A stretch of DNA of 64,000 nt, from assembly GCA_011109175.1 (NCBI GenBank), contig RDEW01000025.1:155990-219989 (forward strand). Reading direction: 5' to 3'. The translations under genes were made by a program, and so were the position numbers. The notes beneath the pieces are model-generated. The model did no database searches, had not been told where the DNA came from, and worked only from the letters and a program-made list of their open reading frames with translations. Shown one piece after another: positions 1 through 64,000 of this stretch. How positions within the stretch are numbered: position 1 is the first letter of the stretch; each line of letters starts with the position of its first letter. The DNA is from Dicyema japonicum (taxonomy: Eukaryota; Animalia; Dicyemida).

Positions 1-235
1 ATTCTTGGCCCATAAACGGACGATCTATTTTCACATCCAGAAATGCAGTTTTTATTCTAAGAGATTTATAAAGGGTAGCTCCAAAAAGGCACATATTATC
101 TATACCACTAGACCGATATGTGCTTGTGGAATCGAGGGAGGAGCATCGGGCCAAGATGAAGCCCCTGTTAGAGCGTGCTGGGATCACGTGATTAGTTAGT
201 TTGTGTAACCGTGGTTTCTGGTGTTATTATTATTA
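1..235 (+). mobile_element. 3' end fragment of a LINE (same family as 4765-6340)
   Basis: 'ccgatatgtgcttgtggaatcgagggaggagcatcg...agcgtgctgggatcacgtgattagtt' resembles 6245-6335 and 18505-18600. Confidence 0.45.
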
Positions 236-236
236 A

Positions 237-502
237 GACACTTTATTTTAAGTAAAAACAGTTATTATAACTAATCGATGAGAACCAAGGAATGCTCTTC
301 ACTCCTTTTTTCTTTTTGTTGTGTGTATGTCCTTTATAGACTATCCCGTTCCGACGTGATATTTTCCTTGATGACGGTGTCACTCGTCAAACCAAAACAT
401 CGTAGATGCGTGGTACCTTCAACTGAATATACATCAGCGAGATTCGAACCAGAAATCATCAGGCCTTTTGCCAGGCACTTATGACACTGCACCATCCCGG
501 CT
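237..502 (-). mobile_element. tRNA-derived SINE, copy A
   Basis: Reverse complement begins gccgggaTGGTGCAGTG (A box)...GGTTCGAATC (B box), followed by a ~200-bp body shared with five other loci. Confidence 0.75.
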
Positions 503-1500
503 GGGTAGCATCAAAAAGCAATAAAAATTTTCTTTTTTTGTTATTAACATATAATGGGGTTTCCGTACAAAAGTTTTCATCAATCATGAAGCAAAGTGTA
601 CATTCGCTTTAATGGAGTTGTCACCACTTTAACCTATCTACAATTTATCACATGGCAAATTAAGCGTGGTCCTTTTCAAAGAAGATTTTTCTAAGCTCCT
701 CCAATTTTAGACAGTCGGTTGATTCTCAACATGTTTTGCGAATATAAATCTTGATCATACGTCACTCACAGGTCCACGATCGTGGTGTAAAAATCTATAC
801 AAAAGCGATCAAAAATGATTAATTTAATATAAATATAAATTTGTTTTTTTATCAAAATTAATTTATATTATATAATAAACATAACAAGTGACCTAATTAT
901 AACCAGTGACGTGTTCATTAACATTTCTATGTTGTTAATATTTTTTTCATTGATCACAAAAATCGAAGTTGAACATAATATAATATTTTATGGAGATTAT
1001 TTTTTGACAAATATCAATGAGAAAGTATTTAATAATAAATATTATAGAAAACAATCGATTTATTCAGAATAACATCAAATCAAAACGGAAATAAATTGAA
1101 GTATAAAATCAAGAAATACAATTTAACTGTCGAATTGATCATTCAACATCTAAGAATTCTATGACATAACAATGAAAATTGAATTAAATTCCAGTAATTT
1201 AATATTTAACTATTAAAGGCAATAAAACCTATACAAATACAATAAACATCGCACATATCAAAAATGGAGAATATTACAGATGTGGAGATACTTCCATCAG
1301 TTTAGAGAATGACTATTCTGTCACAATATATTCTTTGATAATACAATATAGAACTGATCTTTATTATTCACATATAACTGGAAGAGGTTTGAATATAATT
1401 TAATAAAGCTCATGACTGTAATCCATCTAACGATCCAAATACTCCAATTTGGTATTTTATGAATGGAAATCAACTCATGGGTTTAATAAGTGGGAATATT
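325..1500. repeat. Inverted repeat arm paired with ~10365-11530
   Basis: SINE, promoter region and N-terminal LAMP-like domain match the reverse complement of 10365-11530. Confidence 0.85.
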
Positions 1501-2133
1501 GAAATCGATGAATACACTGATGAACATGTAAAATTTAAAATTTTTATTATAGTTTACACATATTTTTACTTTTAAGAATGTCAAACTCCAAAATTGATTT
1601 TGAAATTGATAGAATTAAGGTGCATCTAAATTTATCCTCGATCCAAATATTTTTTATATTAAAATTAAAACAAAATAAATATTATATTTCGGAAATTACT
1701 TTAATCTACAAAAACAAAAATATGGGGACATGGTATAATAATAATCCGAATTATGTCGACGTCGGAAATCATTATAATTGTAAAATGTTTAGTGTTATTT
1801 TTCATGAAATTCGTGTTAAATTTTTATCATTCAAAGCGCAATTTTTTCCGAAAGGATTTGAATTTCAATTTAATCGGAAATGGTTTGAATTTTGGTAAAT
1901 TTAGATTCTGGGTGTTTTGAAAATGAATTAGCTATAAGAAAGCATATGCTCACTCTTTCACAAAATTATAAAACAATTCTCGAAAATGATAGGTCTAATC
2001 ATTCAAAAAAATATAAAATTATTGGAATTACAGTCACTATTGTAGTACTTACGATTATTGGAGTACTTGGTTTCTTTATGTCAAACATCAAAAAAATATA
2101 ATAGAACTAATGGGATATATTCCCATTTATTAA
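929..2133 (+). pseudogene. LAMP-like type I membrane protein, copy 1 (frameshifts, several at homopolymers)
   Basis: Signal-like MLLIFFSLIT; two repeats with YxC...(L/V)Q(Y/F)...C spacing (YYRC..., HYNC...KAQFF...GC); TM helix IIGITVTIVVLTIIGVLGFF; 22-nt intron at 1387-1408; restoring one A in the run near 2090-2096 gives the tail ...GYIPIY*. Confidence 0.6.
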
Positions 2134-3299
2134 AATGGTTAATATTGATTTACTTGTTTTTTCGTTTGAAATAATATTTGTTTGATTTTTCTTAATATTC
2201 TGACATGGTTTAAAATATAAGTTAAATTTTTAACTTTATTGCTTTTAAAATGCTTTAATTTGAATATCATAGAATAGGATGGTCCTCTTAAATCACTTCC
2301 GATAGAATGACAACATAAATTCCTAATGGTGGCTAGTCTTCTAAATAACTCTCTATAGTTAATCCTTTACGATACATGAACTCTCAAAAATATGAATTGA
2401 TTATATTCCAAATTATAAGTGAAATATAGGATTCACTTTGGAATCACTAAGCTGAGACTATCTTTCCTTTTTATTCAGTGGCCTTCATTAAACTAGTTAA
2501 CACAAAGAAATATATATAATCTGAAAATTAATTTACTTTTTAGATTTATAAAAAAACAATTAAACAACCACTAAAACTTACTAATTTTACATTTTTTTAA
2601 ATAAATTAAATTTTAATACTCAAGATTATTTAAACTTAAGTTTATTGCACGAAACCAACTACACCTGTCGGATCTTTTGAAAAGTCCAGTCTTATCTGTG
2701 AGTTCTCGTTAGCCATCGGTTCTTTTCACTTGAAAGGACTGGGGGTAAATAAATGAATAATAAATAAATTATAGCTCAAATTCACCTCGAACCACCGTTT
2801 GTAAAATCCTTAAAAGGCTGATCCAATGAATCTTTTAAAATGATCTTTTCAATAACAAGCCCATTATCCCTTTAAAATGATCTTTCCAATAACAAACCCA
2901 TCCGATCACCGTTTTTGAAATTCCTTCAGGAATGAATTGATAAATAAGAAACGTGGAGATTGTGCGTAGCGAGTAAGGGGTGATGAAACGTAAAGATTGT
3001 CTCAATTAAATTGATAAATAGCGAGTAAGGGTAATGGAAAGTGGAGATTGTGCGTATAATGATAAATACAGACATTATAAAAAATTTGGGTTTTAAATTC
3101 CCTCTTCACAGCAAAGATTTTTTTAAGGATTCCAGAAAAATTACGCAATGAAAAAATTATGATATTAGTTATTGATGCAATTTCTAATTCTCAGGAATAT
3201 AGATAGAAGATCTTCCTCGTCTTTGGGATACTGAAAATCAGACCTCATTGTACAGTGTGTAACAGCAAAAATGTTGTTTTTCTAAAAGCAGCAATAAAA

Positions 3300-4080
3300 A
3301 CCATCTAATTAATAGTTAATATATTTCCTTGGCACGACAAACATCTAAAATTCTCTTTCTAAAACTTAATGATAATTTTTTGCATGTTTCCAAATCGAAT
3401 ACATTCCAAATGGTCCAAATTTCGACCTTTAGATCATTTAAATCTTGGGGCGCTCTTTCTGCTATTTTTGTTTTAATTATTTTCCAAAAGTTCTCAATTG
3501 GGTTAGAATCAGGAGATTGCGCAACCCAATGCAACAATTCAACATTTTTTCACTTAATCATTGTTTTGTAAGCTTCACAGTGTGTTTAGGATCGTTATCC
3601 AGCTGGAGCACAAATTCAGAAAGCTTTATTTTTCTGCAGAACAAAACAAATTCTTTGATAAAACATCTATATATTTGAATCTATCCATTATCCATCAATA
3701 AAAAACTAATTTACCGACACCATAATATGGGAAACAAGCCCAAACCATCAAACTGCCACCACCAAGTTCGACTGTAAATATTTTTGGGCTATAATCCCTT
3801 ATTGAGCTTTCCATTTGAGTAGAAAAGGTTGAATTTACATTCATCTGAAAATACAACACTATTTAGCTTCTTTATCGTAGATGCAAGGGGTGATAGACTC
3901 GACGATTGAAGTCACAACCTTCCATCGTTTACAGCGTTTTTTTTAATGAGACTATTGAATTAGTCTCCACTATCCTATAGATAACTTATCTCCGTCATTC
4001 TTTGAATATTTAAAGATATCCCCATTTTAGATACATAACCAGCGAATAATCTTACTTAGAGTCGTAAAGAAGCGAGAGCT
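3300..4080 (-). mobile_element. Tc1/mariner transposase remnant (Tc1-type DDE)
   Basis: VVFSDECKFNLF, GGGSLMVWACF, DNDPKHT and WVAQSPDSNPIENFW motifs across frameshifts. Confidence 0.9.
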
Positions 4081-4764
4081 TTCCTGATATAGGCTATATT
4101 TTGTGACTTCGACAGTTTATTCGCATTAAGGTCAAATTTGTTGGTTTATATGATTTTGAAGATAAATTATCGTTTCTTCTTTATTGATCTTCTTTATTTT
4201 GGTAGACTTTATTAAGTATGAAAAGAAATCGAGTTGTTGTCTTAGGAAAGCATGGATTTTACGGGTCATTAATTCAAAGAAAACCCTTATGGCCACAATC
4301 GTAGAAGTCTTCAAACGAAAATACAAAGAACTTGAGATTATGTGAGTAGAACATAAATTTATTTACTCCCAGTCCCTTCAAGTGAAGGAAACCGTTGGCT
4401 AACAAAAATTTAACTACCAATGACGGACGTTTCCAGAGATCCAATAGGTTGATCCCGTGTTGGGAAGACACAGATTGTGAAGCAGGGCACGAGACAGGAT
4501 GATCTGTCCCGTAGTCACCAAGGTTACATAAAGGAAAAGAGGCGGAATTGAGGAAAAGAAAATTTAGTTCGGGACAGTACAAACTATTTAAGCCTGAAAG
4601 TGTAAGTGGACATGAATCAAAAAGGAAACGAATTAAATTTTAATTAATTCTTTAAAATAAATACTTTAATTTTTAAATTATTTTTTTATAAAAGATAAAA
4701 TTTCTATGTGATCTTCTATTAGATGTTGGATATATCGCATGACTATTTTATTAATTTTTAGCGT

Positions 4765-6340
4765 GGCGTTATGAAGATTGATGTGGCTTTGATTCAAGAG
4801 ACTAAACTCCCATTAAAAAGTTCTACCCCGCTGTTTCCTGGATTCAAGTCAATGCTGACTAACCGGACGAAGAGGGGTGGTTGCCTACTCGTTTTATATT
4901 GGAAAGATTCTAAATGAGTGGATTTCAATGGTGAAGAATATCTTGGGAGACGACGATGTTACTCAAATCAACGCAATCTCACTCGAACAACAAATGGAAA
5001 AATTACCTTGGTGCCTCCACCTGGTTTTTCCCGAAGCAGCACTACACTATGCCCAATTTATTCACTTTGGTTTACGTAAAAGGGAACTACGTGTGAAATG
5101 TATTGAATGTTATTAAAACAACCTATTCTAACGGACCGGATAAAATCCAAGAGATCCTTCTAAAGAATCTTGGAATTATGGAATCGCTCCACTAACGGTG
5201 ATATTCAATTACCCTATTAACAAAAATTCTATTCTTATGGAAGCTTGCTCAACTACCCCCAATTTTGAAACCGGAAAAATGAACAAGAATCCGGCTTCTT
5301 ACAGGCCGGTCGCGTTATTGTGTTCATATCGAAAGACTGGTTCTAACAAAAAATCAAAGATTTTTTCTCGGACTTTTCATTTCAACACGTTTTAAAGAAG
5401 AGAGGTCTACTTCGATCCATTTATCAGCCTTGGCTAACTTTATACGATGTGGTTTTTCGCACAGGCCAAAACACATGAAGACTGTTCTTTGCTCCATTGA
5501 CGTACATAAAGCTTTCGACTCTGTGTTAAGGAAGATTCTTACTTGGAAAATTTTCCATAAAAGATCTCTGGAAAGCTTAAACTCTGGATAGCTACGTACT
5601 TAACGGTCGGAGGGTACGCATCTGTATTAGACAATCAAGATCTATTTCTTGGCTTCTTCCGAATGGTGTTCCCAAAGGATCCACAATTAGTATTCGACCA
5701 TTCATGATGGATCTTTCCACACCGGAAGTCGGAAATTATATTCTTCTAACTTATGTCTATAACGTTGTCATCACGTCACGTGATCGGAACATCCAGATTG
5801 CTACCTCGAGAATGCAACAAATCTGGACTGCCTTAACGAATGGTTACTGAGGAACATCCTGTCTACCAGCACTGAGAAGTCCATCACAACTCGCTTCACA
5901 TCAGACATGAGACTTGGAAGACGGACGGTCGATTTAAAAGCACACAATGGTGTCATCTTCTTTAGAAAATCTCAAAAAATCCTTAGGGTGTTTTTTGACA
6001 TTTTATTCTCCCCCATGTTGAAAATGTTATTAAAAATGTAAAAAGAAGACTAACCTATTGAGATTTCTCTCTGGCTTATGGAAAATCGGGATCCATTCAT
6101 TTATTGGAGATATGTTTTGAAGATCGAGGATAGTAGAAAAACAAAATTAAGGAACGAGAGTCCCAATAAAATCTAATGCCAATAAAATCCATGATACGCA
6201 TCAACCGGGAACGTGCTTTCATGGCTACGAATAACCAGTCATTTGGCCGATACTTGCTTGTGTGGGGTCGAGGGAGGATCATCGAACCATGCTGAGATTT
6301 CTACTATAGCGTGCTGGATTATGTGATTAGTTTGTTTGGT
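4765..6340 (+). mobile_element. Degenerate non-LTR retrotransposon (APE + RT, Jockey/I-like)
   Basis: APE-like DVALIQETKLP...GG; RT motifs SYRPVALLCS, QHGFK, IDVHKAFDSV, GVPKGST; many stops. Confidence 0.8.
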
Positions 6341-6344
6341 GTAA

Positions 6345-7075
6345 GTCTCATCATAAGGCTCTGTCTCCACGCCTAGACCTTCCTTTTTTTTAAATTTTTT
6401 TAGAACGTTTCTCACAGTTTTGAGTGCTCCGTTTTTTATTTGTATCGCTGTATGTGTCCTGGATCCTTAATCTCCTCCTGAAACCATTGATCCGTCCTCC
6501 ACAAACATTCTAATCGGTTTTAACAGCATATCTTCGTCCTAACTTAGACAGTCTCTCAGTTTCATGTTTAAAGAAAGCTTAATTGCGGCTCTTCTTGTCT
6601 TTTCTAAAAGGAATAAGATCTTCTCCCTCTTCGGAAAGAAGAACCATCCACCCATAATGTAGACTAGGTAGAATAACTCCCTTAAAAATGAAGAGGTAGG
6701 TGTCAAGGCTAACATGTAACTTTCATGTATATAAGAGCGACTGAAAAGCTTTCTTTCTCCTCCCTTTTATGTCGTCTATGTAATCTCCTGCGTATCTATA
6801 GTCGAGTCGCAGGTAGCGAAGACTGCGTGCATTTTTTACTCCCAATGTGTACTCTTGTTTCAAGTGCTTGTTTAATTGTTGTGACATTGTGTCTATTGGG
6901 CCTACTACTCCCATTGAGCACGCAGTGGGAGTTTGCTCTCATGATCGCGAGCTCAATGTTCTGGAAGAGTCATCGCATAATTCTAGGCTCATCCTACGCA
7001 GTCTGCAAGCCGTCCGATTAACCTGATAAATTCTGACTTGCTCGGGCCAATAAGGTCGACTCTCCTGAAATCACT
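6345..7075 (-). mobile_element. LINE RT C-terminal fragment
   Basis: VKNARSLRYLRLD...YIDDIKGRRKKAFQSLLY...IFKGVILPSLHYG resembles the post-RT region of Jockey/CR1-type LINEs. Confidence 0.55.
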
Positions 7076-7409
7076 ATTCCTGTAGAAATTACAGTTTTAA
7101 TTTTGATAAATCATTAAGAACGAAATATCACGGATAAAAACTTTAAACCAAATGAAAAGTTGATTACTAAATTTTTTACAGTTAAGAAACTTAAAGTAAC
7201 CAAATCAACGGTCCTCGCAACATAATCGATGATAATTAATTGAATGTACGAACGTGACTGCATGAGTATTCCATCTCAAAACTGGAAGTGAAACTAAATT
7301 GAATCAGTAATAAATAAAATTAAGATATTGACGTTGCAAATAACACTAAGCAGAAGCTACTAATAGACAGTGGCCATTTCCGCAACGATTACGTTTTCAA
7401 GGAACAGAA

Positions 7410-8130
7410 AACGTAATAAAATAGAATGTGCTTGATCAGCATCGTCTGGCTTGTCTCTGCATCACGAACGAGAGTAGAGCTTGGCTTAGAACTTTACCAT
7501 GTACCTCACTTGGGACACTATTAGATGACGACGCGACGAGGATTGGAGTTTCCGTCCGCCTCGAAACGGATGTTTGTACCACACACCTGTGTAGGAAGAA
7601 TGGTGGACGCGAAAGGTCTTACGCTCTTTCTGCCGGAGGAGTGCTAGAGGAGTCCTAGACACGCCGCAATAAATGGAGTTATTGCTTGGGGACTTGAGGT
7701 TGCAGGATTTCTTGTCCAATTGGAGCCGCTTGGACTTGCTCAAGCCAATCGAAGACCGGACGGAACCACTCTTCCCACGGGAGAGTGGTAAATACCTTGC
7801 CTGGGAAGCCACTTGTGTCGATATCCTTTCTCCCTCCAACCTTTCAACTACAACAACTACCCAAGCTCTGCTTCGGAAAAGGCTGAGACCCTAAAGATAA
7901 AAAATTACGCATGTCTTTAAGAACAATTCATCTTTGAACTAGTGGCTGTCGAAACGACAGGAATCATTGGAAGCAGGTCACTGACCTTGCTGAACAGGAT
8001 TGGTTCGCTCATCGCGAAGAAAAACGATAGGAGAAAGGAGGTGGATCATTGAGCGCATTTACTTACAAATCGTCAGAGGAATGTCGTTTTCAATTATGAG
8101 AGCAGCCAGCAGTTGTTAACTGTTAGTTTT
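7410..8130 (+). mobile_element. CRE-clade retrotransposon 3' fragment (CCHC + RLE endonuclease)
   Basis: AWLRTLPCTSLGTLLDDDATRIGVSVRL...C; HALSC; RHAAINGVI; RRPDG; LAWEATCVD; VAVETTG. Confidence 0.85.
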
Positions 8131-8188
8131 TGCGTTTAAATAAAATTGTTTTTTTGAAAAAATATGTGAACTATTTAAATATAAAAAA

Positions 8189-8260
8189 TGCCGCAACCGG
8201 GAATCGAACCCGGATCATCGCGGCCACAACACGATATTCTAACCATTGAACCATTGCGGC
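8189..8260 (-). tRNA. trnH-GUG: tRNA-His (GUG)
   Basis: Cloverleaf: acceptor gccgcaa/ttgcggc, D stem gttc/gaat, anticodon stem tcgtg/cgcga with loop ttGTGgc, T stem ccggg/cccgg with ttcgatt, A73, followed by a T6 Pol III terminator. Confidence 0.95.
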
Positions 8261-8419
8261 CATCTCCATCTTAAGAAATATCTATATAATTAATCCATCA
8301 CGTACTTTTAATTTTGTTAAATAATCAACTCTTATTGCCTTTATCATATCAGATTGAAATATTTTTTTATAGTCTGAAATTCCCAGATCGAGAGATTTTA
8401 AAAGTTGCATAATGTCCTT

Positions 8420-9660
8420 TGCCTTTATATATATAAAACCACTCTATGTTGTGTTTGCAAAGACTACTATGCCGTCTATGAGATAAAAACTTTGTTGAAA
8501 ATAATAAGTTTGATAAATGACTTTTTGCTACCCGGAATTTATCCATTAAATACTGCGGATTTGTGTCAGAATCGTCAGAGCCGAAAGAGAGCTCTCTCTG
8601 GATTTGGCCTTCAGCCCCTTACTGTTCAACTTTTATACGGTTGATATTTCACTACCGATAAACAAAGTATGGAAATCTCCGTTTTTGTGGATAACATCCC
8701 AACCTCTTATGTCTCCAATTCAAGAAAATTTTAGTACAAAAGACTTAGGAATTACATCAAAGAAATAGGCAAATTCTGTGTCTCAAAGGTTTGACCATCT
8801 CAACTGAGACAATAAACGCTCTGATAAATGAGATGTTATGGTAGAAGTACTTGTTAGAAAAAAGAGGGCCTTCCAATCTATTCTATTTATAAGAAAGCTA
8901 AAAATGGAAAATAGCTTTTCATCTTAATGTTAGTGCGTGTCATTATCCTGTCGCTTGTTCACGTATGTGAGGGCTGGTACTACTCCCACAGAAAAACTAG
9001 GTAATATGGCAGTTAGAAAAGACAAGAAGAGCGGCTATAAAAAACAAAACTACTATTTTTAGTCGCGTAAAAGACTGGTATAATCTAAAGTTGGACTCCC
9101 GAAGTATAAAATCTCCTAAACACATCTTTTCTGCATCTCTTTGTTAATAAATTTGTTAAAGCTAAAGCAACTAGAGTTTTTAACTGTACCAATCGATGAT
9201 GTGGCGATCAATGACCTAGAAAGTGGAAAGATCATTTTAAAGGATAATTCATTGGATTTGTCCTTGAAAGTTTTTGGTTTCCGGAAAAGGAAATGACGTG
9301 CGAAATGTATTGAGTCATTAAAACAACCTATTCTAACAGACCGGATAAAATCCAGTGATCCTTCTAAAGAATCTTGGGATTATGGAATCGCTGCATTAAC
9401 GATGTTATTCAACCACCCTATTAGTAAAAATTCTATTCCAGTCTTATGGTAGGTTGCTCACCGTCGACCAATTTGATACCCGGAAAATTGAAGAAGGATC
9501 CCACTTCATACAAACCGGTCGCGTTATTGTGTTTGTTGTCGAAAATGCTGGTTCTAGCAAAAAGATTTTCTCTCGGTCTTTCAATTCAACATGGTTTTAA
9601 AAAAGAGAGGTCTACTTCGACCTATTAATCAGCCTTGACTTACTCCATGCGACATGGTTT
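8420..9660 (+). mobile_element. Nested LINE RT fragments
   Basis: LQPLLFNFYTVDIS-like RT motif near 8610-8650; 9280-9660 repeats the RT segment at 5080-5460 (SYKPVALLCLL, QHGFKK). Confidence 0.6.
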
Positions 9661-9774
9661 TTGCATAGTGTAGTGCTTTGGGCGCTAGAGTATTGAAAAA
9701 TAATTTATTTAAAAAATGTCAAACTAACAAAAATCAAACAATTATGACTTTAAACCGTTAAACGAGAAATTATA

Positions 9775-10932
9775 TTAAAGCATAGGAATACTTTCAATTT
9801 GATCTACCACATTTCTTTGGCGTTTGTTGTAAACAACCCAAATAACTCCAATAATCGTAAGGACTACCACAGTAAGCGTAATTCCTATGATTTTATAATT
9901 TTTTGAATTATTAGACATATTGTTTTTTGTAGAAATTTTTTTTTCAAAACACCCATAATCTAAATTCACCGTAATTCAAACCACTTCCGATGTAGCTGAA
10001 AATCGAATCATTCCTAAAAACTTGAATTTTTAATGATGAAAAATTAACGTGAAGATTATTATAATTAAAAATAAACATTTCACAGTGATAAAAATTTCCC
10101 ACATCGACATATGTCTGATCATGGGGATACCAGGACAATATCTTTGCCGTACACAAAACCAATTTTTGAGATAAAATAATTATTTTGTGTCAAATTAAAA
10201 ATAAAAAATATATCGATAATGTGACTTTTTATATTCAACTTAATTCCATCGTTTTCAAAATGAATGCTTGGGATTGTTTGTTCTATAGAAAAAGTATGAA
10301 ATAGTGGCTATAATAAAATTTTGTAATTTACCATTATGACATAGTTATTCTTGGCTACAATACGCCCACTTAATATAGCTTTGAGTTTATTTCCATCCAT
10401 AAAATACCAAATTGGAACATTTGGATCGTTAGATGGATTACAGTCATGAGCTTTATTAAATTATATTCAAACCTCTTCCAGTTATATGTGAATAAGGAAG
10501 CTCAGTTCTATATTGTATTATCAAAGAATATATTGTGACAGAATAGTCATTCTCCAAACTGATGGAAGTTTCTCCACATCTGTAATAATCTTCATTTTTG
10601 ACTTCTGTGATGTTTATTGTATTTGTGTAGGTTTTATTATCTTTGATGATTTAAAATTAAATTACTGGAGTTTAATTTAATTTTAATCGTTACGTTATAG
10701 AATTGCTTACAATGTTGAATGATCAATTCAATAGTTAAATTGTGTTCTTGATTTCATAATTCAATTTATTACTGCTTTATTGATATGTGATTCTGAATAC
10801 ATCACTTATTCTCTATTATTGTTAATTATAGAATACATTCTCATGGATATTTGTCAAAAAACAATCTCCATAAAATAACATTCGATGTTGAACTTGGATT
10901 TTTATGAGCAATGAAAAAAATAGTAACAACAT
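9775..10932 (-). pseudogene. LAMP-like type I membrane protein, copy 2
   Basis: MLLLFFSLLIKI signal; introns of 24 nt (10813-10836), 26 and 22 nt; DYYRCGETSISLENDYSVTIYSLIIQY; FYHC...LKIQVF; TM IIGITLTVVVLTIIGVIWVV; tail ...ESIPML*; one CAA>TAA nonsense codon in exon 2. Confidence 0.62.
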
Positions 10933-11348
10933 AGAAATGTTAATGAACACGTCACTGGTTATAATTAGGTCACTTGTTATGTTTATTATATAATATAAAT
11001 TAATTTTGATAAAAAAACAAATTTATATTAAATTAATCACCTTTGATCGCTTTTGTATAGATTTTTACACAACGATCGTGTGCCTTTGAGTGACGTATGA
11101 TCAAGGATTTATATTCGCAAAACATGTTGAGAATCGGGCGACTGTCAAAAATTGGAGGAGCTTAGAAAAATCTTCTTTAAAGAAGACCACGCCTAGTTTG
11201 CCATGTGGTAAATTGTAAATATGTTAAAGTGGTGACAACTCCATTAAAGCGAATGTACACTTAGCTTCATGATTGATGAAATCATTTGTACGGAAAACCC
11301 TATATATTAATGACAAAAAAAATTTTTATTGCTTTTTGATGCTACCCA

Positions 11349-11532
11349 GCCGGGATGGTGCAGTGTCATAAGTGCCTGGCAAAAGGCCTGATGATCCCTG
11401 GTTCGAACTCGCTGATGTAAATTCGGTTGAAAGTTCCACGCATCTACGATGTTTTGGCTTGACAAGTGACACGTCATCAAGGAAAATATAACTTCGGAAC
11501 GGGATAGTCTATAAAGGACTTACACACAACAA
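11349..11532 (+). mobile_element. tRNA-derived SINE, copy B (3'-truncated)
   Basis: Near-identical to copy A, including the upstream flank; part of the inverted duplication. Confidence 0.75.
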
Positions 11533-11534
11533 GG

Positions 11535-11800
11535 GCTGGAAAGCGAATCAGTCCCTAATACCGCTGTACTTTCTTCTTTCAAATCTCTAGCAGTGCTCGC
11601 GCGGTACCTGCGAATCATTATATTAATCTACTGTTCTTTGCCACCATAATAAAAGTTCTTAAAAAATACAGCGATTTACCGCCTAAATTTTAAATTGTCT
11701 TAACCGGAACAGCCTGGAATCTAAATTGTTGCAGAGTAATTTGTACTTCTGAGCATGTACGAAGTGACTCTCTAGGAAGACATTAGAAACAAAGAAAGTG
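11535..11800 (-). mobile_element. LINE RT remnant (longer copy at 23100-23560)
   Basis: 23140-23260 is similar to 6945-7070; degenerate. Confidence 0.4.
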
Positions 11801-13159
11801 TCAGGTTTACCTAGAATTAGGATACGAATCTCTTTCACTCCAAAATTGAAAAACAAACTTGAAAAGTCATCTGTCCGAAGTTGAGCGTATATAATGATTG
11901 TTAATTTAATTCTCGAATGTGTTCTTAATGATAATAAATAAACTGAGGTCTGAGATAGGGTTTTCTCGTCGAAATGAGAATCACGTCAATCAAAGTAATA
12001 CACACTGATCGATATGAACAAACTTTTTAGTTTTATTAAGACAAGTAGTTATTTAGAAAAAATTATAAGCGATTTATTATCTTAAAATGAAATTAGAAAA
12101 ATAAAAAATCCATTTCTCTCGAATCCGACACTGTTAAATTTCCAAAAATGGCGAATTCTGAGGTTTTATTGTAAATTATAAAATTTGTGTGAATCTGTTT
12201 GTAGTATTGATTATTAAAATATAAGATAATTTTTTCCACACGTCCAGTTCCAGTCGGAAGAGTTTGGAAAGTCAATAATTTTAAAATGAACTATAAATGA
12301 CATTTTATCATTAAATCGAAGCATGAAACAAGTTGATTATTTCTTTGTTCTATTATTAACATACGATACATACACAGCCGCAACAACGTGTAATATTTAA
12401 ATCCATTTGTTTAATAAATACAAAAGGTGAAAATTAATTAATCCCAAAATCGGTTATGTGGTGTACCCCATGTCTGAGTGGTACGCATCCTTTCTAAGCA
12501 TCGCGGCCATCTATATCCGCCTTACTGAGAATTAATTTAGAAATCAATTATTTGAAAATAACGTGAGCTGTTTGAGTGTGTTTGTGTGATGAGCATCGGG
12601 CCAAGATGAGTTTGATTTTACCACGATCTTTGGAAATCTTCATTTATTCAAAAATACTGAGTTTCAATTTTTGGCTACACCAAATTACCTTATCGGTCCC
12701 GTTGGAGCATTCGTCCTTGGCTTTTTCTTTCCTATTAGCCATCGGTTTTCCATACTCGTAAATGTCAATATTGCTTTAAAAAAATCAATTCAAAAAATGA
12801 CTAATTTGTTATAGTTACGATCTGTTACTAACAGCAATTAATGCCGGTTCAATATCGATCTTCAACTCCACCACATTCAAAATCGCTAAGCTCACTCTTG
12901 CGCACGTGTTTGTACCATACTTCATTCTAAGCTCTAAAAAATTGTTTATTAATCATCAGAATCTCGTAGTGGGAGATCTAAATTGGCAAGAAATTAGATT
13001 AGGTTAGAGATGGGGACAGCTGAAATTTGTCTTGAAGGGCCTGGACTCTTCACTAGGGTTTCCCCCAACCGGTTAATCTACGATAAGTTGAACATACGAC
13101 TATCTAACGACCGCAAACAACTATATAAATGAAAATCTGCGTTCATTTCAATTTCAGAT

Positions 13160-13603
13160 ATGTTAATCAAGGACAATACCCTTGCGAACATTTTTAACAG
13201 GACTCCCCTCCAAAGCTACGGGATAAAAGTCGTGTACGACTCCCAGTTTTTGATTTCAACATTAAAGAAGATAGAATGTGAAAAAAGATTGTCCTTGCAA
13301 AAATTAAACACTCGAATAACTTCACTCAAAAACTTTCTTGAAGACATTCCGAAGCTTAGTGAAAAGCGAAAAAGTTGGCTGAAAAAGCACGTGTCACTTT
13401 CAAAGGATCAGGAATTATTTGAGAGAAAAAAATTTTCAGTCCAGTATAAGTCAACCAATTCGTTTAATTTCAGAAGATCTTCTTGTCCTCCTGTGAAAGT
13501 GGTCCCCCCTGCCCTCACAGTGCGGAAACCTTCACATGTCGTTATCCAGGCAAGACATTCTGTTGATTTGCATCAAAAGATCAATAAGTCTCAAAAGTGG
13601 TGA
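13160..13603 (+). CDS. Orphan 147-aa basic protein, copy 1
   Basis: Uninterrupted ORF kept in both duplication units; pyrimidine-rich AG (tttcaatttcag) ends 2 nt before the ATG; no recognisable domain. Confidence 0.45.
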   Translation: MLIKDNTLANIFNRTPLQSYGIKVVYDSQFLISTLKKIECEKRLSLQKLNTRITSLKNFLEDIPKLSEKRKSWLKKHVSLSKDQELFERKKFSVQYKSTNSFNFRRSSCPPVKVVPPALTVRKPSHVVIQARHSVDLHQKINKSQKW

Positions 13604-14344
13604 TTCAAAGTTAATAGAATGTATTAATTGATTTATTTTAACAATATAATTTAAAGTACATTTTTTTATTAATGATAATCTGAGGTTTTTTGTCATTTTG
13701 AGAATCAATGAATTATTCCCGAGAGACGAGGTGTAGTTATTCCTACTCGTCCCAGTAAAGCCCTCAGCTGGTTCTGTATTTTTTCCTTTGATACCACACA
13801 AGCATGTGATGGAGGGAGAACTGACCGGGGTAATGGGTACCGTCTCCATATAGACGAATTAGGGTTTCCTGAATGTTTGGTGGATTCTTTTTTTGTATTT
13901 TCCCAGAAGGTGGTAGATTGTTCATTCTTAATGACTATTTTTTCTTTCTCACTACATTAGAGATTCCTATAACTGCAAAGACTAGATGTTTTCATCCCCC
14001 TCCGGAGGTTCTGGGTCGATTTGTGTGATATTAAAAGGTCTCTTAAAACCTCTCGAATTCCTCATTTTGTGACTTTCTAAAAAGTGGGGATACAAAAATT
14101 TTAGAATGTGAAGCCAATTCAAAAGTTTATAGTGATTTTTTGCATTATGTGGCATTTATGGTGGATTCGAGAAATTTTACTGTATTGAATGAAAATCTGG
14201 TGTTGAGATTTTTCTATTATTTTGTACATAACAAATTCTGCTTTGTTCACTGTTAAAGTCTCTGAGAGGACAATTCTGATTTATTAATTTTACAATTAGA
14301 TTAAAGTACATTTATATAAAGCTAATCGAAAGTTATTATTAAAA

Positions 14345-14835
14345 CCCAGTCAAGTGAAATTAAAAAAAGTTGACTTTTTTCCAAAAAACAAGTGCATTTA
14401 TTCCAGCACTCCAATGAGTTTTTCTAGACTGACAGTGTCGAAGGCTAGTCTTTGAACTTTTAAATCTTTACTGAATAACGCAATACCAACTATGAGTCAC
14501 CATTGTACATCCGCTGTTGATCCCCCAGTCCTGAAACTACTTTTGTTTTGGTCCAAGTATCCGTTCACTGGCCCTTGAATCATATTAAATATGATCAGGG
14601 CGTGGATCTTCCGCAGGGTGTTCAGAAAGATGACAGGGTGTAACTATTCAACCGTTCCGGGTGGTTTATTTCCGTTCTGGACTGGTGTTAGTACCCGTTT
14701 TCCAAGTTCTGAAAAGTCCTTGTTTGCAATCATGGCATTCAGCAATCTTGAGAGTTCTTATAACAATTCTTAAGATATGTTGTTTGTCTCGGAGTGCGAC
14801 CAAATTTGAGCTTCTTTATCGCCCAGGAGACCACC
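14345..14835 (-). mobile_element. RTE/RTEX-like LINE RT fragment
   Basis: PVIFLNTLRKIH...SFRTGGSTADVQW...AFDTVSLEKLI. Confidence 0.7.
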
Positions 14836-14839
14836 TCTA

Positions 14840-15180
14840 CCTAATGTAAAATGAATTGTCTAATTGTGGTAGTGGAGTGGTTAGTGCTGTCGAGATTAAT
14901 TGCAAGTACGATTACCTCTCCTCTTTGCCTTCTTCAATTCCTAATAGGCAACAAGTGATCCATCTGGTCAAGGAGATATCCAGTGCTTGGTTGGGATCCA
15001 AAAAGGATCTCGCTCTTCCCTACTCTACTGAGGGAAATTCATATTGGTGGATATGGATGTACTTGATGTTTGGAATAATGCGTCGCACTCCGACAATGGA
15101 GAAAAGTACCTACTTTTGTAGCAAAGATCAAACCACTCTCCATACCAACCAACTACCAAACTGTTTGCTTAGTGATGACT
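14840..15180 (-). mobile_element. Possible Gypsy integrase C-terminal remnant (copy at 27610-27950)
   Basis: ERF...PYSRVGKSEILFGSQPST loosely matches the TPHxTTGxSPAELLFGR motif. Confidence 0.3.
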
Positions 15181-15275
15181 ACGAACACAAATATGTTTTT
15201 AAAAAAGTTATTTTATTTTAAAATTAATAAAATTATGAAATTTGTTAGTAAGACAAAATTTAATTCAAGAAATTA

Positions 15276-15785
15276 TTATTTCTTTTTCTTAGGTGCTACT
15301 AAAAAACAAATTTAAATTTACTTATTTTGGGTTTATATGAACCGTTCGTCGTACTTTTTCTTAATTTAGCGACAGCATTGACATTTAAAATTTTAAGCTA
15401 AAATGACTTAATTATTCTTTTTTCTAGCATACCTTCTTCTTTACAGTAGTCTCGGGCTTCTTTACCTTCAACTGTTCATCCTCACTATCCGATGCATCGA
15501 ATATATTCTCAGGTGGACTCCCGGTTAGAATTTCACTAAAATTTATCACTTTTTTATTTATCATCTAAGAACCCGACGTTTTTTTATCATCACATCTTTT
15601 TGCCAACCTTAACCACTGCTTCCTGTTATTTTGAATTCCTGCCAGCAACGGTGTTAGTGCAGGCTCCAGCTTAGAAAATGCCTAAATTCAAATTTGATGG
15701 CAATACTTCGTAAACGGCCATACAAACTCCGTCAATAAATCCGACTTGCATTTTCGGAAGATCCCTCTTTTTATCTCGATTCATC
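15276..15785 (-). pseudogene. Orphaned 3' exons of the PDE gene at the duplication junction
   Basis: [26 protein letters not shown] and downstream exons; near-identical to 28041-28551. Confidence 0.85.
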
Positions 15786-16409
15786 GAAGAAATATTTTTT
15801 ATCTGAAAATTAATTTACTTTTTAGATTTATAAAAAAACAATTAAACAACCACTAAAACTTACTAATTTTACATTTTTTTAAATAAATTAAATTTTAATA
15901 CTCAAGATTATTTAAACTAAAGTTTATTGCACGAAACCAACTACACCTGTCGGATCTCTTGAAAAGTCCGGTCTTGGCTGTGACGTTCTCGTTAGCCATA
16001 AGTTTTTTCACTCGAAAGGACTGGGGTAAATAAATGAATAATAAATAAATTAAAGCGCAAATCAATCTTTAACTACCGTTTGTAAAATCCTTAAAGGCCT
16101 GATCCAATGAATTTTTAAAATGATCTTTCCAATAACAAGCCCATCCAATCATTGTTTTTGAAATTCTTTCAGGAATGATCCAGTGAAGTAAAAGACTTAA
16201 AAAATCGAAAATTTAAGTTGACTCCATTGCAATTAGGCACAGCTATGTATCTAAAATGGGGGTGTCTTTAAATATTTACAGAATGACTGAGATAAGTTTT
16301 CTGTTGATAAATGGAGACGAATTCAATTAGTTTCATTTAAGAAAACACTCGAAACTTTTGTAGTTGTTAATTCAATCGTCGAATCAGTCACTTCCTGCTT
16401 CTACGATAA

Positions 16410-16757
16410 TAATAAATAATAATAATAATAATTAAGCACTACCGCGTTGCCATAAGCACGTAAGATGCCTAGGGTTTTGATCGTGCTGAACACACTTTTT
16501 TAAGTCAAGAACAGTTATTATAACTAATCGTAGAGGGAGAACCAAGGAATGCTCTTCGCTTCTTTGTTTTCTTTTTTTTGTGTGTATGTCCTTTTGACTA
16601 TCCAGTTCCGCAGTGAATCTCCACTGATGACGGCGTCACTCGTCAAGCCCTTTCCGCATCGTAGATGCGTGGAACCTTCCACCAGGTGAACAGCAGCGAG
16701 AATCGAACCAGTGACCTAAGCAACTTTAGCCCGACACCTAATTACTATGCCACTTCT
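16410..16757 (-). mobile_element. tRNA-derived SINE, copy C with (ATT)n tail
   Basis: A box tggcatagtaat, B box ggttcgattc, shared body, 3' extension ending in ttattattatt. Confidence 0.75.
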
Positions 16758-17015
16758 ACGATAAGCAAGATATAGGGTTTCTCAACTTTAGCGTAACTAA
16801 ATTTTTTAAGGGTAAAAACAAAATTTTATAACTAAAAACCAACTTTTATTAATTTTCTCATTTTCAACACCTCTAAAACATATAATTTTCCATGTACTGA
16901 ATAAATTCTCAACTGAATTGATAAATAGCGAGTAAGGGGTAATGGAAAGTGGAGATTGTGCGTATAATGATAAATACAGACATTATAAAAATTTTGGGAC
17001 TTAAATTCCCTCTTA

Positions 17016-17125
17016 CCTGCACATTGAAAAGTATTTTGTGGCACAACCTTGCCATATCAAGTTCAGTGGTAACATCCTTGACAATCTCTTCGAACAAGTC
17101 CGGGAAGCTCATGGACTCCAATCTG
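17016..17125 (-). pseudogene. Isolated copy of a PDE GAF-region exon
   Basis: [37 protein letters not shown]; near-identical to 30770-30880, with unrelated flanks. Confidence 0.85.
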
Positions 17126-17181
17126 GTCAAAATTGTTGGTTTATATGATTTTGAAGATAAGTTATCGTTTCTTCTTTATTG

Positions 17182-18600
17182 ACTCGTTTTATATTGGAAA
17201 GATTCTAAATGAGTGGAGTTCAATGGTGAAGAATATCTTGGGAGACGACGATGTTACTCAAATCAACGCAATCTCACTCGGAACAAAAAATGGAAAAATT
17301 ACCTTGGTGCCTCCACCTGGTTTTTCCCGAAGCAGCACTATACTATGCCCAATTTATTCACTTTGGTTTACGTAAAAGGGAACTACGTGTGAAATGTATT
17401 GAATGTTATTAAAACAACCTATTCTAACGGACCGGATAAAATCCAAGTGATCCTTCTAAAGAATCTTGGGATTATGGAATCGCTCCACTAACGGTGATAT
17501 TCAATTACCCTATTAACAAAAATTCTATTCCAGTCTTATGATAGCTTGCTCAACTACCCCCAATTTTGAAACCCGGAAAAATGAAGAAGGATTCGTCTTC
17601 ATACAGGCTGGTCGCGTTATTGTGTTCATTTTCGAAAGGCTGGTTCTAGCAAAAAACAAAGATTTTCTCTCGGACTTTTAATTTCAACATGGTTTTAAAG
17701 AAGAGAGGTCTACTCCGACCCATTCAAGACACACGAAGACTGTACTTTGCTCCATTGATGTACATAAAGCTTTCGACTCTGTGATAAGGAGGATTCATAC
17801 TTGGAAAATTTTCCAAAAAAGATCCCTGGAATGCGCAACTCTGGTTACCTACGTACTAAACGGTCGGAGGAGACGCATCTGTATTAGACAGTCAAGATCT
17901 ATTTCTTGGCTTCTTCCGAATGGTGTCCCCAAAAGGATCCACAATTAGTATTCGACCTATTCATGATGATCTCTCCACACCGGAAGTCGGAAATTATATT
18001 CTTCTGACTTATGCCTATAACGTTGTCATCACGTCACGTGATCGGAACATCCAGATTAATACTTTGAGATTGCAAAAAAATCTGGACTGCCTAAACGAAT
18101 GGTTACTGAAGAACATCCTGTCTACCAGCACTGAGAACTCCATCACAACTCGCTTCACATCAGACAAGAGACATGGAAGACGGACGGTCTATTTAAAAGC
18201 AAACAATGGTGTCATTTCGTTTAGAAAATTTCAAAATATCCTTGGAATGTTATTTTGACATTTTATTTCCCCCATGTTGAAAATGTTATTAAAAATGTGA
18301 AAAAAAGACTAACCTATTGAGATTTCTCTCTTGCTTATGAAAAAGTCCATTCATTTATAAGATATGTTTTGAAGATCGAAGATAGTAGAAAAACAAAATT
18401 ACGGAACGATGGACTTCTGGAGAGTCCCAGTCTCTAATGCCATTAAAATCCATGATACGCATCAACCGGGAACGTGCTTTCATGGCTACGAATATCCAGT
18501 CATTTGGCCGATACTTGCTTGTGTGGGGTCGAGGGAGGATCATCGAACCATGCTGAGATTTCTACTATAGCGTGCTGGATTATGTGAATAGTTTGTTTGG
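17182..18600 (+). mobile_element. Duplicate of the Jockey/I-like LINE remnant
   Basis: Copy of 4890-6340. Confidence 0.8.
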
Positions 18601-18604
18601 TGTA

Positions 18605-19335
18605 AGTCTCATCATAAGGCTCTGACTCCACGCCTGGACCTTCCTCTTTTAAATTTTTTTAGAACGTTTCTCACAGTTTTGAGTGCTCCGTTTTTTATTT
18701 GTATCGCTGTATGTGTCCTGGATCCTTAATCTCCTCCTGAAACCATTGATCCGTCCTCCACAAACATTCTAATCGGTTTTAACAGCATATCTTCGTCCTA
18801 ACTTAGACAGTCTCTCAGTTTCATGTTTAAAGAAAGCTTAATTGCGGCTCTTCTTGTCTTTTCTAAAAGGAATAAGATCTTCTCCCTCTTCGGAAAGAAG
18901 AACCATCCACCTATAATGTAGGCTAGGTAGAATAACTCCCTTAAAAATGAAGAGGTAGGTGTCAAGGCTAACGTGTAACTTTCATGTATATAAGAGCGAC
19001 TGAAAAGCTCTCTTTCTCCTCCTCTTTATGTCGTCTATGTAATCTCCTGCGTAACTATAGTCGAGTCGCAGGTAGCGAAGACTGCGTGCATTTTTTACTC
19101 CCAATGTGTACTCTTGTTTCAAGTGCTTCTTCGTTAATTGTTGTGACATTGTGTCTATTGGGCCTACTACTCCCATTGAGCACGCAGTGGGAGTTTGCTC
19201 TCATGATCGCGAGCTCAATGTTCTGGAAGAGTCATCGCATAATTCTAGGCTCATCCTACGCAGTCTGCAAGCAGTCCGATTAACCTGATAAATTCTGACT
19301 TGCTCGGGCCAATAAAATCGACTCTCCTGAAATCG
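18605..19335 (-). mobile_element. Duplicate LINE RT C-terminal fragment
   Basis: Copy of 6345-7075. Confidence 0.55.
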
Positions 19336-19669
19336 CTATCCTGTAGAAACTAAGTTTTAATTTTGTTAAATCATTAAGAACGAAATATCACGGATAAAAA
19401 CTTTAAATTAAATGAAAAGTTGATTACTAAATTTTTTACAGTTAAAAAACTTAAAGTAACAAATCAACGGTCCTCGCAACATAATCGATGATAATTAATT
19501 GAATGTACGAACGTGACTGCATGAGTATTTCATCTCAAAACTGGAAGTGAAACTAAATTGAATCAGTAATAAATAAAATTAAGATATTGACGTTGCAAAT
19601 AACACTAAGCAGAAGCTACTAATAGACAGTGGCCATTTCCGCAACGATTACGTTTTCAAGGAACAGAAA

Positions 19670-20320
19670 ACGTAATAAAATAGAATGTGCTTGATTAGCA
19701 TCGTCTGGCTTGTCTTTGCATCACGAACGAGAGTAGAACTTGGCTCAGAACTTTACCATGTACCTCACTTGGGACACTATTAGATGACGACGCGACGAGG
19801 ATTGGAGTTTCCGTCCGCCTCGAAACGGATGTTTGTACCACACACCTGTCTAGATGTAGAAGAATGGTGGACGCGAAAGGTCTTCACGCTCTTTCCTGCC
19901 GGAGGAGCGCTAGAGGAGTCCTAGACACGCCGCAATAAATGGAGTTATTGCTTGGGGACTTGAGGTTGCAGGATTTCTTGTCCAATTGGAGCCGCTTAGA
20001 CTTGCTCAAGCCAATCGAAGACCGGACGGAACCACTCTTCCCACGGGAGAGTGATAAATACCTTGCCTGGGAGACACTTGTGTCGATATCCTCTCTCCCT
20101 CCAACCTTTCAACTACAACAACTAACCCAGGCTCTGCTTCGAAAAAGGCTGAGACCCTAAAGATAAAAATTACGCATGTCTTTAAGAACAATTCATCTTT
20201 AAACTAGTGGCTGTCGAAACGACAGAATCATTGGAAGCAGGTCACTGACCTTGCTGAACAGGATTGGTTCGCTCATCGCGAAGAAAAACGATAGGAGAGA
20301 AAAGAGGTGGATCATTGAGC
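19670..20320 (+). mobile_element. Duplicate CRE 3' fragment (3' end and tRNA-His deleted)
   Basis: Copy of 7410-8055, then jumps to the equivalent of ~8320. Confidence 0.85.
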
Positions 20321-21772
20321 CTTATAATCAACTTTTATTGCCTTATATCATATCAGATTGAAATATTTTTTTATAGTCTGAAATTCCCAGAGCGAGAGAT
20401 TTAAAAGTTGCATAATGTCGTTTGCCTTTATATATATATAAAACCAATCTATGTTGTGTTTGCAAAGACCGTCTATGAGATAAAATCTTTGTTGAAAATA
20501 ATAAGTTTGATAAATGACTTTTTGCTACCCGGAATTTATCCATTAAATACTGCGGATTTCTGTCAGAATCGTCGTAGCTGAAAGAGTGTTCTCTCAGGAT
20601 TTTCCCCTCAGCACTTTACTATTCAACTTTTATACGGTTGATATTTCACTACCGATACACAAATTATGGAATGGAAATCTCCTTTTTGTGGATACATCCG
20701 AACCTCTTATGTCTCCAATTCAAAAAAATTTTCGTACAAATACTTAGGAATTACATCAAAGAATAGGCAAATTCTGTGTGTCAAAGGTTTGACCATCTCA
20801 ACTGAGACAATAAACGCTCTGATAAATGAGATGTTATGGTAGAAGTATTTGTTAGAAAAAAGAGGGCTTTCCAATCTATTCTATTTATAAGAAAGCTAAA
20901 AATGGAAAATAGCTTTTCATCTTAATGTTAGTGCGTGTCATTATCCTGTCGCTTGTTCACGTATGTGAGGGCTGGTACTACTCCCACAGAAAAACTAGGT
21001 AATATGGCAGTTAGAGAAGACAAGAAGAGCGGCTATAAAAAACAAAACTACTGTTCTTAATCGCGTAAGAGACTGGTATAATCTAAAGTTGGACTCCCGA
21101 AGTATAAAATCTCTTAAACACATCTTTTCTGCATCTCTTCGTTAATAAATTTGTTAAAGCTAAAGCAACTAGAGGTTTAACTGTACCAATCGATGATGTG
21201 GCGATCAATGACCTAGAAAGTGGAAAGATCATTTTAAAAGGATAATTCATTGGATTTGTCCTTGAAAGTTTCTGGTTTCCGGTAAAGAAAATGACGTGCG
21301 AAATGTATTGAGTCATTAAAACAACCTATTCTAATAGACCGGATAAAATCCAAGTGATCCTTCTAAAGAATCTTGGGATTATGGAATCGCTGCATTAACG
21401 ATGTTATTCAACCACCCTATTAGTAAAAATTCTATTCCAGTCTTATGGTAGGTTGCTCACCGGCGACCAATTTGATACCTGGAAAATTGAAGAAGGATCC
21501 CACTTCATACAAACCGGTCGCGTTATTGTGTTTGTTGTCGAAAATGTTGGTTCTAGCAAAAAAGATTTTCTCTCGGTCTTTCAATTCAACATGGTTTTAA
21601 AAAGAGAGGTCTACTTCGACTATTAATCAGCCATGACTTACTCCATGCGACATGGTTTTTGCATAGTGTAGTGCTTTGGGCGCTAGAGTATAAAAAATAA
21701 TTTATTTAAAAAATGTCAAACTAACAAAAATCAAACAATTATGACTTTAAACCGTTAAACGAAGAAATTATA

Positions 21773-22940
21773 TTAAAGCATAGGAATACTTTCAATTTGA
21801 TCTACCACATTTCTTTGGCGTTTGTTGTAAACAACCCAAATAACTCCAATAATCGTAAGGACTACGACAGTAAGCGTAATTCCTATGATTTTATAATTTT
21901 TTGAATTATTAGACATATTATTTTTTGTAGAAATTTCTTTTTCAAAACACCCATAATCTAAATTCACCTTAATTCAAACTACTTCCGATGTAGCTAAAAA
22001 TCGAATCATTCCGAAAAACTTGAACTTTTGAATGATGAAAAATTAACGTGAAGATTATTATAATTAAAAATAAATATTTCACAATGATAAAAATTTCCCA
22101 CATCGACATATGTCTGATCATGGGGATACCAGGACTCAATATTTGCCGTGCACAAAACCAATTTTGAAATAAAATAATTATTTTGTGTCAAATTAAAAAT
22201 AAAAAATATATCGATAATGTGACTTTTTATATTCAACTTAATTCCATCGTTTTCATAATCAATGCTTAGGATTGTATGTTCTATAGAAAAAGTATGAAAT
22301 AGTGGCTATAATAAAATTTTGCAATTTACCATTATAGCATAGTTAATCTTGGCTACAATACGCCCACTTAATATAGCTTTGAGTTTATTTCCATCCATAA
22401 AATACCAAATTGGAACATTTGGATCGTTAGATGGATTACAGTCATGAGCTTTATTAAATTATATTCAAACCTCTTCCAGTTATATGATAATAAGAAGGTT
22501 TAGTTCTATATTGTACTATCAAAGAATATATTGTGACAGAATAGTCATTCTCCAAACTGGTGGAAGTATCTCCACATCTGTAATATTCTCCATTTTTGAT
22601 TTCTATGATTTTTATTGAATTTGTGTAGGTTTTATTATCTTTGATGATTTAAAATTAAATTACTGGAGTTTAATTCAATTTTCATTTTTATGTAATAGAA
22701 TTCCTTAGAAGGTTGAATGATCAGTTCGATATTTAAATTGTGTTTTTTGATTTCACACTGCAATTTATCTTCGTAAGTATCATAATAGATTCTAAATACA
22801 TCAAATATTATCTATTTTTGAGAATTATAAAATACATTCTTTTGTATATTTGTCAAAAAACAATCTCCATACCATTTCATACTATGTAGATCAAACTTAG
22901 ATGCAATTTTGGTGATCAATGACAAAAATATTAACAACAT
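21773..22940 (-). pseudogene. LAMP-like type I membrane protein, copy 3
   Basis: MLLIFLSLITKIASKF; 24-nt intron 1; GEYYRCGDTSTSLENDYSVTIYSLIVQY...AHDC; C-terminal half nearly identical to copy 2; at least one frameshift. Confidence 0.62.
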
Positions 22941-24899
22941 AAAATGTTAATGAACACGTCAATGATTATTATTAGGTCACTTGCTATGTTGATAATTTAA
23001 TAAAAATTAATTTTTTATTTATTTTAAATATTTCTACATTTATTTATAAAGGAAAAAGAAAATTTTGTTAAAAAAGTAATAAAAATTAAGTTAGTTGTTA
23101 TGACAATGTTCCCATTATGCCCTGCAGAAGTAACCTCTTATTATAGCGATCCCAATGTTCTGGAAGAGCCATTGCGTCGTTCTAGGTTCACCATTCAGGA
23201 GTCTGCAAGCCGCACGATTAACTTAAAAACCAGACGTGCTCGGGTCAATAACGTCTGTCCTCTCAACAGAGATTGGCTGGAAAGCGAATCTGTCCCCAAT
23301 ACCGCTGTACTTTTCTTCTTTCAAATCTTTAGCAGTACTCGCGAGGTACCTGCGAATCATTATATTAAGCTACTGTTCCTTGCCACCATAATAAAAGTTA
23401 TTGAGAAAATACAGCAATATACCGCCTAAATTTTAAATTGTCTTAACCGGAACAGCCTGGAATCTAAATTGTTGCAGGAGTTATTTGTACTTCTGAGCAT
23501 GGACGAAGTGACTCTCTAGGAAGACACTAGAAACAAAGAAAGTGTCAGGATTACCTAGAATTAGGATACGAATCTCTTTCACTCCAAAATTAAAAAACAA
23601 ACTTGAAAGGTCATCTGTCCGAAGTTGAGCGTATATAATGATTGTTAATTTAATTCTCGAATGTGTTCTTAATGATAATAAATAAACTGCGGTCTGAGAT
23701 AGGGTTTTTTCGTCGAAATGAGAATCACTTCAATCAAAGTAATACACACTGATCGATATGAACAAACTTTTTAGTTTTATTAAGACAAGTAGTTATTTAG
23801 AAAAAATTATAAGCGATTTATTATCTTAAAATGAAATTAAAAAAATAAAAAATCCATTTCTCTCGAATCCGACACTGTTAAATTTCCAAAAATGGCGAAT
23901 TCTGAGGTTTTATTGTAAATTATAAAATTTGTGTGAATCTGTTTGTAGTATTGATTATTAAAATATAAGATAATTTTTTCACACGTCCAGATCCAGTCGG
24001 AAGAGTTTGAAAAGTCAATAATTTTAAAATGAACTATAAATGACATTTTATCATTAAATCGAAGCTTGAAACAAGTTGATTAATTTCTTTGTTCTATTAT
24101 TAACATACGATAACATACACAGCCACAACAACGTGTAATATTTAAATCCATTTGTTTAATAAATACAAAAGGTGAAAATTAATTAATCCCAAAATCGGTT
24201 ATGTGGTGTACCCCATGTCTGAGTGGTACGCATCCTTTCTAAGCATCGCGGCCATCTATATCCGCCTTAGTGAGAATTAATTTAGAAATCAATTTTTTTA
24301 AAATATACGTGAGCTGTTTGAGTATGTTGTGGGATGAGCATCGGGCCAAGATGAGTTTGATTTTACCACGATCTTTGGAAATCTCATTTATTCAAAAATA
24401 CTGAGTTTCAATTTTTGGCTACACCAAATTACCTTATCGGTCCCGTTGGAGCATTCGTCCTTGGCTTTTTCTTTCCTATTAGCCATCGGTTTTCCATACT
24501 CGTAAATGTCAATATTGCCTTTAAAAAATCAATTCAAAAAATGACTAATTTGTTATAGTTACGATCTGTTACTAACAGCAATTAATGCCGGTTCAATATC
24601 GATCTTCAACTCCACCACATTCAAAATCGCTAAGCTCACTCTTGCTCACGTGTTTGTACCATACTTCATTCTAAGCTCTAAAAATGTTTATTAATCATCA
24701 GAATCTCATAGTGGGCGATCTAAATTGGCAAGGAATTAGATTAGGTTAGGGATGGGGACAGCTGAAATTTGTCTTGAAGGGCCTGGATTCTTCACTAGGG
24801 TTTCCCCAACCGGTTAATCTACGATAAGTTGAACATACGACTATCTAACGACCGCAAACAACTATAAAATGAAAATCTGCGTACATTTCAATTTCAGAT

Positions 24900-25343
24900 A
24901 TGTTAATCAAGGACGATACCCTTGCGAACATTTTTAACAGGACTCCCCTCCAAACCTACGGGATAAAAGTCGTGTACGACTCCCAGTTTTTGATGTCAAC
25001 ATTGAAGAAGATAGAATGTGAAAAAAGATTGTCCTTGCAAAAATTAAACACTCGAATAACTTCACTCAAAAACTTTCTTGAAGACATTCCGAAGCTTAGT
25101 GAAAAGCGAAAAAGTTGGCTGAAAAAACACGTGTCTCTTTCAAAGGATCAGGAATTATTTGAGAGAAAAAAATTTTCAGTCCAGTATAAGCCAACCAATT
25201 CGTTTCATTTCAGAAGATTTTCTTGTCCTCCTGTGAAAGTGGTCCCCCCTGCCCTCACAGTGCGGAAACCTTCACATGTCGTTATCCAGGCAAGACATTC
25301 TGTTGATTTGCATCAAAAGATCAATAAGTCTCAAAAGTGGTGA
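24900..25343 (+). CDS. Orphan 147-aa basic protein, copy 2
   Basis: Intact duplicate of 13160-13603. Confidence 0.45.
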   Translation: MLIKDDTLANIFNRTPLQTYGIKVVYDSQFLMSTLKKIECEKRLSLQKLNTRITSLKNFLEDIPKLSEKRKSWLKKHVSLSKDQELFERKKFSVQYKPTNSFHFRRFSCPPVKVVPPALTVRKPSHVVIQARHSVDLHQKINKSQKW

Positions 25344-26094
25344 TTCAAAGTTAATAGAATGTATTAATTGATTTATTTTAACAATATAATTTAAAGTACA
25401 TTTTTTTATATTAATGATAATCTGAGGTTTTGTCATAGTTTGAGAATCAATGAATTATTCCCGAAAGACGAGGTGTAGTTATTCCTAATCGTCCCAGTAA
25501 AGCCCTCAGCTGGTTCTGTATTCTTCCTTTGATACCACACAAGCATGTGCTGGAGGGAGAACTGACCGGGGTAATGGGTACCGTCTCCATTTAGACGAAT
25601 TAGAATTTCCTGAATGTTTGGTGGATTCTTTTTTTGTATTTTCCCAGAAGGTGGTAGATTGTTCATTCTTAATGACTATTTTCTCTTTCTCACTCCATTA
25701 GAGCTTCCTATAACTGCAAAGACTAGATGTTTTCATCCCCCTCCGGAGGTTCTGGGTCGATTTGTGTGATATTAAAAGGTCTCTTAACCTCTCAATTCCT
25801 CATTTTGTGACTTTCTAAAAAGTGGGGGATACAAAAATTTTAGAATGTGAGGCCAATTCAAAAAGTTTATAGTGATTTTTTGCATTATGTGGCATTTATG
25901 GTGGATTCGAGAAATTTTACTGTATTGAATGAAAATCTGGTGTTGAGATTTTTCTATTGTTTTGTACATAAAAATTCTGCTTTGTTCACTGTTAAAGTCT
26001 CTGAGAGGACAATTCTGATTTATTAATTTTACAATTAGATTAAAGTACATTTATATAAAGCTAATCGAAAGTTATTATTAAAACCCAGTCAAGT

Positions 26095-27500
26095 GAAATT
26101 AAAAAAGTTGACTTTTTTCCAAAAAACAAGTGCATTTATTCCAGCACTCCAATGAGTTTTTCTAGACTGACAGTGTCGAAGGCTAGTCTTTGAACTTTTA
26201 AATCTTTACTGAATAACGCAATACCAACTATAGAGTGCACCATTGTACATCCGCTGTTGATCCCCCAGTCCTGAAACTACTTTTGTTTTGGTCCAAGTAT
26301 CCGTTCACTGGCCCTTGAATCATATTAAATATGATCAAGGTGTGGATCTTCCGCAGGGTGTTCAGAAAGATGACAGGGTGCAACTATTCAACCGTTCCGG
26401 GTGGTTTATTTCCGTTCTGGACTGGTGTTAGTACCCGTTTTCCAAGTTCTGTAAAGTCCTTGTTTGCAATCATGACATTCAGCAATCTTGAGAGTTCTTA
26501 TAACAATTCTTAAGATATGTTGTTTGTCTCGGAGTGCGACCAAATTTGAGCTTCTTTATCGCCCAGGAGACCACCTCTTGTAAAATTATTAGTTCGATTT
26601 TGGTGTCTTCTGGCATGGGATCCGAATTCTCTCCTTTCACAAAGAACAGTTGTTCAAAGTTCGATGCGACGAACTCTGTTCGGAAACATTTCGTATTGTT
26701 TTTACATTTCTGTCGTGCAAAAGAAGCTTCCTTTATTGGTTCTTCCTCCGCATTAGTCGCATAGCAAGAAATGTTGCATCGATATTTTTAAGGTGTTCGA
26801 CCTTTTTTATCTGGTTTTCCAACTGGTTGTTGTGATATTACTTGTATAAGAGATTGATTTCCCTCATTCATGCTTCAGCTTGGAAACGGTTTGTAGATAT
26901 ACAGTATTTTCAGATCTGATCCTTAAATTCTTCTGCATGTTCAATAGGGCGTGTAAGTCTGGTTGAAGTTGACTGCTGTGTTCAACTGTTGATCCAAAGC
27001 GACATAATTGAGGTTGTGTTGTGTCTCACGATAACGAGAGACCTACTGGAAGATCCATTGAATTTCATGGATGTTGTGGTTTCTGAGTGTACCCAAATGT
27101 CCTAGTTTCTTGAGAAGACTGACTTTTGCTTATACTTCCAGTTGTCTCGACAGTAATTGAGCGGAACGTGAACTGATAAATGAACCTTTTGTATTTCTTC
27201 CTTTTAGACTTCTCCGCATTTTGAGGCGAATAAGACATTTACCCGGTTCTGATAATGTTGAAGGAGATGGGAATTCGATACACGTGGTGCTCCATATTAG
27301 TAGTTTTCCATCCTGTTTGTGATTATTTCAAGCTGTTTTCAGCATCATTTGTCCAGGGTAACGAGAAGAGGTTGAAATCAAATTGAAGATATAAGAGATA
27401 TTCGTAGAGTTCTCTTTTATTGTCTGATTAGAGCTTGAATAAAATTGGGGGAATGATACCCTGATTTCAAGTTCTCTAACAAATTCCATTTAAAATCAAA
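26095..27500 (-). mobile_element. RTE/RTEX-like LINE remnant (longer than in unit 1)
   Basis: ILQEVVSWAIKKLKFGR..., LNTLRKIH, FRTGGSTADV, AFDTVSLEKL; ~1 kb at 26580-27600 is absent from unit 1. Confidence 0.7.
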
Positions 27501-28040
27501 TTCAGAGGGCTCTCAATTCCTTACTAACTGAAATGTACTGGAAGAAGCATCTTACAACATTATTTTTGTGAGTTCTTCAGTAGCACACTACTAGACCCTT
27601 AACGGAAAATGAATTGTCTAATTGTGGTAGTGGAGTGGTTAGTGCTGTCGAGATTAATTGCAAGTACGATTACCTCTCCTCTTTGCCTTCTTCAATTCCT
27701 AATAGGCAACAAGTGATCCATCTGGTCAAGGAGACATCCAGTGCTTGGTTGGGATCCAAAAAGGATCTCGCTCTTCCCTACTCTACTGTAGGGATATTCA
27801 TAATGGTGGATATGGATGTACTTGATGCTTGGAATAGATCCTTCGTACTCCGAAAATAAGGAAAAGTACCTACTTTTGTAGCAAAGAGCAAACCTCTCTT
27901 CATACCAACCAACTATCAAATAGTTTGTTAGTGATGACTACGAACACAGCTGCAAGTATGTTTTTAAAAAAGTTATTTTATTTTAAAATTAATAAAATTA
28001 TGAAATTTGTTAGTAAGACAAAATTTAATTCAAGAAATTA

Positions 28041-28330
28041 TTATTTCTTTTTCTTAGGTGCTACTAAAAAAACAAATTTAAATTTACTTATTTTGGGTTT
28101 ATATGAACCGTTCGTCGTACTTTTCCTTAATTTAGCGACAGCATTGACATTTAAAATTTTAAGCTAAAATGGCTTAATTATTATTTTTGCTAGCATACCT
28201 TCTTCTTCACGGTAGTTTCTGGTTTCTTTACCTCCAACTGTTCATTCTCACTATCCGATGCATCAAAGATATTCTCAGGTGGACTCCCGGTTAGAATTTC
28301 ACTAAAATTTATCACTTTTTTATTTATCAT
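28041..28330 (-). CDS. In-frame spliced extension or small ORF directly after the PDE stop codon
   Basis: tct TAG ATG; putative 35- and 24-nt introns give MINKKVINFSEILTGSPPEN...KPKIIAPKKKK*. Confidence 0.4.
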
Positions 28331-30990
28331 CTAAGAACCCGACGTTTTTTTATCATCACATCTTTTTGCCAACCTTGACCACTGCTTTCTGTTATTTTGA
28401 ATTCCAGCCAGCATCGGTGTTAGTGCAGGCTCCAGCTTAGAAAATGCCTAAATTCAAATTTGATGGCAATACTTCGTAAACGGCCATACAAACTCCGTCA
28501 ATAAAGCCGACTTGCATTTTCGGAAGATCCCTCTTTTTATCTCGATTCATCATGTCCTTCAATGAATCCATAATTCAAACTATCGGCTGGGACTTTAAAA
28601 TCGTTTTTTCCATGTCTCCCTGCTCAAAGAACTCACTAGCGACTTTAACTGCGACATATTTCTGTATTTGCCACGGTTTTGTGATCGCGGAAACGTCGCA
28701 GGCAGTCATCATCATTCCCCTGATTCCTATAAACTAATTTTGCCACTTTAAAAGATCAAAGTCCTCCTCAGAACTGATACTTCTTTTTTCCTGTGTAATC
28801 TTCATGAATTTGTTGCGTTTCCTCCAATAAACTAATAGCTTACTGGAAGTAGATGGCCAAGTCAGTTGACAAAATCGACTTTTCGATCATGGAAACTGCA
28901 AATTTGTATTCTTCCTCCGTAAGATTCTCAAAAATGTTGTTCCCCTTTATTTTTAAGATGGGAGACAACTTCTGCGTTGATAATTGTCAGGCACATGTCA
29001 ATGTGGTGGCGTTCTAGAATCGAAGTTGAATACAGCTGCGTCAATGATGACTCCATCCTAACTTTATGTTAAATTGAAGACCTTGTCTCGAAGGAATTAT
29101 TGGTCCCCCGATGATCCAAGTCGTGAGAAATGCAGGAAACCAAAAGAAGGAACATTTCAAAGTTCGTGAAATAATTGGACATTTTTCCCGTCTAAATTGT
29201 CAGCGTGAATGACCCCACTGTTAACATGGTGTACATCATCTGTGCAGTGTTCAGGGCATGTCTCCAATTGTGGTACAAAACCTTTCTGTAATTTTTCTTG
29301 ACGGAACAAATCCACCGAACCAAAGTCTGGGGGTGATGTAGTGAAACATTCAACCTCATGCGATATTTTAAAGTTTTTTAGAGTGTTCATGTTGCAGAAA
29401 ATCTTCACAACAGCCATGGTGGTCTCATCCTCCGTTAAAGGGAAGTCGTTGAATTCAAACGCGGACAAATTAAACTTTGGGAGCTTCAAGTCGTATTTCT
29501 AAGATGAAATATGCGACAGAACCATTATTCTGTTAACCTCATCTGAAGAAGGTGATATGTGGTACATGAATACTTCCAGAGTGACCTTCTGCTTCAGCAT
29601 TAAAATTCTCGCATCTTCAATCTGCTTAGCGTTTTGCATCCCCAAACCACAAAAAATTGAGAAAGTCTTCAAAATTAGTCAAAGATGACTTCTAAAGTTT
29701 TTTCCTCGGCTGATAAAAATTCAGCAGAGTAGGATTTATTGACCAATTGCACGCATCCTACGAGGCACTTTGATTTGTCGCAAATTGGAGTACACATCAA
29801 GGATTTGAAGAAAACCTCTTCCTTTGAAGTTCAAATTAATCGCCTACTCCGTCTTTGAAGTAATCGTTGTTTGATTGGTTAATTCTGACAGTTTCGTTTA
29901 ACTTTATTGAGGAAATAGCCACGTCCTTGATTTGATTCGTGAAAGGCTCGTCGTTTCTTAAGAGTTTTTGAACAAAATACTTTATTTCTTCGAACGCTTC
30001 GTCGTTGGAAAAGCGGTAAAATTTCGTGATTTTAAATTCCTACTTTGTTATCTTAAAATTCACCGAATATGAGGAAATTTCAATTTGAGGGGAGATAAGG
30101 TAAATGAAGCAGAATTCGCATGAAAACATTTCAAGGGATTCTTTCATTATGTTTTTCAAAAAGTCAACCAGACTGCTTTGCTCGTTCATTATTTTTTTGG
30201 CCATGTTTATAACAATCTACGGGTTTTTGTCAAAAAACTTGATTTCGCTTGAATTCTTGAAGGGACTTTTGAAAAAGCTTGGCATTCATCATTCCAAGTC
30301 CACAAAACATCAAGAAACGCCTAAAATTCTAAAATTCAATATCAACTAAATTACATCCTCGTCCTCCAGGGTGAATTCGGTCCCGTCTTTTTTATTCACA
30401 ATCTGAGCGACCGCGATCACTTGATTTTCCGAGTTTGTTATCGGCATGCAAAGCAAGCTTTTCGTTTTGTAGCCCGTCGACTTATCAATCGAATCGTCGA
30501 ATCTTTTATCCTTCAAAAATCAAACTACAACGACCTTATATGCGTCCTTAATATTCACGGGGACATTATTTTCAGCGACATATCCTGCGATCCCCCTCCC
30601 AAATGGAATCACAACGTTCTTTAAATCTTCCCGTGCTTCCTCGAGAGTTGCAGACTCTCTGACGTTGAAAAGAAAGGTCATCAATTCCTTTTTATGTTTT
30701 TCTTCGTTCACCAAAAAGAGACTGCTGCGGTCAGCCTTTGCCAAGATCTCTTAAGCGGAATAAGATTACCTGCACATTGAGGAGTATTTTGTGGCACAAC
30801 CTTGCCATATCAAGTTCAGTGGTAACATCCTTGACAATCTCTTCGAACATGTCCGGGAAGCTCATGGACTCCAATTTGGTCATCTTCCTTTGAATTGTCG
30901 ACTTGGAGGGCAGCCGGACCCCTTTGACATAACTTTTGAATAGATCCGATGTCAAGTCCTGATCTTCCTTATCTAAGATAAAATCTATTT
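28331..30990 (-). CDS. Dual-GAF cyclic nucleotide phosphodiesterase (PDE5/6/11 family, PDE11-like), ~17 introns of 22-28 nt
   Basis: Manual splicing gives an open frame: [102 protein letters not shown]; 5' start uncertain. Confidence 0.93.
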
Positions 30991-31315
30991 TTAAAGCAAA
31001 ACTGCGGTTTTTTGTTTTCGCTTCCTAAAAGAAAGCCTAAAGGAATTCATAATAATAAATTCGCTAGTAAAATATTTTTATAGCAAACAAAAATGTGTGA
31101 AATTGATTACATGCGGTATCGAACACGTGTAATTAATTATGAGTAACATCTATCAGGACCAACCTCCATTCAGTATCAGCTAAAGATCTAATTGGCATTA
31201 TATATATTCGCCCATCGACGTTGAACCATTTATTGACCTGTGAATGGGATAATTAGTAATTAATTGATAATTATTAATTTAACAAATTCAGAGCTGATTA
31301 AATTTGGCGACGTCA

Positions 31316-31378
31316 TTTAAGGTTAAATTGACTACTTTACTTGACAGCCTTAAGGTTAAATTGACTACTTTACTTGAC
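31316..31378. repeat. Two ~31-bp tandem copies
   Basis: ttaaggttaaattgactactttacttgac occurs twice. Confidence 0.85.
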
Positions 31379-32199
31379 CGAGATCGTTTGAAACAGATAC
31401 ACGATTCTGCTTCTATGAGAACCGTCTGAAGACTCGATGATAATAATACTCCGGTCCCTTTCTCCAATCGACCAATCAGAATTCTCTTTTCCGAGGGACA
31501 TCCGGGTAAACCTGGCTCGTCTATGATGTAGGCACCACCCATCTTCACCGACAAACGTATGTAAACCGGATGAGGTAAAAAATGTCCTCTGTTCATTTTT
31601 CAACCTTTCCGAGTTAACAACAAGTCATCTTTTGAATGTCCTGAGTTAGTGCGATGTACGTCTACAATGCCAAGACTGACAGATCTATGTGAGCGACTGG
31701 CGTTTGCTGGTCTCCTACAAGTTAATGAGGCCGGCGTTACTTAACTAGCTATCTGAAGTTGAGATTAAATCCTGTACTTATAATCAGAAGTTATTTTTAA
31801 TTCCACTTAAGAAATTTTTATTGCATGAGCATTGATCAAAAATCTGAAGAGATTGTCGATGAGCTTAAAGAGAATCAATCTATCGGTTTGGAAGGGATGG
31901 TACTTGAAAACGTGGATTTTAGCTTTAGAAAATTATGAAATGGGTCCATGAAGAGATTTGATAGATTGTTCAAAGGAATCATTGAAATAATTCATGGATT
32001 AAGAAAGAAGAGAGTAAAATGGTTAGAGTCCACAGTTTCTGCACTAAAAGGACTTTGGTGAAGATTTTCATTCTAAGTTTTGACTCACGATTTTTAAGTC
32101 AAAATTTAACTTTAGTTAAAATTAATTAAATTATAATTTTAAAGATGTAATAATGACGTATTTATAGGCTGATTACATATCAGTATCTAAAATTTTCAA

Positions 32200-32480
32200 A
32201 ATAAACGAGGTTATACAGTGACCGCCTTCTTAGCTATTCCCTCTCAAGATGGCGAGCGAGATTCCCTCAAATATCCAGCAGCGCTCAAGGGTATCTCTTG
32301 TTCGTGCAAATATCCGATTCCCTTGAAGGCTCAAGAATTCCATCGTCTCAGGCGCAAGGGAACCAGACGTTTTAACCGCGAGCGGAAGAAACAAAATATC
32401 GTTGGGTAGGACCGAGTACTTTGCCTGTTTTGACCTCTCAGCCTTCTCAGCGGCAGAACAGACTCCAGAGGCCACTCGGA
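32200..32480 (-). mobile_element. CRE-clade RLE 3' fragment
   Basis: AAEKAERSKQAKYSVL...FLPLAVKTSG...ISLAILRGNS. Confidence 0.8.
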
Positions 32481-32639
32481 CTTCTTACCTTAATTTAAAC
32501 ATGATCATTCAATTATTGTTAATAGACCGTTTTCCTGCTAGTGACTGATTTCCTTTCCTCAAACGAAGGTAACTAAATAAAATATTAGAGTGTTTGATAA
32601 TAACCTAATAAATCCCATGTTCCTCCACAAGGCAGACAG

Positions 32640-32960
32640 TACTCTTCCAGGTTTCTCAAATGGATCAGATGAGACTGAAGTATCCTTATATGTTTTCTTA
32701 TGTTATCCAGTTAAGTCGTGTCTGACCCTTTGAACAAGTTTCCTCCACTCTCCCCGATCCGTCGCAATTTGGAGTAGCCTTGATATAGGCATTTCCGTGA
32801 CGTCTTCCACCGTGGATAGCCACCGAGTCCTCGGTCGACCAGGTCTTCTCTTCCCAGTAATATTGCTCAGCATAATGGTTTTTTCCAGGGAGTCAGAGCG
32901 AACAACATGCCCAAAGAACGCCAATCTGTGTTTCACGATTCTTCCTTCTAGCGAAATGTC
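32640..32960 (-). mobile_element. RTE-clade LINE 3' end
   Basis: RLAFFGHVVRSDSLEKTIMLSNITGKRRPGRPRTRWL...DRGEWR. Confidence 0.85.
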
Positions 32961-35239
32961 TGTATTTTAATCAGGTATTTTTTCTATGAACTTAGAAGGA
33001 AGACTAAAGTTACATATTAAAGAGATGAAGACATTTAGCGCAATAGAGGTACCTCAGAGCTACACTATAAAAACACAGCTCAATCTACTAGAAATAAACG
33101 AGAGAATTTTCTCAAATTGTCATAACGATCTCCAAAAACAAGTTTTGGGATTACCAACTTCTCAAATGCCGCAAATCCGTCCCTAAAAAGTCCGAGTCAT
33201 GGTTATTGTCTCCTTTTCTCTTCGCTCAAAAAACCTTTTAATCAAATTGGTCAGACGACTAGGTCTCGATGTCTGCCTTGGCGAAAAGGAATCATTAAAG
33301 GCGGTTGTCATGTAAACGAATTGTTGAGAGATTCCATATTTTGAATGCACTCACAATGACGACGTTGCTTTCACTTGCCTAGTCTGGAGATTGTGCGTCG
33401 ACAAAGTAGGTAGTAAGATGCCAGATGGGAGTACCACAATATCTTTGGGTAGGTTGAAGTGTCTGACACAGGCAGATACCTTGGGGGATAGCACTAAGAG
33501 AAATATTGCACCCTGAAGGAAAAATACTTTTCCAGTCTGCTCCAGCTAAAAGATTTGGAATTCACGAGAACAAAGGCCACCCCCAACCGCTGTGTTATTA
33601 TTACCATTTATTAGGAAGTAACGCCACAATCGCGTTTTCAATCTGTTAATGACTTGTTTACCGCTCCAGAGGATTCGAAGGTGATTGGGACCGTGTGGAA
33701 ACACTCTTCAAAAGCCGATTATTTCTTCAATTTTCTCTATTTGGGAGAATGAGCGATACATAAAACAGAGAGTCGTCGCACGTCAAATCAGTTATCGCTG
33801 AAAATGCCAAGAATTGTCGTAATCGCCTGATGAGTTCAACTGAGAGTTAACAATCAGAAAATGCTAAAAATCATTAGAACTCTAATTGAAAATAACTGAA
33901 GCGTGGCACAATTAGTGACAACCATTTTGAGTCGGTCAAACAACCCAGCTGATATCAGGACAGTCCACATGAGTCATGTATGCTAATAATAAGGTACTTG
34001 GACAAATGACAAACGACAGTCAGATAATTTTATATGCCATCAAACTCAATCTTACTAATTTGGGGAAACCCAAGTGTCCATGAATATGAAAAGGCTTAAG
34101 AGGTTATTAGATACCGTAAATCTCCTATTTTTGAAATAATTTCATTAACATAACACGTGTATTATAGATTTCCAGTACTTCTCGGTGGTATTTGGGATTT
34201 TAGATCCAACTTCTTTCTAATAATTATGCCTTTCGTACTCTCAGTCTGTCCATTCTACCCCGTTTACAATTGCAACTTTCAACATCAGAGGATTCGCTTC
34301 AAACACTAAACAGGAGACCTATGCATGGATTTCCTCGATGAACTGCTGAGACAGGATGAAAGTTACACAGAGAAAACTGGTAGAACGGATAGTGAAGACC
34401 ACCGTACAAGCGGAATCCTAAGTATTCATATGCTTATGAGTAAAGCGGGAGGTAGACCAACACACCAAATCATCCACTTACATCAAAACTCTGTGGTAGG
34501 CGAATTTGGCAGCTGAGAAAGTCTATCATTAAATAATGGAACTGGGTTCACGAATGAGTCTTGTGGAGTTTCTCTCAGCTTAGTTTGTTCTAATTTCAAG
34601 GCAAATAAAATTCAGATCGATTCTTAGATCTCATTTGGTTATCACACTGAGTTTAGAAAATTTAATAAATTAAGATTTTTTATTTTTAATATTTATTTTT
34701 TTTAATTTTAATTGATTTGCACGAGAATTAATTTCCGTCGATTGTGATATTTTCGAAGATCTCTCTGAACTGTTTGAGTGTCCTTATGACCCAAATCAGA
34801 AAGTTTTACGAAAAAAACAAAACAGGCCTTTACTGGTCTGCAAAAAAGTTAGGATCCATATAATCTCATAGTTGTTCTAATGACAAACTAGATAGTTCCA
34901 TCCGCCTTTTAATTGAAGAAGAGGACAACATGGCAGGTGTGCTCTTTTTGACTGACTCTATTGTTTTCATCCCTCGAGCCAGTACAAACGCGTACTGAAG
35001 GAAGCTAATATACCGAGAATTTGATATGAATCTTCACTATGAACTCAATGAATCATGGCAACCCTTTCACAAATTCAAAATTTTTAATTTTTTAACAGAA
35101 TATAGCATATTTCAACATAATGTAAAAATATTTAACATTTATAGCTGTTCTCTACCAAAGTTTATTATTCAATTGATTAGTTATTTTTTATCGATGCGAA
35201 TCTCACTTTTAATGGATTCTTGATTTTTCAGGGGAAAAA

Positions 35240-35700
35240 TGTCATGGTAACATTCTTGTTTTTAAATACAGTAAACTCTCTTAAATTTGCCAAATCTCAG
35301 ATTTGCCATTGTTTAAAGAAATATTCCAATTTTAGTTCCTCAACAAAAACAGCCAAAAAGTTAAAGTTCCCGCAACTTGATGAAAAGGTTGTTGAGTGGA
35401 TGGATTCGATGGAATCAAAAGGTATTCTTAATGTTTTTAAATTTTAAGGTGCATTGTCAAACGTGCATTAATATCCAGTAAGGCAGAAATAATGTTCTTT
35501 CATAAAAATGCTACAGAAATAATTCAGCCAATTGATTTGGGAATTATTAAAACATTCTGAGTTTACTTTAATAGACACAAATTGGACTATTTTACTTGAT
35601 TATTGAAAAAGAAAATATGTCAGTTCATATAAAAATTTGAACCTTAAAGACAATGTTCTATTTATAAAAATAAAGGCCTGGGAAGATGTATCCACTAAAG
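35240..35700 (+). mobile_element. pogo/Tigger-like transposase remnant
   Basis: KFPQLDEKVVEW (CENP-B-type HTH) and NATEIIQPIDLGIIKTF (DDE_1 QPxDxGII motif). Confidence 0.65.
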
Positions 35701-36164
35701 TATAGGGCCTAAACCAATCAAAATTTGTTTTCAAATACTAAAAAAATCGGGTATTATACACTTTTAGTAAATGTGAACGTAAGAAATATTATCTAATACG
35801 GATATTCACGATCCGATTGAAATCGAAGAATTTGTCTGTAAATTATTTTGAAAAGACTGCAATAGATGAAGAAGAAATAACATCATTTATTGATGATAAG
35901 ATACTCATCCATGAAGAAACTACTAAAGTGAAACCCCTAGACAAAAATGAAATAGCATCCAAGTTAAGCGAATTTGAATAGGATCTTCTGAGAACGTTGA
36001 AAACGAAGAGAATGTCGTCCTGATTACATATTAGAAGATTTAATGCAAATATTAGAAATATAAAAAAAAGAAGTAAATAGGAATTGAATTTTATTTCGAT
36101 AAAATTTAATACTTCATTTTTGTAAAGTAAAACAATCAATAATGTAATTAAATTAACACAGCCA

Positions 36165-36660
36165 GGGAGTGACCTTCGACTCTTTGATGACATTTTCTCA
36201 ACACGTGAAGAACGTTATGACAAAGGGTCTTGTGAAACTGAACATAATGAAATTCTTAAAGTCCATGCCGTCACGGGAATGCGCTGTCGTTTTGTACAAT
36301 CAACTTTTAAAACCGACGGTAGAGTATGCTTGTGCCTCGTGGATTATGGAGTTTCAATATCAAATTTGTACAACATCAATTCCCTAACAAGCAAACTCAT
36401 TTCACAGGAATCATCTAAAAAGCATAACTGTAATTTCTTGGCCATCCAAGATCTCGCGGAAAAGACTGTACAATAAGTGTGACTGTACACCAATAAGTTT
36501 CGAGATCATTAGCTCTCGTTGGAGACTTTTTGGACACGTCCTAGTGTTGGACTTACATCCCCTCCGAATATTGCCATGGAAGATTACTACTCCCATGTAA
36601 AACGCTTTCGTGGAAGACCGAGAACAACCCTCCCGAGTCTACTTTAATAGATACAAACGG
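36165..36660 (+). mobile_element. LINE RT C-terminal remnant
   Basis: TFSQHVKNV...LYNQLLKPTVEYAC; SWRLFGHVL...FRGRPRTTLP. Confidence 0.65.
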
Positions 36661-36919
36661 GACCTTAGTTAATATAACGTTCTTTGGTTCTGTGAAAGTG
36701 CTTTTTAATAATAATAATGGGTTATTGTCTTCTTTATTGATTGCCCAAGTGTCGTTGTTGACTGAAAATCTATATTAAGGGTATCAAGTTGTAAGATTAG
36801 TTTTTAGTCTTCGTGACATTCATCGAGTCCTCCTCTAATATTTGTGGCTGAAAACAGCAGATTGACTGTCCATATTTGTTAGGTCCTGATATAGTAGGTG
36901 CCTCTTCGACCATTCGTTT

Positions 36920-37200
36920 CGGTCTCTAACATTGAAGGTTGGAATAATTAGCCCATGATGTGCAAACCTGCAGTTACTCGTCTGATTGAATTTAGTTCAT
37001 TGAGTTTGGATGTGGATATCACAAATCTTAATGTGGGAGTGGAATATTCTATTATTGGATTTCATGACCTGGCTATACAATCTGGATATGAAGTCCACAT
37101 GAAGCAGGGTTTTCAATATATTCAACTTAGAGACTCCCTTGGTCACGACTTCTTTAGCGTAATGAGAAAAGGTTAGTGAGTCGTTAGAAACTTCGATAAT
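36920..37200 (-). mobile_element. LINE RT C-terminal remnant
   Basis: FSHYAKEVVTKGVSKLNILKTLL parallels the peptide at 36190-36260. Confidence 0.45.
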
Positions 37201-38959
37201 CTACGGTTTCCTGGATATCGGAATAGTGGTTTCCCCAGTGTACAGTTCGGTCTCACATTTGGACTTCCTATTTAAGGTAAACATGAACAACGCAATATAG
37301 GGATGTCACCGGGATAACAGCTTTATTAACACGAAAATGAGAGTATATTAATGGTCTTTTATTTAATAAGTCTAGGATGGCTTCCGGGTGTCATCCTTTA
37401 TCCATAAACTAGGTAAACCAACATCCTCTACTCAGTGACTTGACCAATCAACATTATAACCAAACTTTATCAACCTCAGGGGTTTCATCCATTTGTTTTT
37501 GAAAACTAATCTTTATTGTCGCTCTCTTCAACTTTTCCAAGAGTGCGACAATCTGTGCCTGTTTTTCGAAAGTATCATCCCTCAAGGACATAAATGAGGT
37601 CATCACTTAAACTAGGGTGAATTATTATTTAACTCCAAAAAGGTAAAGCCACTAATAAGTGATCCTGATTGTCCTAGACAAGCGCGCAATGTTTCTGCAC
37701 TGCTCCTCCATAGTTCCTACTGCATTTCTGTAGCCAGGTTGCTCCTCTTTCAGCAGAATTTTAAATGTTGTGGGTTTCTTTTGAAATTTACGTGTTTCAA
37801 CAGCTACTACCACTGATTGAAAAAAACAACCAGATTCAAAGCTACAGAGAGTTAGGAATAAAATTATTGTTTATTTGAGTTATCAAAAATATTTAATTTA
37901 TTATTTTTAATTTTATTTTTATAATTATGATTTTATAATAATTTTTCAAATAAATATTATAGTATAGCTTAGTGGTGATAATGGATCCGGCTTATCTGTT
38001 TCCGTCAGATTTTACCGATTTAGCCATTGATGTTATACTTTTTGCAAATAAAAAAATTGACGAAAAAAGTTTTCATTATCTCAAAGCACAAGAATCGGAC
38101 GAAAATGTAAGTAAACGAATATAATGTCTCAGACTCTCAAATTTATAGAAAAATTGAGTTCGTTCGAGCTTTATGGACCGACCATTCAGACTATTGGGGA
38201 TCAAAATACTACTGTGGACATTCTCCCTGATAGAACTGTGAATTCAATCTCTCCAGAAGGGGATCAATTCGTACTTATTGGTTGTTATATTTAGTTGGAA
38301 AATATTTCTAATAATGATGATTTATCCTCTTAAATGTTATATTTGATTTTTTACGTTTTTATTTGTTATACTAAGAGGCAAGGGTTCCTTACCCTTGGTT
38401 GACTTCCTTTTCTTCATTCCTGGTAGTGCCATGTGATCTACATGTCTCAGGAGGCGCAGATCCCATAAAAGAAATCATTTGCCTATCTCTTTACCAACAA
38501 GTTATTCCTTGAAGGGGTTCTACAACAGTGGGCCTGGATTGGTTCTTCGTCCTTGTTTCAGTTCCTTCTCTTCATTTTTCATGATGTAACGTGAACTACT
38601 TGTCTCATGTGGGAGTCAGTGAATGGATGCTACAGAGATCATTTTCTCTTCCCCTTTATGGAGGGTTCTCATATCAGTAAGTCAGATGGACTTGTCTCTG
38701 TGACTGCAACCGTGGAAGATTGATACGCTCAGTCATTACTGTTATCGTCTTTCTCGGTGTATCTGGGTTTAAAATATGATTTTACCGTAAAACGGGAGAT
38801 ATCTGCCCTTGTACGGTTATTAAGGATTTTTAAAATCTGGTGTTGTACAGCTGAGACCCACGTGCATCCTGTATTTTATTGCTTCCATAGATTGAGTGTC
38901 TGGATGGTCTATATGTTTCAGGTTCGAATTTCATATCGGACGAACAAAGATGATGTGTT

Positions 38960-40450
38960 TTGACTTCTCAAGTGGAGGATTTTGTGATGGTCGCGATGCA
39001 GCTGCTGACAGATGATCCTTCGAGGTCTTTCAATCTTGAGCTGGACGAGATTCGAATCATGATCCTACTTTTATCAACGCTTCCTTGTTCAGAACTTAAA
39101 GATTTTCGATATCTCTCGATCCTGTCATATCGTCCATCCTCATGAGAAGGAAGACAAGGGCTTTCATCCACCATGAAGTTAGGTAGATACTTAATTCAAT
39201 GAAGGTACGTTGCCACCTCAACCTTCCGATCAATTAACTGTTTGGATAGGTAACTTCTCAATGTTCTGTCAAGACTTGATTGTTTTGAACAATTAACGAA
39301 AGTTAGGATTTAGGGGGTTATAGTTTTTCTCCTAGACTTGACATTTCGCCAAATTCTCTCTTATCCTTAGTAATCAGGGATGCCAGGGGATTCAAATGGG
39401 GGGATCCCTGGGCTCCGAACAAACCTCTAAGCCCAGAAGTCCAAGAGATCCATGCGAGAGGTATCGGGGATCAAAACCGTTAAGACCAGAAGTCTAAGGG
39501 GTCCGACAGATTGTTTAGACCTTCTTTCTCGAAGTATCCGGGGTTGATAACTGAAATTAATTAATTTTTCAAGTTTGAGAAAAATTTAGTTCAACGACCG
39601 TAAAACCGAGTAGTTTCTGGATGTTATGATTCAACAATCCTCCTGGATTTGAATTCCCCGACTGGTTCCTTGGTCAAAGGTTGTTTTCACTACGCTCTGG
39701 GTCGTCTGTGATTCAATCTTGTTAGACAGTACCAAGTGCGAAGATGCCATTAAAAATCATTTATTTTCCTCCACTTACTGGATTAATCTAATGGACTTAC
39801 ACTTCCAAAACGGTAGTGAACTGGATACATATAATTGTGGAAGAAACGACTACCCCATTATGGATACCTCCCAAACATTGATCTCAGGTTCGGTCCTATC
39901 TCCGGATTATCTAGCAAGCTTACTGACAATCCAGAACACCCTTCTTTTCGTATGTCGATGATATCATAATTGCTTCACGCCATCGCTTCTATGGTCCTGC
40001 AAGAACACATTGATGAAATTTCTTTTGGATGGACCAAAATCTCCTCATCCTTTCAATCAAAAAGTCATCAATAACCCTTTTCACTACAGATGTCGTCAAT
40101 CCAACTTGGAACCAACGTTATTTTTAAACGACGCCCCTTTCCCGTGATTAAAACCTTTTAAAATACTTGGTTCGATATTTAATGCTTTTTTATTCTCGAA
40201 ACATGTCTCTTGTGTATGCGGAAACTCTCAAAAGCACAACATACCCCTGACCGTGACGGTACGCCATTCGGTCAGAGCAAGAGAGCTTTGCTATTAGGAG
40301 GCATTGGATACATGAAACCTCGGAAAAGCCAGCGTACACTATGATCTGGGTTCGGTTGTGATGTGGAACAAAATTTGAAGGAACTCTTACAAATCTGCTC
40401 TGAGGAGAAAGAATGGAATTGTTAGTCAGATTATTAATTCTCGAAAATTT
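38960..40450 (+). mobile_element. Degenerate interrupted LINE RT
   Basis: KDFRYLSILS, GSVLSP, YVDDIII motifs. Confidence 0.5.
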
Positions 40451-41899
40451 CATTAAATTTGAGAGTCTTTAGGAAAAAAGGTCCAATCTCACCAAACTCA
40501 TTTGCTATGTAATCTCCATCAATTGGTACTTTTGTACCCTTCAGCGGTTCAGCTAACGCTCACAGTGAGAATCACAGTCATCGATTTTATGTACGACATC
40601 AAGAATATTTTCCCCGTTCATAGTGAAGTGACTGTCACGTTTGAAAAACATGGAAAGTGGATGATTTCATTAACTCTGTCCGTTCTGCTTATTCAATCAC
40701 AATGGAGGCTTGAGAATCTCCAAGGAAAATCTTCGTACTATCTCCCTTCCAAACAATAGCTATTCTCGCTAAGGGAATTAAGTGAATAAGACTCGCAAGC
40801 TTACTTAAGAACCAAACGACATAACCCAGAAAATCTGTCCCGCCACTTTTGAAAAAGTCAAAGGATGGTTCAAGATTGGATATGCTTTGGAATGATTGAT
40901 ATTATTTGTCCTCAAAATGTACAGATTTTGAATATTTATTATTATTTTTAGCCTTTCTTATGCGTAAAAATCAGGTTAAATGTCCAATAAGCTTAGTAGT
41001 CTCATCACCGATATACTGATGGAGTCAATGAGACAATTACACTTAGTAGAAGAGTGTAGGGTCATACAACGGTGTAGTTATCCCTGAACTACTTCAATGA
41101 ACGCAAAGTGTGAACAAAATAAATCAGTCGTAAATAGCTTTTACTCACGACAGATTTAAAATACTAACAAAATGTGTCAAAAAGTGCTTTGTGTTGATCT
41201 TAATATAGGTCTTTGACTACAGGTGGGGACAATCACAGCTACAAAGTTAAACAGGGACATCCCATTAGACTCTAACAAAGATATTTCAACTGATTCTGAT
41301 GGGAGATGGGGAATAATAAAAATTATAATTTTAGGTCAAAATGACACAATTTTAGTGATCCAATTTGATTCTGAATATTGGCAGGCTCAGAGGAACCAGT
41401 TTTGTGTAGTCGTTCAAAAAATAATATACCAGGTTGATTCCATAGCTTGTTGTGATTTTTTTGAGGAACTTTACGCAATTCTCGTACATTTTGGATGTTT
41501 GACGCAATCAGACGTCAGAAAATCTAATGAATGGGCTTTATCGATATCCCAGAGACTTCTCATGTGGATACAAAGAAGTATAAGTTAGATTCTAAGACAC
41601 AGCAATAGAAAACTTAAAAGAACGATTAAATTAAATTTATAAAAAAGTAAAAAAATAGATAATTTATGCTAGGTATTTCATAGAATGAATTAGGTAATTA
41701 TGTCAGCAAGCATAATAGCGATAAGAAATTGGATATTAACGACTATAAAGCATTAAACTATAGGATCGGACGTTTTCTGTCTTTAATGGGCAATGAGGTT
41801 TTTATCGAGTAATCATAAAATCGTGGTTGTTTAAAAATTTGTAATAGTTAATACTTATCTAACAAACTGTCAAAACTTAATCTTTAGTTGCAACTTGCT

Positions 41900-43852
41900 G
41901 TGCAAAGCAAAACTAGAACAATTAGCTTAAAGGTGAAAGCTAGTGAAAAAGGATGTGATGTAGTTAAAAGGTAATTTAAAATTTTATGATTTTTTTATTA
42001 ATTTGTTGTATTAAACTCGATTTTTGTGTTTTTAACGTTTCGTCATTTCAGGCATGTCAATCTCTCGGATTGTCGGAGCCCGATTACTTAAACATAATGT
42101 ATACCTCGGATGATGGAACAAAATCCTGGCTACATAAATGTTTCAAAGTAAATCCTCTGATTGAATCCTTTAGCTCTCTGAGCAACTAATAAGTAAACTT
42201 GATGGTCCTGTAAATTGTGAGATCTGCCCTTGTATTTACCCCAAAGATATAAATAAAGAGATAACATCTATGTCCACAATTGTAAGCTTCTGTAGGTATA
42301 TTTTAGGAATTATTCTCCGATAAAGTAAAACAGGACCTTAATGATGGAACCTTGTGTGATGACCACGCAATGAATCTATTTTTATCATCAATTCTCGCTA
42401 TCGATGAACACGGAATGCATAATCCACATGAAAAGAAAAAGTCGATGGATGTAAAAAATTATATTCCTGAGAAGTAATTCAAAATGTTTTAAAATAGCGT
42501 CATGGATCAGTATAACCTTCCAGATTCAGTTTGGCAAGAGACTTTTGAACGTTTCCACAGACAAATGAGTGATCACTAGTTTAGTAGATTTTATAAATTT
42601 ATTAGTAATGAAAATAAAAATATGATTTCCCCGAAAGCTGAGTTTTTAAAATATGCTCAGAATCTACCTATGTACGGTGTTCACTACGTGAATATGATGA
42701 ACAAAAAGAAAACAAAGCTACTTTTGGGGATGGAAATCACGGGAATCATCGTATATCCAGATGATGATAGGTGGGAGACTGTCATTTTTGTAGATTTTAT
42801 CCCATCGCTTTTTTTCTATATACAGAAATGAAATCAGTGAAAATTAATAGCAAAAATGTGTGACTTCAGGTCAGTGACCGACAATCAGGAAATTCTGTAG
42901 AAAAATATTGAATATGTTAGACATTTTCTATTTTGACTGACAACAAACAAGATGCTGCAATGGTTGTCGATGTGATAAAACAATATATGGATCTATATTC
43001 GCAGAATAAAAAAGAAGATAAAATGCAGATAGAAATATTGAACCAGCAGTCTTGTATGGATCTGGAAACACTTTGCAAGCAAAAGTAATTACTATTTTAT
43101 TCATTCAAGGGCCTTAATGATGATGAAATACAGAGAAGTCATTGATTTAGGAGATAAAATGAATGATTTATTGATTAAACTAAAATATGATGAGGAAAGT
43201 TCGGATAAAAACAATAAAAGTTTACTTGGGTTTTTAATTTTAGAACATGAGTTAAAAAAACAAATCGAAGGTCTGATATCTCAACTAAAAAACATTATGT
43301 CAGAAAAATTTAGACTAGAGGAAAAACTTTTCCAGCTTAAGATTGCTGGCAAAGAACTAGGCAATATTGTTTGCTTTACATCCTTCACTCGTAGGAAACT
43401 GAAATTGCTACCAAATCATCCCACCTTTTGGAAAAAAAGGAGAAAATTTCAAACTTGGTTGATAACTTTTATGAAACCAATTTTTTCGATAAAAAATCAA
43501 TTAAATCTAAAGTTTGTGCTAATCCATCGCCATCTGTAAATAGAAAAAGTGTCAAAAAGCAGGTCTCTCAGAATGAAACTGAAAGTAGCAGTGTATCTCC
43601 ATTTCAGTAGACTCTTTTATGGATAAAACTCCAAAGAAAACCGATTTGGTAATTGTTTTTGCTAAAAATGAATACTCTGATAATGATATGGGTTCGTATA
43701 ATATAGATCAATTTTATTTAGATGAACTTGATTTTCAAAACAGTATGCCCAGTCAAGAAAACGAACCTCCGAAAATACCATCGAACGTCGATATTACAGT
43801 AACATTGGTTCGTAATTTCACAGGAATTTTCTCGATTATTGGAGCGATCTAA
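41900..43852 (+). CDS. Divergent ERM/merlin-like FERM protein with coiled-coil tail (intactness uncertain)
   Basis: ACQSLGLSEPDYLNIMY...SWL; VMDQYNLPDSVWQE; AEFLKYAQNLPMYGVHY...NKKKTKLLLG align with the FERM F1-F3 lobes; several 23-27 nt GT-AG introns; possible frameshifts. Confidence 0.75.
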
Positions 43853-45399
43853 AAAGGAAGGAATGGAAAGTCAAAATGGTGGCAAGTCCAATTTAACTAG
43901 TTGTTCAATGGGAGGAGATAAATGCGATAATCTAAAAAATGCGAAATTAGAAAAGGCAAAAAAGCGTATTAAAGCTTTAAACGACTTTAAAATTATATTT
44001 TGATTTGTTATGAATTGGCTAATTTAAACTAACATTTTTTGACTATTTTCGAAAATATATTCAAGCATAACATTGACAACAAATCAAGCTCCATGTGTAA
44101 AAAATAGTTAACACGATTGCAATTCCAAAACCCTGCGAGAATCATCTCCATTCGCAGGGGTCGCTTTGAAAATAGCACTCCAGTTTTCATTGATGACTCT
44201 TTACAATTTAGAACACTCTTCATGTAATTATCTTTGGAAAACAATCGGTTTCTAAATTAATGTCTACAACATCAACGATTGGCCTTGAGATTGATCCATT
44301 GTCATCCCTAACTAAGTCTTCAAGGGAAATGTAGTCTCTTTAATTTAAAGTGCATCTCATCTGAGATTTATGATATCATTAGTTATTTCTTAGCTGCTTG
44401 GCCCCATGTAGTGCTATGTGGCTAATTGGCTGAAAATTTCTCTTCCTTCTCTCTGATGGAGTCATCGGATCCACTTTACTCAGGAGACGCCCAATACCTG
44501 GCCGGCATTCAAAAGGATCACCGGAGACAATTTCGTTCCCTGCGACGAGTTCTGGAATCGACTTCAGTTTTTCTGGGTCACTGTGCTAGGGTGAAGGTTC
44601 TGCTGGAACGCGTCAGGATCACGGAATAGTTAGTTTTGGTCTTTGGAATAATTTTATTTTGTCTGCCACGTGATAGCTTTTATTAAATTAAATTTTTGAT
44701 AACTAATCTGTACAATTTCATAGCTTTCATCATGTGATGTTGGAATCCTCAAACATCTAAAGAATTTAACGAAGATAGCATATTGGTCAGTGCTGTGATT
44801 CGATTCCCACTACGTACCTACTTTGTGGAAGGATTTTCTTAGCCTTCTTCAATTCCTAGAGGCGTTATTGGATTCACCTAACTCAGACACCCAATACCTG
44901 ACCGACATCCACAAAGATATTTTTTTCCTAATCCAGTAGAGGGGTTTCTAAAATTGTGGATACTTACAAATGGTATGATGCTCGGAAAGATTACGACCCA
45001 TTCCTACAAGAACTGGATAATATCTATTTCATGTTTATTCAGAGTTATTAAAAATGTAGTCTTGAATTTATATTAAACCTACTCAAGTTCCATATATAGT
45101 AGGCCTTCCGGGAAGTATTTTATTCATCCGCAGATGTTCCCATTTATATGGTTTCCCGAGCATTATTATTACCCCCAGGATCACTGGGTAAAAAAAGAAA
45201 GAAATAAAAGCTCTCATCTAACTAAGTGATCCCAGACCGACAAAGGAGAGGACGAGTCCGGCGGAAGGTCGAGAATCCTGAACAGCACTTCTCATTGGAC
45301 ATGGCATCGGCTCAAAATTTCTATATAAATGTAGATATTTCGATAGTGTATGGAATAGAGGACAGCTCGGTAAACTAGTCTCCTTTAAGAGTTTCCGTT

Positions 45400-45660
45400 G
45401 TAATTTGATTAAGAAATTTTCAATGGGCTGGATTTTGTGTTCTCTCCAATTAACCTTATTGCAGTCTCCTCGATTGGGGATAGTTTCAATGAGGAGGATC
45501 GTGAAATCTGCATTGCCCGTGGAGGACTTGCATACGTCATCGTTGGTCGGATAAATTGTTCATAAATCGTGGCAAGGTCACCAGTTTGGTCTCTAAGTGT
45601 TTTTGAGAGCACGGTTTCCCGAGCATTAGCGAATTTCTATTAAAAGTTGGCAATGATTGT
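45400..45660 (-). mobile_element. LINE RT C-terminal remnant
   Basis: TIYEQFIRPTMTYASP...AIRLI. Confidence 0.55.
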
Positions 45661-46062
45661 CTAAAATCACCTGCTAATACGGACTATAATTGCTCAGAAT
45701 TTCCGTCTGCTTCCTTACCATCATGTAAAATGACGTTTTATTGTTATTGTTCATTCGTTCCAAATTATTAAAAAACAGTTACTAAGCCAATCCTTTGATT
45801 TTTTTAATATTATGCACCGTACGTGTGACTAAGCCGCACATGTGACTCTAAAGTCTCCACTTTTCATAAAAGAATAACCAGGTGGGTAATTTTTATTTGT
45901 TAAACAGATTTCTAATATTTTTTTTAAAAATTAATATTTTTAAAACTCGTTTTTTGCATAAATGGACATAGAATGCACTTTTAAAATAATTTGATTATTT
46001 TTTATTATTTAAAAATATATTTGTAAAGATTATTTTAAAAAAATAATATTATGCGACTAGGT

Positions 46063-46200
46063 GGCCAAGTGGGGCAGTGTAACAAGTACCGGGCAAAAGG
46101 CCTGATGCTTCCTAATTTGAATCTCAACTGCTGTACATTCCGGCTGAAAGTTCCATGTATCTACGATGATGTAGCTTACGAGTGAAGTCTTCTCATTGCG
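46063..46200 (+). mobile_element. tRNA-derived SINE, copy D (degenerate)
   Basis: ggggcagtgtaacaagt...gcaaaaggcctgatg...gaaagttccatgtatctacgatg. Confidence 0.6.
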
Positions 46201-46759
46201 GAACCGAATCTGTTATTTATTCGAACAATGTTTGTGTCCTGCCTGGGAGGAGCTATGGCTCTTCGTAAAGTGCAATATGAGATGGGTACAAGGTTAAGTG
46301 AGAGGTATTTATATTATGATTGATTATAGATTAAATCAATTAAAATGTGGACTTCTTCAACAACAGCTTCAAATGAATATTTTGGGAAAATTTTGAATTA
46401 TTTTTTGTGAGTAATGTTTGAATATAACAACACTAACATTTGACCACAAACAAAATCCCATTTTTTCTTTTTATGGGCTATAAATATTATCCAAATGTTT
46501 CTGATGGAGATAGAAAGAACCTTGTGGAAATTTATCACGAACGTGAGGAAGCTCGAGAGAAAACGCGGAAAAAACAAAAGAAGCTGCTGAAATAACGTGC
46601 AAAAAATAAAATGGTCACATGATGAAATTTCACTAAGTATTGGAGAAGTCCACAGTTAAAGTACTGTAGTTTGATTGAGATAGGGCCTGAGCCGACACCT
46701 TTAACAGTCAAGACTTGATGGTTTTTCGTTGAAAGCTCGAACTTTCGTAAATTTCAAGG

Positions 46760-46960
46760 TAAAAAAATACGATAGCCTCTACATAAGATTCCATGTACAC
46801 CCCGTTGTCGTTGAGACGAGCGGAGTCTTCGGCCCCAAGACGGTCTCTTTTCTAAATCGCTTGCGTCAATGACATCGAAAGTGAGTAATAAGCGCCGAGA
46901 AACCGAATGGCTGTTCCAAATGATTTTCCTGAAATCATCAATTTGTGCAGTACGCATAGT
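46760..46960 (+). mobile_element. CRE RLE fragment related to the 58.6-61.6 kb element
   Basis: PVVVETSGVFGPKTVSFL...RRETEWLFQ; DNA close to the reverse complement of 58740-58865. Confidence 0.75.
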
Positions 46961-47184
46961 TTCTTTGAAAATTCCGTATATGACGGACAAATGCTTCATT
47001 TCGATGCCCAACCTTCTCTAATAAATCTAACTTATCACATGCTTTGATTATGTTCCAGGCAAGTCCTCATTAAAAAACTATGAAATGACTGAAATTCGTT
47101 TCATGAATTGACTGATTACAAAAATTGACTGCAACAACTACACTTTTGCGAAAAGTCATATTAACTATAGCTTCCCTCAGACAG

Positions 47185-47450
47185 GAAACACACTTTATTT
47201 AAGTAAAGAACAGTTATGAGAATTAATCTTAGAGGGAGAACCAAAGAATGCTTTTCACTTCTTTTTGTTGCGTGTACGTCCTTTATAGACTATCCGGTTT
47301 CGCGGTGAAATGTTCACTGATGACGGCATCACTCGTCAAGCCAAAGCATCCTAGATGCGTGAAAACTTCAGCCGCAATGTACATCAGCGAGATTCTAGCA
47401 AAGTGCCATCAGGCCTCTTTCCCTACACTCGTTCACTGAGTCACCTGGCT
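47185..47450 (-). mobile_element. tRNA-derived SINE, copy E
   Basis: Full body shared with copies A and C; decayed B box. Confidence 0.7.
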
Positions 47451-47627
47451 GCATTCTTTAAATGATCTTGGACCTCTAATATGATCCGGTAATAACTAGG
47501 GCGATTTTTATTTTGACTTTATAAATCGGAAATTTTGACCTAAAAATTGACTTTAAAATTTCAAAATTTTGACCTTTCTTGACATTATGATAAATTTATC
47601 TACAAATTTTTTTTAATTTAAAAAAAA

Positions 47628-48100
47628 CTAATCAAAATCTTTATTAAAATACAGAAAAATGTAATTCAAAACTTTTTCGGTTTTAATATTTCGGTCTTTG
47701 GATAAAAATTTTTCCGATAAAAAAAAACTTCTCTCAACAAATAATGATGTGGAAGGACACTTATTCAGATAGTTGTATATATCTGGAGAAATATGTTGTT
47801 TTTCCATTTTTGTAATAAAACGTACTTGATTGACAACAGATAATCTCGATTCCAGTACTTCCTGATTCCACATAAATCGTCCCCGAAATGCAATTTCTGA
47901 ATGTGTTCTACCGCGTCTCGAAAATTCCTTAGATCATTATCAATTATCTTACAGGAAATCGAAGAGTTAGCCACAGAAGACAATGACGACAAGATATTAA
48001 AAATATTTTTTTGGGATCAGAAATTTTTCCAATAAGTGTATTGACATATTTCTGTCCTCGGATATTAGTTTTATCAATCAAAAAAAATTTCAGATTTAAA
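47628..48100 (-). mobile_element. hAT-like transposase C-terminal remnant
   Basis: CPSTSLFVERSFFLSEKFLSKDR resembles the hAT dimerisation motif (SxxxERxFS). Confidence 0.55.
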
Positions 48101-48317
48101 AAAGATGTGTAGATAGATGCATGAAATATCCGGGGGCCGAAAATTGAATGAGGATTCATCTATTTTGTGTTCCAACCAAACCATGCGATCAGTCCAATTT
48201 TTTTATTGAAAGCGAACCCAACTCTTACACTTTCCGCGAGCATTGAATTATTGACGTCATTTCCTTATTATGTAAATTACCAGTTTATTTTGATTTTCTG
48301 AAAATATTTATAATTTA

Positions 48318-48376
48318 GGGTATTGTAGTGTAACGAGTGGCCTGATGGCCCCCAGTTCGAATTTCGCAGCTGTACA
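48318..48376 (+). mobile_element. SINE head fragment, copy F
   Basis: tgtagtgtaacgagtggcctgatgg...agttcgaatttcgcagctgtac. Confidence 0.45.
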
Positions 48377-51300
48377 AAAGGAAGATTATGTCCAATACTC
48401 TCAAACAAGTCTCGTAAGCTTTACTGTTTAACTTATGCAAGGGAATATCCGATTCGACAAAAGCCTTAGTTAATTATCGTCCCATTTGTCGGCAGATGGG
48501 AAGAGAAAATCAATGGGTTTTATAATATTGACACCTATAAAATAGTAATAATGAACCTGATAATTTGATATGCTTCTTAGACGATCTACGTGATTCACTA
48601 AAAATGTCTTTTTATCAGTTACAAATGTTAGTTAGTTAAAGCGCAAAACAGAGTAAATCTTTTCAATGTCATTATTTATTGAACGCGTCAACATAGGCAA
48701 CATAGTGAACGATGATAATTGATCACACGATAGTATTTTATTTAAAAACTCGAAAAATAAATAAAAATAAAAATCAATAAAAATTTTGACTTTATTGTTT
48801 TATAATTAAAATTTGACCTTTTTGACATTACCCAAAATTTTGACTTTTTTTGACTTGTCGCCACGTGCCTATTATTTGCAAAAAAGGAAACAACTAAGAC
48901 TGATTTACTGTAAACTCTATCCAGGATAACGGGATACACGTTTTCTACTAGTTGGCTCCACAATGCCAAGTGTAGATAAACGAGGACATTGACGCTCACA
49001 ATGAGCGAAAATTTAGCTACAATGTATTCTCCTAAATATATCAAGGAGATCATGGACAGTATGACGTTGAGGAGTATGTAGTTCTATGGCTCAGCTGTAG
49101 ATCTATAAATTGATTAAGAGTACTTTATTTGTTTGCTCAAGTCTACTTTTTTAATTTCTGTCAGTACCACGAAAATTTTCCTATTTTTACTGATTTTGCA
49201 GAAAAGAGTCTTCTTGTGTTTTGGGAGTTCAAGCACACAACAATATTGGCGACTCCATAAATAATATTTCCCACGTGCTTATAATTAACCTGATTCTGGA
49301 AAAAGTGACTGTATCGAGTTGGTTTTCTGTTTTTATTCAGGTCGTAATTATCTATTTTTTGTAGCCGACAGTAAAATAACGCGGCTTTCTTTGAAGCTTT
49401 GATAAAATCTATGAGGACTATATTCCAAGAAGAGATTTAAATTTCGAAAGAAAATCACGGGGAAATCACAAATATTGTAAAAATAGGGTCTTCTCGAAAT
49501 ACTAACGATTTAATTGTAGTTTTGCAGATTGACGATTCTGCTCTTGTGACTTGGAATTGCTTTTCGTGCACGCTAGAGAAAACAACGCTGTGTATTTGTA
49601 TTTTGCAGGCATCCTTTGATGATTTGAAGTTGTTTGTTTTCAAGGGGAAGTAGTGCTAGGGATAATTTAGTAGATACTAAATCCTATAAGGTCTCAATTT
49701 TTTATTTTACTGCCAATTGTATCTCTTATATCCGAATTTTTCAGGGTTTTGGTTATAGTCACTTGTAGGAAAAGACTCCATTTCTGATCATGAACTCAAC
49801 TATTCGATAACAAAAAACGGATTTTTATATACGAAATGGTAATCAGGACTATAGAGTAAGTTTTCCCAAATTATGTGCTCTCTGAAATATTTCATCCAAA
49901 AAATAGTCTACGAAAACATCAAAGTGTATATTCACGGTATTTTTTAAGGACTGTAGTTAGCCTTGTGTGAAAACAGTGAAGTGAACAACTCAGATATTAC
50001 TTATCCATGCAGGAGTGCTACAATTAGATTTGGAATGGATTTGAAGCAGTTTTTGCTAATTACGTGTCAGAAGGTTTCGAGAAAGTTTTCTTCTACAGTT
50101 ATGCTGCATGTATTTTTCAATTATTTAGTCGATGAAGAGGTCTTCAAATCCAATAAGAGGTTGAGAATGTCGGTTATTTCAGATCAACGAAAGCAAATAA
50201 CGAGTTCCGCATTTAATGTTCAGAGTTTAGTTGCCCATGTCCAGCCGATACAGCCTTAACGCGCTAATTAAAAAAATATTTCATAAAGGTCAATTCTCTG
50301 AATAGGATGTAAGAAATCATACTAATAGCCAGTTGATCGAGTCGAAGGAACTGAATACGTTTTCACTGTTCATGCAACTCAAATACTTTTGTTTGTCTCG
50401 CAGTAGACATAATTGAGACAATTCGACGTGTTCTTTATATTCTTATGTCGTCTTGATTAATTAAGTTTCTTTTATGAGTTTTTTTTTCAGCGAGGAATAT
50501 TTTTTGATGGAAGAATTCAACATTAGTCTTTTAACTTAAAAAGTAAAGAGTTTAAAATTAGTTGATTTTAGTTAAACTAACTTTTCCCACATTTTTAAGG
50601 GTTTTCCGATGGATATTTGTAACAAACCGATGTACCTTGAAAAATAAGTTGTCTTAAAAGTAGTCAACTGGCCGCCGAAAGACGCGACAATCTAATGCCA
50701 CTTTTAGGTAATAAACCGGCAGCAATGAATTATATTATTGCTGTCTCTCAGGTCATTTAATGTGTACTTATTTAGACATAAGAGTCTGTTTGGATTTTTT
50801 TCAGAAAGTCAAATTAAGTCAAAAAATGGAAGAGTCGTCAATTTCTTGCAGGTTGCTAGCTTCCCATCATTTCTCACTGCTTATACGATAATGTATGGTC
50901 GTGCATCTTATTTTTGTTATATGGGCAAATAAAATCGTATATTTATATTTTAAGTACAAATGCTCACTCCCAGTGAACTTCAATCAGTACCCTGTCAGCT
51001 AAAGATATGAACAAAGATGATTGACCTTGTGAAACGATTCAAGTTGTGTGCGTTTTACTAGCAACATTGCTTACTGGCTAGATTACGGTTTTGTAATGAG
51101 CTTTTGTATTTGATTCCATCAATAAACACAAAAAATATCCCTCAGAGTGAGTTAAAGCCAGGATACGAGGAACTCAAGAACATGCTCCTTATCAGTGAAA
51201 CAGTTATTTTTATTCATATATCCTCTATAATTTCTTCAAATATACCTCAAAAAAGCGTTCAAAATGGTATTTATAAGATTTCCCGTGGATCTCGCAGAAT

Positions 51301-51742
51301 CGGTCAAATTACTTCGCATCTTCCTCCTAACAACCTCGACTACTTTTACATCTATTTGGAAAATCATGCATTTCAGAGGTATTTCTATTTTGGGCAAACT
51401 AAGGGATCTCCATTTTCAATGTAAGCTGGATCAGGATACCTGCAGATCCCCGAGTAAATACTCTGAGGATTTCATCGATGATAAATATTTTAACGAAACA
51501 ACGAGTCACAAGTAATCAATTAATTAGCTAATCTCCTCTTCTTGGGGCCAACGTCAATTGTCAGTATAGGTGTGTTTTCGCTGTCGCACAACCCACATTC
51601 CGAGACTCCCCTAGGTCGACATTCCTTATCAGCTTCCTCTCATCAGGTATCGATACTCCATGTCTATCTTCAGCTTGCATGCTCTCCAACGTCTTTTTCA
51701 ATACTAACGTTTGGATGTACGCTTTCACCCTTTCCTCCAGTT

Positions 51743-51830
51743 TGATGGCATCCAGATAGCCCTTGAAGAATCTCGAAACAATCCCAGTTTGAGGTCATCC
51801 AGATGGCCCTTGAAGAATCTCGAAACAATA
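51743..51830 (+). repeat. Two tandem copies of catccagat(a/g)gcccttgaagaatctcgaaacaat
   Basis: Direct repeat; translates as IQIALEESRN / IQMALEESRN. Confidence 0.8.
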
Positions 51831-54169
51831 TATAAAATCTTAAACAAATGACTGAATTGAATTTTTACAACGTCTTCGTGGAGGACTGCAATGAAAGAGG
51901 TAATCCCTCGTTATTTTAGACAAAATCTTCAAAAATTTTTTTTGTGAAGCTCCTTCATTTAGTTATCGTTAACCTTATTGTAGACGGGAGTCATTAGAAT
52001 ATTAATTTCGACCCTCGGCATTTTTGACAGAAATTTCTGGTTGTGATCCTTAGAATGTCTCTACTAACAATAATGAGAATTCAATGTATAATGTAATGAT
52101 GGATTAGACTTACTTGGACTCTGACCGTAGTAAACACAACATTGATTACATCCTGCTTAGAAGAGATCACGATGTGGTTAATTGGCTCAAAATTTTCGTT
52201 AGAAATAAGTTCTGTGCAAAGAATAACTCCCAGATATGCCGAGGATGTCTTTTTTGTCTGTTGTAGTCGACACATTCCGCTACATTTCCGAGTATTTTGA
52301 CACTTTTGATAGCATTTACGGTCAATACCGCTAAAAATAACAAACTATACAACGAAAGTACCTGTACACGTGCCATTAAAGACTCTAAATCTTCTGTTGT
52401 GCTGATAAAGTGCACCGTTGCATATGTAAACTAGACGATAATTCTGTTTGCAGATTTAACCAGAACTCTTAAAGTTATCATGTCTTCATTGCACTTCTTT
52501 TCCCATAAATGTGGCTTGATAACTTTATCAGTTCTCGCACGTCCTGGATTCCCAGTTAACCCCGAAAATTGTTGTTCGCATGTTCTCACGTAGATAAACC
52601 GTAAAAACATTTGGTTACCAGAAAAAGCGACTCCAAGATTGTGAGTTCAGAGCACAACTCTAACTTCCACCCTTCCGCACTAAAATCATATTTCGACTCA
52701 AACTGGACATTTCGAAGTATCCTTTTCAGCTTGGACTGTAAAGATCCATATTTTTGAGTAAGGCTATATCTCATGCTCATTCCTTAGTAAGGAGTCACCT
52801 GAAACCAGTCGAAATGTATATGAAACAAATTCCATTTTTTTGTATTCAAATTGGAGTGTCTTGCCTTATCATGTTCGAATATACCATCAATAACAACTGC
52901 CTTTAATTTGTTCTATCTATCAGTTTCTTACGATTCCATGTTCTTTGTCGATTACTATGGTACCCCCACTTAATAAATATTAGATCAATGCTGTGAGCTA
53001 GTGGACAAATAGATATAGTGGAATTATTTCATAGGACTGTAAAACAGTCGATTTGTCGCAAAAAACCGATTTCTCCGAAAGCTTTAGATCTTTTGTGAAT
53101 TGTCTTCTATTAATCCGTATTTCCTGATATGTGAGCTATGCAACTTTTTGGGAAGAGGGGTTTCACTGCAGTGAGTTGATGATTTTAATGCTATACAAGT
53201 TCACTGTGGCAGGTGTTGCAATAACATTGGAGTCACTAAAATCGAAGCTTCTTATGAAGTCCCAAAGTTGGGATTTCAGCCCATTTATGCAGACGACGCT
53301 AACGATCTTTTTTTCCACGGTTCCTTCGTCGTTATCGGATACATCGAGTGTTTTTGTATTTTAAGACTTGAGACTGGTGAAGCAGTCGCAGTTCAAGTAT
53401 CAATCATATCAATAGATACACGTGCTATTCCCAAATCAACCTTAATTATTGCCTTTCTTATGATTATACTTTCGATGATATCAATATGGACTCTTTTAGC
53501 AGGTACGAAACTTCTATGACTTTGTTTCACCGAAGGAATTGATAAGTTGCTTCAAGAACGTCGAGTATTGATTTTGTGCTATTGTAAGAGTTCACATTGT
53601 AAGACAATACAACAATATGCATCTCTGGAATCAGAAAACCACGTGGGAGATGATTTTCTATAACTCCTACGTGAACAAACTCTGTGATAATGTAGGTTTG
53701 GGGTCAGTGTAGATGACCATTACGCCGGAATGTGAAACATTTGTTTTATTCACTTCCACTCTAAGAAGGTTGGAGATGAGTGATTTTCTCGCGCACATTT
53801 ACTAAAGATGAGTTTTAGGGTCGTGCACGTGGAGAGACTTTTCAAGTTCCTTATTCGAAAATTTGCAAGAAGTAACTGTCTTTCGACGTCTTTAAGTATT
53901 TTTCAGAATTACAAGTTTGATGAATTTTATATTTTTAGTTATCTTGAATCCAGACAATCTTAATTAAATGGCGACGGTACTTATCATCGATGACTCCTTG
54001 GACTCCAACGTGGTTGTATACTTTTTATATGTCAGACTATCCATGTCTTAGCTTATTCCACCGAAGGTTATATTGCACCAAGATTTTGTCATAAACATTT
54101 GTCAGCACTGTGCATTTGCTTGTGGATTAATATGACTTCTTAAATTTACTATTTGTGAATTATCAACTA

Positions 54170-54660
54170 ATTAGGTGAGCCAATACTGAAGTACAATTCC
54201 GGAACATGGGGAACCTCGAAAAACGATTTAGAGAGGCTAGACACTTTCCACAGAAGCCAACTGCGCATACTGACTGAATTTTCTCTCGAGAAAAATCTCT
54301 AACGAAAACTATATGCTCTATGTAAATCTATACCAATTAGCATGGACGTTATTCTATCGAGATGGCAACTATTTGGACATATTCTTAGACTAGACCCAAC
54401 TACGACGTGTAACAGAATAATGGAAGAATACTTCTCCTGCGCCGGAAGTCACGGATATCGAGGCAGACCAAGAAATACACTTCCAATATGCTTAAAAATG
54501 ATATCGATACAATTGGTCGTAATTTGGTGACAGCAGACGACCTGGATGATGTTCGAGTGAGGGCCAGAAACAAAATGGCGTGGGCGAGGATGGCGAAAAA
54601 GATGATTGTAAAGCATGACTCAAACAAAACCCATTTAGGGATACGCGAAAGAGCTTTTAA
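54170..54660 (+). mobile_element. RTEX-like LINE 3' end
   Basis: PILKYNSGTWG, LDTFHRSQLR, RWQLFGHILRL, YRGRPRNTLP. Confidence 0.8.
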
Positions 54661-55539
54661 CAACTAGGTGATCTTATCATTTAGTTTTCATGTGGGTCAC
54701 CTACTCGTTAGAAAACTCCCAACATTCGTAAAAAACAAGCACAACCAAATAGTTTGATTGTTAGTAGATGCAGGATAATCTCTGGGAGTGTGCCCTTTTT
54801 GTTCCATATATTTAATTTAATAATAACCCCAGGAACACCGAGAAGAAAGACAAAAGAGTCAAACAGTTAGGTGATCCCAGTCCTCGCAATCAATTGTGCC
54901 ATTCGACGTCTGTGATCTTCCATTGTCCCCACTACCTTCCGGAAAAGCCTTCTCTCGGTCTTGCAGAGGAATCTGATCGGAGAGGAGATTTCTTATCCAA
55001 TCGGTTTTTTCTTGCTACGGAAAGGATCAGGCGAAGCGGGTTTCCATCTTCCTCACAGACGCGAAGAAATCCGGAACCACGACTACGGATCTTAGTTTAT
55101 ATGAGTAGTGGGTCGACTGTTGATCCATTACGTGGGCAAAGCATATTGATTGTTTTCTGATGTATATGAAAATATAACTTTTTATGATATTCAGTAATCA
55201 AACTGAATCACTAAAATTTTTGAATCAATCGTAAAAATGTATTAAATTATAAATGTTTTTATTTTTAATTGTTAATTTATAATCGCATGTAATAACAGCT
55301 GACGTGGGGCAAAAGAGTTAGTTTGAGAAGAGGCAATACCTTTAAATTCCTTCTATTCCGTTCTAGGCAGTCCTCTAAAAAATGAACATTTCTGAAATTT
55401 TTATTGAAAAAATTAAATTTAACAAAAAACGTACAATAAAAAAAATTATCATATTTTAAATTTTGCTTTGATCTGCAGTCAAGAGAAGTATAAAAAAGGC
55501 TATTAATTTTTAAATCGACGCTACTGGACACTTTCAACC

Positions 55540-55940
55540 ATATTTATAAAACAAGTTATTCCTTGTGTAATTAAAGATCACTATAAGTGGTCTTCAGAAC
55601 TACAGGGACCTGGTGACTATTGATTTCTTCAGTCTACACAACAACATTGTTGCTAGGACGAATGACTTTGGTTTTCTTGGGTTGATTGAATTCTCATATT
55701 TTCAGCAATTCAATTCTTTTTCAGCGAAGAGTTTAATTCACTAAAATCGAGTCAACGAATAAACATTATCCACGAGGGAAGTGGAGAAAGACAGCTTTCT
55801 GGCTATGTCGAAATAACTTCAGACAACTCACAATAGATTTCCAATGTACCTACTAATTCCGTAGATTGATAAAAAAGAGGTTATCATCCGAAGGGTTATC
55901 TCTTCTAAACAAAACCAGTTTTTTTTCTTGACAGGAACAC
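55540..55940 (+). pseudogene. SMC3: SMC3 5' fragment pseudogene (inverted copy)
   Basis: (ATA)FIKQ, HNNIV, IIHEGSGERQLSGYVEITSDN; decayed; together with ~270 bp upstream it mirrors 57640-58310. Confidence 0.8.
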
Positions 55941-56049
55941 AAAAGTGTTCTCCCGAAAGCATTTTCGATACCAACTTGCAATTCTCTTGGAATTTTACTA
56001 AGTCAATCAAGGTTTCTAATTTTAAAAAAAGACAAAACTGTTCCTTCCG

Positions 56050-58044
<1,995 letters not shown>

Positions 58045-58625
58045 GGTTGACAGTGTCTAGTAGCGCCGATTTAAAACTTAATTGCCTTTTATACTTTTAT
58101 TGACTGCCGATCAAAGTTAAATTAAAAGTATGATAATTTCCCATTGTCCGTTTTTTTGTTAAATTTTATTTTTTTCAATAAAAAATTCAGAAATGTTCAT
58201 TCTTTGAGAGGACTGCTTTGAAAGGAATAGAAGGAATTCAAAGGAATTGCCTCTTCCCAAACTAACTTTTTTGCCCCACGTCAGCTGTTATAACATGCGA
58301 AAATAAATAAACAAATAAAAATAGACTTAGTCTGTCTTTGGAGATTAACTGGACCACCCGTGCTTGTTGATCACCTACACTGGGAGAAGAGAGTCCTATC
58401 AATCACTGAGCATTTGCTGATGCAGTTCTCAAAAGACCTTGATCATTTTTAAACTTTTAGTCAATCAACTATAATATACTTCAAAAATCGATTTACTGGT
58501 TTTCAGGATTATTAACCTAATTGTGTTTCTGTATCCCAGATATATTAAAATATTAATAGCAGGAAAACTACCTTCGCTCACAGAATGTTATCTCAGATAT
58601 CCTATTTAGTACTCCGTCCTAGATA

Positions 58626-61593
58626 TTTTTTTTTTTTTTTTTTTTGAAATCAAGAAATTTATTTATAACAATAAAATCGTTCTAAAGTCCAGCGGATATG
58701 ATCGAGTGGCTGTTACCTCTGACTACTGCCAGGGATATCCTTTGGAAAAGCCACTCGGTTTCCCGACGCTCCCTCGAGGCTTTGGTCAATAGACACCCAA
58801 GTGCTCTAAGGAAAGAGACCGTCTTGGGGCCAAAGACTCCGCTCGTCTCGACGACCACTGGCTGTATATGAAAACGGTTTATGAGGCTGCTGTATTTCTT
58901 TATCTTCGAGTTTTCATATAAACGGGCAGCCTCTCCCGCTTTCATTGCCGACCTCAAAAGTTTCGACTGGGAAAAGCTGTCAGTACAGGCAGCATCCCAA
59001 ATTAAGCATTTGCCCCGAGAGAAGGGGAAGACAGTAATTCCATCGGGTCGCTTCCCATCATCCCTACTCAAGCCCGTTGGCTCTAGAATGGATGGGTATC
59101 CCGCCAACTCGAGGGCGACAATATCGTGGTGTGTGGTGGTGTGGTGTAATTGAGAAAAGAAGATGCACAAGATCGACAAAAGAGAAGAGCTTTGTGAATT
59201 TTGCAATAAAATTAACAAAAGAAAGCGGCTGATATGTTGTGTCGTTTGTTCGTCGTTTTTTCACATGTCATGTGTTGGAATGACCAAAAAGCCCTTACCA
59301 CCATTACCAACTGGTGTTGCCAGGCATGCCTCCTTCCTGGGACGAAAGCACCATCGACTCCACCTAATTCACCTGAACGAATACCAATAGATTACCAGAA
59401 AACCCTTGAATCAATTGCAAACCTGGCATCTACACGAAGGATCATATCAAAATTCCAAAAGCAGCCGTGTTCCTGCCGCCGACTGTTTACACGATTGTAT
59501 TGAAAGGGCAATTTCTTCGACTGACCCAGTTGATTGGACACGATTATTCTACTTTGCACCATACACGCTATGTATGCCCTGTCAGAAGAGGAAAGATCAG
59601 GAATCGCTCACGTCTATTGTAAAGGAAAATATTTGCTTGTTTTTCTTCTGGAAATTTGTTCAGTGACTCCCGAGAATATACCTTCAAGCCCTCAAACCAC
59701 GAGAACCATGCCTCAGAAACACAAAGATTGAGAGAAGAGCGATACATCGCAAACTATCTGAAGGTGGAGTCCGGGCCGCCGTGAGGACTCTAGAAGAGCA
59801 TAACCGTCTAATTGAGCCAACTGAACACTCCTACGATGCACTGGTTGAACGACATCCTGGTCCGCCAGTGGACGAGCAGATCCCTACTTGCTCTGGAGAA
59901 TTACCTAGTCTGATTATTTCTGAGGGGGACGTGAAAGATGCGATCCTCTCATTCGCCCCGAGCAGCAGTGGCGGACTCGACGGACTCCGTCCAGGACACC
60001 TAAAAGACTTAATTGATCAGAATACGGGGAACTCTGGTGTTCGGCTATTATCGGCTATAACGAGGTTAATCAACAGAATGCTTTCCGGAAGATTACCAGA
60101 AGCAATCCGTCATATTATGTTTTCCGCCAAGTTAATTGCCTTTGATAAATGTGGAGGAGGAATTCGTCCTATTGCTGTTGGGTTTGTTTTTCGTCGACTG
60201 GCTTCTAAACTTGCTAGCAGAGCAATCCTTCCGATGCTTGTCAAACAACTGCGACCAACCCAAGTAGGGGTCGGTACTCCTGGTGGATGTGAGGCGGCGG
60301 TTCATGCCGTTCGGATGTTTACTGGAAACAGAACGAACATGCCTTGTGTGGTCCTCAAGATTGACATAAAAAACGCCTTTAATACCATACGGCGCGATGT
60401 AATTTTGGAAGATTGTCTTACCCATTACCCGTCTATATAATTATGTTCATTGTTCGTATGGAAAACCGTCCAGTCTTGTACATGGGAAATACTTCATTCC
60501 CTCGTCATGTGGGGTTCAACAAGGAGACCCACTAGGACCGGCATTGTTCTGCCTCGGTGTCGACCGTGTCATGAGATGCCTTACTACTCCGCTGAACGTG
60601 TGGTATTTGGATGATTGCACCCTGGGAGGTCATCCTAACAATGTATATGACTGTCTACAGAGATTACAAACACAATTGGATACGCTTGGTTTAAAGCTAA
60701 ACGCAGCCAAATGCGAAATTGTTAATTATGGATTCTCCCGATATGAATGGAATCGGATCCTATTACAGTTTCGGGGGATTATTCCTAAAATATCGGAAAT
60801 CAAGCCGGATCATTTGGAAATACTTGGATGCCCTCTGGCTGAAACTGGAATTAACGACACTCTGTTTGGCTAAAGAACAGAAACTAAGAAAAACTTTTTT
60901 ACGCCTTGGGATGCTGGATGCACATACCTCTCTTTTTCTCATGAAAAACGCTTTATCCACGCAGAAATTAAATTACGTCCTTCGAGGGGCTCCATGTTAC
61001 CTGAAAATGCAACAACTCGGGGCGATTGACTCCCTATTCCGGTCTACAACCGAACGTATTACTAATGTCGAATTCGACGAACAAGGATGGGAACAAGCAA
61101 CCTTGCCCGTTCGCTTTGGTGGACTCGGAATTCTCTCACCATCTGATTTGGCACACCCGGCATATCAATCCTCATTGGACTCCAATCAGAATTTGATCAT
61201 GATGATTCTCCAGCTCCCATCAGAGTCGTCAAAGATCGAAGATTTGGTACACCCTAAAGTCAAACAACTCGGCAGAGAGACCTTTATGAGTCTGTTTGCG
61301 AGGATAAATACGAGAGGCTTTTGAAAATATCTAACCAACACCGACGAGCCTGTTTTTAACTGCAAGATGCGAGTGGAGCGGGGCTTGGATCAATGCCCTA
61401 CCAATTGGAAACGTGGCGAACTCACCTAGACGAGGAAACGGTCCGCACCGGAGTCTCCATCAGACTTGGATTGAAGGTTTGTCAACCCCATGAGTGCCGA
61501 TGCGGCCGGAAGGTCGACTGCTATGGACATCATGCCCTTTCTTGTCGAAAAAGCGCAGGTCGATTCGCTAGACACAAGGCTATAAATGAAGTG
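58626..61593 (-). mobile_element. Near-full-length CRE-clade RLE retrotransposon with internal 5' inversion, poly(A) and 12-bp TSD
   Basis: T20 at 58626-58645; RLE on the minus strand (KRPDG, WDAAC, VVVETSG, ISLAVVRGNS); PHD + RT (GIRPIAVG, DIKNAFN, GVQQGDPLGP, WYLDD) + CCHC on the plus strand 59163-61593; gtcctagatatt at 58616-58627 and 61594-61605. Confidence 0.92.
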
Positions 61594-61769
61594 GTCCTAG
61601 ATATTATTTCCGATTCATCCGTATTACCTTTAAACTTTTAAAACGCTTGATAGAATAGCAAAAAAAGTTATTAGTAGGGCGATTTTTATTTTAACTCTTG
61701 AGCGCTGCTGGTTATTTGAGCGAATCACATATTACTATAATTAAAAATTTGGGCCTAAAATAAGCAATT

Positions 61770-64000
61770 TTCTGAGTTTCTTTAGGAACGTATTATTAGT
61801 ATTTAACCTCACTTGCCCGGACATTTTTGGGGTACGTATTTGCACATGTGTGCAACCCCTTATAGTCTTTAAGACGTGACCTTCAATGATAATTTCGAAA
61901 ACTTTCAACTTTATCAATTGCTGTAAAACTTTCAACTTCTAGCCATTTCTGTAAAGCAGCAATTCATACTGTGCGGACTTTTTTACAACATAGCAAAAGT
62001 ATCCCATATGTGTCTTAAGATCGATATCAAAAATAACTTTAATGCCATACATCATTATGTAATCCTGGAGGATTGATCTAGTCAGTGGAGAAAAGTACTC
62101 AATAAACGAAAGATTTAATTTTATATAAAAATGTTGGCTTTGATAACTGACAAAAATGGGACACCTTGAAAACGGTTTTCATTTTTCTGAAGAGAGACGA
62201 AAGTTTTAATTTTGTCTTAAACCATGTTGGGCGTGGTAAGGGACAAATACGAAGAGAATAAAACATCAACTTAACCGTTTCCTCTTGTGGCTGAACGAAA
62301 CCACTAACAATTAGACCTATTTGAGTTCAAATGAATTTTGACCAATTTGACACTACTCAAAATTTATATGCCCTACTCATCAGAGTAAAGGAGAAGATCA
62401 TTAAACTTCTAATCAAATCAATAATTGAAAAAATATTTGACCGCTTAATGACACGTGTTGTGTGATTTGTATTCCTCTTTCTTTCTTCAAGTGGTGTAAT
62501 CGGATCCACATGGTGCAAATTGAATTGAAAGATTGGTAGGGAAAAGGAAATTCCTGGCACAGAAGGTGAAATTACAAGTGGTAATTCATTATTAGAGTAA
62601 TTCACGTATCATTAGATTGACCAANCCTGGCACAGGTGAAATTACAAGTGGTAGTTGATTATTAGAGGAATTCACGTATCATTAGATTTACCAAGTAGCT
62701 CAATAGGGAATTACTAAAAAAACTCTTAACGAATCTTTTATGAGATGAACCACCCTTATGTTAAAGTCCTGCTCAAAAATAAGACCCGTGATTCAGAAGC
62801 AATTGATAAATATTTTGAAGTTTGGAATAAAGACAATTCGTGAATTTGTGTATCAAAAGGGTATTCGGGTAGATTAGCGCAAATTGTATTAAATGCGTTC
62901 TATTAATACATATCAGAGAAAAAACCCGATTATTAAAAACGGTTACCTTACGTGAAAAGTTGGATGAATAAATTATATATCGTGCTCTTGAAAATCGTTA
63001 CAATAGGTTTATGTGGCAGTATAATTCTCCACTGGTGAAATAAAACCTAACCGTGGTCCCTCTAGGAGATAAATCGGACATCCTGATCTGGCTATGCAAG
63101 CCCTCTGGGAGTATTGCCATCTGATGAGGAGAATTATTATACCATCATGTGGTATCAGATATTTTGTCTTCCAATAGTTTTTCATCGATGGCTACCGTTT
63201 GTATAGTTTCTATGCGTTGATAGATTAAAGATTTTTTTCAAGGAGCACGTTAAGGATTGCCACGAGGCTTGCTTAGATGCTGAGACGGATAGATATGTTA
63301 TTTTATCAGATATCTTGAGGATAAAGATCAGTTGGGAGATATGAATTTTAAAATAACAGATACCCAAAAGGGAATTACTGCTTGCCAAATTGATATGAAA
63401 ATAGAAAGGATCCTTTATGAAATCTCGGAGGTAGCATGAGGAAAGTGAGGAAGTAATGAAGCCTTGATCGCTTATTATTGCCACTGGATCTTTTGCTAAA
63501 TCGTCTGAAAAGCAACTCTAAGGAAGGAGGATTTGGCTTGTGACGTTTATAATGTGCTTTTCTATCGAAGACAGGAGGTGGCAGCGGTGGGGAGGAGAGG
63601 ATAGTGCGACGGAGGAAGCGAGTAATTGGGCCAATATTTTTAGTTAAGTCTACCCAATGGTGCGCAGAAATTATATGTATAATTCCAAGATTATGCAAAG
63701 GATGTGATTGAAAATATAACCTTACTATGGAATACGGAGGTGCTGGAATGGTCGGCCAAGAATCCTAAACCGATGTAGCGGTGATGAATAATGTTACCAA
63801 NTCTGAGTTTCTTTAGGAAACGTATTATTAGTATTTAACCTCACTTTCCCGGACATTTTTGGGGTACGTATTCGCACATGTGTGCAACCCCTTTAGCACT
63901 TACTGTTATAGTCTTTAAGACGTGACCTTCAATGATATTTTCAATAACTTTCAACTTTATCAATTGCCGTAAAAATTTCAACTTTTAGCCATGTCTGTAA
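61770..64000 (-). mobile_element. Fragmented Helitron Rep remnant
   Basis: LPPLPPP-like, YFKIH, TICANLPE...IHEL, ISPS...IFQFNLH and KGCTH.RIRT segments loosely match Helitron Rep motifs; very degenerate. Confidence 0.5.

Follow-up and report, generated by a model that had tools for sequence, protein, structure and literature searches.

Twin priming, or 5' inversion, has been described for the human L1 retrotransposon (Ostertag and Kazazian 2001, cited in PMC4245944 and PMC6895275), and until now it has been seen as a characteristic of L1 in human cells. Inversions of the 5' part in these cells have been observed almost only for L1, with a single case for Nimb-2_DR and none for ZfL2-1 (PMC4245944). 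One paper speculates that twin priming of L1 and second-strand synthesis could be connected (PMC6895275). In the accepted model of R2, top-strand cleavage follows first-strand synthesis (PMC6895275, PMC11371274), and R2-driven transgene insertion (PRINT) gives rise to snap-back 5' junctions rather than to twin priming (PMC11371274). Members of the CRE clade are mostly site-specific, while the HERO clade includes many non-specific families (PMC4640811). The literature searched, which was incomplete, contains no description of twin priming for a natural family with a restriction-like nuclease (RLE); the sequence-only reading of the locus described below likewise knew of no documented case.

The window, a stretch of 64,000 nucleotides from the genome of Dicyema japonicum, contains an insertion made of two parts on opposite strands. 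These are termed A (59118-61593, plus strand, 2476 nt) and B (the reverse complement of 58628-59117, 490 nt with its tail). All positions are those of the window unless a contig is named, and the features are as follows:

58616-61605 (C168:214605-217594): RLE retrotransposon insertion including its duplications, a single 2966-nt structure between the 12-mers
58616-58627, no strand: left copy of the target-site duplication, GTCCTAGATATT, present once in paralogous empty sites
58628-58645, minus strand: poly(A) tail of 18 A (a T run on the plus strand), adjoining the left duplication
58628-59117, minus strand: direct 3' segment B, 490 nt with tail, comprising the 3' UTR and C-terminal RLE coding sequence from ...ALELAGYPS
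59117-59118, no strand: inner junction, where the 5'-most base of B is joined to the element 5' end
59118-61593 (to 61595 with GT), plus strand: inverted 5' segment A, 2476-2478 nt, comprising 5' UTR, PHD, RT and CCHC and ending ...RHKAINEVV
59193-59294, plus strand: PHD finger (PF00628, E 1.8e-7)
60147-60831, plus strand: reverse transcriptase domain (RVT_1), in two frames
61480-61545, plus strand: CCHC zinc knuckle, N-terminal to the nuclease, from translation, its Cys/His columns invariant in the family alignment
61594-61595, no strand: GT common to the element (GTGAAGCG) and the target (GTCCTA...), a 2-nt microhomology and putative internal priming site
61594-61605, no strand: right copy of the target-site duplication, GTCCTAGATATT, an identical 12-mer present once in empty sites

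Open reading frames on the plus strand from 59163 on encode the PHD finger and pieces of the reverse transcriptase (window translation, Pfam), and the minus-strand frame 58682-59218 encodes the C-terminal part of the element protein. Since the plus-strand frame is broken by several frameshifts, the window copy is dead. Segment A starts no more than about 10 nt from the start of full-length copies (...CGTGGTGTGTGG), and there is neither filler nor microhomology at the inner junction (59117|59118). Along the minus strand one duplication comes first, then A in antisense (running from its 3'-most base to the element 5' end), B in sense, the poly(A) and the other duplication, where B is the product of the first cDNA. 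This anatomy bears out the earlier proposals of a 12-bp direct repeat bracketing the element, of a poly(A) and RLE part on the minus strand with PHD-RT-CCHC on the plus strand, of an element 5' end lying at the internal junction, and of an inverted segment that amounts to essentially the whole 5' 2.5 kb.

The relationship between the two parts was established by searching the genome itself (67.5 Mb, 377 contigs) with the sequence 58616-61605, which returned more than 45 copies at 97-99% identity; these natural copies, in place of a built consensus, served as the reference for breakpoints. In all 26 copies that span the junction point, A is followed by B on one strand, with a canonical junction of ...AATGAAGTG-GTGAAGCG-CGCCCTCGAG... 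(GTAAGCG in one copy) that reads ...NEVV-[KR]-ALELAG... in the protein. In the window, ...AATGAAGTG is instead followed by GTCCTAGATATT, and the loss at the breakpoint comes to 6-8 nt, either GAAGCG only or GTGAAGCG if GT is read as target. The sequence-only reading, in which the minus-strand part resumed almost directly after RHKAINEVV, was accurate on this point, but its gtc(c) microhomology with the target was too long, as the element continues GTGAAG and the target GTCCTA, leaving only GT (2 nt, not 3-4) in common. The canonical junction (59117 to 61595 on opposite strands, with GAAGCG between) is also present in Logan contigs from 4 runs in 2 studies.

None of the Logan contigs listed bridges any of the window's own three junctions, the contigs breaking at repeat borders, and none of them shows a joint that skips the element or an empty allele. 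The lack of an independent read or long molecule across these junctions, together with a family of more than 60 near-identical copies, would be compatible with an assembly artefact, whether a repeat-induced misjoin or a fold-back chimeric read. However, A2476 adjoins exactly the second copy of a 12-mer that is single in empty sites, which a misjoin would not create, and fold-back chimeras produce palindromes, whereas the window has two complementary and non-overlapping parts. An artefact of this kind is very improbable.

The flanks of the insertion are themselves repeat sequence, and two paralogous empty sites align across the joined flanks. These lie at C312:1985672-1986484 (96% identity over 412 bp) and, on the same contig as the insertion, at C168:71940-72415 (90% identity), and both read TACTCC-GTCCTAGATATT-ATTTCC. 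Because the 12-mer is single in both, the 12 bp are a genuine target-site duplication, and the 2966 nt between its copies arrived as one insertion; the empty site with one 12-mer that the sequence-only reading had looked to thus exists in paralogous form. Two separate insertions at one site, a 5'-truncated minus-strand copy beside a 3'-truncated plus-strand copy, could be envisaged, given that nested and adjacent copies (L026, L043) occur in the genome. However, target-primed copies are not 3'-truncated, a single duplication surrounds both parts, and the parts are complementary to within 6-8 nt of a 2970-nt element, which leaves this explanation a practically negligible probability.

By its sequence and by structural models, the element is an RLE-type non-LTR retrotransposon (PHD-RT-CCHC-nuclease), because R2 is its best fold match and no APE domain was found. 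Longer open reading frames of other copies match PHD (E 3e-6) and RVT_1 (E 7e-20 in those of L003 and L004). The 765-aa N-terminal frame has no Exo_endo_phos match at E <= 0.1, while an APE family of the same genome scores clearly for the APE domain. The family profile matches R2 at E 9e-20 and L1 ORF2p at 5e-9. Pfam has no model for the C-terminal nuclease; in the family alignment, a C..C..H..C knuckle and the motif RPDG...WDA..D...K...E are unchanged or almost unchanged in 27 relatives. A model of a 704-aa frame (pLDDT 88) aligns best with R2 proteins (residues 12-704, Z 24.1, 632 residues), and for a model of the last 210 aa (pLDDT 86) the seven best matches are R2 (E 1.8e-6 to 1.5e-4), followed only by other PD-(D/E)xK nucleases. 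No intact frame was found among 30 loci.

The clade is a different matter. An earlier assignment to CRE as an RLE element stands for the RLE part, with an R2-like nuclease and no APE; CRE is a candidate clade, the one indication of which is a barnacle relative (P0024, 44% identity) bearing a SLACS-derived name from its source. The family has many relatives among animal genomes and metagenomes, often with PHD or ubiquitin-hydrolase N-termini. The copies are spread over more than 50 contigs, and their A/T-rich duplications (7-15 bp in canonical copies) are unrelated to one another; the site-specific insertion typical of CRE, into spliced-leader genes or telomeres, was not seen. Such dispersed, non-site-specific insertion would fit the HERO clade at least as well as CRE.

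Inverted copies were counted genome-wide by locating six sequence markers along the element and mapping mixed-strand clusters, to which loci from the copy search were added. Marker counts climb from 26 (A47, near the 5' end) via 62 (B1) to 132 (B305), which is the usual 5'-truncation gradient, and the family carries the hallmarks of target-primed insertion in its 3' tail, duplications and 5' truncation. The twin-priming layout is present in 12 copies, the window and 11 further ones at different sites and with different breakpoints, equivalent to about 19% of the approximately 64 copies in which the B1 region is preserved (3' sequence of at least 0.5 kb). They are given below, where p is the internal priming point, r the first-cDNA end and s the 5' limit of the inverted part:

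Window: p A2476-8, r B1, gap 6-8, s A1, duplication 12 bp, microhomology GT
L045 (C314): p A2468, r A2461, overlap 8, s A1782, duplication ATAAGCAA(TT), microhomology ATAA
L009 (C24:346k): p A2463, r A2390, overlap 74, s A14, duplication AATCGTTAGT
L019 (C339): p B13, r A2444, overlap 54, s A249, duplication GTTGTATAA, microhomology GTTG
L012 (C319): p B186, r B74, overlap 113, s A9, duplication TTACACGTTT
L016 (C190): p B189, r B235, gap 45, s A15, no duplication seen
L046 (C334): p B210, r B167, overlap 44, s A2420, duplication weak, low complexity
L042 (C46): p B224, r B203, overlap 22, s A2027, duplication about TATTATA
L041 (C24:376k): p B319, r B294, overlap 26, s A1913, duplication weak, low complexity
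L025 (C112): p B310, r B287, overlap 24, s A422, too complex a copy for clean assignment
L002 (C201): p B358, r B437, gap 78, s A8, duplication GAATGAAAT
L003 (C372): p about B471, r B432, overlap about 40, s A3, duplication TTTAACTATATT

Clear flanking duplications of about 7-12 bp accompany seven of the 11 further copies (L009, L019, L012, L003, L002, L045 and L042). Across the 12 copies p is strongly correlated with r (correlation coefficient r = 0.96, permutation p = 1e-5), and the gap or overlap between them never exceeds 113 nt. If the two breakpoints were unrelated, the chance of all 12 pairs falling within 113 nt would be about 4e-14, which again speaks against pairs of separate insertions. 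At its outer junction, the inverted part has a microhomology with the target of 2 nt in the window and of 0-4 nt in the other copies, a sample too small for statistics. Two copies have a snap-back layout, L044 (direct B127-485, inverted B232-372) and L049 (direct from A1425, inverted A2085-2351). The nested or adjacent copy L043 (C60) is too complex for clean assignment.

Taken alone, the window copy could equally be the end product of a canonical full-length insertion whose 5' 2.48 kb was later inverted in place by breakage and rejoining, with breaks at the border between element and duplication and inside the nuclease coding sequence; the absence of filler or homology at 59117|59118 is compatible with such an event. 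However, a later inversion needs one break exactly at the border between element and target, repeated in eleven other copies, and it cannot create the inverted overlaps of 22-113 nt of many copies or their 5'-truncated inverted parts. Inverted overlaps of up to 113 nt cannot originate by simple later inversion, and this explanation is considered very unlikely.

In a second alternative the 3' end of the first cDNA would have folded back and copied itself, so that antisense element meets upstream target. Such cDNA snap-back has been reported in human cells with an RLE element (PMC11371274), and L044 and L049 have its geometry in the same genome. However, snap-back duplicates only what the first cDNA contains, and in the window the direct part (490 nt) has none of the 2476 inverted nt; likewise, in the other eleven copies with the twin-priming layout the inverted part is not a copy of the direct part. 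Since all of the inverted part is upstream of the direct part in the element, it cannot be a copy of the first cDNA. Snap-back was accordingly rejected for the window on its anatomy, the two parts sharing nothing, and is extremely improbable there; it stands for L044 and L049 only.

Twin priming in a single retrotransposition event, with one RNA reverse-transcribed from both cut ends of the target, is the explanation regarded as highly probable. A nick in the bottom strand would have primed on the poly(A) tail and yielded a cDNA of about 490 nt (58628-59117, minus strand), and the top strand would have been cut 12 bp away before this first cDNA was finished. The 3' end of the top strand (...CTAGGAC on the minus strand) may then have annealed through 2 nt to the RNA immediately 5' of the first cDNA tip and primed a second cDNA that ran to the RNA 5' end (59118-61595), after which the two cDNA tips would have been joined without homology and with the loss of 6-8 nt. 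Starting from the observed anatomy, duplication, empty site, adjacency of A and B in canonical copies and recurrence, we infer the order of the cuts, the priming by the top strand and the use of one RNA rather than two.

The geometry of the window agrees with twin priming in each respect. One duplication surrounds both parts, with poly(A) at one of its copies and an internal element position at the other, and in the source RNA the direct part follows straight after the inverted part, apart from a small gap or overlap. A second cDNA that started from the cleaved top strand inside the RNA would be expected to leave this layout; the geometric predictions of the sequence-only reading all hold, and its interpretation is supported. 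Weaker points for twin priming are the microhomology of just 2 nt in the window, the missing duplication of L016 and the weak duplications of L041 and L046. Twin priming as such is already familiar, but it had not been known for this class of elements. As a broader proposition it is fairly probable that, in about one fifth of the insertions of a natural RLE-type LINE family, top-strand cleavage and priming of reverse transcription on the RNA take place when the first cDNA has reached only 50-600 nt. Such early top-strand cleavage by an RLE would be at odds with the order accepted for R2.

Whether the inversions reflect the element or its host was approached by applying the same kind of search to one young APE-type family of the same genome (3.24 kb, copies 99% identical). 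Among 46 matches, a single unusual pair of neighbouring pieces on opposite strands was seen (C337:13269-14956, with 1.5 kb missing), and no 3' marker was found beside four 3'-truncated pieces. Because this young APE-type family has almost no such inversions, the effect looks family-specific, and inversions seem commoner in the RLE family than in the APE-type family, within the limits of a comparison with one APE family.

A dozen inversions with the twin-priming layout in one RLE family offer evidence from nature on the second half of RLE-LINE integration, a stage that is poorly understood, with a bearing on the timing of the top-strand cut and on what primes from the top strand. Their breakpoints, overlaps and microhomologies form a data set for testing integration models, and they matter for gene-insertion tools built on R2, for which inverted by-products are undesirable. 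If the explanation is correct, the order derived from R2, in which the first strand is finished and the second then cut, would fail for some RLE elements, and twin priming would belong to LINE integration in general and not be a peculiarity of L1 and APE elements or of human cells.

Among known proteins, R2 (PDB 9nl2, 8gh6, 8ibw) is the best match in sequence and in fold from the RT through the C-terminal nuclease. However, identity is just 17-18%, a PHD finger takes the place of the zinc-finger/Myb N-terminus of R2, and insertion is not rDNA-specific, with duplications of 7-15 bp and a poly(A) or A-rich tail. A single frame with RT, CCHC and RLE is shared with the CRE and HERO clades, but the window family is dispersed, unlike the mostly site-specific members of CRE (PMC4640811). 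The snap-back products of R2 in PRINT resemble this family in that the element is RLE-type and antisense element is joined to upstream target, as fits L044 and L049; in the 12 copies with the twin-priming layout, in contrast, the inverted part is sequence missing from the direct part, and a second reverse transcription of the RNA is therefore needed.

The closest likeness is with twin priming of human L1. In both, a duplication surrounds the whole insert, the 3' part with its poly(A) is direct and the 5' part inverted, and a small deletion or duplication marks the inversion point. Duplications of about 7-12 bp are likewise shared; microhomology at the internal priming site is 0-4 nt in the copies described here. 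Roughly a fifth of L1 copies are inverted, and a similar share of copies is affected here. The differences from L1 are that the element described here has a C-terminal PD-(D/E)xK restriction-like nuclease where L1 has an N-terminal APE, that its inversion points cluster in the last ~500 nt, and that its inverted cDNA reached the RNA 5' end in half of the cases.

The insertion in the window lies inside another, multi-copy repeat, and it is for this reason that empty sites, paralogous flank copies carrying the target-site duplication once, could be obtained. This host repeat surrounds the insertion at 58216-58615 and 61606-62000, is also found at 55260-55363 and 63802-64000, and occurs genome-wide in at least three copies (contig C312 at 96%, C168:72k at 90%). 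A further family copy had been proposed from sequence alone at 46760-46960; a match to the element is indeed present (46756-46850 against positions 212-306 of B, the 490-nt 3' part, at 81%), and represents an older piece of a related family.

Variable additional letters are found at the 5' junctions of the window copy (59118-59126) and of copies L002 (1462-1500), L003 (1480-1500), L006 and L007 (both ~1490-1505). Several of them are similar to the element's own 3' tail in reverse complement (TTTATAACAATAAAAT; the tail reads ATTTTATTGTTATAAA). Such letters are either a short terminal inverted repeat or filler for which the tail served as template when the 5' end was joined. At the 3' ends of the copies, the tail itself occurs in two variants:

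Variant 1: ...TTTAGAACGATTTTATTG..., followed by poly(A)
Variant 2: ...CAGTAATTAACTACTCATG...AATAATAAA, lacking a long run of A

In L012 and L002, the insertion begins within the tail, without poly(A).

Other architectures are also present in the family. Two copies, L044 (C113:310249-310757) and L049 (C323:1200208-1201960), have the snap-back geometry, with the inverted part inside the direct part; the former carries a 15-bp duplication, TTTTACATTTATTTT, on both flanks. L047 (C32:21237-21878) is an internally deleted copy lying on a single strand, with positions 5-364 of A, the 5' part, joined to B169-430, and may be a non-autonomous derivative. In L050 (C369:44268-45355) and L026 (C323:322543-323033), internal pieces (A1519-2205) and partial family 3' ends are arrayed in tandem.

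The same genome holds a young, very abundant APE-type LINE family (Exo_endo_phos and RVT_1, ~3.24 kb, copies 99% alike), for whose APE domain a first look gave over 1200 candidates; a quick genome-wide look at this family found few if any inversions of the twin-priming type.

The nearest named relatives of the family ORF (L004:2318-4429) are two Octopus sinensis 'uncharacterized proteins' (66% and 56% identity), all other matches being far lower, at 48% or less. If the genome is that of an octopus parasite, this protein similarity hints at host-parasite transfer or cross-contamination.
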